IMG/VR virus record: IMGVR_UViG_3300026382_000010
Coordinates: 1 to 64,000 of that record
Reading direction: 5' to 3' (one strand)
Length of the DNA: 64,000 bases
From: a virus
Part shown: positions 1-64,000 of the stretch, one piece after another
Layout: each line of letters starts with the position of its first letter
Position numbering within the stretch: the stretch's first letter is position 1
The notes under the pieces: generated by a model
What the model was told of the DNA's origin: nothing
Database searches by the model: none
What the model saw: the letters and a program-made list of their open reading frames with translations, nothing else
Position numbers and translations under genes: made by a program

Positions 1-226
1 CGGTATTTCCAGTATGTGAAATGTAAAATTTGTAAGCAATCGATCCAGATTTTGTATCAAACTCTGGAATTAAACCTTTAATTGCAGTACGTGTTAAATC
101 ATCAACTGCATTTGCAAGCTGTTCTATAAATCCGCATAGAGACTTAAATGGATCTTGATTTTCGTCTTCGGAAGCCTCAGTTAAAATGTCAAGCATTAGA
201 ATTTCAGCTTCAGTAAGGAGATTCAT
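1..226 (-). CDS. Partial ORF (runs off left edge); shares N-terminal leader with 620..1750, possible internal head protein
   Basis: Not in ORF track. ATG at 226 overlaps the TAA of 226..507, with GAGGAGG RBS. Reads MNLLTEAEILMLDILTEASEDENQDPF..., open to position 1. Confidence 0.75.
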   Translation of the reverse strand, partial: MNLLTEAEILMLDILTEASEDENQDPFKSLCGFIEQLANAVDDLTRTAIKGLIPEFDTKSGSIAYKFYISHTGNT

Positions 227-507
227 TATTCCTCCTCATTTTTATTTTTATTTTCTTTGTCAGCAACAATAATTCTTACATTTCGTTCTTTATAAGGATA
301 TCCTACATCCTCGCATAAATCTTTAGTCGTCTCATATCCAAACCTACATATTAACAATTTAAAACCCGGATCTCTAATTTCATATGCAGGATTTCCTTGA
401 AAAATTTGCTCCAGCATTTCGTAAAACGCTTCACGTACGGGTTTATCTACATCAAGATACGCTACACGTCTTCCTTCTGAAGTATAGACAGGAAATTCCA
501 ACTTCAT
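226..507 (-). CDS. Hypothetical protein
   Basis: 93 aa, AGGAGGTG RBS upstream. Confidence 0.7.
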   Translation of the reverse strand: MKLEFPVYTSEGRRVAYLDVDKPVREAFYEMLEQIFQGNPAYEIRDPGFKLLICRFGYETTKDLCEDVGYPYKERNVRIIVADKENKNKNEEE

Positions 508-571
508 GAGACACCTCCTTTTTTTGTTTTTTAGGAAATTTTTGAGAATTATTTATACAGATTTTAACAAA

Positions 572-605
572 TAAAAAATAGACTCTCCAGCATACTGCTG
601 GAGAG
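572..605 (-). terminator. Intrinsic terminator
   Basis: Stem CTCTCCAGCA-tac-TGCTGGAGAG (583-605) followed by a T-tract on the minus strand, just after the 620 stop. Confidence 0.85.
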
Positions 606-619
606 CCTTGTATACAACA

Positions 620-1750
620 TTATTTAGCAAATTTTTCTTTTATTACGTCGATTAATACTTTGATTGCAGATCCAAATGCTGCTACCAATGTTAAAATTGC
701 AGCTGCTCCAATTATTGCAAGTGGAAGTCCTTTTAAACCGAGAGTTTTACATGCTGCAAAATACTTCTTGAATAAAGTAATAGGTTTTGTAAGGTGAGCA
801 GTAGTTAAACCTGCAATTTTCTTTCCGATAGCCCATACTGCCAAATACAATGCAATACCTACAGCTAATAATACTGCAACACCTTTAACTCCATATTCAC
901 CTTTAAGAGTTTTATACGCTTTTTGGAAGAGTTCTTTAATTTTACCTAAAACTCCTCCAGATTTAACAGCAGCTATAGTTGCGCTAGCTTCTTTAGTAAA
1001 TGCCTCTAATTTCTTAAGTACTTTCTTTACGTCTTTTTTAGCACAATTGAATACATCTTTAAATTTCTCATCATCAAGTCCAAGTGCTTTTTCTACTACA
1101 CCTTGGAATTTCTTACCAAGCCATACAAGAACACCTAAAGTTTCTGCATAAATTTTCTTGTAAGCATCCATTATTTGATTGTATACGGATATCACTTTTC
1201 TGTAAATTTCCTGAGGATGTTTGTATCGTTTTAATGCTTTTTCAAATTCTTCTTCATCATTGTATCTAAGCTCTTTTAATGCTTTTCCAAAACCAGCTTC
1301 TCTTAAATCGGAAACTGCTCTTTCAAGTTTCTTAATTTCTTCATCTACAAGTTTGTTAAACGCTTCTACTTTATCTTCAATTGCGTCTCTAATTGCTTTT
1401 ATTTCTTTTCTTTTTCTTTCCTCATCATCTTTATACTTTACTCTTGCATATCTTTCAATAACATATTCACATGCATCTTTACATACAGCTGCACTATTTC
1501 TTACGGTTTCTTTTGTCTTAGATATTGCGGATTTTACGTGGCTGAAAGTTTCTAAATTTAACGCAGATGCATCAATGTTTGCTGCAAATGAAGCTACAAG
1601 ACGTCTAGCTTGTTCATCAAGATAATCAGCTACTTTGTTTACTAAATCTGCTAAATTGGAAACACTACCTATGCTAGCAGGAGCTTCAGCGTTTTCAGCC
1701 TCAGTTAAAATATCCAATGCCAAAATTTCTGCTTCAGTAAGTAAGTTCAT
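620..1750 (-). CDS. Helical coiled-coil protein with C-terminal hydrophobic hairpin; candidate internal head/ejection protein
   Basis: 376 aa, AGGAGG RBS, LTEA-containing leader, two hydrophobic segments near the C-terminus. Confidence 0.5.
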   Translation of the reverse strand: MNLLTEAEILALDILTEAENAEAPASIGSVSNLADLVNKVADYLDEQARRLVASFAANIDASALNLETFSHVKSAISKTKETVRNSAAVCKDACEYVIERYARVKYKDDEERKRKEIKAIRDAIEDKVEAFNKLVDEEIKKLERAVSDLREAGFGKALKELRYNDEEEFEKALKRYKHPQEIYRKVISVYNQIMDAYKKIYAETLGVLVWLGKKFQGVVEKALGLDDEKFKDVFNCAKKDVKKVLKKLEAFTKEASATIAAVKSGGVLGKIKELFQKAYKTLKGEYGVKGVAVLLAVGIALYLAVWAIGKKIAGLTTAHLTKPITLFKKYFAACKTLGLKGLPLAIIGAAAILTLVAAFGSAIKVLIDVIKEKFAK

Positions 1751-1809
1751 ATTACAATTCCTCCTGTTTAGATTTGAGTTTCTTTAATTTTGTTAAGCAT
1801 GTTAAAAAC

Positions 1810-3129
1810 TTAAGCATCGGGTTTATCTTTATCTTCTCTAACCCGAATAAATGTAGGATGTCTAAGTTTTCCATCTTTTGTAACTTCTAGAAATTTAACT
1901 TCAACTATTTTACCAATAATTTCTTCAGGATGTTCGAACCATCTTCTCCTATATTCGTATGGTAAACCTGAAACTTTTACATATTGATCCTTATACTTAA
2001 CCAGTAGTGCTTGAATTTCATTTGGACGTTTTGTAGAAGGTACTACATCAACAACAAGTAAATCTAAGGTGTAAAACTTTTTGAATTTTATCCAATAGTA
2101 CGTTCGTTTACCAGGTTCGTAAGGTGCATTACCTAATTTAAGCATTAAACCTTCCCAGCCTTTTGCAACAAGCTTATCGGTTAGTTGTAGAAGATATGCA
2201 ATACTTGGTTTTTCTACTTTATGATGTGGCACGTATATAAGTTTTTCATCATCGTAATGCGATAAAAATTTTTTCAAGTCTTCTTTACGTTTGATATAAG
2301 GACGAGTGTAAACAGAGTTTGCAAGTTCATTTGGATTGCCAATTAAAAAGTCATAGAGGTAATATTTAACAAGTTTTTCTTGACTTGGACTTAATTTGTA
2401 TTTTCTAGAGCTGGAAAAGGCCATTGAGATATTCCAATTTTTTGCATAAATTTCACCGTCGAGGATATAAGTTTCTCCTTTTGGAACTACGGATTGGTAT
2501 TTTTTAATATGAGGAGCAATTACTTCTTCAAAATACGTCATACGTTTACCATTTCTACTATAGCACATGAAGTAGTCTCTGGTTACGAAAGTTACGCAAC
2601 GTAAACCGTCAATTTTAACTTCCCAAAAGCAAGGTTGAGTTTCTAAAAAGTACTCTAATTTACTTTCAGGTACTTTTTCAAACGATTGAGCAAGCATTGG
2701 GTAAAACTTAGTTTCGGTATCTACATCTCCTTTAATTGCTTTTTTGATAAGTTGTAAACCTACTCCTATACGCAAATCTTTTGCAAGTATCCTTTTGTAC
2801 CATTTGCAATGAAATTCATCGCATTTCTTAAAAAATTCTTGAAGTGTTTTAAGCAGTACATTGCCTGATAATTTTCTGAGAGCAATTGCAGTCGCAATGT
2901 TCCAGAATTCTTCAAATGAGGTTGTATATTTTTTACCGCATGGGATTTTTTGAAGGGTTTCGTAAGAAACGTTGAACTTCAAGTTTTTATCAAATACAAG
3001 TTTTACGATTTTCATAAAGATTGCGGGATATAGTTCATATAGTTCGCGAATGATTTCTATTTTAACTTTTTGTTTTGTTTCTTTTTCGAGACGTTCAAAT
3101 ATTTTAAAAATCTCTGTTTCAGGTTTCAT
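1810..3129 (-). CDS. lig: ATP-dependent DNA ligase (T4 gp30-like)
   Basis: Motif I EVKIDGLR, LDGEI, WEGLMLK, WIKFK, LRHPTFIRVREDK. Confidence 0.95.
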   Translation of the reverse strand: MKPETEIFKIFERLEKETKQKVKIEIIRELYELYPAIFMKIVKLVFDKNLKFNVSYETLQKIPCGKKYTTSFEEFWNIATAIALRKLSGNVLLKTLQEFFKKCDEFHCKWYKRILAKDLRIGVGLQLIKKAIKGDVDTETKFYPMLAQSFEKVPESKLEYFLETQPCFWEVKIDGLRCVTFVTRDYFMCYSRNGKRMTYFEEVIAPHIKKYQSVVPKGETYILDGEIYAKNWNISMAFSSSRKYKLSPSQEKLVKYYLYDFLIGNPNELANSVYTRPYIKRKEDLKKFLSHYDDEKLIYVPHHKVEKPSIAYLLQLTDKLVAKGWEGLMLKLGNAPYEPGKRTYYWIKFKKFYTLDLLVVDVVPSTKRPNEIQALLVKYKDQYVKVSGLPYEYRRRWFEHPEEIIGKIVEVKFLEVTKDGKLRHPTFIRVREDKDKPDA

Positions 3130-3136
3130 TATAAAA

Positions 3137-3577
3137 CTACTCCCCGGAAGTTTTTATTAAATCTTTACAAGCCTTATAAATACAGAAGTAGAAGTCGTAA
3201 ATTGCTTTAATCAAGCGTAAATACGTTTTGTAATATGATTTTACTGGCTTAATTGAAAAAGTAATAAAATGATTGCTTCCTTGTCTTGAATGAGTAAAGT
3301 TTTCAAGTTTTTTTGACATTAGTTTGATTGCAGGTTCTAATACGTTTTTCTTATCTTCAATTACAAAGGAAATACATATGTTTTCTAAAACAGTGTAAGC
3401 AGGATCGTGAATAAATGTCACAACTTTACAGCCGAGTTGATTTAAGATTCTTTGAATAGGGTAGATTTTTTCATCAACATCTATCAATTTTGAGTTACTA
3501 CATTTGGGACATTTTTTATCAGTCCATATAGAGTCGTGAAAAATCTCAAAACATTTAGCGCATACTTTCATCAGCAT
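3137..3577 (-). CDS. Zn-ribbon-containing hypothetical protein
   Basis: CAKC...CPKC at N-terminus, GGAGG RBS. Confidence 0.7.
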   Translation of the reverse strand: MLMKVCAKCFEIFHDSIWTDKKCPKCSNSKLIDVDEKIYPIQRILNQLGCKVVTFIHDPAYTVLENICISFVIEDKKNVLEPAIKLMSKKLENFTHSRQGSNHFITFSIKPVKSYYKTYLRLIKAIYDFYFCIYKACKDLIKTSGE

Positions 3578-3598
3578 ACCCTCCTTTTTCTTACTTGA

Positions 3599-4036
3599 TT
3601 ATTTCGTTTTTCGACGCCTACGTTTCTTAAAACCTTCATCTTGTTTCAATACTTTTCGTTCTTCCGGAGTTAAGATGCAAGTCCATATGAAATAAGCTTC
3701 CGATTCGGATGCGTCAGGTTTAATATATCTTCGAACCTTTTGTACGATTTCCTTTAGTTCCTTTTTTGGACTCTTTTCGTTTTTACCATAAAAGATTTTG
3801 TCTTTTTTTGTTAAATTGTATTGACGCACTAACTTTTTTGCTAGCTTCAAATATGAAATTGCTGGAGCATTTAATGTCTGATAGTTATTTAAAACTTGAC
3901 TGAAAACAGATAAGTATTCAGGATGTCCAATGTAACGCGGAATTATTTGTTTTACCATAAATTCATTTTCTAGTAATTCAGGTGTTAAATCGCCATCTTC
4001 AAATAGGAATTTATCGATTTGAGCAAAGATAGACAT
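3599..4036 (-). CDS. Possible clamp-loader small subunit (T4 gp62-like)
   Basis: Size, FMVKQII..VLNNY and SESEAY..ILTPEE patterns recall gp62-family proteins; replication context. Recognition from memory only. Confidence 0.4.
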   Translation of the reverse strand: MSIFAQIDKFLFEDGDLTPELLENEFMVKQIIPRYIGHPEYLSVFSQVLNNYQTLNAPAISYLKLAKKLVRQYNLTKKDKIFYGKNEKSPKKELKEIVQKVRRYIKPDASESEAYFIWTCILTPEERKVLKQDEGFKKRRRRKTK

Positions 4037-4061
4037 GAGACCCTCCTAATCCATTTCTTAT

Positions 4062-4913
4062 TTATAGGATTACAAAATCTTGCTCGGAGTATAGCAAATC
4101 TGAACTAAACTCCTCTTTTTTCAGCAGACATATTTCTTTATAAGGACAGAAATAACATTTGGTTTTTTCAATAAATGGATGATCGAGATTTGGAATTTGT
4201 TTTGTAGCTATTGCTTTTTGAATTTCATTAGCTTTATTTATACAATATTCTACATCGGAATCATTAGGATTATACTCAAATGTAAATACTTTGATAGCAT
4301 CTAGATTTCGCGATATATATAAAAGCTGTCCGTATTTTACAGGTTTTTGTTGTTCAGTTGCAAGTAAATACATATAGAATTTGAGCTGACGAATATGTTC
4401 AATCCGTCCAGTAAAAGACTCGGATTTCAATTCATCAGCCTTGATTGTTTTGATTTCAATGACGTTATAAGAATTGTCATCAAGAATATTAATTGCATCA
4501 ATTCTACCTTTTACTTTAAGTTGCTCTGAATAAATTTCATGCTCAACGTAATCAAATCCAAGCAGTTGTTGTAAAAACTGATGAACAAACTCTCCAACTG
4601 CGGTAATAAGTCCCAAGTATGGATAAACGGATACATTACACTTATCGTAATTAAAGTACTCAAATAAAATTTGACGAATACATTTGGAAGTTAATGAGGA
4701 TACGTATATATAGTCTTTATAAAACATTGAATTCTTTTGCGTAAGTTGAGAATACTCCTTGAGAGCATTTAAAATGTTTTCTTCATCTAATAATTTGGCG
4801 ACATTTGACTGATGCGAAATATCGACATTTATATTCGGCTGTATACTAGATTTTTGCGTTTCTTTTTTCAGAATTCCCGCTTGAATATAATCCAGCAAAT
4901 TTTCTAAATTCAT
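4062..4913 (-). CDS. Cas4-like PD-(D/E)XK exonuclease with 4Fe-4S cluster (solo, phage-type)
   Basis: KCIRQ, GEFVH, GRID...IEIKT, QLKFY, CYFCPYKEIC. Start moved to ATG 4913 (GGGAG RBS). Confidence 0.9.
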   Translation of the reverse strand: MNLENLLDYIQAGILKKETQKSSIQPNINVDISHQSNVAKLLDEENILNALKEYSQLTQKNSMFYKDYIYVSSLTSKCIRQILFEYFNYDKCNVSVYPYLGLITAVGEFVHQFLQQLLGFDYVEHEIYSEQLKVKGRIDAINILDDNSYNVIEIKTIKADELKSESFTGRIEHIRQLKFYMYLLATEQQKPVKYGQLLYISRNLDAIKVFTFEYNPNDSDVEYCINKANEIQKAIATKQIPNLDHPFIEKTKCYFCPYKEICLLKKEEFSSDLLYSEQDFVIL

Positions 4914-4940
4914 TGCAGTATACTCCCAACTAAACTTACG

Positions 4941-4978
4941 AAAAAGAAAAGTTAGGCTGGGTTGCAACCCAGCCTAAC
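4941..4978 (-). terminator. Intrinsic terminator
   Basis: Perfect 28-bp palindrome GTTAGGCTGGGTTGCAACCCAGCCTAAC (4951-4978) plus T-tract on the minus strand. Confidence 0.85.
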
Positions 4979-5383
4979 CTATTTTTGTAACTCAGTGTAG
5001 TATGCATATTTACGAAATGTTTTAAAGATTTTTGGATTTTTTTGCTCACTTAACTGCTTAAATGCTAAATATGCAATATATGCCTTTGTAAGTTTTTCAC
5101 ATAATTTACCTGAACAGAGCTGAATTTTCCTGCTATTTGAAGTCTCAATTAAATGCATTAAAGCATCATCTTTACTTAAAACAGTTGCTAGTTTTTCGGC
5201 AACTTTATGTTTATGTTTTTTAACAAGAGTTTTCATTTCAGATAAAAGTTGATTGACATCTTCATATGTTTCAATATCGCAATGCTCAGCAATTTTTTTA
5301 GCAAGTTTTAATCGTAGCTTTGCAAATTTTTGACTTGAATCAATATACTCAAGTAGTCTCCGAATTATTCGTATCGCGGTCAT
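4979..5383 (-). CDS. Hypothetical basic protein
   Basis: ATG 5383 with GAGGAG RBS. Confidence 0.65.
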   Translation of the reverse strand: MTAIRIIRRLLEYIDSSQKFAKLRLKLAKKIAEHCDIETYEDVNQLLSEMKTLVKKHKHKVAEKLATVLSKDDALMHLIETSNSRKIQLCSGKLCEKLTKAYIAYLAFKQLSEQKNPKIFKTFRKYAYYTELQK

Positions 5384-6512
5384 CAATATTCTCCTCAAGC
5401 AATTGAGTTTCTAGATTTTTCGAAGTTTCAATTTGTTTACGTAATACTTCTTTTAACGTTTCGACATGTTCATCAAAAACTTCCTTGAATTTTGGATCGT
5501 TTTGATAGTACTCATATGCTTTTTTCAAATGGAATTTTTTAGGATACCCTTCCATAGAATAATAGCCACCCGATGCTCCTACTACCTTTAATACATCTCT
5601 CAAATAGAGGAAATTTGTCCAAAATTCACTAAACCCATTTGCATAATCTAAAACCATGTAAAATGGATGAAATGGTGCAACGTATTTGTTCTTCAGAAAT
5701 TTACATTCGGTAATTGCTCCTTGAAATCCAAAACTTCCGGATTTATCAGGTTTTAATTGAGTATACGGTTTCATAAGTAAAACTGAGAATGCTGCAAATA
5801 TTTGTGCTTTACCACCAGGTATTGATTTGTTTTCAAGCCCAGGTAAATTAATCTCGTTTATACCATCAAAAGGCCCAAGCTTTGGTTTCTCTCTAAGCTG
5901 ATTCACTGCAAGTAGTGTAATATTGTATTGTGCAAGATAACCAGTGATAGTTCTAAAGAAAGCTGATAAAATTCTAGCATTCAAACCTAGTGTTTGATTT
6001 ATATCATTTGTCTTTAATTCTTTTTCACTTGGTGTTTGAGCAATAGAATCCCATACGATAATAGTTGGGACTTTAAGATAAGAAGGATCCTTTTTAATTT
6101 TTTCACGTTTAATTGCAATGATTCCCTCAATAGATTCCATTACCTTTTCGAGTGTAATACCTGCATCGCAATATAATACTTTATCAAGTTTTACACCAAG
6201 TTGTTGAAATCTTTTACGGGACATTGCAGCTTCGGTGTCAATTATAAGAATTATTGCGTCTTCATATTTTCTTTGAATTGCTGATACGCATTGTAATGCT
6301 AAAGTAGATTTACCTGCACCAGGATTTGCTAAAAACAAATGGAATTTCCCTAAAGTTATACCACCTCCGCTGTAAATGTCAAATATTGTCAAATTTGTCG
6401 GAATTAAAATATCGTCGTCCTCAGCTTTTTTTCGAACTGGCAAAGATTTGGATTGTAATAAGTCAACTATTTCATCGTATAAATCTTCAGATTGTTTTCT
6501 AGTCTTCGCCAT
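5349..6512 (-). CDS. uvsX: RecA/UvsX-family recombinase
   Basis: Walker A NPGAGKST, IDTE, Walker B IIVWDSIA, VNQLRE, PGGKA, KNK. Confidence 0.93.
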   Translation of the reverse strand: MAKTRKQSEDLYDEIVDLLQSKSLPVRKKAEDDDILIPTNLTIFDIYSGGGITLGKFHLFLANPGAGKSTLALQCVSAIQRKYEDAIILIIDTEAAMSRKRFQQLGVKLDKVLYCDAGITLEKVMESIEGIIAIKREKIKKDPSYLKVPTIIVWDSIAQTPSEKELKTNDINQTLGLNARILSAFFRTITGYLAQYNITLLAVNQLREKPKLGPFDGINEINLPGLENKSIPGGKAQIFAAFSVLLMKPYTQLKPDKSGSFGFQGAITECKFLKNKYVAPFHPFYMVLDYANGFSEFWTNFLYLRDVLKVVGASGGYYSMEGYPKKFHLKKAYEYYQNDPKFKEVFDEHVETLKEVLRKQIETSKNLETQLLEENIDDRDTNNSETT

Positions 6513-6864
6513 CATCACCTCCAATTACTGTAATCGTTTTTTGTAGTTGAGTTAAAATACGAGGATCAAGTTTGACTTGATCCTCAGATGTATCTAATTT
6601 CGATAAAAGCTTGATTTGTTGTAAACGTGTTGATATTGCTGTGGATTGTAACTGTCCAAAAATTCTCAATAACTCAACGTACATTTCATTTTGATTCATT
6701 ACATTCTTACTTTTATATGCATAATAGCTGGTGTCGCGTTTATCTGACAAAATCTGTTTTTGCAAAGTTTGTAGATTACTTTTAATTGTTGAAAGCATTT
6801 CATCAATATCGGATAATCTATTATCCAAATCTTGCATATATTCATCTAGTTTTTTATTTTGCAA
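6499..6864 (-). CDS. Coiled-coil hypothetical protein
   Basis: 121 aa, AGGAGG RBS before TTG. Confidence 0.6.
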   Translation of the reverse strand: MQNKKLDEYMQDLDNRLSDIDEMLSTIKSNLQTLQKQILSDKRDTSYYAYKSKNVMNQNEMYVELLRIFGQLQSTAISTRLQQIKLLSKLDTSEDQVKLDPRILTQLQKTITVIGGDDGED

Positions 6865-6878
6865 AAGAATTCCTCCTT

Positions 6879-8315
6879 TTATACGAGATGTTTTTGAATT
6901 TGTTTCATGTTAAATAGTTGCTTTCGAATTTGAGGCAATAAATGCTTTGCTCTAGGTAGAAAATCATAGAAAATTTTAAGCTCGTAGGCTAAAGCTTCAG
7001 CACGTACTGTAATTAACTTTTGATTCAAGAGATCCAAGTATGTATATCTACATACATTTGTGATAAATTTATGCCAATACTGAGTTTCTTTTGTATAGCG
7101 TTTAAATAGGTTATTTGGATGCTCATACAATTCATCTAAAACATTTTTGATTCCGGTTAATTTAACACGATTTTTCAACTGCTGCTTTACATTTGATGTC
7201 AATAATCGTGGAATTAATTGTAATTTGGCAAAGCGTTTAAGAAAATCGCTGTAATAAAGTACTAAAATTGCACTTTCTTTTTTAGTAAACGGCAATGAAA
7301 CAGTTTCACCAACCGTATAAGTTATTAATGGCGCTACAAATGTATCAAAAAACGGTTTGTTAAAGTTATATTGCTCGTAAAATACAGAGGTTTTCATACC
7401 ATATGTCTTTTCTAAATACTGCATCATATACATCAAATATTTATCGAAAGCAACCTTTAGGCAATAGTCAATATTTGCCTTATAAAAATCATCAAGTTCT
7501 AAATAAGTTAGCGAAACTTGATATACGTCAGTGTATAGGTAATACAGCTGACGACTCAAGAAGTCAATTACAAAACCAATGGGATTATAACTTTTATGCA
7601 TAATAGGAAGAATGTAAAAAAGAATGTTGTAGAAAAATTCGGAAACTACGTAATCTTCGTCTTTAAGCATTACTTCGGATAAAAATTTCCAGATGTTTTC
7701 TCTATTTTTCTTAGAACCGTATACTCTTTGTTTTACGATCACAAAAAGTTTATCAAAAACTCCATGTTTTCGTAAGGGTTCTAGTAAAGTTTCTGTTATT
7801 TTAGTATGCAATCCTGGTGAAAATTTTTTGGAAGTGTAAAAAATTAAACCATATAACTTCATCATCCAGGCATATTGAATCAATAAAAGACTATCTTCCT
7901 CATTTATCTTAACTTTTGCACGAGTATTAGTACGAATTTTTAGTTTCACATTTGGTAAATAATAAGTTTCGAGATATTGCTTTAGGAAATTAAACCCTGC
8001 AAATAAAATGTCAGAGAAAGTAATTTCGTCAATCCAAGAGTTTAAATATAGGTAATATGAGTAGAGAAATTGCTTTGCAAAATCAGGAAACTTCTCGAAA
8101 AAATCATCCAAATCGCTTAAAATATACGGACGAAATTTCCGAGTGATTTTTTGCTCTAATTGAACGGTTACATCTTGTAAAGTCTCGTAAGGATAATTTA
8201 TTCCGTATTCATCGCATGCATACTCATAAATCGACTTACGTGTAGAATCAGTTACACCAACATGTAATCGATACCCTCTGATATTAAACGAAAACCCCAA
8301 AGTCTCATAAAACAT
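6879..8315 (-). CDS. Large helical protein; possible jumbo-phage non-virion RNAP specificity subunit (AR9 gp226-like)
   Basis: ATG 8315 with AGGAGGT RBS. DKLF..V..RV..S....NIW and NIL..ILP....NPI.F...QL.Y patterns recall this family; the family call is tentative. Confidence 0.4.
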   Translation of the reverse strand: MFYETLGFSFNIRGYRLHVGVTDSTRKSIYEYACDEYGINYPYETLQDVTVQLEQKITRKFRPYILSDLDDFFEKFPDFAKQFLYSYYLYLNSWIDEITFSDILFAGFNFLKQYLETYYLPNVKLKIRTNTRAKVKINEEDSLLLIQYAWMMKLYGLIFYTSKKFSPGLHTKITETLLEPLRKHGVFDKLFVIVKQRVYGSKKNRENIWKFLSEVMLKDEDYVVSEFFYNILFYILPIMHKSYNPIGFVIDFLSRQLYYLYTDVYQVSLTYLELDDFYKANIDYCLKVAFDKYLMYMMQYLEKTYGMKTSVFYEQYNFNKPFFDTFVAPLITYTVGETVSLPFTKKESAILVLYYSDFLKRFAKLQLIPRLLTSNVKQQLKNRVKLTGIKNVLDELYEHPNNLFKRYTKETQYWHKFITNVCRYTYLDLLNQKLITVRAEALAYELKIFYDFLPRAKHLLPQIRKQLFNMKQIQKHLV

Positions 8316-8355
8316 AACGAAATACCTCCTTAATTTGCTTGATACAGTGCGAGTA

Positions 8356-8392
8356 AAAATATGAGGGGGCTTTTTATGCCCCCTCATATTTT
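8356..8392. terminator. Hairpin, probable terminator overlapping the stop of 8374..8619
   Basis: AAAATATGAGGGGGC / GCCCCCTCATATTTT inverted repeat. Confidence 0.7.
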
Positions 8393-8619
8393 GCTACAAT
8401 TTGTTTAATCGTATCCTGAATTTCTTCTAGCGTATTTGAATCTACAATTCCATATATATTTACACTGATTCCGATGGGATTACGTACAATCTCAAATCGT
8501 TGAATCAACTCAAAGTTGATGTGAGGAAACTGTTCTCGTAAGGTTTGTTGCAATTCCTTAATCAGTTCATCGGAATACAAATCGATATTGCAAACAGACT
8601 GATATTCAAACGTACTCAT
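8374..8619 (-). CDS. Hypothetical protein
   Basis: 81 aa, GAGGG RBS. Confidence 0.65.
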   Translation of the reverse strand: MSTFEYQSVCNIDLYSDELIKELQQTLREQFPHINFELIQRFEIVRNPIGISVNIYGIVDSNTLEEIQDTIKQIVAKYEGA

Positions 8620-8753
8620 TAATCCCTCACGTTTGATTGATTGTATGATTAATCTAGCAAGATAATCAAATATGCGCTACCTGTTTTCCTAAACTCGAAA
8701 TGCAAAATCAGCAAATTCTTCGTAAATGTAAGATAATCGAATTTCTACATCTG

Positions 8754-8980
8754 GTGTCTTTCACTTTATGCGTTAAACGAAAAGCTTTTATGTAGCTGAT
8801 CGATTGCAAAGCGAAAAAGAATCAGATTTGAGTACGAGGATATCCATCGAGTATTGCATCATACTTTGTGTTGTTCACTTTATGTGAATTTTCTGATTGC
8901 AACAATTGATTTGATTACAAGATCGATTAACCATCGATTACTCACTAGTGTTTCTGCAATACGTGTTTTCTCTTTATGTG
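8754..8980. repeat. Three degenerate 18-19 bp direct repeats (iteron-like)
   Basis: GTGTCTTTCACTTTATGCG (8754), GTGTTGTTCACTTTATGTG (8868), GTGTTTTCTCTTTATGTG (8963). Confidence 0.55.
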
Positions 8981-9155
8981 ATTTTAAAAGAAAGCTAATT
9001 TGCAATAAGGATAGTAAATTGCAACGATACTAGAAAGAGATATACTCACCACATTTTGTGTTTTGATAAGATGATTTGTTAATCTCATTGCTTTTTGAGT
9101 TTACAATAGGTTAATCAAAATTTGAGAAATCAAAATCGGATATGTAATGACTCGT

Positions 9156-9198
9156 TATAGCGGATAACGTAGTCCTATCCGCTATATTTTCTATTTTT
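9156..9198 (+). terminator. Terminator-like hairpin in the non-coding region
   Basis: TATAGCGGATA-9nt-TATCCGCTATA followed by TTTTCTATTTTT. Confidence 0.6.
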
Positions 9199-9227
9199 AC
9201 TTAAGATATTTCTATCTCAAATTTTGA

Positions 9228-9674
9228 TTAGTTATATTCTTTATTACCTAATTGTCTATTTTCGATAGTTAGGTAATCTTTAGATATGAAATCAACAAAA
9301 TCTCTTTTAATTCTCACATAAGAATCACAAGTGATATCAAACGATAAATCAACCAGGAATTTGCGAATATTTGCATTTATGCGAATATTTGCAAATTCCG
9401 ATGAACTATCGATGTTATTACTTATTCCCATAAGCATCATTAGTAAGCAGATAATCAACAATAGAACGTATGATTCTCTTGTTTGAGATATCTTTAGATA
9501 TCTCAAATGAGAGAATCTTCTATTATTGCTTAATTTGCTAAAGGAATCGTAAGTTTGATAGATAAAGCTATAGAATAAGCTATTCTTATTTACGCAGATC
9601 ACGTTTTCGCACTTGTAATCCAATTGCTTGCATTGGTTTTCACATCTGGTTGGGATTTGTGAGAACTCCAACAT
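9228..9674 (-). CDS. Orphan ORF of atypical composition
   Basis: About 148 open codons, GGAGGTG RBS 7 nt before ATG 9674, no recognisable motif. Confidence 0.4.
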   Translation of the reverse strand: MLEFSQIPTRCENQCKQLDYKCENVICVNKNSLFYSFIYQTYDSFSKLSNNRRFSHLRYLKISQTRESYVLLLIICLLMMLMGISNNIDSSSEFANIRINANIRKFLVDLSFDITCDSYVRIKRDFVDFISKDYLTIENRQLGNKEYN

Positions 9675-9698
9675 TTGCAAACACCTCCAATGATTTTT

Positions 9699-10070
9699 TG
9701 ACGTCAGGCTGCACTCGTTTTTAAAAACGCAGGTGCAACGAGTATTATCTAGTGCAGCCCGGTCCGGTTCCTAAATATATTTAGCCGGATCGCGATCATA
9801 ATATGTTATTCGGCACGTCATGTTAGACATCTGGGAAAACTCGTTGAATTTATTGGTCTTGCAATCTGTTAACCTAAGGTTGTCTGAGTAACGTGAGGTT
9901 TTCCGTTAACCAGACGTTTCGATTTCGTGAAATCCAGCGAAAAACGTTGCAAAAATTGTGGCTTAAAACGCTTGACATTTCAGAGACGGCGTATAAATTT
10001 AAAAACAGTGCAGCCCGGTCCGGTAGCAGGTTCTCTTCGCAAAGAAGAGAACCGAGAAGGAGACAGGGCA
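9699..10070. ncRNA. GC-rich multi-stem structured element (candidate ncRNA or origin structure)
   Basis: Nested inverted repeats, an 18-bp direct repeat AGTGCAGCCCGGTCCGGT at 9751 and 10007, and TTGACA at 9972. Confidence 0.45.
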
Positions 10071-10137
10071 TCTACGTGTTGATTTTCTGAGTAAATAATC
10101 CCCAGAATCTACCAAATTTCAAGAATCCTTCCGAAAT

Positions 10138-10165
10138 TTGCTTTATCTTCCATGCAAAGTATAAA
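10138..10165 (+). promoter_or_regulatory. Sigma70-like promoter immediately left of the IS607 junction
   Basis: TTGCTT-16nt-TATAAA. Confidence 0.4.
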
Positions 10166-10273
10166 TCGGATTTTAACTTAACAAGTTTTAAAATATTTGA
10201 ATTTCCAAATAAAAGAATTTGCGTTAATTACACATGAATATTTTAAAACATATAAAAATGGAGGTATCTAATT

Positions 10274-10903
10274 GTGAAAGCTGCAGATGTAATGAGAATT
10301 TTGCAGATTAGTCGATCAACTCTCTGGCTTTATGTGAAACAAGGAAAAATCAGAGTCAGAAAGTTGCACAATGGTAGATACGATTATAATGATGAAGATG
10401 TCTGGAAACTTGCTGGTAAATGTAAGGAAAGAATGAATGTGATTTATGCAAGAGTTTCTACTCATAGCCAAAAAACCAGTTTAGAGAGTCAAGTTAAGCA
10501 ATGCGAGGAATACTGTAGAGCTAATGGGTTAACTGTACATAAAGTTTTTAAAGATATCGGATCTGGTATTGACTTTGAAAAGCGAAAACAGTTTATGCAA
10601 ATGTTTGAGTTAATCAAGCAATTCAAAGTTGATAAAGTAATTGTTACATACAAAGATCGCCTATCTCGTATTGGATTTGAATTTTTAAGAAAAGTTTTTG
10701 AATCATACGGTACTAAAATAGTAGTCATCAACGAGTCTAAGTATGATGATGAAAAACTTGCTGAAAAAGAAATCTTTCAAGAATTAATTTCAATTATTCA
10801 CTCTTTTGCAATGAGACTTTATAGCAATAGAAAAAAGAGACTGAAATTACAATATTGCGAAGAGGAGCTAAAGCATGAGCTCAAATGTGATAAAAGTACA
10901 TAA
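10274..10903 (+). CDS. tnpA: IS607 serine transposase
   Basis: N-terminal MerR-like HTH, IYARVST catalytic Ser, DIGSG, YKDRLSRIGF, IIHSFAMRLY. Confidence 0.95.
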   Translation: MKAADVMRILQISRSTLWLYVKQGKIRVRKLHNGRYDYNDEDVWKLAGKCKERMNVIYARVSTHSQKTSLESQVKQCEEYCRANGLTVHKVFKDIGSGIDFEKRKQFMQMFELIKQFKVDKVIVTYKDRLSRIGFEFLRKVFESYGTKIVVINESKYDDEKLAEKEIFQELISIIHSFAMRLYSNRKKRLKLQYCEEELKHELKCDKST

Positions 10904-12569
10904 AGCATTGAGGTTAACCTCAAAGTATGCAAATAAAGACAAAAAACAATTCATTTTTCAAATACTTGATGATGTCAAACGTATGAAAAACCAAATGTCT
11001 GAATTTATGTATAATCGAATTCATGAATTAGTTGAATGTTTGGAAAATAAAAAGAAGAAAAGTCAATTTATTGGTAATTACAAACAATGGAAACACTCAG
11101 TTCTTCCAGCGCATACTATTCAAACTTTATTTTCCGATGTTATGACTTGCTATTTGAATCACATCAAGCAACTTATTAATAATGCGAAAAAGAAAATTCG
11201 CATTCAATCTAAACTAAATATTTCAAAAAGAAGTCAACGTATCTCTATTGAATTTAAGAAATCTCCTTTATGCAGATTAATATCGTATTTATTATCACTA
11301 TCCAACTTACAAGAATACACTTCTTTTTCACATGTAGAAGCCAAACTTATAAGCAAAGAGTTGCAAGAATTTTGGCAAAATCTCTCTTTCAAAAAGAAGA
11401 TGCTTGTTATAAATATTGTCAATAGCAAAATTCAGAGAATACTAAAAAGAATCAAACGTATTCAATTTACCTCTGGAAGCTTCAGATTAACCGCTTCTGG
11501 TTACTCTTACGAAATTGTGAAAGATGAAGATAATTCACTTTTCAAATACTTTTTAAAACTAGCTTTCAAATCTAAATCTATCTATCTTCCACTGCTTTTA
11601 GAAGATAATCCTAAAAACAAAAGAAGCAAAAAGTACTTTCAAAGAATACTTACTGGAAATTTAAAAAAGCAAATCTTTTTGATTGACCGAAGAAATTCTA
11701 CAAATAGTAAGAAACTCTTTTTTGTAGTAGTAAGCGAAGAAAATTTGACATTTCATGAATTTGGAAAATTTGTTGGATGCGATGTAAATCTAACATCTGA
11801 AAAGTTTCTTACATTCTCCAACGGATTTTCCGTTGAATTTGATAAAAGATTTCTCAAAGAATACCTCTCGTTTTTAGAAGAAATCGATAGAAAAGGATAT
11901 CGTAATCTGACTAAAGATGAAAAGAGAAAACTGAGAAAATATACAAAAAGAATTGAGTGGTATATTGAGTTTCTCATTGCAAATGTTATAAACAAACTCA
12001 AACAACTTGGATATACAGATATAGTACTTGAAGATTTAGATTTATTTAACAATGGAAAATTTTATGTTAATCTCTTTGGATACAAAATGAAACTCAATAG
12101 ATTTGTAAGATTTCTCAGACTAACTGGATTAAAGGAAAAATTCATTCGTATAGCTCATAACCGAGGAATTAGAGTACATTTAACACACTCCGCATATACT
12201 TCACAAATGTGTCCTTGTTGCGGACACATTTCTAAAAAGAATCGAAAAAGTCAATCTGAGTTTGTATGCGAAAAATGCGGTTTCCAATATGATGCTGATA
12301 GAATTGCTAGTGTAAATCTTTTACTAAGAATCAAACATAAAGAAATTTGCAAAAAACTTCATACTCAAACAAAGGATACTAAAGAATTCAGAGCAAAACC
12401 GATGACCTCTAGAAGTATTTTGTCAATCCTTGAAAAGTATTTTGATTTTATGACATTGTCTAAATTACTGGTACAGTTGGTAGATGTTCTACCAACTGAG
12501 TTTCTTGCTAGATACTTTCGACATAAACGTATGATTTTATGCGGGTTTCATCATGCGGTTTCCCGATAA
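10875..12569 (+). CDS. tnpB: TnpB RNA-guided RuvC nuclease, long form (564 aa)
   Basis: RuvC-I VGCDVN, RuvC-II VLEDL, Zn finger TSQMCPCCG...CEKCG, RuvC-III DADRIASVN. Confidence 0.92.
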   Translation: MSSNVIKVHKALRLTSKYANKDKKQFIFQILDDVKRMKNQMSEFMYNRIHELVECLENKKKKSQFIGNYKQWKHSVLPAHTIQTLFSDVMTCYLNHIKQLINNAKKKIRIQSKLNISKRSQRISIEFKKSPLCRLISYLLSLSNLQEYTSFSHVEAKLISKELQEFWQNLSFKKKMLVINIVNSKIQRILKRIKRIQFTSGSFRLTASGYSYEIVKDEDNSLFKYFLKLAFKSKSIYLPLLLEDNPKNKRSKKYFQRILTGNLKKQIFLIDRRNSTNSKKLFFVVVSEENLTFHEFGKFVGCDVNLTSEKFLTFSNGFSVEFDKRFLKEYLSFLEEIDRKGYRNLTKDEKRKLRKYTKRIEWYIEFLIANVINKLKQLGYTDIVLEDLDLFNNGKFYVNLFGYKMKLNRFVRFLRLTGLKEKFIRIAHNRGIRVHLTHSAYTSQMCPCCGHISKKNRKSQSEFVCEKCGFQYDADRIASVNLLLRIKHKEICKKLHTQTKDTKEFRAKPMTSRSILSILEKYFDFMTLSKLLVQLVDVLPTEFLARYFRHKRMILCGFHHAVSR

Positions 12570-12632
12570 TTTAATTTTCGAATGTTTTCGAATATTTCAA
12601 AATAAAAACCGGATGTCATAGTGATTCAAAAA
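12440..12632 (+). ncRNA. Putative TnpB omegaRNA (scaffold over tnpB 3' end and right end; guide from flank)
   Basis: Perfect 11-bp hairpin CAGTTGGTAGA-tgt-TCTACCAACTG (12474-12498) and CGGG/CCCG pairing near the stop; position as expected for TnpB systems. Boundaries approximate. Confidence 0.55.
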
Positions 12633-12655
12633 TACTAAAAGAAGGAGGCGTTATT

Positions 12656-12973
12656 ATGGAGTCTATTCACTGTGAAATCCTCGAAAACCTTTGTAATACT
12701 ACATGTAATCCTAAACTTGTAGACATTTTTCAGCTTTTAGAGGAATATCTGAAACCTTTTTCTAAAATCTACTACGGCATATCGCAATCCGAATTTACAA
12801 TTTACCATCCTAATTTCAAAATCACTATTCGTTGCATTTCTGAAGAACCTTTTGAATTTGTCCTCGATTATAACAACAAGGAGTTATTCAGCACTACTGA
12901 CATAAATAAAGTAATAGAATTTCTGGAGTATACTTTATTACCAGACTACGAAATGGGCTTTATCTCAGATTAG
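12656..12973 (+). CDS. Hypothetical protein
   Basis: 105 aa, AAGGAGG RBS. Confidence 0.7.
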   Translation: MESIHCEILENLCNTTCNPKLVDIFQLLEEYLKPFSKIYYGISQSEFTIYHPNFKITIRCISEEPFEFVLDYNNKELFSTTDINKVIEFLEYTLLPDYEMGFISD

Positions 12974-13054
12974 TCAATTTGCATAACATAATAATGCATC
13001 ACTGAGAGCTAAGATGTATTGCTAAACCTTTGAATAGCAAGGAGGATTAAGAAA

Positions 13055-14605
13055 ATGAATAAGTATCACCAGATTATCCACGAGTTTATTAAAAACACAG
13101 ATATTGCAAGAAATAATGCAAATTTCATCAGATCTCTCCCAGCTCTTGAACATGTAGTTGTCGGCGAGGTTATGAAAGACTATCTCTTTAATCAAATTTA
13201 CAAAGGGTTACCAGTTAGAGAGCATCACGAAACTGGTTGGACTTACCATCATCAAGCATTTAAATTATCACCTTACTGTATTGGACTCTCTGCAAAAGAT
13301 GTTGCATTTTATGGTTTGAAATCTAATGCTAAAAATGCTAGAAATGGTAAACCTCCAAAACGTCTCGAAACTCTTTTTATGCAATGTGCAAATTTAATTT
13401 GTTTGATTGCACAAGAAGTATCAGGTGCAACTTCATTAAATGACATTAGTACAGTTGCTGCAGGGTATTTATGGTATCTTGAAACAAATGGAATTAAAAC
13501 GTACACAGATTACGAGTTGATTAATATCTGGCAAGAATTTCTTTTCAACATAAATCTTCCATTTCGCTCAGGCAACTCTCCATTTAGTAATATAACTCTT
13601 GAGTTTGGAAAACCAAATAAAATTCTCGCAAAACACAATGTAATTTACGCTGGAAAATTACTTGATAAGACTTATTCTGAAATTCCAAGTGAGTATTTTG
13701 ATAGAATTAACGATGCATTTATTGAGGCAATGAAAATTGGTGATGGAAATGGAAATCCGTTTACATTTCCACTAATTACAGTAAATATCACAGAAGATTT
13801 TGATAGAAATAATCCAATTTGGAAAAAGCTACTTAGAGAATCAGAGTACTTCGGTGGATTTTATGTGCAAAACTATCTCAAAAAGCCATTTCTTGAATCT
13901 GAATATAAAAAATACAATCCAAATATGAGACCGTTTGATGAAGACATGATATATAGTAATTGTTGTAGAATGCTATTTAATGTCTCCACAGTTGAAGCAG
14001 TTACAGGAAGTAATCCTTTTCACTCTGGAGCAGGAGTTGGTGGAATAGGTGTATATGCAATAAACTTAAACAGACTCCTATTTCTTGCAAAAGACAATTT
14101 CGAGCTTTTGAAGGAGATGCTTTCCTATTTAATGGAAATTGGAGCAAAAGCATTACAGAGAAAAAGAAAATGGATTATGCAACACTATGAAGACTTATAT
14201 CCATATCTTTCATTTTATCAAAGAACAGATAAATCCCTCTTCAATATCTTTTCAATTGTAGGTGGACATGAAGGTATGGTTAATGCAGGATTCAAAGGAG
14301 GGCTTGCAAATCCTCAGGCAAAAGAATACGCTCACAAAATCTTACAATTCATTCATGAAAAACTTAATGAATTCATGGAAAGAGATAAGGTTTTATATTC
14401 ACTTGAATATGCTCCTTCAGAAAATGCCGCAGTAAAACTTGCACAAAAAGATTTACAATTTGCATATCAAATTGCTCAACTTATAAACAACAATCAAAAG
14501 TGTACTCTATTTCATGATGAAAAACTCAATGACTTTGTAAATAGAGCAATAGAAATCCATGGTGAAAAAATATTTGACATACCAGAGGGAGTAGTGCTAG
14601 AATGA
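13055..14605 (+). CDS. nrdD: Class III (anaerobic) ribonucleotide reductase, N-terminal part
   Basis: SPYC, QEVSGA, SPFSNITL, PFTFPLIT, SNCCR, INLNRL, APSE. Lacks the glycyl-radical C-terminus. Confidence 0.92.
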   Translation: MNKYHQIIHEFIKNTDIARNNANFIRSLPALEHVVVGEVMKDYLFNQIYKGLPVREHHETGWTYHHQAFKLSPYCIGLSAKDVAFYGLKSNAKNARNGKPPKRLETLFMQCANLICLIAQEVSGATSLNDISTVAAGYLWYLETNGIKTYTDYELINIWQEFLFNINLPFRSGNSPFSNITLEFGKPNKILAKHNVIYAGKLLDKTYSEIPSEYFDRINDAFIEAMKIGDGNGNPFTFPLITVNITEDFDRNNPIWKKLLRESEYFGGFYVQNYLKKPFLESEYKKYNPNMRPFDEDMIYSNCCRMLFNVSTVEAVTGSNPFHSGAGVGGIGVYAINLNRLLFLAKDNFELLKEMLSYLMEIGAKALQRKRKWIMQHYEDLYPYLSFYQRTDKSLFNIFSIVGGHEGMVNAGFKGGLANPQAKEYAHKILQFIHEKLNEFMERDKVLYSLEYAPSENAAVKLAQKDLQFAYQIAQLINNNQKCTLFHDEKLNDFVNRAIEIHGEKIFDIPEGVVLE

Positions 14606-14688
14606 TAAGCAAAATTCTATTTGTATTGGGAGTTATAGTAGGTACACTATTTGCACTTTCGCAGATTTTATTTTCACGCAAAAAATAA
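14602..14688 (+). CDS. 28-aa single-TM microprotein
   Basis: ATGA overlap with nrdD-N stop, GAGGGAG RBS; MISKILFVLGVIVGTLFALSQILFSRKK. Confidence 0.55.
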   Translation: MISKILFVLGVIVGTLFALSQILFSRKK

Positions 14689-14712
14689 ATAGAAAAAGGG
14701 AGTATTATAGCT

Positions 14713-15411
14713 ATGTATTTGGATAAAGAAACGATTTTAGTTGCCGATTACATTGTAACTTATAAAGACGAACCAAATACTGCATCGCTTCTATTTCACA
14801 TTCCTGGTTTAATTTGCAATCTAGATTGCTATAAATGTCACAACAAATATTTTTCAAAGCAAAACAAAAAACCTTATTACACTTACAATGAACTCAAGGA
14901 TATTTTAAAGAAAGCAAAACTTATGCAAATTGAGTCTATTATAATTTCAGGAGGAGAGCCAACTCTCCTCCTCTCTCCTTTAATTGAACTTCTGGAGTTT
15001 ATAAAGGATTTCGGTTTTAAATTTATCAGAATTGATACAAATGGTACAAAACCTGATGCAGTAAAGTATTTACTTGAAAAAGCGCTTGTAACTCATTTTG
15101 CAATTGATGTAAAGATTCCACTGGATGTAGAAAATAGTCGATGGCATGAAAATTTAGAATTATGGGATCAAGTTTTATTTTCAGGTAAAAAGAAATTTAG
15201 TGAAGTAATCGAATATACAATAAATCTTAAGCAAACCTTTGAATATCTTAGGCTAGCAAAAAACTTGCTAAAACGAAGAATTCTATTGAGAACTGTAAAA
15301 TACCCCCAATATACCCCACATATTCTAGATTGGATATATCAGAATATTACCGAACTTGAATTTCCATATGAATATCAGGTTAATCAGTTTTATGAACCAG
15401 AAAAACTTTAA
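14713..15411 (+). CDS. nrdG: Anaerobic RNR activating radical SAM enzyme
   Basis: CNLDCYKCHN, ISGGEPTL, IDTNGT, AIDVK; lies between the nrdD halves. Confidence 0.88.
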   Translation: MYLDKETILVADYIVTYKDEPNTASLLFHIPGLICNLDCYKCHNKYFSKQNKKPYYTYNELKDILKKAKLMQIESIIISGGEPTLLLSPLIELLEFIKDFGFKFIRIDTNGTKPDAVKYLLEKALVTHFAIDVKIPLDVENSRWHENLELWDQVLFSGKKKFSEVIEYTINLKQTFEYLRLAKNLLKRRILLRTVKYPQYTPHILDWIYQNITELEFPYEYQVNQFYEPEKL

Positions 15412-15435
15412 GAAAATCAAGGAGGAAACGCAGAA

Positions 15436-15951
15436 ATGGTAAAGCCAAAAATGTTTGTATCAGGTTCTGTTGATGGACAAAGAGTATTCTTAACCTCTGG
15501 ATTTCAAGCGCCATCTTCAGCTCCATTATTTGAGCAAATAGATGTTGCAGCACATTTTCAATCTTACGCAACAGGTGGAGCAATTTTGCATCTTTTTACA
15601 GTTGAAAATTTAAGCGAGAAAGAACAAGAGGATTTAATCTTCAGAATATTTGAAAACTTCCCAGTGCAATATATGACTAAAACTCCATTTTTAACTGTAT
15701 GCAACGAATGTGGACATAAAGCTGTAGGATTACATCATGTATGCCCAAATTGTAGAGGAACAGATGTTACGCTCTACTCTAGGCCAATTGGATATTTTAG
15801 ACCAGTATTAAGAAAAGAAATATCTGCAGACTTATCTGATGCTCGCTTTAAATTCTGGCTTGACGGTAGAATTGAAGATTTTAGAACCAGATACAGAGTA
15901 AGTAAAAAAGACGTTGAAAGTATTGTTGAAGAACTCTCTTCTATCTCCTAA
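15436..15951 (+). CDS. nrdD: Class III RNR, C-terminal part (Zn ribbon + glycyl-radical loop)
   Basis: FLTSG, ATGGAILH, TPFLTVCNECG..CPNC, YSRPIGYFRPV; own AAGGAGG RBS. Confidence 0.92.
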   Translation: MVKPKMFVSGSVDGQRVFLTSGFQAPSSAPLFEQIDVAAHFQSYATGGAILHLFTVENLSEKEQEDLIFRIFENFPVQYMTKTPFLTVCNECGHKAVGLHHVCPNCRGTDVTLYSRPIGYFRPVLRKEISADLSDARFKFWLDGRIEDFRTRYRVSKKDVESIVEELSSIS

Positions 15952-15961
15952 GTCAACGAGT

Positions 15962-15999
15962 AAAAAAGGATCCTCCCCGAAAAGGGGAGGATCCTTTTT
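15962..15999. terminator. Bidirectional terminator
   Basis: AAAAAGGATCCTCCCC-gaaaa-GGGGAGGATCCTTTTT between convergent genes. Confidence 0.92.
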
Positions 16000-16005
16000 G
16001 TCTTG

Positions 16006-16383
16006 CTAAAATAGCGTAAGTAAACTCAAAATACAGAAAATAGTATTTCCAACAAGCGCTGCAAAGTATGTAAATGAATTTGGATAAACAAGTGCAATTG
16101 TGAGAAGCAAAATTTGTATAGAGATTAATGTAAGTGCAAGTTTTAGTTTTGTAAGCAGTTTTTGAAAACGAATCATACTGTTAAAACTTGCGTCTTGTAA
16201 GGTTTTAGTGTTCTTTTCAGTGATTTTTCTTAATAATGCTAATGCTTGTTTTAAATCCGAAATTTCGTGGTGTAAAGTATCTGTACTAGTTTCAACATGT
16301 TTTAAAGTACTATGAATCTGCGCAAGTAAGTCATTTTGAGATTCAATTAGACGATAAATACTTGGTTGGTTTTCGAAATTCAT
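16006..16383 (-). CDS. Coiled-coil protein with two C-terminal TM segments
   Basis: Heptad pattern followed by a hydrophobic C-terminus. Confidence 0.65.
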   Translation of the reverse strand: MNFENQPSIYRLIESQNDLLAQIHSTLKHVETSTDTLHHEISDLKQALALLRKITEKNTKTLQDASFNSMIRFQKLLTKLKLALTLISIQILLLTIALVYPNSFTYFAALVGNTIFCILSLLTLF

Positions 16384-17357
16384 GTCCCTCCTTCCTGTGC
16401 TGCTTTTTTAATACCTTCCTCAAATTTAGACAACCATTGGTCTAACATTTTCATAACAACGTCTTCCTCGTCCTTTAATTTTTTTGGGAGGAATAGAGGT
16501 TCTATCAGCATTTTAGAGATAACGGCTCCAAAAGTTTTCCAAGCAACATTTATAATAATTGCAACTAAATTTAGTTTAGCTTTTTGTAGCAGATAGATTA
16601 TTAGTTCGATGAGAATATCTAATCCTTCTACTGCAGTGTATGCATAAAGTGGCGATTGTTTTGGATTTGGTTCAGTAAAAATATTTCTTCCAAATTTTAA
16701 AACGTATTCTGCAACTGCACTATAAAGTATAGCATATTTTCCTAGTTCAGCCTGAGCCGATTTCTGTAACACACTACGTTTGTAGTACTCAAGCAACGTA
16801 TTAAAAATTTTACGTCCAATATATTGCAAGAAATATGCAAGTTCAAGTTTTAGCATACGTAATGTATGTAGAATTACATGTTCAGTTATAGTAGGAACCC
16901 ATGCAAAAGGAGCAATTATAGCTAAAGCTAAATCTCTAAATGCAATATCAAGGTAAGCATATTTTACTGCAAGCTCGATATCAGTTGTTTTATAGCGATT
17001 AAGTAGACGATTTTTGATTGGAGGTATTTTATCAACGAGTTTTGCAAGTAGTTTTAAGTATGTACGATAAAAGTCTTCAATTTTTTTACTTACTGCTAGA
17101 AGAAGGAGACATACAATGATAACGAATTTTTCAATGATATTTAGATCTGCCAAATATGAGGCAACGATGAGGGCTTTATCTAGACGTCCAAGTTTTTCGA
17201 TTTTCTTTTGTAGTTTTTGTAAACCTTCTTCTGTAGTCATCAATTTTCTGATTTCTTTAGATGTCCAACCTGCCAATTTTTTATCTCTTAACGCTTTGGC
17301 AATAACTTTACTAGATGTAAAACAAAAACGATTAAGTTTTAATAATGCTTCGCTCAT
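16380..17357 (-). CDS. Membrane-associated hypothetical protein
   Basis: 325 aa with several hydrophobic helices; coupled to neighbours. Confidence 0.65.
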   Translation of the reverse strand: MSEALLKLNRFCFTSSKVIAKALRDKKLAGWTSKEIRKLMTTEEGLQKLQKKIEKLGRLDKALIVASYLADLNIIEKFVIIVCLLLLAVSKKIEDFYRTYLKLLAKLVDKIPPIKNRLLNRYKTTDIELAVKYAYLDIAFRDLALAIIAPFAWVPTITEHVILHTLRMLKLELAYFLQYIGRKIFNTLLEYYKRSVLQKSAQAELGKYAILYSAVAEYVLKFGRNIFTEPNPKQSPLYAYTAVEGLDILIELIIYLLQKAKLNLVAIIINVAWKTFGAVISKMLIEPLFLPKKLKDEEDVVMKMLDQWLSKFEEGIKKAAQEGGT

Positions 17358-18819
17358 ATTCTCTTACCTCAATGCATTCTTTGAACATCAAAAGTTTTTG
17401 CATTGATTTTGGAAGTGGAATATTATACTTTTCAAAGTAGTCTAAAATAAGATGCGGATCTACGTAGTATTTAACAGCCGTCGTCCAAGTAGGTTTTTCA
17501 TTGTTAATATGTCCTAAAGTTTTTCCTACATCAAGCATAACCTGTTTAAAGTATTTTAGATGCACTTTTGGATCGTCTATATTTTTATATGGATTTTCTT
17601 CAAAAAGATATTTGTATGCTATAGCTGAACCCTTTAGATGTCTGAATTTATGTGCAGTAATTGGTAGCCCAATTCTTTTACGTAAATAATCATTTAATTT
17701 CTGGGCTTTGAATGTAAATACTCTTTCACTTGGCTTTTTGTTTTTAATAAGCTCTTTTAGGTATTTTACAAGTTTTGGATCGTCAATGATATGAGTTTGT
17801 ATAATTCCTTTTTTACCAGGATAACGAATTACACATTTTTTATTGTCACATTTTATATGCTTGCGTAATATTGTAACTAAACCGAATGTATCCTTTGTTT
17901 CAGTACCAATACGTGCAGCAGTTTGATAAAGTAGCTCTGTTGCAAGAGCCATTTGCTTAATTATCGGATCTTTTGATTCTAGATCCTTTAACCAGCGCCT
18001 TCTATATTTTTCGATGTTTTTAAGTAGGTACTTTAGTTTTTCAGTGTATCCTTTGACAACGCGTTTCTTGTAATCTTTTGTATAACAGAATTGCCAGGAT
18101 TTACCACCGATAGGTCTAAATTTTAAAACGTAGCTATCGTCTTTTTCAGGATTGTAGTCTTTGTTTATTTCAATTTCAACGTGAATTAAAGGAATATTAC
18201 AGTCGAGTTCCTTTTTGGTTTTACATACATATAGTTTTAACTGCGCGTCGATACAAATTAAATTGGTATCAACTAAAACTGGAGGATAACCCAGTTTTCT
18301 AAGTTCCCTATTGAGCGTCTGAATAGAAATATACTTCCACTTATACTTATGAAACAGGTATTGAATTGCGTATTTCAATTTTTTAACGAGATCCTGTTTT
18401 AATTGCATATACTCAGGTTTTAGTTTATGTTGAGCCAGTTTCTGAATATCAACTTCACCCTCTTTACTTGATGAGTCTATTTTTTGGGCAATTGAGTATA
18501 ATTGTTTTTGTAGTCGTTTTATAACATCAGGTTTCGGAAACTTTTCGCTATATGTTAACTTATACGTTTTTAACAAGTGAATTAGTTGTATGATTGTTTC
18601 TTTGTCATATATTTGCTTACGATGTATTTTGTACAGCAACTCAACGATGTTGTATAAATTATATTCGAATTTACAATTTTTACGAAAACTGGATATGGCT
18701 GCTTTAAATTCTTCGTCGTTGAGTTTTGGTTCAGTTTTAACTACACAAAATCCTGAATTTTTACAAATATGATAAATCAGATAATGAATTAGATGCTTAC
18801 CTAACGTCTTGCATTGCAT
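17332..18819 (-). CDS. DNA topoisomerase IB (bacterial/viral type) with N-terminal extension
   Basis: Catalytic pentad: AARIG, PGKKG, AHKFR, LGH, KYYVDP; also TFGLVTILRKH. Confidence 0.85.
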   Translation of the reverse strand: MQCKTLGKHLIHYLIYHICKNSGFCVVKTEPKLNDEEFKAAISSFRKNCKFEYNLYNIVELLYKIHRKQIYDKETIIQLIHLLKTYKLTYSEKFPKPDVIKRLQKQLYSIAQKIDSSSKEGEVDIQKLAQHKLKPEYMQLKQDLVKKLKYAIQYLFHKYKWKYISIQTLNRELRKLGYPPVLVDTNLICIDAQLKLYVCKTKKELDCNIPLIHVEIEINKDYNPEKDDSYVLKFRPIGGKSWQFCYTKDYKKRVVKGYTEKLKYLLKNIEKYRRRWLKDLESKDPIIKQMALATELLYQTAARIGTETKDTFGLVTILRKHIKCDNKKCVIRYPGKKGIIQTHIIDDPKLVKYLKELIKNKKPSERVFTFKAQKLNDYLRKRIGLPITAHKFRHLKGSAIAYKYLFEENPYKNIDDPKVHLKYFKQVMLDVGKTLGHINNEKPTWTTAVKYYVDPHLILDYFEKYNIPLPKSMQKLLMFKECIEVREYERSIIKT

Positions 18820-19125
18820 TTAAAATTCTTTTCTGATTCTAATTCCGAGTTTCTTTTCGCAGTTATTTTTACGATATAATTCCGCAGCTTTCTTTGCGAT
18901 ATCAAAGTAGTGATATTCGCTAGCTCTTAAGTATGCTGCAAATAATAATCCACAATGATATTTACAGTCATCAGTCATAACTGGAAATGCTAAATCTTCA
19001 GGTCTTAAAAAGGCTTTTTTACCACATTTTTTAAGTAATTGCTTTCTCCAAGTTCTAGTATGCACTTTTTGTTGTAAACTTGCAGGAATAATATCGGTTC
19101 TAACTTCAAGTAGTACTGAATACAT
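18820..19125 (-). CDS. Small basic Cys-containing protein
   Basis: GGAGG RBS; KKCGKKAFL...FPV...C...GL.AAY.RA. Confidence 0.7.
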   Translation of the reverse strand: MYSVLLEVRTDIIPASLQQKVHTRTWRKQLLKKCGKKAFLRPEDLAFPVMTDDCKYHCGLLFAAYLRASEYHYFDIAKKAAELYRKNNCEKKLGIRIRKEF

Positions 19126-19217
19126 GGTAGCTTCCTCCCACGTTGAGTTTATGTAATTTAAAAAACAAAACGATTATTTTAGATTTTCACTAAATTAAAA
19201 GAAGGTGGTTATGGAGG

Positions 19218-19667
19218 ATGTATGATATCAGGTATCCATTTGAAAAGCTAACAACAAATGATAATATTTATTGTGCAATTATTGGATCAACATTATGGAT
19301 TAAATGGTATGATAACGTTATTAGCTTAGATTCTGATTTAAATTCCATTAATCGAACTACGCTTCCTAAATACATTCGACTATTTTTATATTACCTTGAC
19401 AAATATACGCTCCACGCGTTTTTAGAATACTTGATCCAAAATAACTTCGTGTTTCTATTTGACTTTCAAAATTTACAAGGATTTATTGCAAATGAATCAT
19501 GTCAGTGTTTATTTAAAAACAATACTGCAACTATAAATAGCTATTTACCTGCAATGTTTATGTTTTATCATAAGTTTCATACGCGAAAAGTTCATAAGAA
19601 AATTTTCTACAATCATCGTTCGGATATTAATCTGTTTAATAGGTTTTTTAAACAATTACGCTCATAA
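19218..19667 (+). CDS. Hypothetical protein
   Basis: 149 aa ORF. Confidence 0.6.
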   Translation: MYDIRYPFEKLTTNDNIYCAIIGSTLWIKWYDNVISLDSDLNSINRTTLPKYIRLFLYYLDKYTLHAFLEYLIQNNFVFLFDFQNLQGFIANESCQCLFKNNTATINSYLPAMFMFYHKFHTRKVHKKIFYNHRSDINLFNRFFKQLRS

Positions 19668-19681
19668 CTGGAGGTACTGAT

Positions 19682-19876
19682 GTGTTATACAAGGAGATAT
19701 GTGAAGAAATTGCAAACGAATTAAATACTAGCTCAAATCAGGTACGATTTGTAATTGATCGATTTTTCGAAAAATTGCTTGAATTATCTTCGCATAATGT
19801 AGAATTTGAAATTCCAGGATATGGACGTCTTAGAACGTTAAAACGAAAAAAATATATTGAATTAAAAGGAGTGTAA
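19682..19876 (+). CDS. HU/IHF-like DNA-binding protein (short)
   Basis: EIANELN...VIDRFFE...EIPGYGRL matches the HU helical body and first strands. Confidence 0.65.
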   Translation: MLYKEICEEIANELNTSSNQVRFVIDRFFEKLLELSSHNVEFEIPGYGRLRTLKRKKYIELKGV

Positions 19877-19878
19877 TA

Positions 19879-20274
19879 ATGGCTACAAAAGCAGTAGGAA
19901 ACTGGACTAACGCAGAGTATCGTAAGATTAGAGCATTTTTAACCCTCGCCCTATTTAAACATGATGGATCGTATACTAAATTTGCAAGAAAATATGGTGT
20001 AAGAACGTACTCTGATTTCTACAAAGTATTCAAAACTATTAAGGAAAACCTTAAAAAAGACAGAGAAGGTATTGCATTTGAGATTATCATTGACATGGCA
20101 AAATCTGTCGTTGGAAGATTGAAACCGAGAATGCAATCAACGCTTGGAATTGATGCAACTTTTGCAGCATTTGTATACGTATTGAGAACCATTGCATTTA
20201 TTTTAGATGATCTTAAGACATTAAAAGTTGCACTTAAGAAAATGGACGACGAAAATAAATCCCGCAAAAAGTAA
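19879..20274 (+). CDS. Hypothetical basic protein
   Basis: 131 aa, AAGGAG RBS. Confidence 0.7.
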   Translation: MATKAVGNWTNAEYRKIRAFLTLALFKHDGSYTKFARKYGVRTYSDFYKVFKTIKENLKKDREGIAFEIIIDMAKSVVGRLKPRMQSTLGIDATFAAFVYVLRTIAFILDDLKTLKVALKKMDDENKSRKK

Positions 20275-20281
20275 TACTGAG

Positions 20282-20319
20282 AATGTAGGCGGTTGTGTTA
20301 ATGGCCGCCTACATTTTTT
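20282..20319 (+). terminator. Intrinsic terminator
   Basis: AATGTAGGCGG / CCGCCTACATT followed by a T-tract. Confidence 0.85.
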
Positions 20320-20380
20320 GTCTCGAACAGATCTGTGTAAATAAAAGCATGATTTTAAAATAAAAAGGAGGTATTACAAG

Positions 20381-21073
20381 ATGTTTTACGAAATTGGAAA
20401 AGAATTTGAGGTATGTTTTGCACACCGTGTAAGAACTCAGGATCATCCTTTAGGTAAATGCAAAAGAATTCATGGACATAATTACACAATTGTCCCTATT
20501 TTAATAGGAGATATTGATACAAAAACCCAAATGGTTTTAGATTACTATTACTTTTCCGACTTCAAAAAGTTTTTAGATGAGTATTTCGATCATCGTTTTG
20601 TTGTTGATATAAATGATGCTGAATTACTCTCCGAGCTAGCTATCAAAGAGGATACTACAATTGAAATTTGTACGCCATATACTAAAGAATCCTGTAAATT
20701 TAGTGAAATTCCTGAAAAAGAAGGTTGCTGTAATTTATGGCTTGCAAAAGTAATTGATGACTCTATTATAAAAGGATCCTTGATAATAATTCCAGTTACG
20801 CCTACTGCAGAAAATCTAGCAAAATTTTTAGCAGAATTTTTTGCACATCAACTCATTACAAAATTAGACGATAGAATTTTACAGAATATTCGTACACTAG
20901 GAATGAAAGTAAAAGAAACTTCAAAAACCCATGCATTATACGGATTAGATTTTTCAGAACTTTATCAAAATCTTACAGATATTGAGGAAATGTTAAGTCC
21001 AGATGAAAATTTAACAGAGTTACTTACAGAAGAAGCACTTACAGAATTTATACAAGAGGAGGAGGAAAAATAA
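20381..21073 (+). CDS. queD: 6-carboxy-5,6,7,8-tetrahydropterin synthase
   Basis: FAHR, CKRIHGHNY, FDHR, PTAENLA, KETS; acidic C-terminal tail. Confidence 0.92.
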   Translation: MFYEIGKEFEVCFAHRVRTQDHPLGKCKRIHGHNYTIVPILIGDIDTKTQMVLDYYYFSDFKKFLDEYFDHRFVVDINDAELLSELAIKEDTTIEICTPYTKESCKFSEIPEKEGCCNLWLAKVIDDSIIKGSLIIIPVTPTAENLAKFLAEFFAHQLITKLDDRILQNIRTLGMKVKETSKTHALYGLDFSELYQNLTDIEEMLSPDENLTELLTEEALTEFIQEEEEK

Positions 21074-21873
21074 TGATGCTCCCAATTGAGTCAAATTATA
21101 TTCCAAAAAAGTATTACGCACTTGTTGCAAAAATTTGCGTAACAAAACTTGTTTATCCCGAAGAAAACTATCTCTCAAATCTAATATCCAGCGTAAATAG
21201 TATATCAGATATCAATATGTATCTTGATACACTTGTTAAAAGAAAACATTACTCAATTTTTGGAACGCTTTATTACACAACGGAAAATCCTAAATACTTT
21301 GGAAAATACAAATGTTTTAAGCTCAACAACAATTTATATGCAATAACTTTGCGTCATATTCTTGAAGAGAATCCTAACGGATTCTCCCTCTCTACATTTT
21401 CCGACATTGATTTTAATCTTGATTTTACAAAGCTTTCCAGACATGTGTATGTAGTTTACGAAGATGAAATACAGCTTTCGGTTTTGTTTGTAGGAGTTTC
21501 TAGAGTATTTACTCATCAACTTGTAAGACATACAATTTTTAACTTTATGCAGGTTTCCAATAGGTATACTACAATTGAAAAAGAAATCTTCAGATATCTC
21601 GACGATTTAATTTCCGACAATCCATTTTTAAATCTAGAGCTTATTCAACTTATGCAAGAAAGTTTGTCAATTTATAGAACTCTACTTAATTCTGGAATAA
21701 GAAAAGAATATGCTAGATATGTTGCACCAATGGGTACCCCAACCGTAATCTTTGTAAATGGCTTGAAAGAACATTGGTATAAACTACTTGAAACTCGTCT
21801 TAAAGATGCAAGTCAATATGAATTTAAAAAACTAGTATATCCAATTGCTAAATATTTACATTATTCAAATTAA
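21073..21873 (+). CDS. thyX: Flavin-dependent thymidylate synthase
   Basis: HYSIF, SRVFTHQLVRH...QVSNRY, KEYARYVAP, R...SQYE. Confidence 0.88.
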   Translation: MMLPIESNYIPKKYYALVAKICVTKLVYPEENYLSNLISSVNSISDINMYLDTLVKRKHYSIFGTLYYTTENPKYFGKYKCFKLNNNLYAITLRHILEENPNGFSLSTFSDIDFNLDFTKLSRHVYVVYEDEIQLSVLFVGVSRVFTHQLVRHTIFNFMQVSNRYTTIEKEIFRYLDDLISDNPFLNLELIQLMQESLSIYRTLLNSGIRKEYARYVAPMGTPTVIFVNGLKEHWYKLLETRLKDASQYEFKKLVYPIAKYLHYSN

Positions 21874-21894
21874 TTTAACTGGGGCATTTTGCAA

Positions 21895-23061
21895 ATGCTT
21901 AAATACAATGCTTTAATACAAACTCGTAATAAATTTAAGTTTGCGCATCAATTAAGGTACTCCGATTTTTTTGTTGAAAGCTACGATTACACTCATTTGC
22001 ATTACGTACATGAATATATTTCAGGATATGCAATTGCAGGTAGTATTCAAAAAATCACTCAATTTAGAGATAACCGAGTTTTGTATCTTGAGGTAAATGG
22101 AGGAGGCTATTTTTATATTCATCCCTATTCAAAGGTACTCACCATTGATCGTAATACCAATACGTATCAATGGATACGAGCACAAGATTTAACGTTGGGA
22201 ACTCTACTGGAAACTGGTTCTTATAAACAGGAAGTTGTGTATCTAAAATCGTATAACTTTGATACTCGTTTTATATCCATTGATGCTGCACCATATCACA
22301 ATATTCTTACTTTTTCCTTTAATAATCATATTGTGCTATCATCAGATTTTCCTCCGCTTTACGTCCTACTGATTCCTATGTATTTTTCCATTTTAGATGA
22401 TGCTCAGTATAACACTTTGCTTACTGGGTTACAAAATCCTTATTTATCAGCATTTATCATCATCAATCCAAATTCGGGAATTACTGATGATTTATTTGAA
22501 ACATACAAAACAAATCCCGTAATTCAAGAAAGATTAAAAGAACTCAGAAAATATGCCAAGCTATTTGGGTACATACCTACAGGTTATGCAAAAGATCTTG
22601 GAAGACTTGATGAAATTAGACACCAAATTGATTTGTATAAAGCTTTAGACTTTGAGGGAATATTTTTCGATGAATGCTATTCAAGTCCTGATATGGCAAT
22701 TATATCGTATTACAAAGAGATGACGGATTATGCTCATAAACTGCAAATGGAGTCAATTGGGAATTTTGGTGTAAGTCCTATTGATAGTATTTATTGGGTG
22801 TTTTTCGATTATCTAGTTGCATTCGAAAATTCATGCGATAATTTTAGTATTGATAAAGTACAATTAAAACCAAATACATGTGTAATTATTCACTCATGTT
22901 CTGATTATAATAGCACTTTATCAGAGCTTGTATCAAATACAATAACCTACTTTTACATTACTGATCGCGACTATATTTATCTTCCAAGTTACTTTACAGA
23001 GTTATGCCAAAGTGTATCACAGTATAATGCTGATTTAATTGAAACCTATGGAACTTCATAA
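21895..23061 (+). CDS. Degenerate Hint domain fused to spherulin-4/GH135-like glycoside hydrolase
   Basis: WIRAQDLTLG and YHNI (Hint-like); LLIPMY, IIINPNSG, GYIPTGY, GIFFDE, IGNFG, VAFE (GH135/Sph3-like). Confidence 0.75.
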   Translation: MLKYNALIQTRNKFKFAHQLRYSDFFVESYDYTHLHYVHEYISGYAIAGSIQKITQFRDNRVLYLEVNGGGYFYIHPYSKVLTIDRNTNTYQWIRAQDLTLGTLLETGSYKQEVVYLKSYNFDTRFISIDAAPYHNILTFSFNNHIVLSSDFPPLYVLLIPMYFSILDDAQYNTLLTGLQNPYLSAFIIINPNSGITDDLFETYKTNPVIQERLKELRKYAKLFGYIPTGYAKDLGRLDEIRHQIDLYKALDFEGIFFDECYSSPDMAIISYYKEMTDYAHKLQMESIGNFGVSPIDSIYWVFFDYLVAFENSCDNFSIDKVQLKPNTCVIIHSCSDYNSTLSELVSNTITYFYITDRDYIYLPSYFTELCQSVSQYNADLIETYGTS

Positions 23062-23083
23062 ATCCAATAGGAGGCAGTAAATC

Positions 23084-23251
23084 ATGCAAGAATTTGTAAG
23101 AGTTCATATGTATTGTCCAAACTGTAGACGTTATACAATTGCATTTTTTAATCTAAAGGATAATGTAATGATTTGTAACGAATGTGGGTATTCCTACTTT
23201 ATATGTGAGGATGAAGACGATTTTAAAATGGAGGTTGAATTTAATGGCTAG
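23084..23251 (+). CDS. 55-aa Zn-ribbon protein
   Basis: Not in ORF track; AGGAGG RBS; [14 protein letters not shown]...CNECG. Confidence 0.7.
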
Positions 23252-23636
23252 AGCCGCGGGATTTTGCTTTAACAAAACCGGTGATAAGATATTAATGATT
23301 CTAGTGTCGGTAAATGGAACTACTTATTGGTCTTTACCCGGCGGAACGATAGAAGAAGGCGAATCTCCAGAAGATGCTTTTATTCGCGAGGTTAAAGAAG
23401 AAACTAATTGTACAATCAAAATACTAAAGCCTCTGGGATCGCATCAATTTAAATCAAAGACAGTGTACTTTTTTCTAGCGCAGGTTATTCGCTATATTCC
23501 TAAACCACAATATGAAGAAAATATAATAAAAGTTGAGATGAAACCTGTTTCTGAAGCATTTCAATTAATTAAAAATCCAGTTTACAAAAAATTCTTTAAA
23601 CTTGCCCTTGACGAATTCCATAAACTAAAGCGATAA
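23244..23636 (+). CDS. NUDIX hydrolase
   Basis: Nudix box [22 protein letters not shown]; start at ATG 23244 after GGAGG. Confidence 0.92.
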
Positions 23637-24389
23637 ATGCTATTTGAAGTAGTTGTTTCAGCCAATGTATCTTTCCATGATTTTTCCACTGAAAATAAAA
23701 GTGATTACATTGAAACTTATGTTGTAAATAAACAACAGGTATATATCGATCCTCGAGTTCAAGTAAATTATACAGGTGCCGGTTCACTTATTGAAATAAG
23801 TCGTATGAATTACAATATACGTAAAAAGTGTGAGGAAGCAATTGTAACATATCAAATGGATAAGTTTTACGGTTCAATTTCAATTATTACGCATAAAATA
23901 CCTGAGGCATTCGTTTGGACTCATAATTTTGCAAATTATCAGGTTTCCAGCAACTATATTGAAACTATCGTGAAAGAATCGCATAAAAATATAAATCCTT
24001 GTGTTTTTACTCACCTTGCAACTTATGAAACAATTGTAAACGACGGGCGTTTACAAGGTTTATTTACTAGCGTATATGCAGACTGCTATCTACAAATCTT
24101 AGATTATGCGCAATTATTATTTGTAGGACACGTTTCTGATGTAAAATTACAAAACGACGTAACTTTAAAATTCAAAGTACCCTTTAGTCATAAATGTGCA
24201 TTATTAAAATTACCACAATATACCCTACTTTCCAAATCAAGCGATAGAATTAGCATTGAGAATAATATCGTTTATTATCATGCAACTGTTAATCAAGGTT
24301 CAGATGAACTAGTTGTACAATTTACAAATGGTGCAAAATTAACATGTATTTTCGAAATCATTCCAAATTTAGCCATCTACTACCTATAG
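23637..24389 (+). CDS. Hypothetical beta-rich protein
   Basis: 250 aa ORF coupled to the NUDIX gene. Confidence 0.6.
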   Translation: MLFEVVVSANVSFHDFSTENKSDYIETYVVNKQQVYIDPRVQVNYTGAGSLIEISRMNYNIRKKCEEAIVTYQMDKFYGSISIITHKIPEAFVWTHNFANYQVSSNYIETIVKESHKNINPCVFTHLATYETIVNDGRLQGLFTSVYADCYLQILDYAQLLFVGHVSDVKLQNDVTLKFKVPFSHKCALLKLPQYTLLSKSSDRISIENNIVYYHATVNQGSDELVVQFTNGAKLTCIFEIIPNLAIYYL

Positions 24390-24411
24390 TCGAAAATTTC
24401 TATTTAAAAAG

Positions 24412-25203
24412 GTGTCTACGGATATGCAAATTGATTTGAGCAATGTAGTTTTAAATAGAACGTTTCTACTACCAAAGATTGATTTAGGACTTGATAAAAA
24501 ATATTACGAAAGAAAAGCACTTAAAGATAAAAATATCTTAGATATTCAGTTTCAAGATGATGCGGCATTTTTACCTGATTTATTTATACCTGAGGATAAG
24601 TTTGAGGATAAATATCAGGAGTATTCTAGAGCAGATTATCTCGATTTTTATACATCGCTTTCTACTATTTCAGCTTTTCTTCACTTTATTCAGAATGAAG
24701 ATAAGTTTGCTTATGTTGAGAAAAAAGCACTCGCAAAACTAATTGTTGATAGAATTACTCATGAATTTCAATTTAATGTGAATCTGCCCGAATTTGAAAA
24801 CTTTGAGATTCTTAATATCCTGTATTTTAAACGTATTCAAATTTTAAACATGATTTTTGCAATTTACTATATGCATGCGTTAAAAATTGCAAAAGCATAC
24901 AAAAATCCACATTTACTTAGTATCTTGACGCGTTTACTTCGGGATAAACAAAAAGCATCCAAAATAGTATCCGTATTTGAAGCACTTAAAGAAGTATGTT
25001 TTAGTGGAGCAATTTCTTTTCCAAGTCAAATTGCATATGTAAAGAAATTGAGCGAGTCATATGCTATTGACTCGCGTATTCTATGTATATTTTCCTATAA
25101 TTTGGCATCAACTATTTTTAAATTTTATCAACAACTTCTTAATATTCCACCTATATATTTTGCATATTTCTATTTACTCCGAGTTATTTCAAAGTATGTC
25201 TAG
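24412..25203 (+). CDS. Hypothetical protein
   Basis: ORF; likely start ATG 24424. Confidence 0.6.
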   Translation: MSTDMQIDLSNVVLNRTFLLPKIDLGLDKKYYERKALKDKNILDIQFQDDAAFLPDLFIPEDKFEDKYQEYSRADYLDFYTSLSTISAFLHFIQNEDKFAYVEKKALAKLIVDRITHEFQFNVNLPEFENFEILNILYFKRIQILNMIFAIYYMHALKIAKAYKNPHLLSILTRLLRDKQKASKIVSVFEALKEVCFSGAISFPSQIAYVKKLSESYAIDSRILCIFSYNLASTIFKFYQQLLNIPPIYFAYFYLLRVISKYV

Positions 25204-25642
25204 TTACGGGATTTGAAAATAACTCTAGGATTTCTTTGTTATAGGATTTGATTGCGGAGGTTCTTTGTATACGCTTTAAAATGTCATCAATTGTTGCAAG
25301 AAACAATCTTTTTTGTGTAACATCTGATTTTACAAGAGTTCCCTTAATTGGAAAGTTATTTGTAGTCCATATATAGTAAAACGCCTTATAATCAGGAAAA
25401 ATTATATACCAGTGTTTTATTTTGTCTTTTTGGATTTCACCAGATATTGCATATAGTGCTGTTGGTTTAACTGATTTTGGATAGGGAATCAAATTCATTT
25501 TAAATTTTGGGAATTCAATTATTGCAACTTTTCGATGAGCAATGATATACATAAATTCATCTTCTGTAAAGCGATAGTCTTTGAGGATATTACTCTTAAG
25601 AAATCTAAAATCAGCCTCAGAATTTGAATAATATAGTCGCAT
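25184..25642 (-). CDS. Hypothetical protein
   Basis: 152 aa, GGAGG RBS. Confidence 0.65.
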   Translation of the reverse strand: MRLYYSNSEADFRFLKSNILKDYRFTEDEFMYIIAHRKVAIIEFPKFKMNLIPYPKSVKPTALYAISGEIQKDKIKHWYIIFPDYKAFYYIWTTNNFPIKGTLVKSDVTQKRLFLATIDDILKRIQRTSAIKSYNKEILELFSNPVTRHTLK

Positions 25643-25680
25643 ATTTCAACCTCCAAGTTTTTTAAAAGGAGCGTAGTACA

Positions 25681-27837
25681 ATGGGATATAAACTAACTCA
25701 ACCTAGATGGATTAATCCAGGTGAACCAGTATTTGCAGATATTACTAATCGTCCAATTCAGGATTTATACCAAAATTTCTTAAATCACTTGACGTTCTTT
25801 TATGATCCAAGTGGAACTGACTATACTCGTTTTCCAAGCGCAGACGTTAATTTTACAATTCCTGAAAATACACTTTGTTTAGCAAACAATATTGATTCCG
25901 TTAATTATATTGAAGATGAAACTGGACAAGAAATTAAAAACGTTCAGTTTTACATTTATCAAGGAGGAGCATGGAATTTATTTAAGAGTCTCGATCTAAC
26001 TAAAATTCCTAAGAATACCTATTTTTGGAGCACTCAAAAGCTAAAATGTAATACGTTTTATATTGGTGGTTTTCAATCAAGAGCAAAACAAGAAGTTGTT
26101 CTTGCAAATATCATTGATTCAAATTCAGTACAAGTTTTACCAAATCATAAATGCGTAATTCCTACTCTCGAAACGCTAAAGGCTCAAATTCATGATATAA
26201 ATGTATCCTCAGGAACTCTCAAAGATTGTACGCTTACAAATGCATCTCTAGATAACTCATCAATAGCAAACTCAACAATTAATAATACTACACTTATCAA
26301 TTGTACTTTAGAAAATCCAGAGACAAATACCCTCTCTACCCAATCCTTAAATGTGGACTCTAATGCAAATTGTAAATCTCTTCATACCTCTACATTACAA
26401 GTAGATTCTAATGCTACAATTCAACTGGCATCTATTGAGAATGCAAATATTTCTCAAATTCAAGGAACTGAGTGTACTTACGATACTGGAACGTTTCGCG
26501 TTTTAAACGTTACTGAAACTTTTAATGGTCCTGCAATTACAACTGATAATATTTCCTCAGGCATTATTGCGGGAGAAACTCTTACTGCCGATTCCGCTGT
26601 AATTGATAGCTTAACTACTCAAACATTAACTGTTGAATCAAACGCAACTATTGCAAGCTTAAGTGGTACAAGTATTGAAGCTAAAAATTTAACTATTACA
26701 ACAAATGCTCAAATAGATACTATAAATTCAACAACAATTAATGCTAGTAACATACTTGCAAATACCCTTTCTACTCATTCGCTAAATGTAGATTTAAATG
26801 CGCAATTTGATGCAATAGATGCTACAGCTCTTGATGCAGATAACATAATAGCAAACATAGCAAGTATTCATTCATTAACTGTTGATTCAAACTCTCAGTT
26901 TAACGTAGTAAATACTACGTCACTTAATGCTAATAATGCATCCGTAAATACTCTTCATACTACCTCTTTAAAAGTGGACTCAAATTCTCAATTCAACGCG
27001 ATAAACTCTACTAAAATTGAAACCGGAAATATACTCGCAAATGCAATTAATATACATTCATTAAGTGTTGATTCAAATGCTACATTTAAATCCTTATCTG
27101 CGACAAATTTAAATGCGGATACTGTACATGTATCAAATGATATAGAAACAGATACACTAACTGTATCTACAAGTGCTTCAATTCAAGATGCAACTGTGGA
27201 TACTTTACAAGTTTCAACTAACGCGCAAATTAAACAGAGTTCAATTACTACATTAAGTGCTGCTAATGCTACAATCGATAATATAGATGCTACAGATATT
27301 GACACACAAACAATAACAGTTACAAATTTAAATGCATCAAGCTTCAACTATCCTAATTTTATAAACAATTTTAGTGCAATCTTTACTACGGATACAAATG
27401 GTAAAGTACTCTTAAATGTAGAATCTCCTCTTATTTATACAGATACCGGAATTAGTTTAGATTTAGCTGAAGTTGAAAAATATTTAGTTGCTGATGCTAC
27501 TCATACATTAGGAGACAAAGTTATACATGTTAAAGATGCTACAATTATTGTGGATTCTTCATCTGTAACTGAAATTACAGATACATCTTCAGGAACTGTT
27601 TATTATACTGCAACATATACCATTGATGCAAGTGTAACTGTAGACGGTTATGAACTTGTAAATTACATGCTAGAGCAAATTCTTGCAACAGGTTTAAATC
27701 AATTAGATGGGATCGTGATTAATAAAGATGTTGCAAAAAAGCAAATTCAAATTATTTTAACTTTACCTTCTATACCATCAAAACAACTTGCTTTAGGTTA
27801 TTCAATTTATGCAATTATGCGGCCTACGTTAACTTAG
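25681..27837 (+). CDS. Tail/head fibre-like protein with beta-helical repeats
   Basis: N-terminal WINPGEPV..ITNRPIQDL fibre-type motif; ~31-aa S/T/N-rich repeats containing SL.VDSN. Confidence 0.75.
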   Translation: MGYKLTQPRWINPGEPVFADITNRPIQDLYQNFLNHLTFFYDPSGTDYTRFPSADVNFTIPENTLCLANNIDSVNYIEDETGQEIKNVQFYIYQGGAWNLFKSLDLTKIPKNTYFWSTQKLKCNTFYIGGFQSRAKQEVVLANIIDSNSVQVLPNHKCVIPTLETLKAQIHDINVSSGTLKDCTLTNASLDNSSIANSTINNTTLINCTLENPETNTLSTQSLNVDSNANCKSLHTSTLQVDSNATIQLASIENANISQIQGTECTYDTGTFRVLNVTETFNGPAITTDNISSGIIAGETLTADSAVIDSLTTQTLTVESNATIASLSGTSIEAKNLTITTNAQIDTINSTTINASNILANTLSTHSLNVDLNAQFDAIDATALDADNIIANIASIHSLTVDSNSQFNVVNTTSLNANNASVNTLHTTSLKVDSNSQFNAINSTKIETGNILANAINIHSLSVDSNATFKSLSATNLNADTVHVSNDIETDTLTVSTSASIQDATVDTLQVSTNAQIKQSSITTLSAANATIDNIDATDIDTQTITVTNLNASSFNYPNFINNFSAIFTTDTNGKVLLNVESPLIYTDTGISLDLAEVEKYLVADATHTLGDKVIHVKDATIIVDSSSVTEITDTSSGTVYYTATYTIDASVTVDGYELVNYMLEQILATGLNQLDGIVINKDVAKKQIQIILTLPSIPSKQLALGYSIYAIMRPTLT

Positions 27838-29721
27838 CACTGATTTAACTAAAGACTTAAAGTAATTGAGAATTTCTTCTCTACGCATTTGTATTGTCTT
27901 TTCAGGAGTATCTACTTTGATGGTAATAATTTTAACTGGTTTGGTTTGTCCAATTCGATAAATTCTATCTACAGCCTGTTTTAAATAGATATCTCTAAAT
28001 GGTAAGTCAACGAGTATCACCGTATCTGCTTCCGTAATTGTAAATCCAACACCAAGTAGCGCATATGTAGTTACTAAAACTTTTGCATTTGACTTTACAA
28101 ATTCTTTGATTTTAGCAAGTCTATCTTTATCCTCACGAGAAATTACCATACATTTAAATCCACATGTTTTTTCTATAATCTGAGCAACTTGATTTAGAAT
28201 TTGCGCTGAATTTGTAAAGAAAATAGTTTTGATTGATTTTGCAATATATTTACAGTACTCGGTACATTTGGTTAAAACTACAAGCACTAAATTTCTTAAC
28301 GCTTCATTATAATGCTTATTTACAAGTTTGGTGAGTAATACTAAATCTGCAGCATAAGCAATTGTTATGTAATTTTTAAGTGTATCTCTAAATTTCGGAT
28401 CCTTTATTTCCTTTAAAATCTCAGTACGTAAATTTACAATTGCATTACGAATCTCCTTTGGAATTTTGTAGTAGGATTTATCTTGACATTTTAAAATAAG
28501 CATAAGCAGTTTTTCGAAACGTTTGTTATTGCGAAAATGTTTTTGATAGATTTCATAAAGTTTTTTAAGCGCTTCTTTTTGCAATTTACGATATTTTGGA
28601 AGTAATGCTTTAAATTCATCAATGATTGTCTGTCTAATTGCTTTTAAAAGAATTTTGGATTTTTTGAGAGTTTCTTCATCAAGTTTACAACGTAAAGTTA
28701 TTTCGTATTTTGGCGGCAGTTTGAGTACTTGTGTTTTAAGCTTTCTTACCATAAAAATCTTGAGTTTATTCTTGAGAATAAATGAAGTCAACTCGGAATT
28801 ATATTTGTAAATCTCAATAAATCTCTTGATAAATTCATCAGTCATAAATGGATCAAGTAGTTTTAAGTATGGAGCAAACTCAGTAAATTTTCCAGCAATA
28901 GGTGTACCTGACATCAAAAGAATCTCATGGATTTTATATTCTTCTTGTAACTGTGAAAGTAATGTAACACGTTTTGTATGTATGTTTCGAATATAATGAG
29001 ATTCATCAACAATTAGCATAGGGCTTTTTCTTAAAAACTTATGAACCTTGTTTAAACTCTCAAAATTTACAATTATGTATTTTGGATTCTCAACAATACT
29101 ATCTGGGATAACTGTAATCATATCAGAATTGACTTTCATATCAAATTTTAAAATTTCCTCTTTCCAATTTGGTTTTAATGAGTTCGGACATACTATTAAA
29201 ACTTGATGCGCATTAATAACTTTTGATAATGCTATTGCAGTTAGCGTTTTACCTAATCCTTGATCGAATGCTAAAATCATTCCGCGTAGATTTGTAACTT
29301 TACGAATGGTTACATATTTTTTGAGAGCTTCAAGTTGGTAAGGATATAACTTTGCATTTATTTCCTCAAGTTTTCCAAAATTTGCATTTACTGGAATATA
29401 ATCAATTTTTTTCAAGGTAGATAGGTAATAATTTTTTAATATAAGCTCAACTGTTTTAAAATGACTTTGTAAATCGCTTGGAAATGCAAATTGTTGTAGA
29501 AAATTAAAAAGAAACATTAAATCGAAATGAAATGCATTGGGATACACTAGAGTTTTTATAAGTTTTGGGAATTCAGTACGAGTCATAGTTTCGAGAAAGA
29601 AAACTACTGAGTCAAACTTTTGCTTAAGTACATTTTTGAATGTATTCAGATATCCATCAGGTAACCAATCCTGCAAAATTGAAAAATATCTATTTTTCAA
29701 TGAAACCTTTGGGGTTATCAT
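27829..29721 (-). CDS. SNF2-family helicase/ATPase
   Basis: DQGLGKT, IVCPNSL, IVDESH, MSGTP, QAVDRIYRIGQ. Confidence 0.92.
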   Translation of the reverse strand: MITPKVSLKNRYFSILQDWLPDGYLNTFKNVLKQKFDSVVFFLETMTRTEFPKLIKTLVYPNAFHFDLMFLFNFLQQFAFPSDLQSHFKTVELILKNYYLSTLKKIDYIPVNANFGKLEEINAKLYPYQLEALKKYVTIRKVTNLRGMILAFDQGLGKTLTAIALSKVINAHQVLIVCPNSLKPNWKEEILKFDMKVNSDMITVIPDSIVENPKYIIVNFESLNKVHKFLRKSPMLIVDESHYIRNIHTKRVTLLSQLQEEYKIHEILLMSGTPIAGKFTEFAPYLKLLDPFMTDEFIKRFIEIYKYNSELTSFILKNKLKIFMVRKLKTQVLKLPPKYEITLRCKLDEETLKKSKILLKAIRQTIIDEFKALLPKYRKLQKEALKKLYEIYQKHFRNNKRFEKLLMLILKCQDKSYYKIPKEIRNAIVNLRTEILKEIKDPKFRDTLKNYITIAYAADLVLLTKLVNKHYNEALRNLVLVVLTKCTEYCKYIAKSIKTIFFTNSAQILNQVAQIIEKTCGFKCMVISREDKDRLAKIKEFVKSNAKVLVTTYALLGVGFTITEADTVILVDLPFRDIYLKQAVDRIYRIGQTKPVKIITIKVDTPEKTIQMRREEILNYFKSLVKSVLS

Positions 29722-29773
29722 CTTATTTTACTCCTTTTGATTGATAATTAAATTCTTTTTGAGGCTTTAAAAA

Positions 29774-30016
29774 ATGCTTACAAATTATGGAGCTTTACAG
29801 TATTTCTATGGCAAAAATTTTGAAAAGACGTGTTTTTCAGGAATAGCATGTCCAATATGCGGCTGTCCTGATATAATATTTTTAGGTAGAGTTCCTTTAA
29901 TGGGATTTCGTTTTAAATGTCAGAAATGTAAAAACGAATTTGCAGTTAGACTTGCAATAATTCGTTCTGATAAAAAGCGTAGGTCTTTAAAAACTGACTA
30001 TAATGCTGAGGGGTAG
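29774..30016 (+). CDS. Zn-finger protein
   Basis: CPICGC...CQKC. Confidence 0.6.
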   Translation: MLTNYGALQYFYGKNFEKTCFSGIACPICGCPDIIFLGRVPLMGFRFKCQKCKNEFAVRLAIIRSDKKRRSLKTDYNAEG

Positions 30017-30024
30017 TAGATAAA

Positions 30025-31716
30025 ATGGTTAAGATAAAGATAGGAGATAACTTGGTATTATTTCGCGTTGGTCAGGATAAACCTTATTTATATTCAGTTA
30101 ACAACTCAATTTGGAAATATCCCGAGTTAATTCCAACAAATGCGGTTATTCATTCATACAATCATAACTTTGCAGGAATGTATGATTTTATGGCTTCTCC
30201 AATTTGTGGAATGTCGGATAGATGGTATACAACTGATAATCAAACCTGTTCTCAAACTACACTTGGCAACTGCAATTCTATTATTTATAAGGATTTTTTC
30301 AGCGGCTCTATTTGGGACAGGGTTAAAAGTTCTATAATACGTACTAATCAAACATTTACAGAATATAATGCTAGATATGAAACTTTCGATGCAGTTTCTA
30401 GCGGTGTTTTCTACCGCGGTCCAATATATGCTACGAAAAATGCTTATATTATGGTAGGATTGTATACAAATGGCGATGGGTATGTAGAAACTTACGATCG
30501 AGTAAGCAAACGGATACTCAAATGGCCTAAAATTTGGGATTTATCATGTAACGGTTATCAATCCTATTTTCTAAATAGCGAACTTACAACTACAACAAAT
30601 TATCTATTATGGTATGGAACTGCAACCGTTAGTGCCCAGTCGTATCAATATATAGGACATGAATATCATTTATGGGTTATAGTTGATGAAAACGGCAATC
30701 CACGCGGCATAACTCGTATTTACTACGATCAAATAAACGACAATCGTACAGAAACTGAGAATACATACGGTCTCGATTGGGGCACCGGATCTACTACCGC
30801 AAACAATATTGGTTACGGAATTATTGAAACTGATAGATACATTTACATATACGGATCGTTTTTAGTTAAACTTGGGGCATTTGGTGGTCTATCAATTATA
30901 GATAAACAAACTGAAAAAGTTTACGTTGTAAGATTTCCAATTGATTCAGAATATTTTAATCACGTAAGAGCGGTTGCAGGTACTGGAAACGGTGTAACTT
31001 GTACGCGCTTATTCTATGATGCTAATACAAATACACTTTACGCTCGTAATGTGTATCGTTACGGTAATCAACTTACAACTGATTACCATGTAATTAAACC
31101 AGTTTATGATGAAACAAATGACGTATTTACCGTACAATTTGAAATCGGCGAGGAAATCTACAAGTTACTTGATATCAATTTAAGTGAAAGTTACGCACTT
31201 GCTGCAAATAAATCCGGTACACTATTTTATGGACATGCATCAGCATACAGTTTATTTTTCCTTAGAAACGATTTTAATACAGGCAAAATTGAAGTGCAAC
31301 ATATCGAAGCGTTTGATTATGTACCCTACGCGATAAGTCGAATTGATGATGAAACTTTTATCGTAAACTGTCATGCAGTTTGTGATTGGCCAGATACTTA
31401 TAAATGCTACTTACTTAAACCGGGACTTGCTCATACTTTAGATATACACTTTCCAAATGTTACTTACACCTACGATGGTAATCCAATTGATACCTACGTC
31501 AAAGTTGCTGCAAAGGACTATGAAGGTAACTATGTTTCCGCTAAAATAAAATTAACCGTTCAAACAGGAGACGGTGCATTTATTGATTCAAATGGTAATG
31601 AAGTTTTAGAATATATTGTTACAACGGATTCAAACGGTCCTATTCAGGTTCCATTTAGAATTTTAGGGCCTGGAAAAGTTACAGTGCATGGAGATTATAT
31701 ACTAGACAATACATAA
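30025..31716 (+). CDS. Virion/receptor-binding-like protein with C-terminal Ig-like domain
   Basis: Y/G/T-rich beta protein; C-terminal ~90 aa homologous to 34900..36471. Confidence 0.6.
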   Translation: MVKIKIGDNLVLFRVGQDKPYLYSVNNSIWKYPELIPTNAVIHSYNHNFAGMYDFMASPICGMSDRWYTTDNQTCSQTTLGNCNSIIYKDFFSGSIWDRVKSSIIRTNQTFTEYNARYETFDAVSSGVFYRGPIYATKNAYIMVGLYTNGDGYVETYDRVSKRILKWPKIWDLSCNGYQSYFLNSELTTTTNYLLWYGTATVSAQSYQYIGHEYHLWVIVDENGNPRGITRIYYDQINDNRTETENTYGLDWGTGSTTANNIGYGIIETDRYIYIYGSFLVKLGAFGGLSIIDKQTEKVYVVRFPIDSEYFNHVRAVAGTGNGVTCTRLFYDANTNTLYARNVYRYGNQLTTDYHVIKPVYDETNDVFTVQFEIGEEIYKLLDINLSESYALAANKSGTLFYGHASAYSLFFLRNDFNTGKIEVQHIEAFDYVPYAISRIDDETFIVNCHAVCDWPDTYKCYLLKPGLAHTLDIHFPNVTYTYDGNPIDTYVKVAAKDYEGNYVSAKIKLTVQTGDGAFIDSNGNEVLEYIVTTDSNGPIQVPFRILGPGKVTVHGDYILDNT

Positions 31717-31729
31717 GTCTTTTTTCGTT

Positions 31730-32404
31730 ATGAGTTTATTAGAAACTAGAGTAAGTGTAACTGTAGTCTCCCTTGATTATCAGTCAAACATTGTTGATTA
31801 TAAATCAAAAAGCACGAACGTTTTCATTCAAAATGCTTCTCATGAAACGTCAAATATTTCTCTTGAGTATAAAGATGATATTGCAATTGCCTACGTAACA
31901 TCAAGACGTACTTATTATCTTGACTCAAATGCAACTGTAGGAGTTCAAGTGTTATCATATCCAAAACCAAATGTAGTAAATACTTCATATCAATTTTCAT
32001 CAAATGCTTTAACTCAACTCTTTTCTCTGGCTTATAATACTATAATCGATTCACGGGTATATCAAGATAAAACGGCAAGTGCCTTTGTATTCTATCCCTA
32101 TAGAATTTTTGAAGGAGATGATACATCAGCAATTGTTTATCATATAAAATGCGACTTGCTTAAAACTTTAATAGGGCTTTGTTTTCAAGGCTATTCATCT
32201 GAGTATTTAACAATCCTAGTGCCAATTACAAAGAATTTAAACTATAAGATTTCAGTTTGTACTTTTACAAAATATAACCGAGAATATATAGTTGATATAC
32301 AAGCGCTAATTTCCAAAGGATTTATTGTAGATCAAGTTTACGATGATTACAATAACCCATTTTATGTCAAAGTGATACCATATTTTGGAGTTCAAATTTC
32401 ATGA
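31730..32404 (+). CDS. Putative structural protein
   Basis: Beta-rich, in the fibre cluster. Confidence 0.5.
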   Translation: MSLLETRVSVTVVSLDYQSNIVDYKSKSTNVFIQNASHETSNISLEYKDDIAIAYVTSRRTYYLDSNATVGVQVLSYPKPNVVNTSYQFSSNALTQLFSLAYNTIIDSRVYQDKTASAFVFYPYRIFEGDDTSAIVYHIKCDLLKTLIGLCFQGYSSEYLTILVPITKNLNYKISVCTFTKYNREYIVDIQALISKGFIVDQVYDDYNNPFYVKVIPYFGVQIS

Positions 32405-34410
32405 TTAGAAAGCTATCATTTCTCTATAAAGATTCTAACGGATATGAACTTGTTTCGATAGAAAGTGAAAAGCAGTTTGCATATACATTTTTCGATTCTA
32501 ATGGTGAATACATTTTAAATCCCAATAAGACTTATATTGATACAAATAGTATTTCAGTAGAGTATCCCGATCGAATTACAGGTGACATTCAAGATGTAAC
32601 GACAAAATATACTACGCACTTTTCAGAAAATGTATCCATTTACATTCCAAAATCTGGTATTCTAGATAGATGTAATCACGAACTCGAAAATTTCGATTAT
32701 TTAGATAACTTAAGAGTATATGCACTCGATGTACAAGATTACGTAACATTTGAATTTGACTCAAATATTAAAATAGAAAACTTTATGTTTTACGTGCCTC
32801 CCTCATATTTTTCAACAAAATTACGAAAGCAGCTTTATAGCAGTCCATATACATTTATCTACAATAAAACATTAAAGCGCGTATTTTTTGGGGCGTATCG
32901 TCATTCAAATGTATTAATAACAACCCGTGATTTTGAGACAAATACTGAATACGAATTAGAAATACGCTCTACAGCAAACTATCCATATCGAATCAATGCG
33001 CATATTACGCGTCTATCTTATACTATGATTCCTAATATTTATGACACGGGTTATCAAATGTCTTACATTGGTCCTTGGATTCCTACATATGATTACCATG
33101 TTTTGTATACTACGGCCTATCAAGCAGGTTATATACCTGCAAAATTATGTGGAGTTACAACAGTTCCTCAGGAAGGTGTATGTCCTCCGCTTTCTACGCT
33201 TAGAAAGTATTTCTCATATCTACTGGTATACTTTTATGGAGAACTTTGGGGTACCTGGATAACCTATGGAATTCATTTTAATAATTATCAGTTACATTTG
33301 AATCCACGTGCAGGCTGGGCTTTCTATGATCCCGATGGTAATAAGTTAATTGGCGGCGGTACTTGTGGATATGATGATAACATTCGCGTGCAAATGGTTG
33401 TTGATGTATACAATGGAATTTTAGCGTTTAGAGTATGCGACGTTCATCGTCTTCATAATGCTTTAACTACTATGAGAGATACGTATACACTTGGAGCTCG
33501 TTTTAATCTAGATGACTTTAAAACATGGGATGGTTCCTTTTTTATTCTGCTAGATAGATCTTCATGTGTTTATGCATACGATGAAGCAATTTATTGGTTT
33601 TTATGGACTCCCGATATAAAACCAAAAGCGCGTTTTCGTGTAAATATAAAAACATGTAATATTCGAATTTATCCAAGTTTTATGATTTCAAACATACCGG
33701 ATTCTATCAGAGAATCCGGTTTAACTTATGATAACGGATCAAAAGTTTTTGATTCAAATTATAATCATCTAGGAAACATTGCTTACTCGTTTACGGACAC
33801 TGAAATTACTGCGTTTACTCACACGGATGTTGCATTAATAAAACCAGGTTCACTTTATACTGTAATTGTAGATTCAAGTTCAAGCTATACAATAAGTGCA
33901 GATTCTACGTCAATAACATGTCAAATTGATTCAAATACATATTCAATATCTTATTCAGAGAATTCACTGGTTAAATTTACATTTACGGGAAATAGCATAA
34001 CTATTTCGACATCAAATGATTCTATTGAAATTCCTGTAACGTATAGCAAAATTATCCGCACTGGTAAATTTATTTTATTTGCAAATTCCGATATTCCTCA
34101 GGAAGACTTAATACAAATTCAAGCATCTAGCTTATGGCACGAAATTCCGCATCCATTTATTCTCTACAATCTTGGAGTTTATAAGGATGCATGTGATAAA
34201 GGCAGTTATCAAAATTTTGAATTGGGCGATTATCTAGAATATGTAGTTGTTGAAAATAAAGACGTTTATATTTTAGCAGTTGCAAAAGTGTTTGGAGAAG
34301 AAAAAAATCGTATTATAGCAACCTATCGTAAACATAAGCCAGATTATAACGCATCTGTAGAACGTCCTCGTGAAACTTATCAAGTAAAACGTCTTGAAAT
34401 TGACGTTTAA
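32401..34410 (+). CDS. Putative structural/fibre-associated protein
   Basis: 669 aa, Tyr-rich beta, repeated DSN turns. Confidence 0.5.
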   Translation: MIRKLSFLYKDSNGYELVSIESEKQFAYTFFDSNGEYILNPNKTYIDTNSISVEYPDRITGDIQDVTTKYTTHFSENVSIYIPKSGILDRCNHELENFDYLDNLRVYALDVQDYVTFEFDSNIKIENFMFYVPPSYFSTKLRKQLYSSPYTFIYNKTLKRVFFGAYRHSNVLITTRDFETNTEYELEIRSTANYPYRINAHITRLSYTMIPNIYDTGYQMSYIGPWIPTYDYHVLYTTAYQAGYIPAKLCGVTTVPQEGVCPPLSTLRKYFSYLLVYFYGELWGTWITYGIHFNNYQLHLNPRAGWAFYDPDGNKLIGGGTCGYDDNIRVQMVVDVYNGILAFRVCDVHRLHNALTTMRDTYTLGARFNLDDFKTWDGSFFILLDRSSCVYAYDEAIYWFLWTPDIKPKARFRVNIKTCNIRIYPSFMISNIPDSIRESGLTYDNGSKVFDSNYNHLGNIAYSFTDTEITAFTHTDVALIKPGSLYTVIVDSSSSYTISADSTSITCQIDSNTYSISYSENSLVKFTFTGNSITISTSNDSIEIPVTYSKIIRTGKFILFANSDIPQEDLIQIQASSLWHEIPHPFILYNLGVYKDACDKGSYQNFELGDYLEYVVVENKDVYILAVAKVFGEEKNRIIATYRKHKPDYNASVERPRETYQVKRLEIDV

Positions 34411-34424
34411 TTGGAGTTACGAAA

Positions 34425-34853
34425 ATGAGTATAAATGCTTTAATTAAGGCTTTACAAACTAAGTTATCAGAACAGCTCGAAACGTTACAAACAACGTACT
34501 CGGATATTTCACTTATTGATCAGATTGCGCAATATATACAAAATACCTCCAATTTTAAAATTGATACAGAAGGTCCTTACGTGTATATTGATGGAGAATT
34601 AGTTGCTACAAATCTAATTGTAGACTTCGATAAATTCAAGTTATTTTTCCGAAACAAAATAAATCTTATTCTGGCTACTTTTTCAAATCCTATAGGACAG
34701 TATCTGGAAACCAATGTTTATTATGATGATGACTCGTATTCAGAGTTATATTTGGGTTCATTTCAGAATCTACAACTTATTAAAACTATGAATACCTTTT
34801 CTGAACTCCAAAAGAAAATAAATGCAATTAAATTACTACAAGCGAGCGAGTAA
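34425..34853 (+). CDS. Hypothetical protein
   Basis: 142 aa, GGAG RBS. Confidence 0.6.
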   Translation: MSINALIKALQTKLSEQLETLQTTYSDISLIDQIAQYIQNTSNFKIDTEGPYVYIDGELVATNLIVDFDKFKLFFRNKINLILATFSNPIGQYLETNVYYDDDSYSELYLGSFQNLQLIKTMNTFSELQKKINAIKLLQASE

Positions 34854-34891
34854 AAAAGGTTCCCGACCCTTTTATTGGGTCGGGAACCTTT
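34852..34891. terminator. Bidirectional terminator
   Basis: AAAGGTTCCCGACCC / GGGTCGGGAACCTTT between convergent genes. Confidence 0.9.
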
Positions 34892-34899
34892 ATGTCTCG

Positions 34900-36471
34900 T
34901 TATACTACAATTTTTCCATCAATTGATACTCTACCTGGGCCAGTTATTGTTAGAGATACACTAGTGTCATTATCAGTGTTAGTATTTACTGTAATTGAGG
35001 TTACTTTATTACCAGAAGAATCTATAAAGTATGCATTATCTGATAAAATTGTAAGTTCAACGGGTTTTGCAAGACGATTTCCTTCTCCATCCCAAACGTT
35101 TACGTAAATATTTGTATCAATAGGTGTACCTTCCCAAATGTATTGATTGTTTGCAAATCTAATTTCTAGAGTTGTAGGAATGTTTGGTGCAATTAAGTAA
35201 ATTTGCTTGTCATTTGTAAGAGCCCATATTCTTCCAAATTCATCGAATCCAAGTTCTTGTAAATCTGGGAAAGTTTGTTGTGTTACGTAAGTATAACCAG
35301 ATGTTGTAGGATTATATTGAAACTCATAATAACCGCCAGAAGATATAAAAAATAGTTTGTCTCCTTTTATTGACGGTAGCGCATACTCAAAGAATGAGCT
35401 ACCAATATCTGTAAAGTTAGTTACGCTTTCAATACTTAAACTTTTAGGATCTGTTGCATCTATACTCATTACGATTGCAAATGGAGCAATTTGCGGACGG
35501 GTAGTTGTTGAAGAGTCTGCAGTCAATAGAAGTTTTCCATCTGATGTAAATGCAGTTACTAAATTAAAACGGATATTTGTTGGGAGAGCTCCGCCCATTT
35601 CAGCAATAAAATTAGTTTTTGGATTTATGTTACAAGGCTCAATTTGTAGTTGTTGAGTTAGATGATCGTAAGTTACATAAAGAATTTCTATTCCGCAGTT
35701 TCCGGAATCAGAAATTGAAGGAACTGCAACATATGCTTCAAATCCGTTTTCGGTTTCCCTGAAGGCACCAGGTGATGTTTCCCAGTAATAACTTGATGTT
35801 GAGTTTACTGTATAAGTTTGTAATGTTATTGTATTTGTAGTATTTCCGGGAACTCTCTGATATGTTCCGAAACGTAAATTATACTCATTAAAACGTACAT
35901 GCCACATCCAAAAATATACTACTGAATCCTCTTGACATAGGTTTCTTAAAAATTGAACTTTTCCTAATGCACCTCCGTAACCTAAAAGTGTTAATTCGCC
36001 GCCTTTTATGTATTCGTAAACATGAGCATTTCCATTAATATCAACGGAAATAAAATAAATATGAGAATCAGTTATGTACGTTTCAGTAACGATCGTGCCA
36101 TACGGATCTGCTAAGTATTCATATGAATATCTAGTACCTTGACGAGAAATTCGAGTAATATATCCTGCAAGATGCCAGTAAACATTTGGATCCAAATTAT
36201 CCTGAATTAGAGAAAATTTATTTGTAAGATATTTTGCCTCATATTGATAATGGCAAGGATGTAAAGGATGTCTATCTCCTCCTAAGTGTACAGCAATTGC
36301 TGTTTGTAATTCAAATCCCCCAGCGGCCATTTTAAGATAACCTAAATACTGCTGAGTTAAAGGTAATTTATCTAAAACCATATTTTTAAGTACCATAATA
36401 TCTGGGCCTTCTAATACCTTTACACCTACATTAGTCTCATATCTATCGTAACCATTTACCACTGGAATCAT
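34900..36471 (-). CDS. Virion/receptor-binding-like protein (propeller-like + Ig-like), paralog of 30025..31716
   Basis: C-terminal TLEIRF...GTPIDT...DGEGN...GPGRV aligns with the 30025 ORF; AAGGAGG RBS. Confidence 0.6.
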   Translation of the reverse strand: MIPVVNGYDRYETNVGVKVLEGPDIMVLKNMVLDKLPLTQQYLGYLKMAAGGFELQTAIAVHLGGDRHPLHPCHYQYEAKYLTNKFSLIQDNLDPNVYWHLAGYITRISRQGTRYSYEYLADPYGTIVTETYITDSHIYFISVDINGNAHVYEYIKGGELTLLGYGGALGKVQFLRNLCQEDSVVYFWMWHVRFNEYNLRFGTYQRVPGNTTNTITLQTYTVNSTSSYYWETSPGAFRETENGFEAYVAVPSISDSGNCGIEILYVTYDHLTQQLQIEPCNINPKTNFIAEMGGALPTNIRFNLVTAFTSDGKLLLTADSSTTTRPQIAPFAIVMSIDATDPKSLSIESVTNFTDIGSSFFEYALPSIKGDKLFFISSGGYYEFQYNPTTSGYTYVTQQTFPDLQELGFDEFGRIWALTNDKQIYLIAPNIPTTLEIRFANNQYIWEGTPIDTNIYVNVWDGEGNRLAKPVELTILSDNAYFIDSSGNKVTSITVNTNTDNDTSVSLTITGPGRVSIDGKIVV

Positions 36472-36511
36472 TGAAGATAAGCCTCCTTTACATTAGTTTA
36501 TAACTACATCA

Positions 36512-37072
36512 TTAGAAATAACTTGAGTAATCCGGAGTTGCAGATTCAGTTAAACCATATGTAATTCTTAAGTCAAGTTGTAATTTTTCACCTTTTGCAT
36601 AAATTTCAAGGGCATCTATATTTACAAGCTGAAAAATTGCAGTAGTTTGTCCATTAATACTGTATTCAATTGTACTTAAGTTCGTCGGAATGTAATTGAT
36701 TTTGACAAAACCTTGTGTTGTTGCTAAATTCGATACAACTAAACTTGCTTCAACAATGTTGCTTTTATCTAAATGCGGAAAGTAGTACAAAATGGATTCA
36801 GGAATAACTAAATCAGGAAATCGGAATGCTAAGGTATAATCTGTAGCATCTTGAATAAGAGTACTCCACGTTACAGTTGTTGAGAACCGATAGATTACTG
36901 CTTTTCTACCTAAAATTTCATCGAGAGGTACCCATTTTTTAAGCTGGAAAACGTAGGCATAAGGTACCGAATCATCAGTATCAATCCAAATTGGATATTC
37001 ATAAGGATTACTTGGAGGTTCAGGTCCAAGCCAAATACTACGAATTATATCAATATGTTGATAACGAAGCAT
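36512..37072 (-). CDS. Short fibre-associated protein
   Basis: IWLGPEPPSNP...IWIDT fibre hinge motif. Confidence 0.55.
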   Translation of the reverse strand: MLRYQHIDIIRSIWLGPEPPSNPYEYPIWIDTDDSVPYAYVFQLKKWVPLDEILGRKAVIYRFSTTVTWSTLIQDATDYTLAFRFPDLVIPESILYYFPHLDKSNIVEASLVVSNLATTQGFVKINYIPTNLSTIEYSINGQTTAIFQLVNIDALEIYAKGEKLQLDLRITYGLTESATPDYSSYF

Positions 37073-37151
37073 TGAAATACACTCCTTTTTCTAAACCTAA
37101 CATAGTTTTAGTTATAAAATGACTTACGGCAAAAGAAGGAAGATATAAACT

Positions 37152-38564
37152 ATGCTTACATATACTAGTTTAGCGAAACTTAAAAAGATAATAACCGATC
37201 CGAGATTTTTAAAAGAGATTGAAACTACAAGTTCGATTGCAGTATTTTTAACACTACTAAATATTGCAAGTTTATTTTTCAACAAGTTTTTTAAATCAAA
37301 GATACAGGCATTTGTTCAAGGATTCACAACTGCATTTGGAATTTACGCAACCTATCTAGATACCAGTTTAACTGATATTCTTATACAATACCTTGGGCAA
37401 AAAAATAAAGAAGTAAGTGACGAAAGGACTCTATATTATGAGTATTTAAAACGAATTGGACTTGTAGCAGTTGGATTACTAATTGCCTCTGTCTTAGCAA
37501 AGCTACTGTCTCGAAAAACAAGCGGAAAAGTTATTAAAGCAAATGTAGAAACAGTTGCACCTTCCGATGTATACTTTTTTGCAGGATTTTTTATCGGTGC
37601 ATTAGGATGCGTAGTTTTAACATTTACACTTAAATTAGATTACAAACGTATTATAAAACAGCTATATAAAGAAACCAATTTAATGGCTTTCTTTGTAGTT
37701 TTTTACTATTTGGGAGTCGCTCTCTATAGACGTTCACATGTATCTGATGAATTCGTAGAAACTGTTGAAAAAGTACTGTCTAAGGAACTACGAAGACTTC
37801 CAATTCGTCAAGTAAACCAAATTTATTCAAATAGTGTTTTATTGGTTACAGGTGCTAGATTTACATCTAAACTAGATTCTCTGAAATACGCGTCTACTAC
37901 AAAACCAACACTTCGTGTAAAACCTGATAAATCCGAATTCAAACAATTTGTAAATAAAGATATTTGGTTAATTTTGGAGCAACCTCTTGCTGCCTTCAAA
38001 CTATCAATTGCTGAAATCGTTAAATATGCTTTTTTAATAGCATATTACCTTGTTTTAAAACGTTACAAAACAAAGTATGATATTGAGCTTGCTATTGTAA
38101 AACAGTTTGAAGGAGCTGCTGTAAAGGCATCCTTTACAGGACATATGACGCTGTATATAGGCTATGAGTTTGTATCCAATTTGTATTATAAGAATGCAAG
38201 GTTAAAACATTTAGTTGCCGTAATCCTTCATGAACTAGGACACGTATTCAATTTACATTTAATTCAGCTTTCAATGACTGCTTTACTAAGTATCGCCCTA
38301 ATTGGAACCTATATAAATCATAAATCGGAAATTGCATTTGTTAACGGTTGCATATTTTGGATACAAGTAATGCAAATTATGCGTCGTCAAGAACAAGAGG
38401 CTGATGCATTTGTAGCAACTATTCATATTGAATTTTTAAATGCTTTACGTGAAGTTTTAGAAACTTATACGCGTAAATCTACTTTAAAAGACTGGTTACT
38501 TGTAGATCCTCACGATAGTAAACGGAGGGTATACGCGTTAATTGATTTTTTAAAATCTGTCTAA
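37152..38564 (+). CDS. Membrane protein with M48-like zinc metallopeptidase domain
   Basis: Multiple TMs, AVILHELGH, QEQEAD, DPH...R. Confidence 0.75.
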   Translation: MLTYTSLAKLKKIITDPRFLKEIETTSSIAVFLTLLNIASLFFNKFFKSKIQAFVQGFTTAFGIYATYLDTSLTDILIQYLGQKNKEVSDERTLYYEYLKRIGLVAVGLLIASVLAKLLSRKTSGKVIKANVETVAPSDVYFFAGFFIGALGCVVLTFTLKLDYKRIIKQLYKETNLMAFFVVFYYLGVALYRRSHVSDEFVETVEKVLSKELRRLPIRQVNQIYSNSVLLVTGARFTSKLDSLKYASTTKPTLRVKPDKSEFKQFVNKDIWLILEQPLAAFKLSIAEIVKYAFLIAYYLVLKRYKTKYDIELAIVKQFEGAAVKASFTGHMTLYIGYEFVSNLYYKNARLKHLVAVILHELGHVFNLHLIQLSMTALLSIALIGTYINHKSEIAFVNGCIFWIQVMQIMRRQEQEADAFVATIHIEFLNALREVLETYTRKSTLKDWLLVDPHDSKRRVYALIDFLKSV

Positions 38565-38612
38565 ATTAAATTTGAATAAATCCAAAAAATCATATAAAGG
38601 AGGAGTTTACCC

Positions 38613-39236
38613 ATGAAGGTATTGTTACGTCCCGGTTACGCCCACGAACTTGAAAAACTCTTACCCAACTTATGTAAATTTCTTTTAAAGGAGGACTACG
38701 TAAACTACACAATCAAAGACGATCAAGTAATTTGTAACGGTAAACCTATTGCAAAGTTAATTGAGCATCCACTAAGCGAATCAAGCGAAGTAAAACTTCT
38801 TTGGATTGACTCTACATTATTACGAAAAGCACTTGCACGTTCTGGTTTTATCATCGAAAAGGATTTAGTTGTAATCTTTCCATACAGAAAATACTACACA
38901 ATGCTTTATAGAGCATATTCTGATTTAGTTATAGGCGTAAGAAATACTGAAAAAGAGCATCCAAACTTTGTAGCAATTCCAAAGAGCCAAATAATAACTG
39001 TAAATTCCGGCGTTAGAAAGATTCCATTAGGAGATGGTCGTTATAAATACTTTACATTATATGAAGTCGTTACATTTAAAGAAACTTATGCGCATCCATT
39101 ACCAAAAATCACAATGTATCTTCAATATCAAATTGCAAAATTGATACTAGAATCTGATGCTCCAAATGAACTTGCAATACTTAACGAATTAATGTCTTCA
39201 TTTGGATCACTCGGCAATCTCAACTTATCTGAGTAA
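38613..39236 (+). CDS. Hypothetical protein
   Basis: 207 aa, AAGGAGG RBS. Confidence 0.7.
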   Translation: MKVLLRPGYAHELEKLLPNLCKFLLKEDYVNYTIKDDQVICNGKPIAKLIEHPLSESSEVKLLWIDSTLLRKALARSGFIIEKDLVVIFPYRKYYTMLYRAYSDLVIGVRNTEKEHPNFVAIPKSQIITVNSGVRKIPLGDGRYKYFTLYEVVTFKETYAHPLPKITMYLQYQIAKLILESDAPNELAILNELMSSFGSLGNLNLSE

Positions 39237-39278
39237 ATAAAAGATAGAAGTAAAATAAAAGAAGGAGGTTTTTAAACA

Positions 39279-39890
39279 ATGTTTGCCCACGAAAATAAAC
39301 TTCTCAGCGAAAAAGAAAAAGCTAAAATCAAAAAGAAACTCGAAAAAGAATTTGCAAAAATTTTAGAAATTCTAGGTTTTGATTGGCAAAACGATCCCAA
39401 TTTACAAGGTACTCCCAGAAGAATTGCCAAAATGTATGTTGAAGAATTACTTTCAGGTTGCTATACTGAACCGCCAAAAATAACTGTATTTCCAAATGAT
39501 AATCCAGACGAATTACTTATCGTAAGTCCTATCAAAGTAAAATCATTATGTAGTCATCATTTTGTACCATTTTATGGATATGCACATATTGCTGTAATTA
39601 CTGGCGATAAATTAATGGGACTTTCAAAATATGCACGTATCGTTGAATGGTTTGCAAGAAGGCCACAATTACAAGAAAATCTGACAAAGCAAATTGCAGA
39701 TTATATTCAAGAACTCATCAATCCAAAGGGTGTACTTGTAGTTTTAGAATGTAGACATCTATGCATGGGTGTTAGAGGAGTAAACGATGAACATGCGCGT
39801 TTCATAACTCAAGCAAAAACTGGAGTCTTCAGAGAGGACTACGGTTTAACTCAAAGAGTTTACGGAATGATGCATCTCAAAAAATTCTAA
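39279..39890 (+). CDS. folE: GTP cyclohydrolase I
   Basis: TPRRIAKMY, SLCSHHFVPF, GLSKYAR, RPQLQE, HLCMGVRG. Confidence 0.97.
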   Translation: MFAHENKLLSEKEKAKIKKKLEKEFAKILEILGFDWQNDPNLQGTPRRIAKMYVEELLSGCYTEPPKITVFPNDNPDELLIVSPIKVKSLCSHHFVPFYGYAHIAVITGDKLMGLSKYARIVEWFARRPQLQENLTKQIADYIQELINPKGVLVVLECRHLCMGVRGVNDEHARFITQAKTGVFREDYGLTQRVYGMMHLKKF

Positions 39891-39915
39891 ATAAAATCCT
39901 AGGAGGTTTCTAGCG

Positions 39916-40542
39916 ATGGTAAACATTTTTGAAATTCAAAATTCAACCAAAGGAAAAATCTGTCTTTATGCTAATGGTTACGGAAAACTTTCATGGCAAT
40001 TTATTCCAGTTTTAAATCCAGTTGCTCCAAATCAAATTCAAAAAGGAATGAAAGTATACAATTATGACAATTCGTACTTCTTTGCAACAGATTTATATGA
40101 AGCTACAGTAATAGCTTATACACTTGAAAAGTATTTACAAACTAGAGAATTTCCACAATTTGAAGAAAATCATATTAAATGCGATGGTAAACAATTATCC
40201 ATAGTACATTTCCCGGAAGGAAAAATGAGCGCATTAACATTTTTTATTCATTCAAATCACATCTACCTAGGCTATAGTTTATTTGCAAATAAACAAAAGC
40301 TATTTTCATTAAACCTTGCGCTTTCATATTTTAAAGTGCATACTCTTGTTAGAATCTTAAATCAAGCTCCAACATTAACAATGGTTTCTGAAGTATTCAA
40401 ACGTCAAAAATCACAAAGTAATAGCAATGGTAAAGCATCTAGAAACAACAACAATGTAAATCGAGCTTCAAATACTGCTCCATTTACTCCAAATAAAACA
40501 GTGGCTGCAGATGATATACAGCAGGTATTTGAATCTCTGTAA
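39916..40542 (+). CDS. Hypothetical protein (possible ssDNA-binding; N-rich linker, acidic/hydrophobic tail)
   Basis: Ends NNNNVN...DDIQQVFESL. Confidence 0.45.
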   Translation: MVNIFEIQNSTKGKICLYANGYGKLSWQFIPVLNPVAPNQIQKGMKVYNYDNSYFFATDLYEATVIAYTLEKYLQTREFPQFEENHIKCDGKQLSIVHFPEGKMSALTFFIHSNHIYLGYSLFANKQKLFSLNLALSYFKVHTLVRILNQAPTLTMVSEVFKRQKSQSNSNGKASRNNNNVNRASNTAPFTPNKTVAADDIQQVFESL

Positions 40543-40578
40543 TACAACCTAGTATAAAAAGGACGAGGTGGTTTAAAG

Positions 40579-41193
40579 ATGTACATATATCTAAATGGTG
40601 CCTTTCATCACGTAACAACTGGAGCTCGTTCATCTGTATCTAATCCAACGATTCGCTCTATTTTAAACAAGATTATCCGTCATGTAGTTTCTAGAGATGG
40701 CTACATTAAAAAAGTAGTATTTTTGGGAAATGGAATAGAAATACAATTTTCTGATTTAGGAGCATTGGATTTGTATTCCTTAAAACAGGCACAAGCATTG
40801 TTTGGGGATCATGTTGATATTCAATTCAATGCATCTACAGGCGTTGTCAAAATCTTTTTAAAACCAGTTAAGCAAGATAATATAGAAAAACCTAAACAAA
40901 CTCCGGATGCAAATGAAGATACAAAAGCATCTGAAAATACTGAACCAGCAAATGAACAAGAACTCCCAGTTTATACATTTGAATTTACCAAGGATAAAAA
41001 AAGCATCAAAAATCCAGATATTGAAATTCCATGCATAATTACTGCAAAATTTGATCAAGAACTTTATAGCCACGTACTTGTTATATACAAAGATAAAAGT
41101 AGAGATGCTATTGCGGAACCAGATGGTACACTTAAAATTGAAAAACCTGTTAAGAAATTAGTTGCAGTTAGCAATAAGAAGAAAAAAGACTAA
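40579..41193 (+). CDS. Hypothetical protein
   Basis: 204 aa, GAGGTG RBS. Confidence 0.65.
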   Translation: MYIYLNGAFHHVTTGARSSVSNPTIRSILNKIIRHVVSRDGYIKKVVFLGNGIEIQFSDLGALDLYSLKQAQALFGDHVDIQFNASTGVVKIFLKPVKQDNIEKPKQTPDANEDTKASENTEPANEQELPVYTFEFTKDKKSIKNPDIEIPCIITAKFDQELYSHVLVIYKDKSRDAIAEPDGTLKIEKPVKKLVAVSNKKKKD

Positions 41194-41194
41194 G

Positions 41195-41228
41195 GATACG
41201 GGAGCATTATGCTCCCGTATCTATTTTT
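41195..41228 (+). terminator. Intrinsic terminator
   Basis: GATACGGGAGCAT-t-ATGCTCCCGTATC plus T-tract. Confidence 0.88.
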
Positions 41229-41266
41229 GCTCGTACTTTAAATTCAGTATCAGAAAGGAGAACTAA

Positions 41267-42277
41267 ATGATTAAATTCATACTGCTTCCCAAACAAAAAG
41301 AGCTTGAAACGATTGAGGGTAAAACTTTTGATTACGTATTTATTGACTTAAAAAATGCTTTGCCTATGATATTTGATGAAAAAATTGCCATGCATATTCT
41401 TGAAAATCCCATGTATGCATTTAGTGAATTTCTAGCAACTATTTTGAATGCTATGTTTTATTTACGCTCGCACATCAAATTTGGTTCACTGATATTTTTT
41501 TGCGAAACCGGACAAAGTGTTTACCATAAAAAATATTTAAAGACGTATAAATCTAATCGGTATCAATCATGGGTTCTTCTAAAAGAAAACGAAAAACAAA
41601 GTTATCTAAAGGTATTACAAAATATTTTCGAAGCACTCGTAAAGTTTTTGAATCGTATACCAAACACTTACGCATTTATGCTTCGGTATTTTGAAGCAGA
41701 TTTTATTCCGCATTTTATCGTAAATAAACAAAACACATGTAATGCACTTATCTTATCAAACGATAAAGATTTGCTACAATGTGTAAATGAAAACACTTGG
41801 GTTTATCGTAAAGTTTCATCAAAATTTATTACTCGTATTCAAGATGCTCATAAAGAACTTTTACCTGACGTTACCTATGATAAAACAAACTTAATTGCTG
41901 AAATTTTATCTATTCTCGGAGATAGTAGCGATGGCATTCCTGGTGTTAAAGGAATTGGGCCTAAAACGTTAACGCATCTTATAGATATACTTCAACCCGA
42001 AAATTTAAACGATTTCTTTCAAAAAGCACCAAATACTACCAATAAGCGTATTTTAAATGCATATAAAAAACTAATTGCAAACGAGTCGATAATTAGACGT
42101 AACTACAAATTGATTGCTTTTTCTGAAATTGAAAAAAATCTACCAGTTTCAATATTAGATGAAATTGATAGTATTTTTGCAACTCAAAAGTATCCACTGA
42201 CAAAAATACAAACATTGCTTTCAAAATTTGGGATTTCTACTGATTTACCTATGTTGGAAAAACTAGTTGAATCATAG
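41267..42277 (+). CDS. 5'-3' exonuclease / flap endonuclease (T4 RNase H-like)
   Basis: FID, YKSNR, FEAD, SNDKDLLQ, GDSSDGIPGVKGIGPKT. Confidence 0.93.
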   Translation: MIKFILLPKQKELETIEGKTFDYVFIDLKNALPMIFDEKIAMHILENPMYAFSEFLATILNAMFYLRSHIKFGSLIFFCETGQSVYHKKYLKTYKSNRYQSWVLLKENEKQSYLKVLQNIFEALVKFLNRIPNTYAFMLRYFEADFIPHFIVNKQNTCNALILSNDKDLLQCVNENTWVYRKVSSKFITRIQDAHKELLPDVTYDKTNLIAEILSILGDSSDGIPGVKGIGPKTLTHLIDILQPENLNDFFQKAPNTTNKRILNAYKKLIANESIIRRNYKLIAFSEIEKNLPVSILDEIDSIFATQKYPLTKIQTLLSKFGISTDLPMLEKLVES

Positions 42278-42305
42278 AAAAAAATAAGTAAAACAGGGAG
42301 CTTCA

Positions 42306-43742
42306 ATGATACAAACCGTTATAGTTAAAACAACTGAAGTTATAACTGCCTATATCCTGGATAAATATGATAAACAGGATTTTAAACCTCGTGTGGAAAT
42401 TGTAATCTTCTACATGATTTTCTTTGCATCGCTTCTCGTTTTATTTTTAAGCAATGATAGTACTTATGCAATTTTACTTGCTTTTCTAACTGGATTTTTA
42501 ACTGGTTATATGCTACTTACACTATCCGATGAACATTATCTTTCTCCTAATTTAGATGTCATCAAAAGTTTAAAGGCCCGAAAAATAATAGAGGTTGCAG
42601 ATCAGTATAAGGATTTACTACCAGTTATTGAGGAAATCTCCGCAAGGAAACTCACTAAAAAAATACTAGTGATTCTAATTTCAAAGCTTGTATCCCTACT
42701 TTTAACTACACCTAGTATAAAACAAATCATCAACCGGCTTACGAAGAATTTTATTGAGATTTTTGCATCCGCTAAAATAAAAGCGTTAGAGAAAATATTT
42801 GCGCGTATAGTTTATACCTATTTCATAGGTATTATCATTGGGTTTATAGGTTCATGTTTATACTATTTGTATATCAAAAAAGTACCGTTTGAAAATTTAC
42901 TTAAGCAAATTGCAGCTTCGTTAAAAACTCTTGTTTCCTCGAAAGCCGTAACTGCTATTGTAATTGCATTATTTTTGAAAGGAAAACAAGTTTCACAATC
43001 ACAAATCAATCGTTTGGTTAAAAAATTCTTTCCCAATATTCATTTACCAGATGATAGACTGCAAACTTATTACAGTTTAATTTTACAAAACGTCTTTGGC
43101 AAAAACATCAAAGTTAAACGCGTAATTCGTATCAATATTAATTCAAAACGTTTTGAATTGCCTATTTCCAATAAATACATTCAAAACGTCATACATGCAT
43201 TTGTCAATTATGTTGTGGAAAACTTTTCAGACGATATTCATTTAGTGTATATATTTGAAGCAAACGTAAATGCGTCAGTATACGATAAATCTACAAAAAT
43301 TCTTTACGTTTATTTAAATTCTTATGAGCAAATTAATTCAATGACTAGCGATGATTTTATCGCATATGCACTCTTTGGATACTTCTGCGTTAAAATCTTA
43401 GATACAAAGAAATATATTGGTTATTTAAAGGCTTGGTACATTGGGGTAAATATACTTTCAAGCATTAGCTTTAGCAATTACAAAGTTACCGTCACCGAAA
43501 GTACAATTATCAATGCAATTTTAGAAATTTCTCTTAGAGCATTTATAAATGCATTGGTTGGTTATATAAAAGCACTTTATATGCAACTCGGTTTAAAAGA
43601 CTCCGTTTTATCTATGATTTTATCTGTCACAACAATAAATTTAAACGACGTATTTAAAGGAAATTCCCTAAAGGTTGAACAAGAACTCGTCAAAAAGCTA
43701 AGTACAGCAGATATGGTCTTCAACGCATTGACATCTGTTTAA
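42306..43742 (+). CDS. Membrane protein, paralog of 37152..38564 lacking HExxH
   Basis: Collinear TM blocks align with the M48-like protein; the metal site is absent. Confidence 0.6.
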   Translation: MIQTVIVKTTEVITAYILDKYDKQDFKPRVEIVIFYMIFFASLLVLFLSNDSTYAILLAFLTGFLTGYMLLTLSDEHYLSPNLDVIKSLKARKIIEVADQYKDLLPVIEEISARKLTKKILVILISKLVSLLLTTPSIKQIINRLTKNFIEIFASAKIKALEKIFARIVYTYFIGIIIGFIGSCLYYLYIKKVPFENLLKQIAASLKTLVSSKAVTAIVIALFLKGKQVSQSQINRLVKKFFPNIHLPDDRLQTYYSLILQNVFGKNIKVKRVIRININSKRFELPISNKYIQNVIHAFVNYVVENFSDDIHLVYIFEANVNASVYDKSTKILYVYLNSYEQINSMTSDDFIAYALFGYFCVKILDTKKYIGYLKAWYIGVNILSSISFSNYKVTVTESTIINAILEISLRAFINALVGYIKALYMQLGLKDSVLSMILSVTTINLNDVFKGNSLKVEQELVKKLSTADMVFNALTSV

Positions 43743-43766
43743 ATTAAATAAAAATGGAGTTTAATC

Positions 43767-44672
43767 ATGTATTCCAAGGAGTATTTCTTATATCATTTCT
43801 TCTCAACATATACTGCTCCTTCAAATTTCGATAACCTATACAACATGTATCTAGAGCTTGAACGAAGACTTATTCAAGTTAAACTCATTCATTTTAAACC
43901 AGTTAAATTCAAGCATAATCCAAATATTCCACTACGAAAAAGCCAATTTGAATTTATCTACGGATACGAGTACGATATTTCAAATGCAGGATTTACATAC
44001 ATTGAGTATTTGCAACAAAATGGACTACTTTCTTTATCTGATGAACTATTACTTTCAACATTAAAGCAAATTAAAAACAGAAAGCTTCAAAAATACTTTA
44101 TGACAAAACTATTTGGATTGCTCGTTAAACAAAATCAATCTATCTACACAAACTTCATTGAAAGCCTACAAAATTTTTGGTACTTGTTAATACGTACAAA
44201 TTTACAAAATGGTTTTTCTGGAAAATGCATGCGTATTTACCTTGATGAAATTGTATTTGATAAACCGCTGTTTATAACTTCAATTTCTTTTCCAATTCCG
44301 TATAAATTAAAACATCGGAAAATCTACTACTTTATTCAAAATCTGGCGGAGTATAATAAACAGCTAAAAATTACCGACGAGTCAATTGATATTCGTTTAC
44401 CATTTTTAAATGAAAAATATTTGAAAACATTACATTCATGTATTGCAAAAGGACGTAGCGGTATTATACAATTTGATGCATTATCAAGACTAATACTATC
44501 CGATACCTGGGACGACATGTTTTTACTATACGATGAAAATGGACTTTATTACCTTGCAAACAATGAAAAAGTTTATATCAACAATCCCAGTGAAATTCCA
44601 TCAATCAAAGACGGTATGTCTTATTATCGCTATCTGAATCCTTTAAATTTAAAATGCAGAATACTATTGTAG
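43767..44672 (+). CDS. Hypothetical protein with polymerase-palm-like motifs
   Basis: YEYDISNA...K..FG...IYLDEIVF; family tentative. Confidence 0.35.
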   Translation: MYSKEYFLYHFFSTYTAPSNFDNLYNMYLELERRLIQVKLIHFKPVKFKHNPNIPLRKSQFEFIYGYEYDISNAGFTYIEYLQQNGLLSLSDELLLSTLKQIKNRKLQKYFMTKLFGLLVKQNQSIYTNFIESLQNFWYLLIRTNLQNGFSGKCMRIYLDEIVFDKPLFITSISFPIPYKLKHRKIYYFIQNLAEYNKQLKITDESIDIRLPFLNEKYLKTLHSCIAKGRSGIIQFDALSRLILSDTWDDMFLLYDENGLYYLANNEKVYINNPSEIPSIKDGMSYYRYLNPLNLKCRILL

Positions 44673-44690
44673 GTAAAAGGAGTAACTTTC

Positions 44691-44996
44691 ATGCCGCGTA
44701 GAAACCATCGGGTAATGGATTTGAGGTTTGGTTTTGGATGTGGAGCTCCATGTATTGGTATTTCAATACTTGGATCCCATAATGTACGAACCAATCGTAA
44801 AATGCAAATGCGTTTACTTGATTTAGAAATAGCATTTTGTGTATGCGGTCCTCACCCTGGAATAATGATTACTGGTTCTGATACTGTATATGCAAATAGG
44901 CGAAAAGTTCATAGGCTATTTGATTTAGCATTTAACTTTTGTCCAGGTATTGATTGGGCAATTACTGCATCTCCAAATGTTGACTCTGGCGGATAA
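44691..44996 (+). CDS. PAAR-like spike tip protein (gp5.4-like)
   Basis: Three RxxD repeats with GS.NV / GS.TV / AS.NV and Cys/His ligands. Confidence 0.85.
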   Translation: MPRRNHRVMDLRFGFGCGAPCIGISILGSHNVRTNRKMQMRLLDLEIAFCVCGPHPGIMITGSDTVYANRRKVHRLFDLAFNFCPGIDWAITASPNVDSGG

Positions 44997-45019
44997 AATA
45001 AAAAAAAGGAGGTATTAAA

Positions 45020-45538
45020 ATGAAGCCAGTATTTACTAAAGAAGAAATTCAAAAAACCATTGCATGTCTTGCAAAAGTTTTAAGTAAACATTTTGAAACC
45101 AAAAAAGTTTTAGTAGTTGGAATAATGGAGGGAGCTTTATTTTTTCTCGCTGATTTAATGCGTCAGCTTCCTGAAAATTTCACCTATTGTACCATTCATT
45201 TAAAGAGCTACGTTAGCGACGGTAACCAAGGGGAACCTAAACTTTACGACGAAAAATATCTAAAAGACGTACTTAATAAAATTGAACCTGACATAATAAT
45301 TATTGCTGATGAAATTTGCGACACTGGAACTACAATCAATTATCTTAAAACTACATTGCAGGAAATATTTGGTTTACAACCAGTGGAAATTTACACATGT
45401 GCTCTTATTGTAACCAAAACTGGAAAAGACAAAGTTGATTTCTATGGATTTGAATATACAGATGATAAATGGCTTTACGGTTACGGAATGGATTTAGATG
45501 AATGGAGGAGAAACCTCGATGAAATCTACTCAAAATAA
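45020..45538 (+). CDS. hpt: Hypoxanthine/guanine phosphoribosyltransferase-like protein
   Basis: VGIMEGALFFLADL, PRPP loop IIADEICDTGTT, YGYGMD...RNL. Confidence 0.92.
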   Translation: MKPVFTKEEIQKTIACLAKVLSKHFETKKVLVVGIMEGALFFLADLMRQLPENFTYCTIHLKSYVSDGNQGEPKLYDEKYLKDVLNKIEPDIIIIADEICDTGTTINYLKTTLQEIFGLQPVEIYTCALIVTKTGKDKVDFYGFEYTDDKWLYGYGMDLDEWRRNLDEIYSK

Positions 45539-46223
45539 CATGTATCCAAAATTATCATGTAAAACCTTTTGTAAGCTTATTTATAAAGAACTTGTAGATT
45601 TCTTTAGGAAAAATCGGGTATTTATTCCTAATCGTAAATTGCATGAACTATACAATCAAAACGAAGAACCATGGATGTTTGTTATCAAAGTTATCTTATC
45701 TGCACAAAGTAAAGATAAGACAGTTAACCAAGTTGCAAAAGTATTATTCCAAAAATATCCAACGCTTGAAAAATTGGCAAATGCAAAAATCGAAGACGTA
45801 GAAAGAATTATCAAACCAATTCCATTTTACAGGAAAAAAGCGGTAATGATTATAAATGCTGCAAAAATTTTGTACAATGAATTCAATGGAAATATTCCTC
45901 ATACGTATGAAGATTTGTATAAGTTACCAGGTGTTTCTCGAAAATCTGCTGCAACAATTCGCGCAATTATTCATGAAATTCCATCAATTATCGTTGATCG
46001 ACATGTTATACGCGTATTAAATCGACTACGTTTTGTAAATAATGTTGAGGATCCAATTTATGTTGAATCTCGTATTGAAAAATGTTGTCCTAAAGAAATC
46101 TGGATTCCACTATGCTTGCTTCTTATACTCTTCGGAAGATATATCTGCACAGCAAGAAACCCTCAATGCCATAGATGTCCTTTGCAAAAATATTGCTTTT
46201 ACAGTCTTTCCAACAGAAAATAA
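45519..46223 (+). CDS. nth: Endonuclease III (HhH-GPD, 4Fe-4S)
   Basis: ILSAQSKD, LPGVSRKSA, VDRHV, CTARNPQCHRCPLQKYC. Confidence 0.93.
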   Translation: MKSTQNNMYPKLSCKTFCKLIYKELVDFFRKNRVFIPNRKLHELYNQNEEPWMFVIKVILSAQSKDKTVNQVAKVLFQKYPTLEKLANAKIEDVERIIKPIPFYRKKAVMIINAAKILYNEFNGNIPHTYEDLYKLPGVSRKSAATIRAIIHEIPSIIVDRHVIRVLNRLRFVNNVEDPIYVESRIEKCCPKEIWIPLCLLLILFGRYICTARNPQCHRCPLQKYCFYSLSNRK

Positions 46224-46246
46224 AAAAGCAGGAAGGTATTTGTATC

Positions 46247-49200
46247 ATGGCTACATTAGATTTGTATCTTAAAGTTGCTCGGGATTTAAACTTAATTGAA
46301 AATGATGATATTCTTAGTTTGAGTCAGAATGTCCAAAAAAGTTTAGATGAGTTATGTAATATACTCGAAACATTACAATCCAAGCTCGGATTGTATAGTG
46401 TTTTATTCCCAGATCCGATTTTGACAATGATTGCCAATAGATTAATTCCAATTCAAGCTAAATTAAAAAGTATTGAAGCTTTTTTATCAGGTCAAGCAAT
46501 CTCACAGGATCTTGAAAAACTAAATGAAATAATAACCTTGCTCGAAAAAGTATATGCTATCAAGCCACTGCTTGAAGTTTTAATCAAATATTATGAATCT
46601 CAGGAATTCGACTCGTTAAAAACTCTTTTTCAGGAAGCCCACAGTAAAGCTTTAGAAATTTTAGAAAATGATGAATTGAAAATAACATCAGACGACTTCT
46701 ATACATTTTTTCCAAGCGATGCCGAAACATTGTCTTACAACTCCTACCTACAACTAATTAAATTCCGAGATTTTCTATATACTTCGAAATCCAATTATCT
46801 AGCATTTTTACGAAAATACTTTTACAATGCTAATAAACCTTTTGATTACATTGCTGAATTCAAAAAAGTTCTAGAGACTTTATACAACAAAGCGCTAGTA
46901 CTTGATGAGCATATAGCAAGTAACAAATCCTATACAGTTGTTGCAGCATTCTTTGGTTTATGCAATCGTCTTAAAAATGCATTCGCAAACATCTATATTC
47001 CAAAATTATCAACTTTAGAACTTAAAAGTGCATACAATAAATTAAAAACGCTTATTCCAAAATTGCAGCAATTTTACTCTGAGAATAAAGATTTACAAGC
47101 ATATATCTACTCGCTCACTAAATTTGATATTCCAGTTATATGGTATCCATTTTTGACAATTTATAAAGCGCTTTTACCAATTTACCAATACATTTTAGTA
47201 TTACGTGAGGCTTTTCCAAAAAATGTCGTAGATTATTTACAATTGTATTATGAAGTTGCCAGTGCTATCAATGATTTACGTAAATATCTAGAGGATGCAA
47301 CAGTTTTATACAATGAATTACGTCTCGGACTACAAAATGAATTATATGCCGAATTTCTTGCAGAAATCAATAAACTAAAACAAAGCAATTTAAATACTAT
47401 TGACTTACAGCTTTTAAATGAAATTGCAACGATAGTAAATTTCAATCTCGATATTGCTCATAATGATTTATATCAACTATTTCAGGCTCAAATTTTAGCA
47501 TTTTTATTCCTTCCATTTGAGTATCAGATTTCCTACGAAACATTTGACATTGCAATTTCAAATATTGAGCAAGTGTTGGAAAAATTAGATTTGCTACAAT
47601 CACTTAATGCTCCATACTTCCAAACTCCAACGGTTACTCAATTTGCTCCTGTCTTCAAAATGTATCTCGATAATTTTAACGAGAGTCATCTTTCTGAATT
47701 TCCACAAATATATAGCGTACTTGAAAAATCCCTCAATCAACTTATAGATACGCTGCATACGTATATTCATGCATTATATCCTTATGCAAATTATAGTCGT
47801 TTAGTAAATAACTTTCTCAATTATACTTCAATGTATTTTAATCCCGAGTTTATCAGTTTTCTTGAAACTGGAGCAAATGTAGCAAGCTTTCAAATTTCAT
47901 TTAAAGACATTTTATTTTCTCTTGTTGATTTAAAGAGTTATTTGGATAAGTGGCTTACTCTTGAGGAGGCTTTAAAAAATTTATATCGTAATTCAAGCGG
48001 ATTTTTTGATACCGTCAAGTTAATTCAAACACAAGAAGCATTTGATGTACAAAAAGCTGAATTCTTAAATAACTTCTGGAAGGAAAGTTACAATTATTTC
48101 CGAAACCATACGCTTACACTCCATCTTGACGAATACTGCAATACAATACATCAACTTTCAAATTTCCACGAGTGTATTTTACCACTTTCTTACCTAAATT
48201 TTGAAGCATTAGAAAAGCTAGAGCAAATTTTACAATTCTTCGATATCAATAAGATTGATAAGACTATTTCAGAGCTTTATACTTATGCAAGAAACCTTTC
48301 AAGTATAGATGTCAATTTGATTACTGATAACTATGAAAAACTTAAGGAGTTAACCCTTGAACCATTTTCGTATAACGAGTGGAATCTAATTTTAAACCAA
48401 ATGTATGCTCTATCCTTTTTAAAACATGTATTGCCATATAGTGAAATAAATTCATCTCCCGAAAATTTATACCTAACTCTAAAGCAAATTGTACGTACGG
48501 TATCTAAATTAAGCTTCATTTCTCCTAAAGTATTGGAGACTCTTGTTCAAAGTTACAATCAAAATCACTATGACATCAAGCAATTTTACCCAATCCACAT
48601 AATTATTACAAACCTAAAGAGAACTCTTGCAAAATACTTTGTACATGCGCTTGGTTTAAATGATACTTACGTAGATATTATTGTTGGATCAGTTAAATCA
48701 TTATCTGAACTGTATGAGGTATGCCCTACACTTGGATACAATGAAAGTAAGTTTGCAAATGCTCTCGCTCTCTTTAAAAGACTGTGCGATATCGAGAAAA
48801 AATTTGAAGCGTTATTTAAATTCTGTAATACAAGTAATTTGCCAGATACTTTAGAACTTGATACCAATGAGATTCCTAATGTCAACTATAATGCTTTAAA
48901 GCAATATATTATCTCACTATTTGAAATGCTTGATAAGGAGTGGTGGCATCTATTTTTCGATAAAGCAAAGTATCATTATGAAGCCTTTATCCAACTTTTT
49001 GCAAATAATGTATTGAATGTAGAGTTTGAGTATGACTTTGCGTTAAGCGATATTGTTTTATATGAAGTAAATCCAATGTATGATTATCACGACTCTGCAT
49101 TTGGTATTATCTATCTAAATGAATCGGAAGTAAGCGATGAATTACTTGGTACTAATACTTATATCCTAAGTCAAGTTGTAAATTACGGATTAAATGAAAT

Positions 49201-50953
49201 TGGATCCGACTTAGAAACCATATTGCAAGATATTCAGGAGTATCTTACGTATTTGCAAGACATCATAAAGTTTACAGAATCATATTCATGTAAATTATTT
49301 GTGGAATTTATACAAGGTAATCGAGATTTCTTATATAGACTTCGAAACTATAGCTCGTATTACGACTTTTATAAAGCAACTCCAAGTTTTTTAGAGGAAA
49401 TAAAACTCAAAATTAATCCAAATATGCTTCCGCAACTAGCCGCAAAACTAAAATGTTACCAAGAGTATTGCGAAATTTTAAAACAGCTTCGTGATAAATT
49501 AAAACAGTGGGTTGAAACATATCCAAATCAAGAATATCTACTTGCAAGTCAACAAATGTCTCAAATAACTTCAATCACTGACGACTTATATAATCTATTA
49601 ACCCAGCTTTATGCAAATTCAAGCATTCTTACCATTATAGTACTACTTAAGCATGTATACAATTTAATTCAAACGGTTATAGAACAACTCCGACAAATTT
49701 TACAAAACCTTCTCGATTTTATTCAAGCATTCTACGATAATCTAGCAAGTATCCTCGTGACATATTTAAATTCACTTGCTTCAAATTATCTTTTGGCATC
49801 TCTTTTATTTAATCCGAATGCATCATCAAGTTTACTTACATTGCTCGGATTAAGCTTATTTACTACATTATGTAACCAAGACGTTATAGCGCAGATAAAT
49901 GAAATGTTTTCAAATTTAGCATCCGATGGAAATGTAGGTACTTTAACAGCATATTTATACGAAAATAACTTAATCACAAAACCTGAAGTTGAGTTATTTG
50001 ATGAATCTATATTTGAAACTTATCCATATCTTGAAGTAATCCAAGTTAATGAAAATTTAGCAATCGATTATAATGATTCAAAAATCACCTGGTTTAATGA
50101 CAAACCAATTTTAACCTTCCGAATTTATGCAGTACATTATCATAATGATCGCAAAGTTTTACAATCACTAGGTTACGGAGTTATCGACAAGGATAATTCA
50201 ATATACTTACTTGAGAAGAATCCGACATATCCAAAATTGTATCCGTGGAATTTATATGAAATGGTATCACTTGAAAACGCATATTTCCGAGTATTACCAA
50301 TCAATGAAACCTACGGTTTACTATTTAATGGAACAATTCCACTTTGTATATACAATTTTGAAACAAAACAAGTTTATGTGGATCAAAGTTGGAATGATGT
50401 ATCCTACTTAATTCCAAAAGTTGATTTTAGTAATGCAATTGTTTCTAAGTTTTATGGCCCATTTGGGATTGCAGTAAATAAACAAGCCTACTTAACTGAC
50501 AAAACCTTTAAAGACAAATCTATTTATCTGGTTGACGTAGGTTTCGGTTTTTATTTAATTGACTCCAATGGCAAGGCATTTTACGATTCCTCTATCCTTA
50601 TGAATACCTATAGTCAATTGTATGTGGATCTTGACAATACGTATCAAGTTAATAGCTATACATATTACGGAGTAAAACTGCTAACTGGCTTAAATTTGAC
50701 ACATGAAACATATGGTCCATTTGCTATAAAACTTGGTAATCAATGCTTTTTGGTATTTAATACATCGCTTATTGCTTCTCAAAACGTTGATCCAAAAGTT
50801 TACCTTGGTAATAATTTACTTGTAGATAATGATAAACTATGGATTGGATTTATTAGAGGAAGCCTAAATTATATTGCCGATGAAAATCTTCATACATTAA
50901 AACTCGGTACAAAAGAATATAGTCTTAAAATTAGAGCACCCGTGTTAGCCTAA
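46247..50953 (+). CDS. Very large helical protein (~1568 aa) with beta-rich C-terminus, probably structural
   Basis: Start moved to ATG 46247 after AGGAAGG; no enzyme motif seen. Confidence 0.6.
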   Translation: MATLDLYLKVARDLNLIENDDILSLSQNVQKSLDELCNILETLQSKLGLYSVLFPDPILTMIANRLIPIQAKLKSIEAFLSGQAISQDLEKLNEIITLLEKVYAIKPLLEVLIKYYESQEFDSLKTLFQEAHSKALEILENDELKITSDDFYTFFPSDAETLSYNSYLQLIKFRDFLYTSKSNYLAFLRKYFYNANKPFDYIAEFKKVLETLYNKALVLDEHIASNKSYTVVAAFFGLCNRLKNAFANIYIPKLSTLELKSAYNKLKTLIPKLQQFYSENKDLQAYIYSLTKFDIPVIWYPFLTIYKALLPIYQYILVLREAFPKNVVDYLQLYYEVASAINDLRKYLEDATVLYNELRLGLQNELYAEFLAEINKLKQSNLNTIDLQLLNEIATIVNFNLDIAHNDLYQLFQAQILAFLFLPFEYQISYETFDIAISNIEQVLEKLDLLQSLNAPYFQTPTVTQFAPVFKMYLDNFNESHLSEFPQIYSVLEKSLNQLIDTLHTYIHALYPYANYSRLVNNFLNYTSMYFNPEFISFLETGANVASFQISFKDILFSLVDLKSYLDKWLTLEEALKNLYRNSSGFFDTVKLIQTQEAFDVQKAEFLNNFWKESYNYFRNHTLTLHLDEYCNTIHQLSNFHECILPLSYLNFEALEKLEQILQFFDINKIDKTISELYTYARNLSSIDVNLITDNYEKLKELTLEPFSYNEWNLILNQMYALSFLKHVLPYSEINSSPENLYLTLKQIVRTVSKLSFISPKVLETLVQSYNQNHYDIKQFYPIHIIITNLKRTLAKYFVHALGLNDTYVDIIVGSVKSLSELYEVCPTLGYNESKFANALALFKRLCDIEKKFEALFKFCNTSNLPDTLELDTNEIPNVNYNALKQYIISLFEMLDKEWWHLFFDKAKYHYEAFIQLFANNVLNVEFEYDFALSDIVLYEVNPMYDYHDSAFGIIYLNESEVSDELLGTNTYILSQVVNYGLNEIGSDLETILQDIQEYLTYLQDIIKFTESYSCKLFVEFIQGNRDFLYRLRNYSSYYDFYKATPSFLEEIKLKINPNMLPQLAAKLKCYQEYCEILKQLRDKLKQWVETYPNQEYLLASQQMSQITSITDDLYNLLTQLYANSSILTIIVLLKHVYNLIQTVIEQLRQILQNLLDFIQAFYDNLASILVTYLNSLASNYLLASLLFNPNASSSLLTLLGLSLFTTLCNQDVIAQINEMFSNLASDGNVGTLTAYLYENNLITKPEVELFDESIFETYPYLEVIQVNENLAIDYNDSKITWFNDKPILTFRIYAVHYHNDRKVLQSLGYGVIDKDNSIYLLEKNPTYPKLYPWNLYEMVSLENAYFRVLPINETYGLLFNGTIPLCIYNFETKQVYVDQSWNDVSYLIPKVDFSNAIVSKFYGPFGIAVNKQAYLTDKTFKDKSIYLVDVGFGFYLIDSNGKAFYDSSILMNTYSQLYVDLDNTYQVNSYTYYGVKLLTGLNLTHETYGPFAIKLGNQCFLVFNTSLIASQNVDPKVYLGNNLLVDNDKLWIGFIRGSLNYIADENLHTLKLGTKEYSLKIRAPVLA

Positions 50954-50970
50954 GGAAAAGGAGGGTTATT

Positions 50971-51402
50971 ATGCAACCTATGGAAATTCCAGAGGAATTA
51001 CTAAAAAAATATTCTCGTTTTATGAGACATCCTAAAGCTTTGTACTTTAAACTGGTTCAAATTCCCTTTGAACCTGAGTTAATTGATTTATATGCTGACA
51101 AATATAGTACAATTGCATTTTGGTTGGATCAACTAGAAAAATTTCCCAAAGATTTCCCAGAACCTCTTGCAATTTATATACAACAAGAAAAACAAAAGAG
51201 TTTGAGTTTTTTTAAACCAGGGATACATGTAGTTTTAACATCGCCTTTTCTTCCTTTTTACCGCGGTTGGATTTTAGAGGTTTTTCATACGGAAGATGCT
51301 GAAAGCTTTGCACAAACTTTACTACAATATGATATAATGGTATATGGTTATAACGTGCATCGTATTAAAAACCTACAGTTTGAATCGCTTTTTAATTTCT
51401 AA
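50971..51402 (+). CDS. Hypothetical protein
   Basis: 143 aa, AGGAGGG RBS. Confidence 0.7.
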   Translation: MQPMEIPEELLKKYSRFMRHPKALYFKLVQIPFEPELIDLYADKYSTIAFWLDQLEKFPKDFPEPLAIYIQQEKQKSLSFFKPGIHVVLTSPFLPFYRGWILEVFHTEDAESFAQTLLQYDIMVYGYNVHRIKNLQFESLFNF

Positions 51403-51429
51403 AATCAACATTATAAAGAGGTATACCCA

Positions 51430-51573
51430 ATGAAATTCAAATCTCTACGTGAGTATTTATTGTATATGATGCAAAACAAACAACTTCCAACTGGACCGAA
51501 AGATAATTTCTCAATGTCTGAATCAGTTTCTCGCAAAATCATCCGCGTAAATAAAAATAAGAAACAAAAATAA
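51430..51573 (+). CDS. 47-aa basic microprotein
   Basis: Not in ORF track; GAGGT RBS; MKFKSLREYLLYMMQNKQLP...KNKKQK. Confidence 0.5.
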   Translation: MKFKSLREYLLYMMQNKQLPTGPKDNFSMSESVSRKIIRVNKNKKQK

Positions 51574-51599
51574 AACTGTAAAAGGAGGTACTCTTAACA

Positions 51600-52343
51600 A
51601 TGAACGATATTGTTTATGTAATTGCATTTGTAGGAAGAAAAGGATCCGGAAAAACAACTGCAGCACAATATCTAGTGGAAAAATACGGTTTTCATAAAGT
51701 ATCTTTTGCCAAACCTTTAAAAGATTTAGTTGCAAGTCTTGGAGTTAATAAAGAAGGTGAACTTTTAAATCCTGCTCTTAAAGATTTCTCAATGCAAAAA
51801 CTAATTGATTATGTAATTACGGGTTTAAGAAATTTTGAACCAAATTTACCAATTTCTCATAGTGTAGCTTCAATTATTGCTGCAAGTATTTATCATTATT
51901 ACCACTCCGATAATATTGAAGATAGAAAACGCATTGCTAGAAAACTTTTGCAATTTATCGGTACAGATGTATTTAGAGCATGGCGTTCAGATTATTGGGT
52001 AGCTAAAGCAATTGGTATGATTCAAACTCTTATAAAACAGGGAATTACTAAGATAACTATTGACGATATGCGATTTCCAAATGAATTCCAAGCTATTTTA
52101 GAATTTTCAGATGTTTACGTAGTTAACGATAAAATCTACAATGTTTTTAGATACATTGTAGGAATTATTGGAAAAACAGATAACGACGAGCATCCATCTG
52201 AAACTGAAGTTGATAAATTAATTCCGAAATGTCATAGTATTATTCATAATACCTATGATGAGAAATTTTTTGAGCATCTAGATAGACTGCTTGAGGAGGT
52301 TAATATAAAAGTACGAAATGTAGAAACTGCAGATGGAGCTTAA
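51600..52343 (+). CDS. Deoxynucleoside monophosphate kinase (T4 gp1-like)
   Basis: GRKGSGKT, SFAKPLK, RKLLQFIGTD, DDMRFPNE, HPSE. Confidence 0.92.
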   Translation: MNDIVYVIAFVGRKGSGKTTAAQYLVEKYGFHKVSFAKPLKDLVASLGVNKEGELLNPALKDFSMQKLIDYVITGLRNFEPNLPISHSVASIIAASIYHYYHSDNIEDRKRIARKLLQFIGTDVFRAWRSDYWVAKAIGMIQTLIKQGITKITIDDMRFPNEFQAILEFSDVYVVNDKIYNVFRYIVGIIGKTDNDEHPSETEVDKLIPKCHSIIHNTYDEKFFEHLDRLLEEVNIKVRNVETADGA

Positions 52344-52632
52344 AGAACGCGATCTTCAACTTTTAGAAAAGTATTTAGGTAAAGATGGTTTAAAGGAATA
52401 CTTATTCAAGCAAACCCAACTGGAAATTATCAGAGCATCTGTACGTCCAATTCTTACGATTTTAATAATTGGACTCTTTATGATTGCATTGATCATAGGA
52501 TTATATACTCATCAGCTTTCGTATAAAGAATTTCTACTTTCAATTTCAGGAACCGTATCCACATTAATTGGCTTTTGGTTTGGAGAACGTGCAGCTTTGA
52601 AAAATCCAAATGCAAATAATACTCTAGATTAA
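52333..52632 (+). CDS. Holin-like membrane protein
   Basis: SVRPILT + two TMs + FWFGER. Confidence 0.6.
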   Translation: MELKERDLQLLEKYLGKDGLKEYLFKQTQLEIIRASVRPILTILIIGLFMIALIIGLYTHQLSYKEFLLSISGTVSTLIGFWFGERAALKNPNANNTLD

Positions 52633-52661
52633 TCAATCCTTAAATTTTCAATGGTAAAACA

Positions 52662-53399
52662 ATGAGTGCAATTCGTACTTATGACAACATTAGTTTAGAT
52701 GATGTGATTGAAAAATGGGCTCAAGATGTAGCAGAATATTGGTTTCCTTCGTATCGCGACAGGTTTATTAGTTTACTGCGCTACTCTGAATTCAGAACCT
52801 ATCAATTTACCGATTACGTAAATGAAATTATGCAGTATTACTTTGAAAACTGGAGTGAGAAACGGCTAAAAATTTATTTCTTCGAGTTTTTTAGAAAGCA
52901 AGTGTTTATTCAAACAGAAGATTCCGAAGGAAATATTCATTATATTCCAGTTCAATCATGGTGTAATTTTACCCCAGATTATATTATTTTCCATTACAAG
53001 TATAACAAAATAACTATCCCACGAAAAACTGCAGAGGATTTAATACCAGAGGAATATGTAAAAGGTTTCCTTTATGCTCAAGCAAAAAATAATGTGAGAG
53101 TTCCAACGTTAGCATTCGGAATTCAAGAAGTATACGATGTGCTCTACAGATATTATCAAGGATTTGCTACATTACAAGATGTTGATAAAGTTTTAGCTAA
53201 ACATTCAATCAACTATTTCCCTTTTCCAAATTTAATTCAACCAAAATCTAAACTCGACTGGGAATGGATAAAGAAGTACGTCTATCATATTGCGTGGGTT
53301 AATTTATATGAAAGTGAAGCTTGTACATTTGAACGACTTGTTGAAATCGGGCCAAAATTTTACCGTCATGAAATTTACAACTTTGTATATTTACTTTAA
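52662..53399 (+). CDS. Hypothetical aromatic-rich protein
   Basis: 245 aa ORF. Confidence 0.6.
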   Translation: MSAIRTYDNISLDDVIEKWAQDVAEYWFPSYRDRFISLLRYSEFRTYQFTDYVNEIMQYYFENWSEKRLKIYFFEFFRKQVFIQTEDSEGNIHYIPVQSWCNFTPDYIIFHYKYNKITIPRKTAEDLIPEEYVKGFLYAQAKNNVRVPTLAFGIQEVYDVLYRYYQGFATLQDVDKVLAKHSINYFPFPNLIQPKSKLDWEWIKKYVYHIAWVNLYESEACTFERLVEIGPKFYRHEIYNFVYLL

Positions 53400-53419
53400 A
53401 GAGAAGGTGGTATGTAAAA

Positions 53420-54100
53420 ATGAGCTGTCCCTGTAGAAAATACAGTCGTGTAAATAAACCAACTGTACAAAAAAAGCTATATGTGTATACTGGATGCTGC
53501 GGATCTTACAACAAAGACTATCTTGATGCATGTCTTAAGATGCTTTCTCGGTTTTTCAAAATTATTATTGCAGATTTACCATGTTGCGGAATGAATACTT
53601 GGTATCTTAATCCAAATTTAACTATAGCCCGTCTAGCAAATCTAAACAAAATCATTATTGATCACATTCCCATTGTTAGCTTATGTAGTTCATGTACATT
53701 GAGTTTGGGATTTGTATTTGCACTTCATTATAGCGAAAAATTCGGTTTACTAAAGGATTTGCTATCCATATGTACTCAATATTATATGCCAAATATAGTA
53801 CGAGCATTAAACGCAAAAAGAACTCTATTGGTTGTAGGTATGCATAATTTATATACTTTTGGTATTGAGTACTACAAATTTCAACAAAGTAAATTACGTG
53901 CATTCATACCAACTATTTCAATTTTTGAACTCAATACTACATTAACAACTGAAATGTATTACAAAGAACCATATAACTCTCAATACATAGAAACTCTAAA
54001 GCGAATCTCTAGACAGTATGATCTAGTTGTAACTACGGCAATTAATATCGCAAATGAATTGGATTTTACAGTTTACTTACCAACTTTATTATCTGCATAA
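53420..54100 (+). CDS. CCG-domain (HdrB/SdhE-like) Fe-S protein
   Basis: C26-x28-CCG-x31-CxxC (YTGCC, LPCCGM, LCSSC). Confidence 0.65.
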   Translation: MSCPCRKYSRVNKPTVQKKLYVYTGCCGSYNKDYLDACLKMLSRFFKIIIADLPCCGMNTWYLNPNLTIARLANLNKIIIDHIPIVSLCSSCTLSLGFVFALHYSEKFGLLKDLLSICTQYYMPNIVRALNAKRTLLVVGMHNLYTFGIEYYKFQQSKLRAFIPTISIFELNTTLTTEMYYKEPYNSQYIETLKRISRQYDLVVTTAINIANELDFTVYLPTLLSA

Positions 54101-54137
54101 ATAATTCATGACAAAAAACATAAAGGAGGTATTTTTT

Positions 54138-54779
54138 ATGTGTACTACTATCATGTATCACGGAAAGCTTTCACTATTTAAGCAAATCATTCCTACGCCA
54201 GAAAAATTAAAACGTATTTGGTTTTATCGCGGATATGATGCTTTGGGACATCTATTTATCAACTATAGCACAAATTTTGCAAAAAAATACGTTGGTCATT
54301 TTTGGGATAAAGAGCATAGTTCAGAAAATATAAAGGAGGTTTTTGAGAAAGCAGTTTACAATATTTACGAGCGAAAGCATAAAGGCGATCCTGAAGTACT
54401 AATTGCTTTATATGCGCGTGCAATTCCGGAAACTGAACCAATCGATACCCATTTACCTTTAATTCTAGAAATTCAACCACTGGATTTGCGCGACTATATT
54501 TTTTTACATCATGGTATAGTATACGAGTTTGATAACGTAAAGGTAACTGACGAAATAATCGATACTCAACTTGTTGCATTTTATATCGACTCGATGTCTG
54601 AAAAACTTGAAGTATCTGAAATAGCAAGACATCTAAAAGAGAAAACCAAAGGAATGTCTCTATACATTCTCTACCACAAAATGCTAAAGAAAATTATCGT
54701 CGTGGAAGCAGGGTTAAAAGCATTTACTTATCAGTTTAAGGATGGAATGCTCGTATCAAATTTTGCACTCTTTGTATAA
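54138..54779 (+). CDS. Class II (Ntn) glutamine amidotransferase, Gat-QueC-type GAT domain
   Basis: Start ATG 54138 (AGGAGGT RBS) gives an N-terminal Cys; RGYDA, RAIPETE, IQP, HHG, IDT. Confidence 0.8.
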   Translation: MCTTIMYHGKLSLFKQIIPTPEKLKRIWFYRGYDALGHLFINYSTNFAKKYVGHFWDKEHSSENIKEVFEKAVYNIYERKHKGDPEVLIALYARAIPETEPIDTHLPLILEIQPLDLRDYIFLHHGIVYEFDNVKVTDEIIDTQLVAFYIDSMSEKLEVSEIARHLKEKTKGMSLYILYHKMLKKIIVVEAGLKAFTYQFKDGMLVSNFALFV

Positions 54780-54810
54780 AAAAGAAGAAGGAAAAAGGAG
54801 GTATATAAAA

Positions 54811-55518
54811 ATGCTATATCGAAATCTTACAGTACAAGTAGATCCTATTGAAAGAAAATTTTATCTTGAGGGAAATGTAAACTGTAAAACTGCACTTGTT
54901 TTATACTCCTCAGGATTGGAATCAATCACCAACGTCTATCTTTTATTACGCTTGAATATAAAACCATACTTGCTTCACTTTACATACAATCATTTGGCCG
55001 CAGAAATTGAACTCATAAAAACAAGAGAGCTTGCAAAAAAATTAAATCTACCGCTTTACATCATTGAAATGCCTGAATTGGCACCTATCTCTAATTTTGA
55101 TGAAGAAGAAGCAGAATCTAGTTCACATTACATTCCTGTTCGTAATACGCTTTTTATTACTTACGCTCTAAAAATTGCTGAAGAAAATCAATTGGACGCA
55201 GTAGTATTGGGAGCAAATTTATCAGAATCTATGACTTATCCTGATAACTCCTACCCATATATATTTGGATTCGGATATGTTGCAAATTACGCAACGCAAT
55301 TTCCAAATACTGTGACTATCTTAACCCCTTTAATAAACCTAACGAAAACATATCTCGTAAAATTGGGCGAACTACTAAATGTAGATTATTCAATGTCAAA
55401 TTCATGCTACTATCCAAATGAAAATGGAGAGCCATGTAATAAGTGTGGTTCATGTATTTTACGAAACATAGCATTTGAGCGTGCAGAAGAACTCGGGAGG
55501 TTTACACTGACTTTCTAG
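54811..55518 (+). CDS. queC: QueC (preQ0 synthase; Gat-QueC-type)
   Basis: YSSGLES, IPVRNTLF, GANL..YPDN, PLINLTK, SCY..PCNKCGSC..R; start ATG 54811 after AGGAGG. Confidence 0.92.
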   Translation: MLYRNLTVQVDPIERKFYLEGNVNCKTALVLYSSGLESITNVYLLLRLNIKPYLLHFTYNHLAAEIELIKTRELAKKLNLPLYIIEMPELAPISNFDEEEAESSSHYIPVRNTLFITYALKIAEENQLDAVVLGANLSESMTYPDNSYPYIFGFGYVANYATQFPNTVTILTPLINLTKTYLVKLGELLNVDYSMSNSCYYPNENGEPCNKCGSCILRNIAFERAEELGRFTLTF

Positions 55519-55556
55519 TAGGTGTATAAGTTCAAAGGACGGCAAGCAATTGTAAA

Positions 55557-55973
55557 ATGCTTGATAGGGAAACAATAACTGCGTTCAAAGTATTTGTTGA
55601 TAGCTATCCATTACATTCTCTATTGTTTTTAATAGCGATAATTATTTTTGGATTGATAATTCTTATTTCAAAATTAGGACTGAAATTTGGGAAAAAGTCT
55701 AGCTCTAATGATAATGAACAAAGCAAAACTAAGGATGTAGATATTGATGAACTCATCAAGGAATTGCGCGAGACATCAAGCAAACTCGAAGCAATATTAA
55801 ATCAAATGAGACAAGAAATGCAAACTGATACCAAATTAAGGGATAAGGATTTTAATCGCATTTTCGACGAGTTTAAACACATTCATGAGCGTTTAGATAA
55901 AATATATCTACAGGTGGAGGTAATAGTTACAAAGCTTGATTCATTGCTTAGAACCGATAAGTTTTTACGTTAA
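55557..55973 (+). CDS. N-terminal TM + coiled-coil protein (possibly lysis-related)
   Basis: Single TM followed by heptads. Confidence 0.55.
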   Translation: MLDRETITAFKVFVDSYPLHSLLFLIAIIIFGLIILISKLGLKFGKKSSSNDNEQSKTKDVDIDELIKELRETSSKLEAILNQMRQEMQTDTKLRDKDFNRIFDEFKHIHERLDKIYLQVEVIVTKLDSLLRTDKFLR

Positions 55974-56017
55974 TCAAAGGATGGTATTATTAAGTACATA
56001 TTAATAAACGGGTAACA

Positions 56018-56821
56018 ATGAAGTTACGTTGTAAGGTAGATTGTAATTTATGTAGGGATCCTGGGGATTTTTACTACGTCCTTAAGGAATTAGAAATCAA
56101 ATCAGTTAATCAATCCGAATTACTATTAAAGTTTGACTCATTTAGGTTATTCAGATTATTTGTGAAAATTGATACGCATAAAGCGGACTTGTATAAATTT
56201 CGCTCAAAAATTTTCGAGTCTTTAATTGCATTTGATCATAAGTTTAAAGAGAATACGTATGCAATAGTTTATACTTTACTACAGCAACTTATTAACATAT
56301 ACGATATTTTAAGCCGACTTATTGTATATTACAATGGTCATATTTGGAATGAATGTGAGTATGCTCAGTCTTCCATTTTTATACGACTGTGTGAATTTGT
56401 ATGTAAACAGATTCGCACTATTCTTGAAAAATGTGGTTTTGAGTCAGATATTTTTAAGGAGCATGTTGAGGAATTATATCTAAAACCATTTCAACTAGTA
56501 TTCAAACATCTAGAGCAGGAACGCCATAAACTTACAGATATTGATTTTTTAGATACACTTGTTACATACATTTTCTACCTTGCAGAATTCTACTTCTATT
56601 GCACTGTGAATTTTGACTTTTACATTAGTAATCTATCCGTCATCTATATTGGACCATCATTTTTATACTTTAAGAAAACATTTGAGATTGATTACGTGCA
56701 ATTCTTTATAGACATATTTACTGCGCGCTTTAAAAACATTGTGATTAAAACTAGCGAATATGATATTCTTACAAAATTGCAAGAATATGAAACTGAAACC
56801 GTTAAAGTTTGTTTAATGTAA
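56018..56821 (+). CDS. Hypothetical protein
   Basis: 267 aa ORF. Confidence 0.6.
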   Translation: MKLRCKVDCNLCRDPGDFYYVLKELEIKSVNQSELLLKFDSFRLFRLFVKIDTHKADLYKFRSKIFESLIAFDHKFKENTYAIVYTLLQQLINIYDILSRLIVYYNGHIWNECEYAQSSIFIRLCEFVCKQIRTILEKCGFESDIFKEHVEELYLKPFQLVFKHLEQERHKLTDIDFLDTLVTYIFYLAEFYFYCTVNFDFYISNLSVIYIGPSFLYFKKTFEIDYVQFFIDIFTARFKNIVIKTSEYDILTKLQEYETETVKVCLM

Positions 56822-56849
56822 AATTAGTAGAAAAAGGAGGGTACTAGTA

Positions 56850-57704
56850 ATGCCTATTAAAGTAAAACATCCTACTTACGAAGTTATAACTCCGGTTTTT
56901 GGAAAAAAGGTACTCGTACGTGGTCTCACATTCAAAGAAGAAATAGCATTGCGTGAATCCGTTACTATGTACAACAAACAAGCATCCTATTTATATCTTC
57001 ATGCAATTTACAATTGCATCGAAAACAAAGAAGTTTATAAAAATGACTTTGAGTACTTTTTAACCCATACAATTGATGATGATCTTGCCGCAATCGTACT
57101 TGGAATTGCAATATTAACCGTACCCGAAAAGAAATTGAGTTTTTCAGTAACTTGTCCCAATTGTAAAAAAGAAAATACATATTCAATACCCTTTGAAAAT
57201 TTGATAACCGATATAAAAGTAAATCAAAACAATGAGCCAATTTTCGATGCAAAATCCGTAATTTCACTCCCCGAAAGAGATATCGAAATCAGTGTATCCT
57301 TCCCAAATTATAAGAAAGCTATTATAATAAATGACATTATAGGTACGCTTTCGTCAGATAAAAGCCTTTGGCCTAAATACAATATAACCGAAATCAATTT
57401 ACCTCTAATTACAACTGCATTACTTCAATGCTTAATTATTGATGGGGTAAAACAGATATCTACTGGCGAATCTGTTACAATTAGCTGGAATCAAGAAGAT
57501 CCAAATTTCTTAGATACCATAATGGAATTAGTTAAAGTTATCGCTGAATTTGATGCTGAAATCTTGGAAAAGGTAAACTCTTGGGCACCTTTAAACAAAT
57601 ACTACTTAAAGATGGAGTTTAAGGCAAATTGTAAAAATTGTAATCATGCGTTACAGGGGGATCTAAAATCCACTGTTATAAATCTTTTTCGTCCAGGATC
57701 TTAA
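56850..57704 (+). CDS. T4 gp26-like baseplate hub / tail assembly chaperone
   Basis: PTYEV..P...V..R.LT.KEE, CPNC, CKNC, ends NLFRP. Confidence 0.8.
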   Translation: MPIKVKHPTYEVITPVFGKKVLVRGLTFKEEIALRESVTMYNKQASYLYLHAIYNCIENKEVYKNDFEYFLTHTIDDDLAAIVLGIAILTVPEKKLSFSVTCPNCKKENTYSIPFENLITDIKVNQNNEPIFDAKSVISLPERDIEISVSFPNYKKAIIINDIIGTLSSDKSLWPKYNITEINLPLITTALLQCLIIDGVKQISTGESVTISWNQEDPNFLDTIMELVKVIAEFDAEILEKVNSWAPLNKYYLKMEFKANCKNCNHALQGDLKSTVINLFRPGS

Positions 57705-57996
57705 GAATTTTGAAACTACTTTATTTGCAGAAGTTTTATACTTTTTGGGAGTGGATCCTACGTTTCTATATAAGCTTCCGCGAAAGAAAATTGTTAAAAT
57801 TATGGAGAAAATTTACAAATTTGAAAAACAGTTTAAATTCATTGCTTCTAAAATGGCAGATCGGTACATTCTTTTACAAGATGGTACACTTGAAGCTGGT
57901 GAAGATGTAAGCGATATACAAAGAAAGCTATCGCAAGTTGAAACCGTATCAAATCACTTCAAGAAATTTGAAAGGAGAATTCCTAAGAAAGAATGA
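57688..57996 (+). CDS. gp51-like downstream domain, probably expressed by +1 frameshift from the gp26-like gene
   Basis: Frame open from 57682, no RBS-linked start, CTT TTT CGT site at 57684-57692. Confidence 0.55.
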   Translation, partial: FVQDLKNFETTLFAEVLYFLGVDPTFLYKLPRKKIVKIMEKIYKFEKQFKFIASKMADRYILLQDGTLEAGEDVSDIQRKLSQVETVSNHFKKFERRIPKKE

Positions 57997-58394
57997 TAGA
58001 TCTTCAGCCTTTCATTCAACCAAATGCAGTAGATTTGCAATGTCTTACTGATTATACTCAATTTATCGTAAGGGATATTTTAACTCTACTTACATATCCA
58101 AAGGGTGCTAAAATTTACGATCGTCTTTTCGGTTCCGAAGTTTTAAATAGAGTATTTGACAATCTAGATGACTTACTACGAAAACAACTTGAATCCGATT
58201 TGACTTATGCATTATCACAAAGTCAAATTTTTGACTTAGTAAATGTAATTGTAAAGCGCATTGAAAATAAAGAATTATATGCTGAAATTACGCTGAAGTT
58301 AAAAACAAAGGATTTAACTTATCGAATCCTTTTGAAAATTGCTGACAAATACGTATCTATACTAAATATCGAAAAAGTACTCGGGGTACTCTAA
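57993..58394 (+). CDS. gp25-like baseplate wedge protein
   Basis: ILTLLTYPKGAKIYDRLFGS...FD. Confidence 0.85.
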   Translation: MIDLQPFIQPNAVDLQCLTDYTQFIVRDILTLLTYPKGAKIYDRLFGSEVLNRVFDNLDDLLRKQLESDLTYALSQSQIFDLVNVIVKRIENKELYAEITLKLKTKDLTYRILLKIADKYVSILNIEKVLGVL

Positions 58395-58397
58395 AAT

Positions 58398-59312
58398 ATG
58401 ATTTTCAATCCACTTGATTATCAACTAGACTATTTAAAAGCATTGCATTTGATTTATAGTGCATTTCCAGCTCCTATTAAATGTCAGTATTTCCAAGCGC
58501 AAATGCAACCTAACCTAACAACTCAAACTTCACTATATTCTCATGAACTCGACTCCTACTCAAGCTTGCGCTATTTACAATTTGTAGACTTACCAGTATA
58601 TATGATTGATTCTGGATACACAAAAACTCAAGAAGCAAATGAAACTGGAGTAATTTTCCGTCAAGATGAAATTAACATAGTTTTTCCATCTCATTTTGGT
58701 ATTGAGCCTACAAATGCTGATAAGATTGCTTTCACAAGCGTTAATCATAATCGCTTGTTTAAAGTAGTAAATATTCAAATTTCAAATTTCTTTGAAAAAG
58801 CTCCATTACGTTTCTACCGTCTAACTCTACAGGTTGATAAATACGAAATATCTAAAATTTTTGAACGTGTAGATAAAAAGTACATTTTAAACTATGACGT
58901 TTGGTACTTTTTTGAAGAGTCCAAGTTCAAACGATATACGGCATTTTTAAATTTTCTCGACACATGTCTAAAGGCTTTAGATATGCAGGTTGATGAATGC
59001 GTTAACAATGTACTTGCATATTTATATGAGCAATACAAAGTAATCTGGAATATATTACTTGCAAAATACATGTACAATAATTTCCAACTTTTAAGCTATG
59101 ACTCATTAAATCCATGTATCTTGATTCTTAGGGGATTACCAAGTGATGATCCAAATGCTTTAACCTTTAAGCAGTACTTGGAAGATCGTAAAATACAGGC
59201 AACTAAAGATGGACAAATACCATCATTGACAAGCAATGATAAATTCTACTTACTTGCATGTACATATTATGCATTTCAATATTTAGATACGCTATTAAAA
59301 AATCCAAGGTAG
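58398..59312 (+). CDS. Virion structural protein (jumbo-phage type)
   Basis: SLRY...DLPVY...IEP...D.I.F...LFKV..I...FYRL pattern; structural context. Confidence 0.55.
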   Translation: MIFNPLDYQLDYLKALHLIYSAFPAPIKCQYFQAQMQPNLTTQTSLYSHELDSYSSLRYLQFVDLPVYMIDSGYTKTQEANETGVIFRQDEINIVFPSHFGIEPTNADKIAFTSVNHNRLFKVVNIQISNFFEKAPLRFYRLTLQVDKYEISKIFERVDKKYILNYDVWYFFEESKFKRYTAFLNFLDTCLKALDMQVDECVNNVLAYLYEQYKVIWNILLAKYMYNNFQLLSYDSLNPCILILRGLPSDDPNALTFKQYLEDRKIQATKDGQIPSLTSNDKFYLLACTYYAFQYLDTLLKNPR

Positions 59313-59315
59313 TAG

Positions 59316-61199
59316 ATGGCATTAACTACTGATACTTTTATCAAACAGTATATCGATTACGTTAATAATGCTGATTCCTCGTTAACTCTTGATTTTATCC
59401 TATCACAATATCCTGAATACTACAAATCCTTTAAGTTTGCAAATGTTTTAGCAGAATTTCTTGCAAAACGAAGTGTTGGTATTATAAATTATGCGACATC
59501 CTATTTTGAGCCTTCCTATTTAACAGGTAAAAACTTTCTCAAAACTATGTCATTTTTATACATTGATTACCTTTTTGATGTTGAAGCAGTTGATATCTTA
59601 CAACAACGAATGGTTTATCAAATTAGACATCTATTTTCAAGGCTTGCAATTAATGAGCTTATAGAAAATATCCTGTCAATTTTAAAAGTCTATCAATTGA
59701 TATGTGATCAAGTTGTTTTAGTTAACAAAGATCCAATAACGTTTGTAACAAAAGATACTGGTTTGCTACTTGATACAAACACCGTTTTAAAAAGACTTCG
59801 CTTGGATCCTAAGGTTATCGAGCAACTAACAGTACCTACATTTACATCCTTATACTTTATCGGGAAAATTGAGTATGTAAAAGAAATCCGTACGGAGTTA
59901 TTTTTTCTCAATACATTGGCATATGTTGCATACTACAACTATAAACGCCACGGTATACTAGAGAAAACTTTACAGCCTTTTACAGAAACAAACGAACTCT
60001 ACTCGTTTTTAGAAATTTATTTGGCTCGTCAGTTTATTTTACATTTGATAGGCGTAAATGTCGATTTTCAGCAATTTTTACTACTAACTGAAGACAATGA
60101 GTATTTAATTTCGGAGTACATTAAATATACATATGCTGGCTACTTTACAACTCCAGAGATTAGAGATAAAGTAGTTCAATTATGCGTTGAATATGTAAAA
60201 CAACGTATTTTCGAATATTTAGATTTTCGTACTTATTTGCAAGAACATGTAGAGCTTGATCCATTACTTGAAAAATTTGCAAGCAAGTTTTATGAAGAAT
60301 GTAAAGGTTTTAAGATTTTAGAGCATGCGGCGTATTTCGCCGCAACTACATTTTACGATAGGTATACTACACAATTAGGATTTGAAGAAAATCTAACGGA
60401 AAAGTTTAATGAGTTTGTTAGTTATTATACTGTTGATTTAACCAAAACTCATAAAGAAGAATTTGAAGTTTTTACCAACTTTGAGTTGTTAAAAGAAATC
60501 AATTACGACTTGTATCTCATTACCGTAAACATAGCATATTACACATATGTAGTAAAACAGTTTCCAGAAAGTGAGTGTTTTAAATTCATTGCCACATTAA
60601 TTGACGCGATAAACTACTATTTAATTCAACTTAAATACGAAAAATGTCTTCTTACGAACTACTATAATTTTAAAGAGTCAATTGCTAGTTTCTTGCAAAT
60701 TTATCGTAAGATTTTTCCATATTATGTAACTTTTTATTCCGACGAGTCTATATATTTGCAATTTGAGTCGGTATTTGAAACTTTGAACATTACGGATTTA
60801 CAAAGAGCTTTAACTATTTTAATTTACCCATTTGAAAGACTTCCCCTTCAAGAACATTGCGAAAAACTAATTGAGAAATACAACAATACTTTTTACGCAT
60901 ATTTAGATCGCATCATTTGTTATCTTCCTTACACCGGGGTAATTTATTACGATCAATCTAAATTTGTATACAACTGGACTCTAGATGGTGTAAAGCCAGA
61001 TTCTAGTGCAATTGATAATACAAAGTGTCAATCGTTTAATACAATTTACGAAGATATTATTTTGGGAGAGTATAGCGACTGGATTTTATTTGAAGAGTTT
61101 GGATTGTTTAAAGATATGAGCGTTGACTATAGTATTAAAACTTTTGATTCAAATGGAACTCTTTTAAAGGAAGTAACTTATACACGAACCAGAATCTAA
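59316..61199 (+). CDS. Putative baseplate/structural protein
   Basis: 627 aa between baseplate and sheath genes. Confidence 0.5.
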   Translation: MALTTDTFIKQYIDYVNNADSSLTLDFILSQYPEYYKSFKFANVLAEFLAKRSVGIINYATSYFEPSYLTGKNFLKTMSFLYIDYLFDVEAVDILQQRMVYQIRHLFSRLAINELIENILSILKVYQLICDQVVLVNKDPITFVTKDTGLLLDTNTVLKRLRLDPKVIEQLTVPTFTSLYFIGKIEYVKEIRTELFFLNTLAYVAYYNYKRHGILEKTLQPFTETNELYSFLEIYLARQFILHLIGVNVDFQQFLLLTEDNEYLISEYIKYTYAGYFTTPEIRDKVVQLCVEYVKQRIFEYLDFRTYLQEHVELDPLLEKFASKFYEECKGFKILEHAAYFAATTFYDRYTTQLGFEENLTEKFNEFVSYYTVDLTKTHKEEFEVFTNFELLKEINYDLYLITVNIAYYTYVVKQFPESECFKFIATLIDAINYYLIQLKYEKCLLTNYYNFKESIASFLQIYRKIFPYYVTFYSDESIYLQFESVFETLNITDLQRALTILIYPFERLPLQEHCEKLIEKYNNTFYAYLDRIICYLPYTGVIYYDQSKFVYNWTLDGVKPDSSAIDNTKCQSFNTIYEDIILGEYSDWILFEEFGLFKDMSVDYSIKTFDSNGTLLKEVTYTRTRI

Positions 61200-61219
61200 C
61201 AGTTATTAGGAGGAATGCT

Positions 61220-61966
61220 ATGTATTTTAAAGGCGAAGTTATTAGAAAAATATATGAAAACGGAAAACTCTTAGATGTAAGACATGAAAAGAACTTAATT
61301 GTACAAGTAGCAAATGAATTAGCATTAGTGAAGTTTACCCTTGGGCCATTAACTCAACCTGCAAATTCTCTAGTACCTCCAACTGTTTGGGAAAAAGCAG
61401 ACAACTACAGAATCATTTTATTTGGAGCAGGTACTGATAATTCTTCGCAAGTATTATTATCTTCATCAGATTCATCAAGTTCATCTACTTCAAGCGATAC
61501 TACAACTGATTCAAATGCGAGTTCCACTACAACAAATACTACAAGTACAGAAACATCAAGTAGCGAAAGTACAGTTACTACCGCATCTGCATATACTTTA
61601 ACAAAATTAATTTCTCCATTACCATTTAAAGCATCTGACGATACTTCAATTGATACTTCAATTTACTACAAAGATCCCGAAATGCCCGATTTAGGATATA
61701 TCTACAAACGCATTGGAACTTATCAAATTGTAACAGATGATACTTTAGGACCAGTTATAACTGAATTCCAAATAAAAGTAGAAACTGACGATATTTCTTA
61801 CGATCCAACAATTGCAACGTCAATTGGTGAATGGGGATTATTTATGGCTTATCCCGATGACATTACTGGATATCCAATTGTATTATTCTCTAGACTTATT
61901 GAGCCTGAGCCAATTCCAAAGAATGATTCAATTGCAATTGAATTAACATGGCGTGTAAGATTCTAA
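61220..61966 (+). CDS. Baseplate/tail-collar-type protein with Ser/Thr-rich insertion
   Basis: KNLIV, FGAGT, IGEWGLF, LFSR, K...IELTWRVRF. Confidence 0.7.
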   Translation: MYFKGEVIRKIYENGKLLDVRHEKNLIVQVANELALVKFTLGPLTQPANSLVPPTVWEKADNYRIILFGAGTDNSSQVLLSSSDSSSSSTSSDTTTDSNASSTTTNTTSTETSSSESTVTTASAYTLTKLISPLPFKASDDTSIDTSIYYKDPEMPDLGYIYKRIGTYQIVTDDTLGPVITEFQIKVETDDISYDPTIATSIGEWGLFMAYPDDITGYPIVLFSRLIEPEPIPKNDSIAIELTWRVRF

Positions 61967-62022
61967 TTTGACATACAATTAGAATTTTAGTTTGAATACG
62001 TAGAAGTGGAGGCGCATATAAT

Positions 62023-64000
62023 ATGGATATGATATCCCCAGGTGTTTACGTACGAATTACAGATTTATCAACATATTTACAAGAGATTCCAGGTACAATA
62101 GGGTTTATTCCATTTTTAAGTGAACGTGGTGAAGATAACGTAATGTTATTTGCATCAAGCATTGATTTACCTGTATACTTTGGAGAACCAAACCTCCATA
62201 AATACGGACAAGGACTATATAACGCTATCAACTATAAGAAGGCATCTACCTGGCTTTACGTAATGAGAGTATTACCAGTTCAAGAAAATATTCCTGAAGA
62301 CTATGCTCACCCTGTAGTGAGCGGTGAAGTTCTTCCAGCACCTACTTTTGCTCATATGACTTTAGGTGTAGTATATCAAACTGACTCAAATGGAAATCTT
62401 GACAGAGTTGCTCCATTTGTAAGATACTTTGATCCACTTTATGGAGTACCAGAAGATCCAGATGCAACACTCGACTTAGATGAACAATTTGGATATGTTA
62501 CAAAATCCATTTCTGCAACTACAATTAGAACTGACGATATCGACTTAGAATACAACCCACTTATTGTAAAAACTGATACAACAATTCCTGCACTTTTAAC
62601 TGAAACCAACTGGGAAGAACTCAAAATCGACGCAATCTTAGATCCAAGCAACGGATTTACTGATAAATATTTCCCTGGTTATACAGATCCATCTTCTTAC
62701 TGGTATAACTTTAATCCAGCTGCAGACTCTTTCAAACCACTATTTGTAATTTACGGGGTTGGAAGAGGACCTTGGTATAACTCACTTAGAATTGGAATTA
62801 TACCAGATGTAACAAATCCAGGTTATTACAAAGTTACTGTATTTAGATATGATGATACAACAAATACACTTTCTCCAATTGAAGGTCCATTTGTAGTATC
62901 CTTCGATCCAAAAGATACAGACTACTCTGGAGAATCCATCTACATCGGTTATGTACTTAATAAATACTCTAAATACGTAAGAATTCAAGTAAACGCTGAT
63001 AATTTAAAATGGGCTGTTGAAACTCCAGATCCTAAGGATCCAAACAAGAGAATTATTGATAGAGTATTAGAGCCATTTTATGAATACAATCCAGGATCTC
63101 CATTCCCTAACGAGAGAGTACTTATTGAACTTAGAAACGGTTCATTTGGAGCATTATACGACGAAAAAGGTAGACTTGATCAAGTTGTATTTGCAAATGC
63201 AATGAACTACGCACTTTCTGGATATTTTGATGATAGAGTTGTAGATATTTACGATAACGACATTTCCTTAATCTTTGACGCAGGGTATCCTCTTAACATC
63301 AAACTTAAAATACTCGACTACGTTTTAACAAGAGGAGACTGTTTTGCAGTAATTGACTTACCTAGATCTAAAGATCCTGATGAAGCAGTAACTATCAGAA
63401 ATAATGAAATGGCATCCTTCAACCACTGGCAAGCAGCAATTTATGCACCATATTCCAAAATCTATAGTGAACATGAAGGAAAAGAATTATGGGTAGCTCC
63501 ATCTTATCATATGGCTTACGTAATTCCAAGAAGTGATAAGATGGGTGAATTATGGTTTGCTCCTGCAGGATTTAACAGAGGTACATTCCAATGTCTCGAA
63601 TTACAATACGTAGTTAAAAATGCAGACTTAGATAGATGGTACCTCAATCAAATCAACCCACTTACAAAAAGAATGGGAACTTATGTAGTTTGGGGTAACT
63701 TAACCTCTCAAAGAAAACCATCTGCATTACAAAACGTAAACATTGCAAGACTTGTATTATATATTGCAAAATCCTTAAGAAAATTCTGTGAATACTTCAT
63801 TTTTGAACAAAACGATCCAACTACATGGCAACAAATTGAAGCCGGAATTAGATCATTCCTTGCAGAAATTCAAGCAAGACGTGGTTTAGAGCTATTCAAC
63901 GTAACTGTTGGAGCTACAGAATACGAAAAGAAACAAAAAATGGCTCATGCTACAATTTTACTTGTACCTGTAAGACCATTGGAAAAAATTCTTCTCGACT
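62023..64000 (+). CDS. Contractile tail sheath protein (partial, runs off right edge)
   Basis: Not in ORF track. GGAGG RBS; MDMISPGVYVRITDLS, WFAPAGFNRG, QINP, VWGNLT, NIARL, FEQND..TW. Confidence 0.95.
   Translation, partial: MDMISPGVYVRITDLSTYLQEIPGTIGFIPFLSERGEDNVMLFASSIDLPVYFGEPNLHKYGQGLYNAINYKKASTWLYVMRVLPVQENIPEDYAHPVVSGEVLPAPTFAHMTLGVVYQTDSNGNLDRVAPFVRYFDPLYGVPEDPDATLDLDEQFGYVTKSISATTIRTDDIDLEYNPLIVKTDTTIPALLTETNWEELKIDAILDPSNGFTDKYFPGYTDPSSYWYNFNPAADSFKPLFVIYGVGRGPWYNSLRIGIIPDVTNPGYYKVTVFRYDDTTNTLSPIEGPFVVSFDPKDTDYSGESIYIGYVLNKYSKYVRIQVNADNLKWAVETPDPKDPNKRIIDRVLEPFYEYNPGSPFPNERVLIELRNGSFGALYDEKGRLDQVVFANAMNYALSGYFDDRVVDIYDNDISLIFDAGYPLNIKLKILDYVLTRGDCFAVIDLPRSKDPDEAVTIRNNEMASFNHWQAAIYAPYSKIYSEHEGKELWVAPSYHMAYVIPRSDKMGELWFAPAGFNRGTFQCLELQYVVKNADLDRWYLNQINPLTKRMGTYVVWGNLTSQRKPSALQNVNIARLVLYIAKSLRKFCEYFIFEQNDPTTWQQIEAGIRSFLAEIQARRGLELFNVTVGATEYEKKQKMAHATILLVPVRPLEKILLD

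What the first reader, a model, noticed from the sequence alone, without database searches (positions are those of the whole stretch)
9699..10070. GC-rich, densely self-complementary ~370-nt island with a duplicated 18-mer: unexplained structured element
Seen: stems GGCTGCACT(9707)/AGTGCAGCC(9751), CGTTTTTAAAAACG, GGTCCGG(9761)/CCGGATC(9785) enclosing CTAAATATATTTAG, TGACGT(9699)/ACGTCA(9815), GGAAAACTC/GAGGTTTTCC, GATTTC/GAAATC, and GGTTCTCTTC-gcaaa-GAAGAGAACC(10029-10053) inside GCCC...GGGC. An exact repeat AGTGCAGCCCGGTCCGGT occurs at 9751 and 10007, each preceded by TTGAC...TTTAAAAAC. Known: GC islands in AT-rich (especially thermophile) genomes often mark structured RNAs. The second 18-mer could compete for the 9707 stem, acting as a switch. 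Weak group I intron P/Q/R-like words (CTGGGAAAACTC, AATCCAGC, TTCAGAGAC) upstream of an IS607 raise an IStron-remnant alternative, but no S element was found.
Basis: partly seen in the sequence, partly recalled or inferred. Interest (0 to 1): 0.72.

Follow-up and report, generated by a model that had tools for sequence, protein, structure and literature searches.

The report
GC-rich hairpin island beside IS607
A real but orphan 370-base GC-rich stretch with exact repeats sits in the one large gene-free region of an uncultured big phage; it is not a self-splicing intron, and it looks more like DNA-level control or origin sequence than one large folded RNA, though nothing here proves its function.

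Summary
The described sequence is there. The island is the highest-GC 300-nt stretch of the 106-kb phage contig (0.43 against 0.317). The 18-mer occurs exactly twice, with no match in the shuffles.

"Densely self-complementary" holds only in part.
- Excess folding lies in the two ends: 9699-9820 (z -3.2) and 10007-10075 (z -4.5).
- The middle 175 nt folds like shuffles.
- Both strands fold about equally well.
- 3 of 67 other windows of the contig fold as well.
- The stems are almost all perfect Watson-Crick.

The IStron/group I idea fails. A matched-size Rfam scan gives nothing, while a genuine IS607-type IStron intron (phage c-st) scores 55.7 bits. No S element is present.

No homologue was found in any accessible collection. 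The sibling contigs are 98-99% identical, so covariation cannot be tested.

The island lies in a 1654-nt gene-free gap (the next largest is 225 nt). The gap sits at a divergent junction next to iteron-like repeats and long AT-rich palindromes.

My best reading (about 0.35) is DNA-level repeated sites and hairpins of the phage's main control or origin region. Rivals are a novel ncRNA (0.25), an IS607-derived relic with a guide-RNA scaffold (0.15) and neutral foreign DNA (0.12).

Earlier notes of this scan describe similar GC-rich islands elsewhere as gene-less IS607 mini-transposons. That is not shown here.

The parts
9699..9820 (.). Left hairpin module. TGACGT/ACGTCA closes two adjacent hairpins (9707-9759 and 9760-9793).
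   Evidence: Fold z -3.18, 0 of 200 shuffles as good. The stems are perfect apart from one G.T pair.
9707..9725 (.). Left arm of an 18-bp inverted repeat (GGCTGCACT-C-GTTTTTAAA). It can pair locally with 9751-9759 or at long range with 9997-10015.
   Evidence: I8. Constrained folds give -110.3 against -113.4 kcal/mol.
9716..9729 (.). Perfect 14-bp palindrome CGTTTTTAAAAACG.
   Evidence: Self-BLAST.
9751..9768 (+). 18-mer copy 1, AGTGCAGCCCGGTCCGGT. It contains the 9-bp palindrome CCGGTCCGG.
9771..9784 (.). Perfect 14-bp palindrome CTAAATATATTTAG.
9826..10000 (.). Middle of the island: GC about 0.39-0.40 but no excess folding. It holds the group-I-like words CTGGGAAAACTC 9831, AATCCAGC 9931 and TTCAGAGAC 9979.
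   Evidence: z -0.45 and -0.63. No RF00028 match. No S element.
9972..9999 (+). Sigma-70-like site TTGACA-16-TAAATT (10 of 12). It would start an RNA at about 10006-10007, the first base of 18-mer copy 2.
   Evidence: Not significant on its own: there are 70 such sites in the contig and 68 lie inside genes.
9997..10015 (.). Right arm of the 18-bp inverted repeat (TTTAAAAACAGTGCAGCC).
   Evidence: I8.
10007..10024 (+). 18-mer copy 2.
10013..10069 (.). Right stem-loop: GCCC...GGGC enclosing a perfect 10-bp hairpin (10029-10053, loop GCAAA). No T-run follows on either strand.
   Evidence: z -4.47 for 10007-10075. No terminator call.
8620..10273 (.). Context: a 1654-nt gene-free gap, the largest of the contig, at a divergent junction. 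It holds three iteron-like repeats (8754, 8868, 8963) and the palindromes 9112-9230, 9356-9399 and 9472-9517.
   Evidence: ORF 9228-9680 has a codon score of about 0, below the 5th percentile.
10170..12612 (+). Neighbour: an IS607-family element (tnpA 10274-10903, tnpB 10875-12569) between ...ATCGG| and ...ACCGG|. Its own right end 12400-12612 is structured.
   Evidence: Pfam Resolvase 1.7e-25 and Cas12f1-like_TNB 1.2e-14. Ends read. Right-end fold z -3.2 and -3.3.

Best explanation
The island is the GC-rich flank of the phage's single large non-coding control region, which is probably its replication origin and/or divergent early control region. It works mainly at the DNA level. It carries a small set of exact recognition words:
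- the 9-mer AGTGCAGCC three times, once inverted;
- the palindromic CCGGTCCGG twice;
- two perfect 14-bp palindromes.

Inference: these are bound by phage or host proteins, or extruded as hairpins when the region is unwound. The hairpin 10013-10069 may also form the 5' end of a rightward transcript.

Shown: the repeats, their symmetry, and the context. Inferred: binding, origin function and transcription.
For: - The stretch lies in a 1654-nt gene-free gap; the next largest gap in 106 kb is 225 nt.
- Gene orientation flips at this gap, between a ligase / Cas4-like exonuclease / RecA-like block and the IS607 plus nrdD block.
- Three iteron-like repeats occur only at 8754-8980.
- Long AT-rich palindromes with 2-nt spacers lie at 9112-9517. 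They are the most structured part of the gap on both strands.
- Inside the island, the repeats are exact and the stems are perfect Watson-Crick, with one G.T pair among the listed stems.
- Both strands give similar z-scores: -3.55 and -3.15.
- The middle 175 nt has no excess folding.
- No Rfam family matches.
- No open frame in the island hits Pfam, and codon scores there are negative.
- From general knowledge, not tested here: iteron origins such as RK2 oriV and RSF1010 oriV combine iterons, an AT-rich part, a GC-rich part and hairpin priming signals.
Against: - Protein-binding sites do not need 370 nt of raised GC. The unstructured middle is also GC-rich, and this reading leaves that unexplained.
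- No initiator or regulator gene is identified next to the gap. The 502-aa neighbour has only a weak Mga-type HTH lead (score 0.88).
- No DnaA box lies in the gap.
- The local GC-skew minimum near 9 kb coincides with the change of gene orientation, so it proves nothing.
- GC islands in AT-rich genomes classically mark structured RNAs.
- There are no comparative data at all.
Confidence: 0.35

Rival explanations
1. A novel phage non-coding RNA of about 310-370 nt. It would be closed by the 18-bp helix 9707-9725/9997-10015, with a possible switch between that helix and the local hairpin 9707/9751.
For: - Highest GC peak of an AT-rich contig.
- Whole-island fold z -3.55, with 0 of 100 shuffles as good.
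- The two alternative pairings differ by only about 3 kcal/mol.
- One G.T pair in the 9760-9793 stem favours the + strand.
Against: - The middle 175 nt folds like shuffles.
- The minus strand folds nearly as well.
- 3 of 67 ordinary windows reach the same z.
- No significant promoter lies upstream of 9707, and there is no terminator.
- No Rfam match and no homologue anywhere.
Confidence: 0.25
2. An IS607-derived relic or gene-less mini-transposon that abuts the resident IS607. Its right part (about 10007-10169) would be a TnpB guide-RNA (omega RNA) scaffold with its own promoter. Alternatively, the island is a long left end belonging to the resident element, laid out like an IStron but without a group I intron.
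For: - The sequence left of the IS junction ends ...AAATCGG (10163-10169), as IS607 right ends do (UCGG in CboIStron, 10.1101/2023.11.20.567912).
- The perfect hairpin 10029-10053 lies 116-140 nt from that end. The hairpin 12474-12498 lies 114-138 nt from the true right end.
- A promoter-like site sits just upstream.
- The palindrome 9356-9399 follows a GG and is built of words shared with the IS ends: GAATTTGCG and CGAATATTT.
- Several earlier notes of this scan resolved similar GC islands as IS607 mini-elements. These are leads only.
Against: - No significant similarity to the resident ends: 7-10% of random genomic segments align as well.
- No RAGATH-18 or other match.
- It is a single copy in the contig.
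- No tblastn trace of tnpA or tnpB.
- The resident TnpB already has a structured right end in the usual place.
- ORF 9228-9674 has no homologue on the other contigs that carry this IS.
Confidence: 0.15
3. Functionless leftover: foreign or decayed DNA of higher GC that happens to contain a short duplication and palindromes.
For: - The raised GC extends over the unstructured middle.
- It lies next to a mobile element.
- It is an orphan in all searches.
Against: - No protein trace in any frame.
- The phage genome is otherwise tightly packed, at 94% coding, so 370 idle bases would be unusual.
- An exact 18-mer, an 18-bp inverted repeat and two perfect 14-bp palindromes within 320 nt are more than a decayed gene should give.
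Confidence: 0.12
4. A site-specific recombination substrate. Either an invertible 271-bp segment between the inverted arms 9707-9725 and 9997-10015, carrying the promoter-like site, or an excisable 256-bp unit between the two 18-mers. The neighbouring serine recombinase would act on it.
For: - The inverted and direct repeats are exact.
- A serine recombinase gene starts 258 bp to the right.
- The promoter-like site points out through the right arm.
Against: - The recombinase is of IS607 TnpA type (N-terminal MerR-like HTH). It occurs at >=90% identity on at least five other contigs, so it behaves as a transposase.
- No other recombinase is present in the 106 kb.
- No second orientation could be looked for.
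Confidence: 0.05
5. A degenerate group I intron: the remnant of an IS607-type IStron.
For: - P-, Q- and R-like words occur in the right order (9831, 9931, 9979).
- CUGGG can pair with UCCAG.
- IS607-type IStrons do carry about 580 nt of intron upstream of tnpA and also occur in phages (PMC4227781; 10.1101/2023.11.20.567912).
Against: - No RF00028 match at E <= 10 in matched 501-nt and 631-nt scans. The CbISt3 control gives 55.7 bits.
- No S element, so no P7.
- There is no room for P8 between the R-like word and any complement.
- No similarity to the CbISt3 intron.
Confidence: 0.03

Closest known systems
IS607-family (group B) IStrons, e.g. CbISt3 of Clostridium phage c-st and CboIStron
   Same: A long, structured, non-coding stretch directly upstream of a serine-recombinase tnpA and a tnpB. 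The element ends in CGG. It also occurs in phages of AT-rich anaerobes.
   Different: No group I core: RF00028 gives nothing here against 55.7 bits for CbISt3, and there is no S/P7. The most economical left boundary of the IS (10170) leaves the island outside the element.
Gene-less IS607 mini-transposons carrying a TnpB omega-RNA scaffold (standalone omega-RNA loci)
   Same: A GC-rich hairpin island of a few hundred bases in AT-rich DNA, with a promoter-like site, a perfect 5' hairpin, and a UCGG-type end at 10169.
   Different: Single copy. No significant similarity to the resident IS ends. No omega-RNA family match. No demonstrable left end.
Iteron-type replication origins (lambda ori, RK2 oriV, RSF1010 oriV with ssi hairpins); named from general knowledge
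   Same: Direct iteron-like repeats, an AT-rich palindromic part and an adjoining GC-rich part with hairpin-forming inverted repeats, at a divergent junction among replication genes.
   Different: No initiator identified, no DnaA boxes, and no experimental origin mapping. The island lies 700 nt from the iteron-like repeats.
Invertible promoter switches (fimS, hin and gut-bacterial invertons); named from general knowledge
   Same: Inverted repeats of 18 bp flank about 270 bp that carry an outward-facing promoter-like site, beside a recombinase gene.
   Different: The recombinase is a transposase of IS607 type. No second orientation has been seen. An additional direct copy of the site is present.

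Membership tests
Group I intron / IS607-type IStron | Match to the group I covariance model (RF00028) | tested here: not met
   No match at E <= 10 in scans of 501 nt and 631 nt. The positive control, the CbISt3 intron, scores 55.7 bits (E 2e-13) in a 631-nt scan.
Group I intron / IS607-type IStron | Catalytic core with P7 formed by R and S elements, and P3 and P8 between them | tested here: not met
   An R-like word TTCAGAGAC lies at 9979, but no S-like word occurs in 9600-10300. The only hits are inside tnpB.
Group I intron / IS607-type IStron | Intron lies inside the transposon boundaries (target ...GG, end CGG) | tested here: inconclusive
   The right end is ACCGG| at 12612. Candidate left ends follow a GG at 10169, 9654 and 9357. 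The last 60 bp of the right end share 7-mers with 10170-10275 and 9335-9420 but none with 9640-9710. No other copy could be fetched.
IS607 mini-transposon / TnpB omega-RNA scaffold | Sequence or family similarity to a TnpB omega RNA or to the ends of a full-length element | tested here: not met
   No RAGATH-18 or other hit. BLAST of the IS against the gap gives only 11-16-nt words. 7-10% of random genomic segments align to the resident right end as well as the candidate tail does.
IS607 mini-transposon / TnpB omega-RNA scaffold | Ends defined by GG|...CGG|, consecutive stem-loops, and multiple copies or copies elsewhere | tested here: inconclusive
   A UCGG end lies at 10169 and three predicted stem-loops fall in 10007-10140 (z -2.36). 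But it is a single copy in the contig and none was found in the collections.
Iteron-type replication origin | Clustered direct repeats plus an AT-rich unwinding region near replication genes | tested here: met
   Repeats at 8754, 8868 and 8963 occur only there. AT-rich palindromes lie at 9112-9517. The neighbours are ligase, exonuclease and RecA-like genes. These features lie beside the island, not within it.
Iteron-type replication origin | Cognate initiator protein and mapped initiation | not testable with these tools
   The adjacent 502-aa protein has no family and only a weak HTH lead.
Invertible DNA switch | Both orientations present in a population | not testable with these tools
Any curated RNA family (Rfam 15) | Match at or near the gathering score | tested here: not met
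   The best hit is sucA at 18.4 bits against a gathering score of 40, E 0.7-0.9. The gathering-score scan of the whole window gave 0 hits.

The most novel reading that the evidence does not exclude
The island is a new structured RNA tied to the IS607 element. One form is a non-group-I RNA carried in an extended left end, an IStron-like layout with a different RNA. The other is a divergent omega-RNA of a gene-less sister element whose right end the resident IS has used as its landing site. A third possibility is a free-standing phage riboregulator of about 310 nt that toggles between the 9707/9751 and 9707/10007 helices.
Probability: 0.12. Interest if true: 0.7.

Novelty: new member of a known kind. 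Interest (0 to 1): 0.3.

Why it matters
If the island belongs to the origin or control region, it marks where an unusual, almost relative-less large phage starts replication or early transcription. It would also supply candidate protein-binding words (AGTGCAGCC, CCGGTCCGG) to test.

If it is instead tied to the IS607 element, it would extend the catalogue of RNAs that ride in TnpB transposons beyond group I introns and canonical omega RNAs.

There is also a methodological point. Rfam's group I model misses a genuine IStron intron in scans of 3 kb or more but finds it in a 631-nt scan. Negative whole-window scans should therefore not be read as absence.

Tried and rejected
**Group I intron / IStron.** Rejected with a positive control.

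**Known RNA families, tRNA and tmRNA.** None found.

**Coding or pseudogene.**
- No Pfam hit in any open frame.
- Negative codon scores.
- No tblastn trace of TnpA or of 50 TnpB relatives.

**Retron.** No reverse transcriptase in the contig.

**Tyrosine-recombinase switch or attP.** No integrase.

**pac site.** No terminase in the 106 kb held, so this is untestable; nothing points to it.

**DnaA boxes.** None in the gap.

**Promoter argument.** Sigma-70-like sites of this quality are as common inside genes, so I do not rely on it.

**Homologue hunts, all negative or chance.**
- GenBank phages, DNA.
- The 18-mer in IMG/VR.
- The 18-mer in JGI metagenomes: 20 hits, all in contigs of 55-76% GC with no extension.
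- The 18-mer in GTDB genomes: 24 chance hits.
- Hairpin patterns in IMG/VR.
- Flanking proteins in IMG/VR.
- The 502-aa and 148-aa neighbours in 5.8 billion proteins: only the phage's own siblings.
- TnpB in phages and plasmids, in GTDB and in 399 sampled Clostridia.

**Tool closure.** The contigs that hold the identical, 99.8% and 87% TnpB could therefore not be read.

**Homology of 10007-10169 to the resident right end.** Not significant.

Full report
**Setting**

The window is the first 64 kb of a 106,051-bp IMG/VR virus contig. The contig has 31.7% GC, is about half complete by CheckV, and carries no tRNA genes.

About 94% of the contig is coding. The only large gene-free stretch is 8620-10273, at 1654 nt; the next largest gap is 225 nt.
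- To its left, on the minus strand, lie an ATP-dependent ligase, a Cas4-like exonuclease, a RecA-like protein and three proteins without family.
- To its right, on the plus strand, lie an IS607-family element and then a 105-aa gene and a split nrdD/nrdG operon (earlier notes). The IS carries tnpA (10274-10903; MerR-type HTH plus Resolvase) and tnpB (10875-12569, 564 aa; Cas12f1-like TNB domain).
- ORF 9228-9680 on the minus strand is called as a gene in public annotations. Its codon score is about 0, below the 5th percentile (0.143) of the contig's ORFs of 100 aa or more. It is also riddled with long palindromes. I therefore treat the gap as non-coding.

**Checking the observation**

All the quoted words are at the quoted places.
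- The 18-mer AGTGCAGCCCGGTCCGGT occurs at 9751 and 10007 and nowhere else in the contig. It has no match in 100 shuffles.
- Its first nine bases recur inverted at 9707.
- 9707-9725 and 9997-10015 form an 18-bp inverted repeat with one bulged base.
- The island is the highest-GC 300-nt stretch of the contig: 0.43 against a mean of 0.317, sd 0.024.

Folding of 9690-10075 gives z -3.55 on the plus strand and -3.15 on the minus strand. Three controls temper this.
- The excess comes from the ends: 9699-9820 has z -3.18 and 10007-10075 has z -4.47. The segments 9826-9912 and 9905-10000 fold like shuffles, at -0.45 and -0.63.
- Sixty-seven other 386-nt windows of the same contig have mean z -0.58 and sd 1.42. 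Three of them reach -3.07 or lower.
- In a 120-nt scan of the whole gap, the strongest signals lie in the AT-rich palindromes at 9160-9560, left of the island. They reach z -8.5 and appear on both strands.

It is only partly right about dense structure.

**The intron idea**

IS607-type (group B) IStrons exist, also in phages.
- They carry about 580 nt of IA2 group I intron upstream of tnpA, inside the element.
- They insert after ...GG (TGGG) and end in CGG (PMC4227781; 10.1101/2023.11.20.567912).

The geometry here is similar, so I tested it with a control. The intron of CbISt3 in Clostridium phage c-st has coordinates in the paper's Table S1.
- It is missed by Rfam in a 3.1-kb scan and in a whole-record search.
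- It scores 55.7 bits (E 2e-13) against RF00028 in a 631-nt scan.

Matched scans of the window give no RF00028 match at E <= 10 on either strand (9640-10140; 9645-10275).
- The R-like word TTCAGAGAC at 9979 has no S-like partner.
- There is no similarity to the CbISt3 intron.

The intron reading is rejected, short of an IStron-specific model.

**Relation to the IS607 element**

Its own right end, 12400-12612, is structured (z -3.2 and -3.3). That is where TnpB guide RNAs are normally encoded.

The island shows no BLAST or tblastn similarity to the element or to 50 TnpB relatives.

Some details keep a link alive.
- The DNA left of the junction ends in UCGG, like an IS607 right end.
- A perfect hairpin lies at the same distance from that end as in the true right end.
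- The palindrome 9356-9399 follows a GG and is made of words found in the IS ends.

Against this, the candidate tail aligns to the true right end no better than 7-10% of random genomic segments do. The word enrichments are modest.

Earlier notes of this scan report several GC-rich islands that turned out to be gene-less IS607 mini-transposons. I treated that as a lead, and the defining tests are not met here.

These data are the contigs of 15,917, 13,456 and 101,465 nt that carry tnpA at >=90% identity; the 15,917-nt contig also carries tnpB at 87% identity.

**Homologues**

None was found by any route.
- DNA against GenBank phages.
- The 18-mer and two hairpin patterns in IMG/VR, JGI metagenomes and GTDB genomes. 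These gave only chance hits in high-GC DNA without extension.
- Synteny through the flanking proteins, which have no relatives beyond two sibling contigs.

The siblings differ at 1-3 of 148 residues in the adjoining ORF. Even their DNA would give no covariation power.

**What it most likely is**

These features fit DNA-level sites at least as well as RNA:
- exact repeats;
- perfect Watson-Crick stems;
- a palindromic core (CCGGTCCGG);
- two perfect 14-bp palindromes;
- equal folding of both strands;
- an unstructured middle.

The context supports this. The island sits in the only large gap of a packed genome, at a divergent junction among replication and recombination genes. The gap also holds local iteron-like repeats and big AT-rich palindromes. 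This points to the phage's main control or origin region.

I commit to that reading at about 0.35. Against it stand the raised GC of the unstructured middle, which it leaves unexplained, and the lack of an identified binding protein.
- A novel ncRNA remains at about 0.25. The two alternative helices differ by only 3 kcal/mol, but there is no significant promoter and no terminator.
- An IS607-derived relic or guide-RNA scaffold stands at about 0.15.
- Neutral foreign DNA stands at about 0.12.
- A recombination switch stands at about 0.05.
- An intron remnant stands at about 0.03.

**Verdict**

This is a genuine, unexplained, orphan element of moderate interest. The other is untestable with the data available.

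Noticed in passing
L064:2250-2880 (Clostridium phage c-st, AP008983): Rfam's group I model finds this genuine IStron intron (55.7 bits) only when a short stretch is scanned. A 3.1-kb scan and a whole-record search miss it. Negative long scans for group I introns are therefore unreliable.
   Followed up: yes
window 9080-9560: An AT-rich block of long near-perfect palindromes: 9112-9137/9205-9230, 9356-9376/9379-9399 and 9472-9493/9496-9517. Local fold z reaches -8.5 on both strands, which is stronger than anything inside the island. The 9472-9517 hairpin is followed by a T-rich run on the + strand.
   Followed up: partly
window 9356-9399, 10192-10223, 12575-12604: The palindrome 9356-9399 follows a GG and is built from words also present in the IS607 ends: GAATTTGCG at 9357 and 10215, and CGAATATTT at 9364, 9382 and 12589. 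It may be a solo IS607-end-like site.
   Followed up: partly
window 9228-9674 (-): A 148-aa ORF with a strong GGAGG ribosome-binding site is called as a gene in three sibling contigs. Its codon score is about 0 and it has no homologue elsewhere, so it is probably not a real gene.
   Followed up: partly
window 8754-8980: Three iteron-like repeats (core TTCACTTTATG / TTCTCTTTATG), spaced 114 and 94-95 nt, are found nowhere else in the contig in this arrangement.
   Followed up: partly
window 15827-16212: This was the most strongly folding 386-nt window sampled (z -5.9). It lies at the convergent junction after the nrdD C-terminal ORF.
   Followed up: no
window 10875-12569: This 564-aa TnpB belongs to a small clade of 532-564-aa proteins known only from metagenomes (43-87% identity, 10 clusters). 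It was absent from GenBank phages, PLSDB plasmids, GTDB representatives scanned by pattern, and 399 sampled Clostridia. Its right end has no RAGATH-18 match, unlike the IS607 copies of phage c-st.
   Followed up: partly
window 6879-8387 (-): The 502-aa protein next to the gap has no family. Its nearest named clusters in the ESM Atlas are Mga-type helix-turn-helix regulators of Bacillota (score 0.88, a lead only).
   Followed up: no
L062:5361-5578 (phage c-st): A HEARO RNA (140 bits) lies about 1 kb downstream of an IS607 copy next to the C3 exoenzyme gene.
   Followed up: no

Follow-up and report, generated by a model that had tools for sequence, protein, structure and literature searches.

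In the window (the whole 64,000-nt stretch of viral DNA analysed here), the catalytic subunit NrdD of a class III ribonucleotide reductase (RNR) is encoded by two ORFs, nrdD-N and nrdD-C, with the gene for the radical-SAM activase NrdG between them. Comparison of these sequences with their relatives supports a genuine class III RNR of two polypeptides, conserved and accompanied by its activase, and neither an interrupted gene nor a pseudogene. It is quite likely an obligate two-subunit enzyme that shares its origin with the enzyme of the Desulfurobacteriaceae, the nrdG gene having moved between the halves in this phage lineage. All four ORFs reported in the first-pass annotation of this DNA (the two nrdD pieces, nrdG and a 28-aa ORF) are present. 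The locus comprises the following features:

12656..12973, + strand: 105-aa ORF, function unassigned, directly 5' of nrdD-N (ORF list; strong Shine-Dalgarno (SD) sequence, AGAAGGAGG)
13055..14605, + strand: nrdD-N, large subunit, 516 aa (Pfam NRDD, NF006126)
14574..14603, + strand: sigma-70-like promoter match (TTGACA, 18 nt, TG-n-TAGAAT) within the 3' end of nrdD-N (consensus match)
14602..14688, + strand: 28-codon hydrophobic ORF, status uncertain (ORF list; predicted transmembrane (TM) helix)
14713..15411, + strand: nrdG, radical-SAM activase, 232 aa, between the nrdD halves (Pfam, NCBIfam)
15436..15951, + strand: nrdD-C, small subunit, 171 aa (Pfam NRDD; stand-alone homologue family)
15971..15988, no single strand: hairpin followed by a T-run (terminator-like matches on both strands)

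The two nrdD genes are separated by 830 nt including nrdG, and the 107-nt spacer 3' of nrdD-N holds the 28-codon ORF and, at its edge, the promoter-like site. The hairpin lies between nrdD-C and a convergent gene (16006-16383) and is likely a bidirectional terminator that ends the nrdD operon. At the other end, the 105-aa ORF may be the first gene of the nrdD-N transcription unit. It matched no family in the Pfam search and is not an obvious redoxin, since its sequence has no CxxC motif. Just 5' of the locus is an IS607-type element (TnpB ORF, 10875-12569). The window also has a 170-kb sister contig. No further piece of NrdD was found in the 106-kb virus record, which is about 49% complete, so that other RNR genes could lie outside it.

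Two chains that together cover a complete NrdD

The large half, nrdD-N, matches positions 2-432 of the 562 in the Pfam NRDD profile (PF13597; E 2.4e-63) and the small half, nrdD-C, positions 437-546 (E 1.9e-20), and no segment is missing. The NCBIfam NrdD models divide between the two ORFs in the same way (nrdD-N against NF006126, E 2.2e-84), with each match below the whole-protein cut-off because each ORF is only a part of the protein. The match thus extends across the whole catalytic region of the family, over two ORFs and not in a single polypeptide. Both halves are colinear with fused relatives of about 660 aa, nrdD-N up to about residue 503 and nrdD-C from about its residue 7; in the fused relative P0088, for example, residues 6-503 of nrdD-N correspond to 7-506 and residues 7-160 of nrdD-C to 503-661. 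Of the 62 residues that do not vary among 65 fused or read-through relatives, the two chains together retain 60 (40/40 in the large half and 20/22 in the small half), including Cys75, Cys303/304, the four zinc cysteines, and R116 and Y120 flanking Gly119.

The large subunit has eight of the ten barrel strands, the NxN flap (N21/N23), Cys75, the finger-loop Cys303-Cys304-Arg305 and the APSE motif, and has no ATP-cone. N21, N23, Cys75 and Cys303-Cys304-Arg305 are all found at columns invariant in the 65 relatives. It is 72-73% identical to the N halves of the Desulfurobacteriaceae. What had been described as an extra tail of about 55 aa on the 516-aa ORF turns out to be ordinary subfamily sequence that aligns end-to-end with the fused relatives. 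By alignment, this stretch is an insertion of the subfamily relative to Pfam and Thermotoga maritima NrdD, and is older than the split.

The small subunit holds the final pair of barrel strands with their helices, the zinc ribbon (Cys89/92/103/106), the RPIG119Y loop and two C-terminal helices; the zinc-ribbon cysteines and R116-P-I-G119-Y120 are invariant in both alignments. The gene has its own strong ribosome-binding site, as was noticed in the first pass (SD AAGGAGGA, 9-nt spacer). Its stand-alone homologues, of about 170-180 aa, form more than 40 clusters, with 35 invariant columns and a mean column identity of 73%, and it is 58-64% identical to the C halves of the Desulfurobacteriaceae. 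The exact protein is on record on three contigs. Databases either give these 170-180-aa proteins the name of a full "anaerobic ribonucleoside-triphosphate reductase" or leave them nameless. Modelled alone with AF2, nrdD-C reached a pLDDT of 78.9, with residues 1-21 disordered. The break is located about 110 residues N-terminal of the radical glycine; the glycyl-radical domain proper of Prevotella copri NrdD is confined to the C-terminal ~64 residues (PMC11226230). The small ORF is therefore more than the oxygen-labile radical module proposed for it, since the final two beta-strands of the catalytic barrel, with their helices, belong to it as well.

The fold was modelled on a read-through fusion of the homologue L014, whose halves are 70% (N) and 59% (C) identical to those of the window; this AF2 model is of an artificially joined chain and not of the window's two chains as a complex. 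It has a pLDDT of 87.4, a pTM of 0.90 and a confident NrdD fold with the ten-stranded alpha/beta barrel, and the sole long low-confidence stretch (508-521) is the junction. The top Foldseek matches of the L014 model were the NrdD of P. copri, T. maritima and T4 (TM ~0.7; E down to 1.6e-24), at a sequence identity to the solved NrdD structures of about 15-17%.

The activase and the sequences between the halves

The 232-aa ORF has the CxxxCxxC motif and matches Pfam Radical_SAM and Fer4_12, so that a cognate radical-SAM activase gene is at hand in the window. Its best NCBIfam match is TIGR02495 (NrdG2; E 3.6e-22), at 78.7 bits and hence below the curated cut-off of 131. It is 36-42% identical to the nrdG found 5' of nrdD-N in Desulfurobacteriaceae loci.

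For the 28-codon ORF, a translationally coupled TM peptide had been suggested. Its ATG overlaps the nrdD-N stop codon (ATGA), an SD-like GAGGGAG is located 10 nt 5', and it encodes one predicted TM helix with a C-terminal RKK. With a maximum 19-aa Kyte-Doolittle mean of 2.46, it ranks first in hydrophobicity among the window's 159 ATG ORFs of 25-45 aa. It is unconserved: the ORF is missing from L019, the closest relative with the order N-nrdG-C, and a degenerate pattern found no match in IMG/VR. In register with the 5' end of nrdD-C, 21 of 42 nt are identical, a score reached by 168 of 63,955 windows; local alignment was no better than with shuffled sequences, and for the ORF as a duplicated relic of the nrdD-C start we take this as a weak hint at most.

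The promoter-like site at 14574..14603 agrees with 11 of 12 consensus positions and has the extended -10 TG. On the two strands of the 64-kb window no other site reaches 11/12, and composition-matched simulations average 4.7 such matches. We regard it, as a consensus match, as a candidate internal promoter for nrdG and nrdD-C.

Distribution and phylogeny of the split NrdD

The same pattern (N 2-427 and C 436-547 of the profile) was detected in about 27 of 178 Aquificota genomes, namely in Desulfurobacterium (including Desulfurobacterium thermolithotrophum), Thermovibrio and relatives. The break point is identical in 15 Desulfurobacteriaceae-type loci and 5 other viral loci. In the Desulfurobacteriaceae the order is nrdG-N-C, and the N and C genes overlap with SD-ATG-stop junctions, so that in these cellular genomes they look translationally coupled for 1:1 synthesis. 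The relative frames at the N/C junctions vary (+1, 0 and -1). The window and the independent viral contig L019 have the order N-nrdG-C, and an activated-sludge lineage with the same break point has the permuted order C...nrdG-N, which is explained only if N and C are independent genes.

In the tree, the window falls, next to the cellular Desulfurobacteriaceae rows, within a clade (support 99) whose 36 rows are all split; the members are 50-77% identical to the window and none is fused. Another two groups of short forms fall together with 12 fused sequences, and the tree may reflect one fission, several, or a fission followed by re-fusion. The split is routine in the nearest cellular clade, an outcome that had been named beforehand as one that would lower its novelty. 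Because it is common to a hydrothermal-vent bacterial family, it is a trait of the lineage and not an invention of the phage.

Among other candidates, a distant split form in L018 ('Peribacteria') was discarded: its NrdD frame contains 28 TGA codons, and TGA is therefore read as sense and the gene is fused. Deposited phage genomes gave seven distant matches, and the one inspected (Clostridium phage FA67) is in a full-length 656-aa gene. An 84.6-kb phage-like contig (L012 / G161:C1) encodes nrdD-C; nrdD-N is missing both from the contig and from the 1.4-Mb bin to which it belongs.

Origin and meaning of the break

We propose that a single fission took place at a disordered surface loop within the subfamily-specific insertion, in a common ancestor of this enzyme and that of the Desulfurobacteriaceae, and that nrdG has since come to lie between the halves in the window and its closest viral relative. 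The 516-aa chain would contribute the catalytic cysteines, the substrate flap and the larger part of the ten-stranded barrel, which the 171-aa chain would complete with the last two strands. The smaller chain would also add the zinc ribbon and the Gly119 radical loop, which would insert into the barrel, and NrdG with S-adenosylmethionine would place the radical on Gly119. The two chains probably assemble physically, as alpha2-beta2. RNR activity, a shared origin with the enzyme of the host clade and any selective benefit of the split are what we infer from these comparisons.

A version of this proposal that denies any benefit is a neutral fission, in which a stop codon or frameshift in a permissive loop became fixed with a start codon and an SD available, and the two chains would fold together just as the one chain had done; we hold this to be a serious contender, just short of an even chance. 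The position of the break, in the disordered loop, is what would be expected of it, as are the residues flanking the break, which are the same as in fused relatives, and the occurrence of fused and split forms as neighbours in the tree. The retention of the split across the whole 36-row clade and its survival through changes of gene order in phages and the sludge lineage could be held against a neutral origin, but fit neutrality and benefit alike.

We consider it improbable that the small chain is a renewable radical cartridge, exchanged after oxygen cleavage at Gly119 so that 171 residues are remade and not 687. In such a scheme NrdG might activate the free small chain before docking, a fresh copy would replace the oxygen-destroyed one on a surviving large subunit, and phages might even re-arm the large subunit of the host, all of which we think unlikely. 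The radical glycine does sit on a separate chain, the gene of which has a strong SD to itself, and the near-consensus promoter match 5' of nrdG and nrdD-C could permit separate expression. The glycyl-radical domain of P. copri NrdD is highly mobile (PMC11226230), and a 2026 review states that spare parts for glycyl-radical enzymes beyond pyruvate formate-lyase (PFL) are yet to be determined (PMC13450708). The orphan nrdD-C of L012 / G161:C1 would suggest that phages can carry the small gene alone, but it may have been parted from its N gene by incomplete assembly. What weakens the idea is that the small subunit includes barrel strands, so that the barrel would have to be opened or partly unfolded for an exchange like that of GrcA, and that no second copy of the small gene was seen in the phage record or in genomes of the host clade. 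A full-length NrdD to rescue is also absent, and the overlapping cellular genes look coupled for equal synthesis.

That the halves are rejoined, by RNA splicing, by protein trans-splicing (a split intein, or 'fractured gene') or by programmed frameshifting, is very hard to reconcile with the locus. Among the RNR genes of phages, nrdD is the most frequent site of introns and inteins (PMC3653736), and true inteins do occur in cellular and viral relatives, at Cys75 and at Cys303/304 only, with none in the window. At the break itself, the earlier observation that no intein, homing endonuclease or frameshift scar is visible was borne out. No group I or II intron was matched in Rfam when the whole window was searched at gathering scores, nor when 12500-16500 was searched at E<=10, and in the cellular relatives an intron is excluded because the overlapping ORFs leave no room for one. 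Set against fused relatives, the break leaves no more than about 13 + 6 residues unmatched, and these ~19 are too few for an intein; neither motifs of a split intein or homing endonuclease nor HN/Cys-Ser-Thr junction residues were found there. We rejected programmed frameshifting or read-through on the variation of the relative N/C frames among loci and on the nrdG or other genes that intervene or are permuted in order.

A decaying pseudogene or an assembly artefact, which the neighbouring IS607-type element and the metagenomic origin of the record might suggest, has next to no likelihood, given that both halves are intact with 60/62 invariants and that the split is conserved in complete bacterial genomes; an assembly error in particular, raised at the outset as a possible objection, is made unlikely by the same layout in the independent contig L019 and by the exact small protein on three contigs.

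Comparison with known systems

To our knowledge, the radical glycine is on the same chain as the active site in all class III RNRs studied so far. The window's enzyme shares with single-chain NrdD and NrdG (T. maritima 4COI/4U3E, P. copri 8P2S, phage T4 1HK8) the fold, the NxN flap, the catalytic cysteines, the four-cysteine zinc ribbon, the RxxGY glycyl-radical loop and an adjacent radical-SAM activase. It differs from them in having the last two strands, the zinc ribbon and the radical loop on a separate 171-aa chain, in the position of nrdG between the halves and in the lack of an ATP-cone. The two-gene NrdD of the Desulfurobacteriaceae, which databases annotate, has the same break point and the same two chains, with nrdG in the cluster, and differs from the window and L019 in gene order and in the overlap of its N and C genes.

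GrcA is a duplicate of the radical domain of PFL alone, and occurs alongside a full-length PFL with a radical domain of its own. As an autonomous glycyl-radical 'spare part' for PFL, GrcA/YfiD (PMC8683613; PMC13450708) resembles nrdD-C, which is likewise small and stand-alone, has a radical-glycine motif and its own SD, and presumably receives its radical from the cognate radical-SAM activase. Unlike GrcA, nrdD-C is the sole source of the radical loop, with no full-length NrdD in the virus record, and it adds barrel strands. In the split-type Aquificota genomes, too, this NrdD type is seen as N and C pieces only, with no spare duplicate.

Several split phage RNR genes have been described, in which an RNR catalytic subunit is likewise encoded in more than one ORF: Aeh1 nrdA (mobE insertion), T4 nrdD (group I intron), phiYS40 nrdJa/Jb and phiAS4 nrdD fragments (PMC3653736). 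The break in the window is not among the break points of that survey. In contrast to those cases, it has no mobile element, intron or intein and is common to a cellular clade and not phage-made. Full-text literature searches found no published description of this NrdD split.

Implications

For annotation, our results show that proteins of 170-180 aa are mislabelled or nameless and that both halves fall below the equivalog cut-offs. A natural two-chain NrdD is a ready-made system for asking how the activase reaches a glycine buried in the barrel, and a test bed for the mobility of the radical domain that this needs. It also allows replaceable parts to be tested for in glycyl-radical enzymes beyond PFL, where they are yet to be determined (PMC13450708); if the small chain were indeed exchangeable, it would be the first spare-part system for a non-PFL glycyl-radical enzyme. 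The phage enzyme falls within an already split lineage, which indicates exchange with a Desulfurobacteriaceae-type host, and the split NrdD connects a large, uncultured phage with hydrothermal-vent hosts similar to the Desulfurobacteriaceae.

The class III ribonucleotide reductase NrdD of the window is encoded as two chains

The virus record from which the window is taken comprises 106 kb at a completeness of ~49% (IMG/VR). The window has a G+C content of ~31%, and its proteins are mostly novel, with a few phage-type helicase matches. The first-pass annotation had assigned nrdD to two ORFs, which was confirmed by the ORFs themselves and by the portions of the Pfam NRDD model that each covers; the NCBIfam NrdD models are divided between the two ORFs in the same way. 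The radical-SAM ORF between them has the NrdG2 activase as its top NCBIfam family.

Features of the nrdD locus in the window
10875-12569, + strand: TnpB/Cas12f-like protein, 564 aa (Pfam Cas12f1-like_TNB), flanking the reductase cluster
13055-14605, + strand: nrdD-N, 516-aa ORF (Pfam NRDD positions 2-432)
14602-14688, same strand as nrdD: small ORF, 28 aa, its ATG overlapping the stop of nrdD-N
14713-15411, same strand as nrdD: nrdG, 232-aa radical-SAM ORF with CxxxCxxC
15436-15951, same strand as nrdD: nrdD-C, 171-aa ORF (Pfam NRDD positions 437-546)
17332-18819, - strand: type IB topoisomerase, 495 aa (Pfam Topoisom_I), flanking the reductase cluster

An identical, strong Shine-Dalgarno sequence, AAGGAGGA, precedes nrdD-N and nrdD-C, and a two-sided hairpin with T-runs lies 3' of nrdD-C. 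The flanking type IB topoisomerase is unusual in a tailed phage. Directly 5' of nrdD-N and just 3' of the TnpB/IS607-like element, a 105-aa ORF (12656-12973, + strand) with a strong Shine-Dalgarno sequence has neither a Pfam family nor a CxxC motif, and may share a transcript with the reductase genes.

At gathering scores no Rfam intron family matches anywhere in the window, nor does any at E≤10 within 12500-16500. The two chains are colinear end to end with fused relatives of ~660 aa (in the fused relative P0088, residues 6-503 of the large chain correspond to 7-506 and residues 7-160 of the small chain to 503-661). Residues without counterpart number only ~13 at the end of the large chain and ~6 at the start of the small chain, too few for an intein to fit at the break; the earlier reading likewise saw no intein ends. 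The "extra 55-aa tail" noted in that reading is, given this colinearity, an insertion that the subfamily has when compared with Pfam and Thermotoga maritima NrdD, and it did not arise with the split. When the two chains are placed in an alignment of 65 fused or read-through relatives, 60 of its 62 invariant residues are conserved, among them Cys75, Cys303-Cys304-Arg305, the asparagines of the NxN flap, all four zinc cysteines and, on either side of Gly119, R116 and Y120; both losses are conservative changes (S to A and S to G). By the intron search and these alignments, the split is genuine and clean.

Desulfurobacteriaceae have the same split

A search with the small chain detected more than 40 clusters of stand-alone homologues (167-180 aa, 47-66% identity), including proteins of Desulfurobacterium thermolithotrophum (complete genome) and Thermovibrio. 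When aligned, these proteins share 35 invariant columns at a mean column identity of 73%. The break falls at the same residue positions in 5 viral loci and in 15 loci of Desulfurobacteriaceae type, the N half being present as well in 12 of the latter. All N-half homologues with at least 50% identity are 486-543 aa long, and fused forms appear only below ~46% identity. The N-region tree (FastTree, midpoint rooting) places the window, next to the rows of cellular Desulfurobacteriaceae, within a clade of 36 rows that are all split (support 99). Of 178 Aquificota genomes, ~27 show NrdD divided into N 2-427 and C 436-547, the remainder encoding fused NrdDs of the same or other subtypes. By these sequence comparisons the split is common to a cellular clade and not an invention of this phage; it is routine there, which the first-pass annotation had named as lowering its novelty.

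The gene order in the cellular loci is nrdG, nrdD-N, nrdD-C, with the Shine-Dalgarno sequence and ATG of nrdD-C embedded in the final codons of nrdD-N. The relative frame is mostly +1, sometimes 0 (in-frame stop) or -1. This embedding and the varying frames are typical of genes that are separate but coupled, and not of a programmed frameshift.

In-frame inserts of ~1.0-1.26 kb occur exactly at the catalytic Cys75 and after Cys303-Cys304 in nrdD-N genes of Desulfurobacteriaceae and viral copies (L003, L006, L011, L013, L015, L019 and L020). Insert-bearing proteins (P0056, P0057 and P0066) carry Intein_splicing and HNH_3 in precomputed Pfam annotations; the nrdD-N of the window has no such insert at either position. 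A candidate distant split form in a MAG labelled Candidatus Peribacteria (L018, G003:C40:503-2305) was rejected as a fused gene with 28 in-frame TGA codons, its NrdD frame being otherwise open for 632 aa. This genome evidently reads TGA as sense, which is unexpected for its taxon label.

A second split lineage has a permuted gene order

Two further short-form groups, of ~509-561 aa, fall together with 12 fused sequences in the FastTree tree of the N region. Three contigs of an activated-sludge lineage encode nrdD-C, followed after ~1 kb by nrdG and nrdD-N. Their N half has ~50% identity to P0109, a cluster of 33 members in the second short-form group, and their C half forms cluster P0173 (14 members).

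Permuted locus (L024-L026)
4001-4489: nrdD-C
~5546-6031: nrdG
~6224-7726: nrdD-N

Given this order, a single chain could not be restored by splicing or read-through, and each half must therefore function as a gene product in its own right. The pattern may go back to one old fission with later re-fusion or to separate fissions at the same loop.

Predicted structure of the two chains

In a Desulfurobacterium MAG (L014), the two nrdD genes share one reading frame, with TAA-TGA-GAG between them. We modelled the read-through fusion of this homologue (70% and 59% identical to the two halves of the window) with stops read as glycine. The AF2 model, from an alignment of 64 fused relatives, has a pLDDT of 87.4 and a pTM of 0.90, and its single long low-confidence stretch (508-521) is exactly the junction. 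The top Foldseek matches are all NrdD (P. copri, T. maritima, S. thermophilus and T4; TM ~0.7). The small-chain part is predicted to comprise a short beta-hairpin, two barrel-completing helix-strand units, a zinc ribbon, the radical loop and two terminal helices. The highly mobile glycyl-radical domain of P. copri NrdD is defined as the last ~64 residues only (PMC11226230); the small chain of the window thus corresponds to that domain plus ~85 residues from the barrel core. When modelled on its own, this chain keeps the same elements (pLDDT 78.9) with its first ~21 residues disordered, which might hint at an interface element.

Gene order, small ORF and promoter-like site in the window

Placement of nrdG between the halves was found in the window and in its closest viral relative (L019), whose N half has 78% and 68% identity to that of the window over two segments and is interrupted behind its Cys-Cys motif by an HNH intein. 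There nrdG directly overlaps the end of nrdD-N, without a small ORF, whereas the 107-nt spacer of the window holds the 28-codon ORF and a promoter-like site. The ORF had been described as a membrane microprotein: it is present and ranks top in hydrophobicity among 159 comparable ORFs of the window, but it has no counterpart in L019, no match to a degenerate pattern in IMG/VR and no evident link to the reductase, and the chances that it is a real microprotein are evenly balanced.

The promoter-like site (14574-14603, + strand; TTGACA, 18 nt, TG-n-TAGAAT) occupies the last 30 nt of nrdD-N, its -10 element overlapping the ATG of the small ORF. It is the only sigma-70 match of at least 11/12 on either strand of the 64-kb window; composition-matched simulations average 4.7, and the window overall seems depleted in strong sigma-70-like sites. 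If functional, the site would give an nrdG and nrdD-C transcript starting downstream of the ATG of the small ORF.

A probable two-chain enzyme and the proposed replaceable radical module

The locus probably encodes a functional two-chain NrdD, in which two obligate subunits would assemble into the canonical fold and NrdG would be the activase. The first-pass annotation had proposed that the small chain is a replaceable radical module similar to GrcA, the spare part of pyruvate formate-lyase; such parts for other glycyl-radical enzymes are "yet to be determined" (2026 review, PMC13450708). The possible internal promoter would fit this attractive proposal, as would a phage-like or mobile-element-like contig of 84.6 kb (L012, G161:C1; G+C 38.5%) that encodes a 172-aa small subunit (L012:5001-5519) with neither nrdD-N nor nrdG within 5 kb and no nrdD-N in the contig or its 1.4-Mb bin. 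Incomplete assembly could explain the missing gene. This contig also encodes helicases (phrog_62 and phrog_1967), a primase, a sigma-factor-like protein, several DNA methyltransferases (one with an intein), and VRR-NUC and SNase nucleases. Against a role like that of GrcA, the small chain includes barrel strands, is the sole source of the radical loop and has no spare copies in the virus record or the host-clade genomes, and the cellular genes look tuned to 1:1 synthesis. We therefore consider a replaceable module improbable.

No description of this split was found in the full-text literature searched, including RNR phylogeny papers, a phage RNR survey (PMC3653736), the T. ammonificans genome/proteome paper and the 2026 review (PMC13450708), and deposited phage genomes gave only 7 distant matches, the one examined (Clostridium phage FA67) lying in a fused gene of 656 aa. 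The two-chain form is a variant of a known enzyme, routine in its clade, to which the window adds the order nrdD-N, nrdG, nrdD-C, the small ORF and the promoter-like site.
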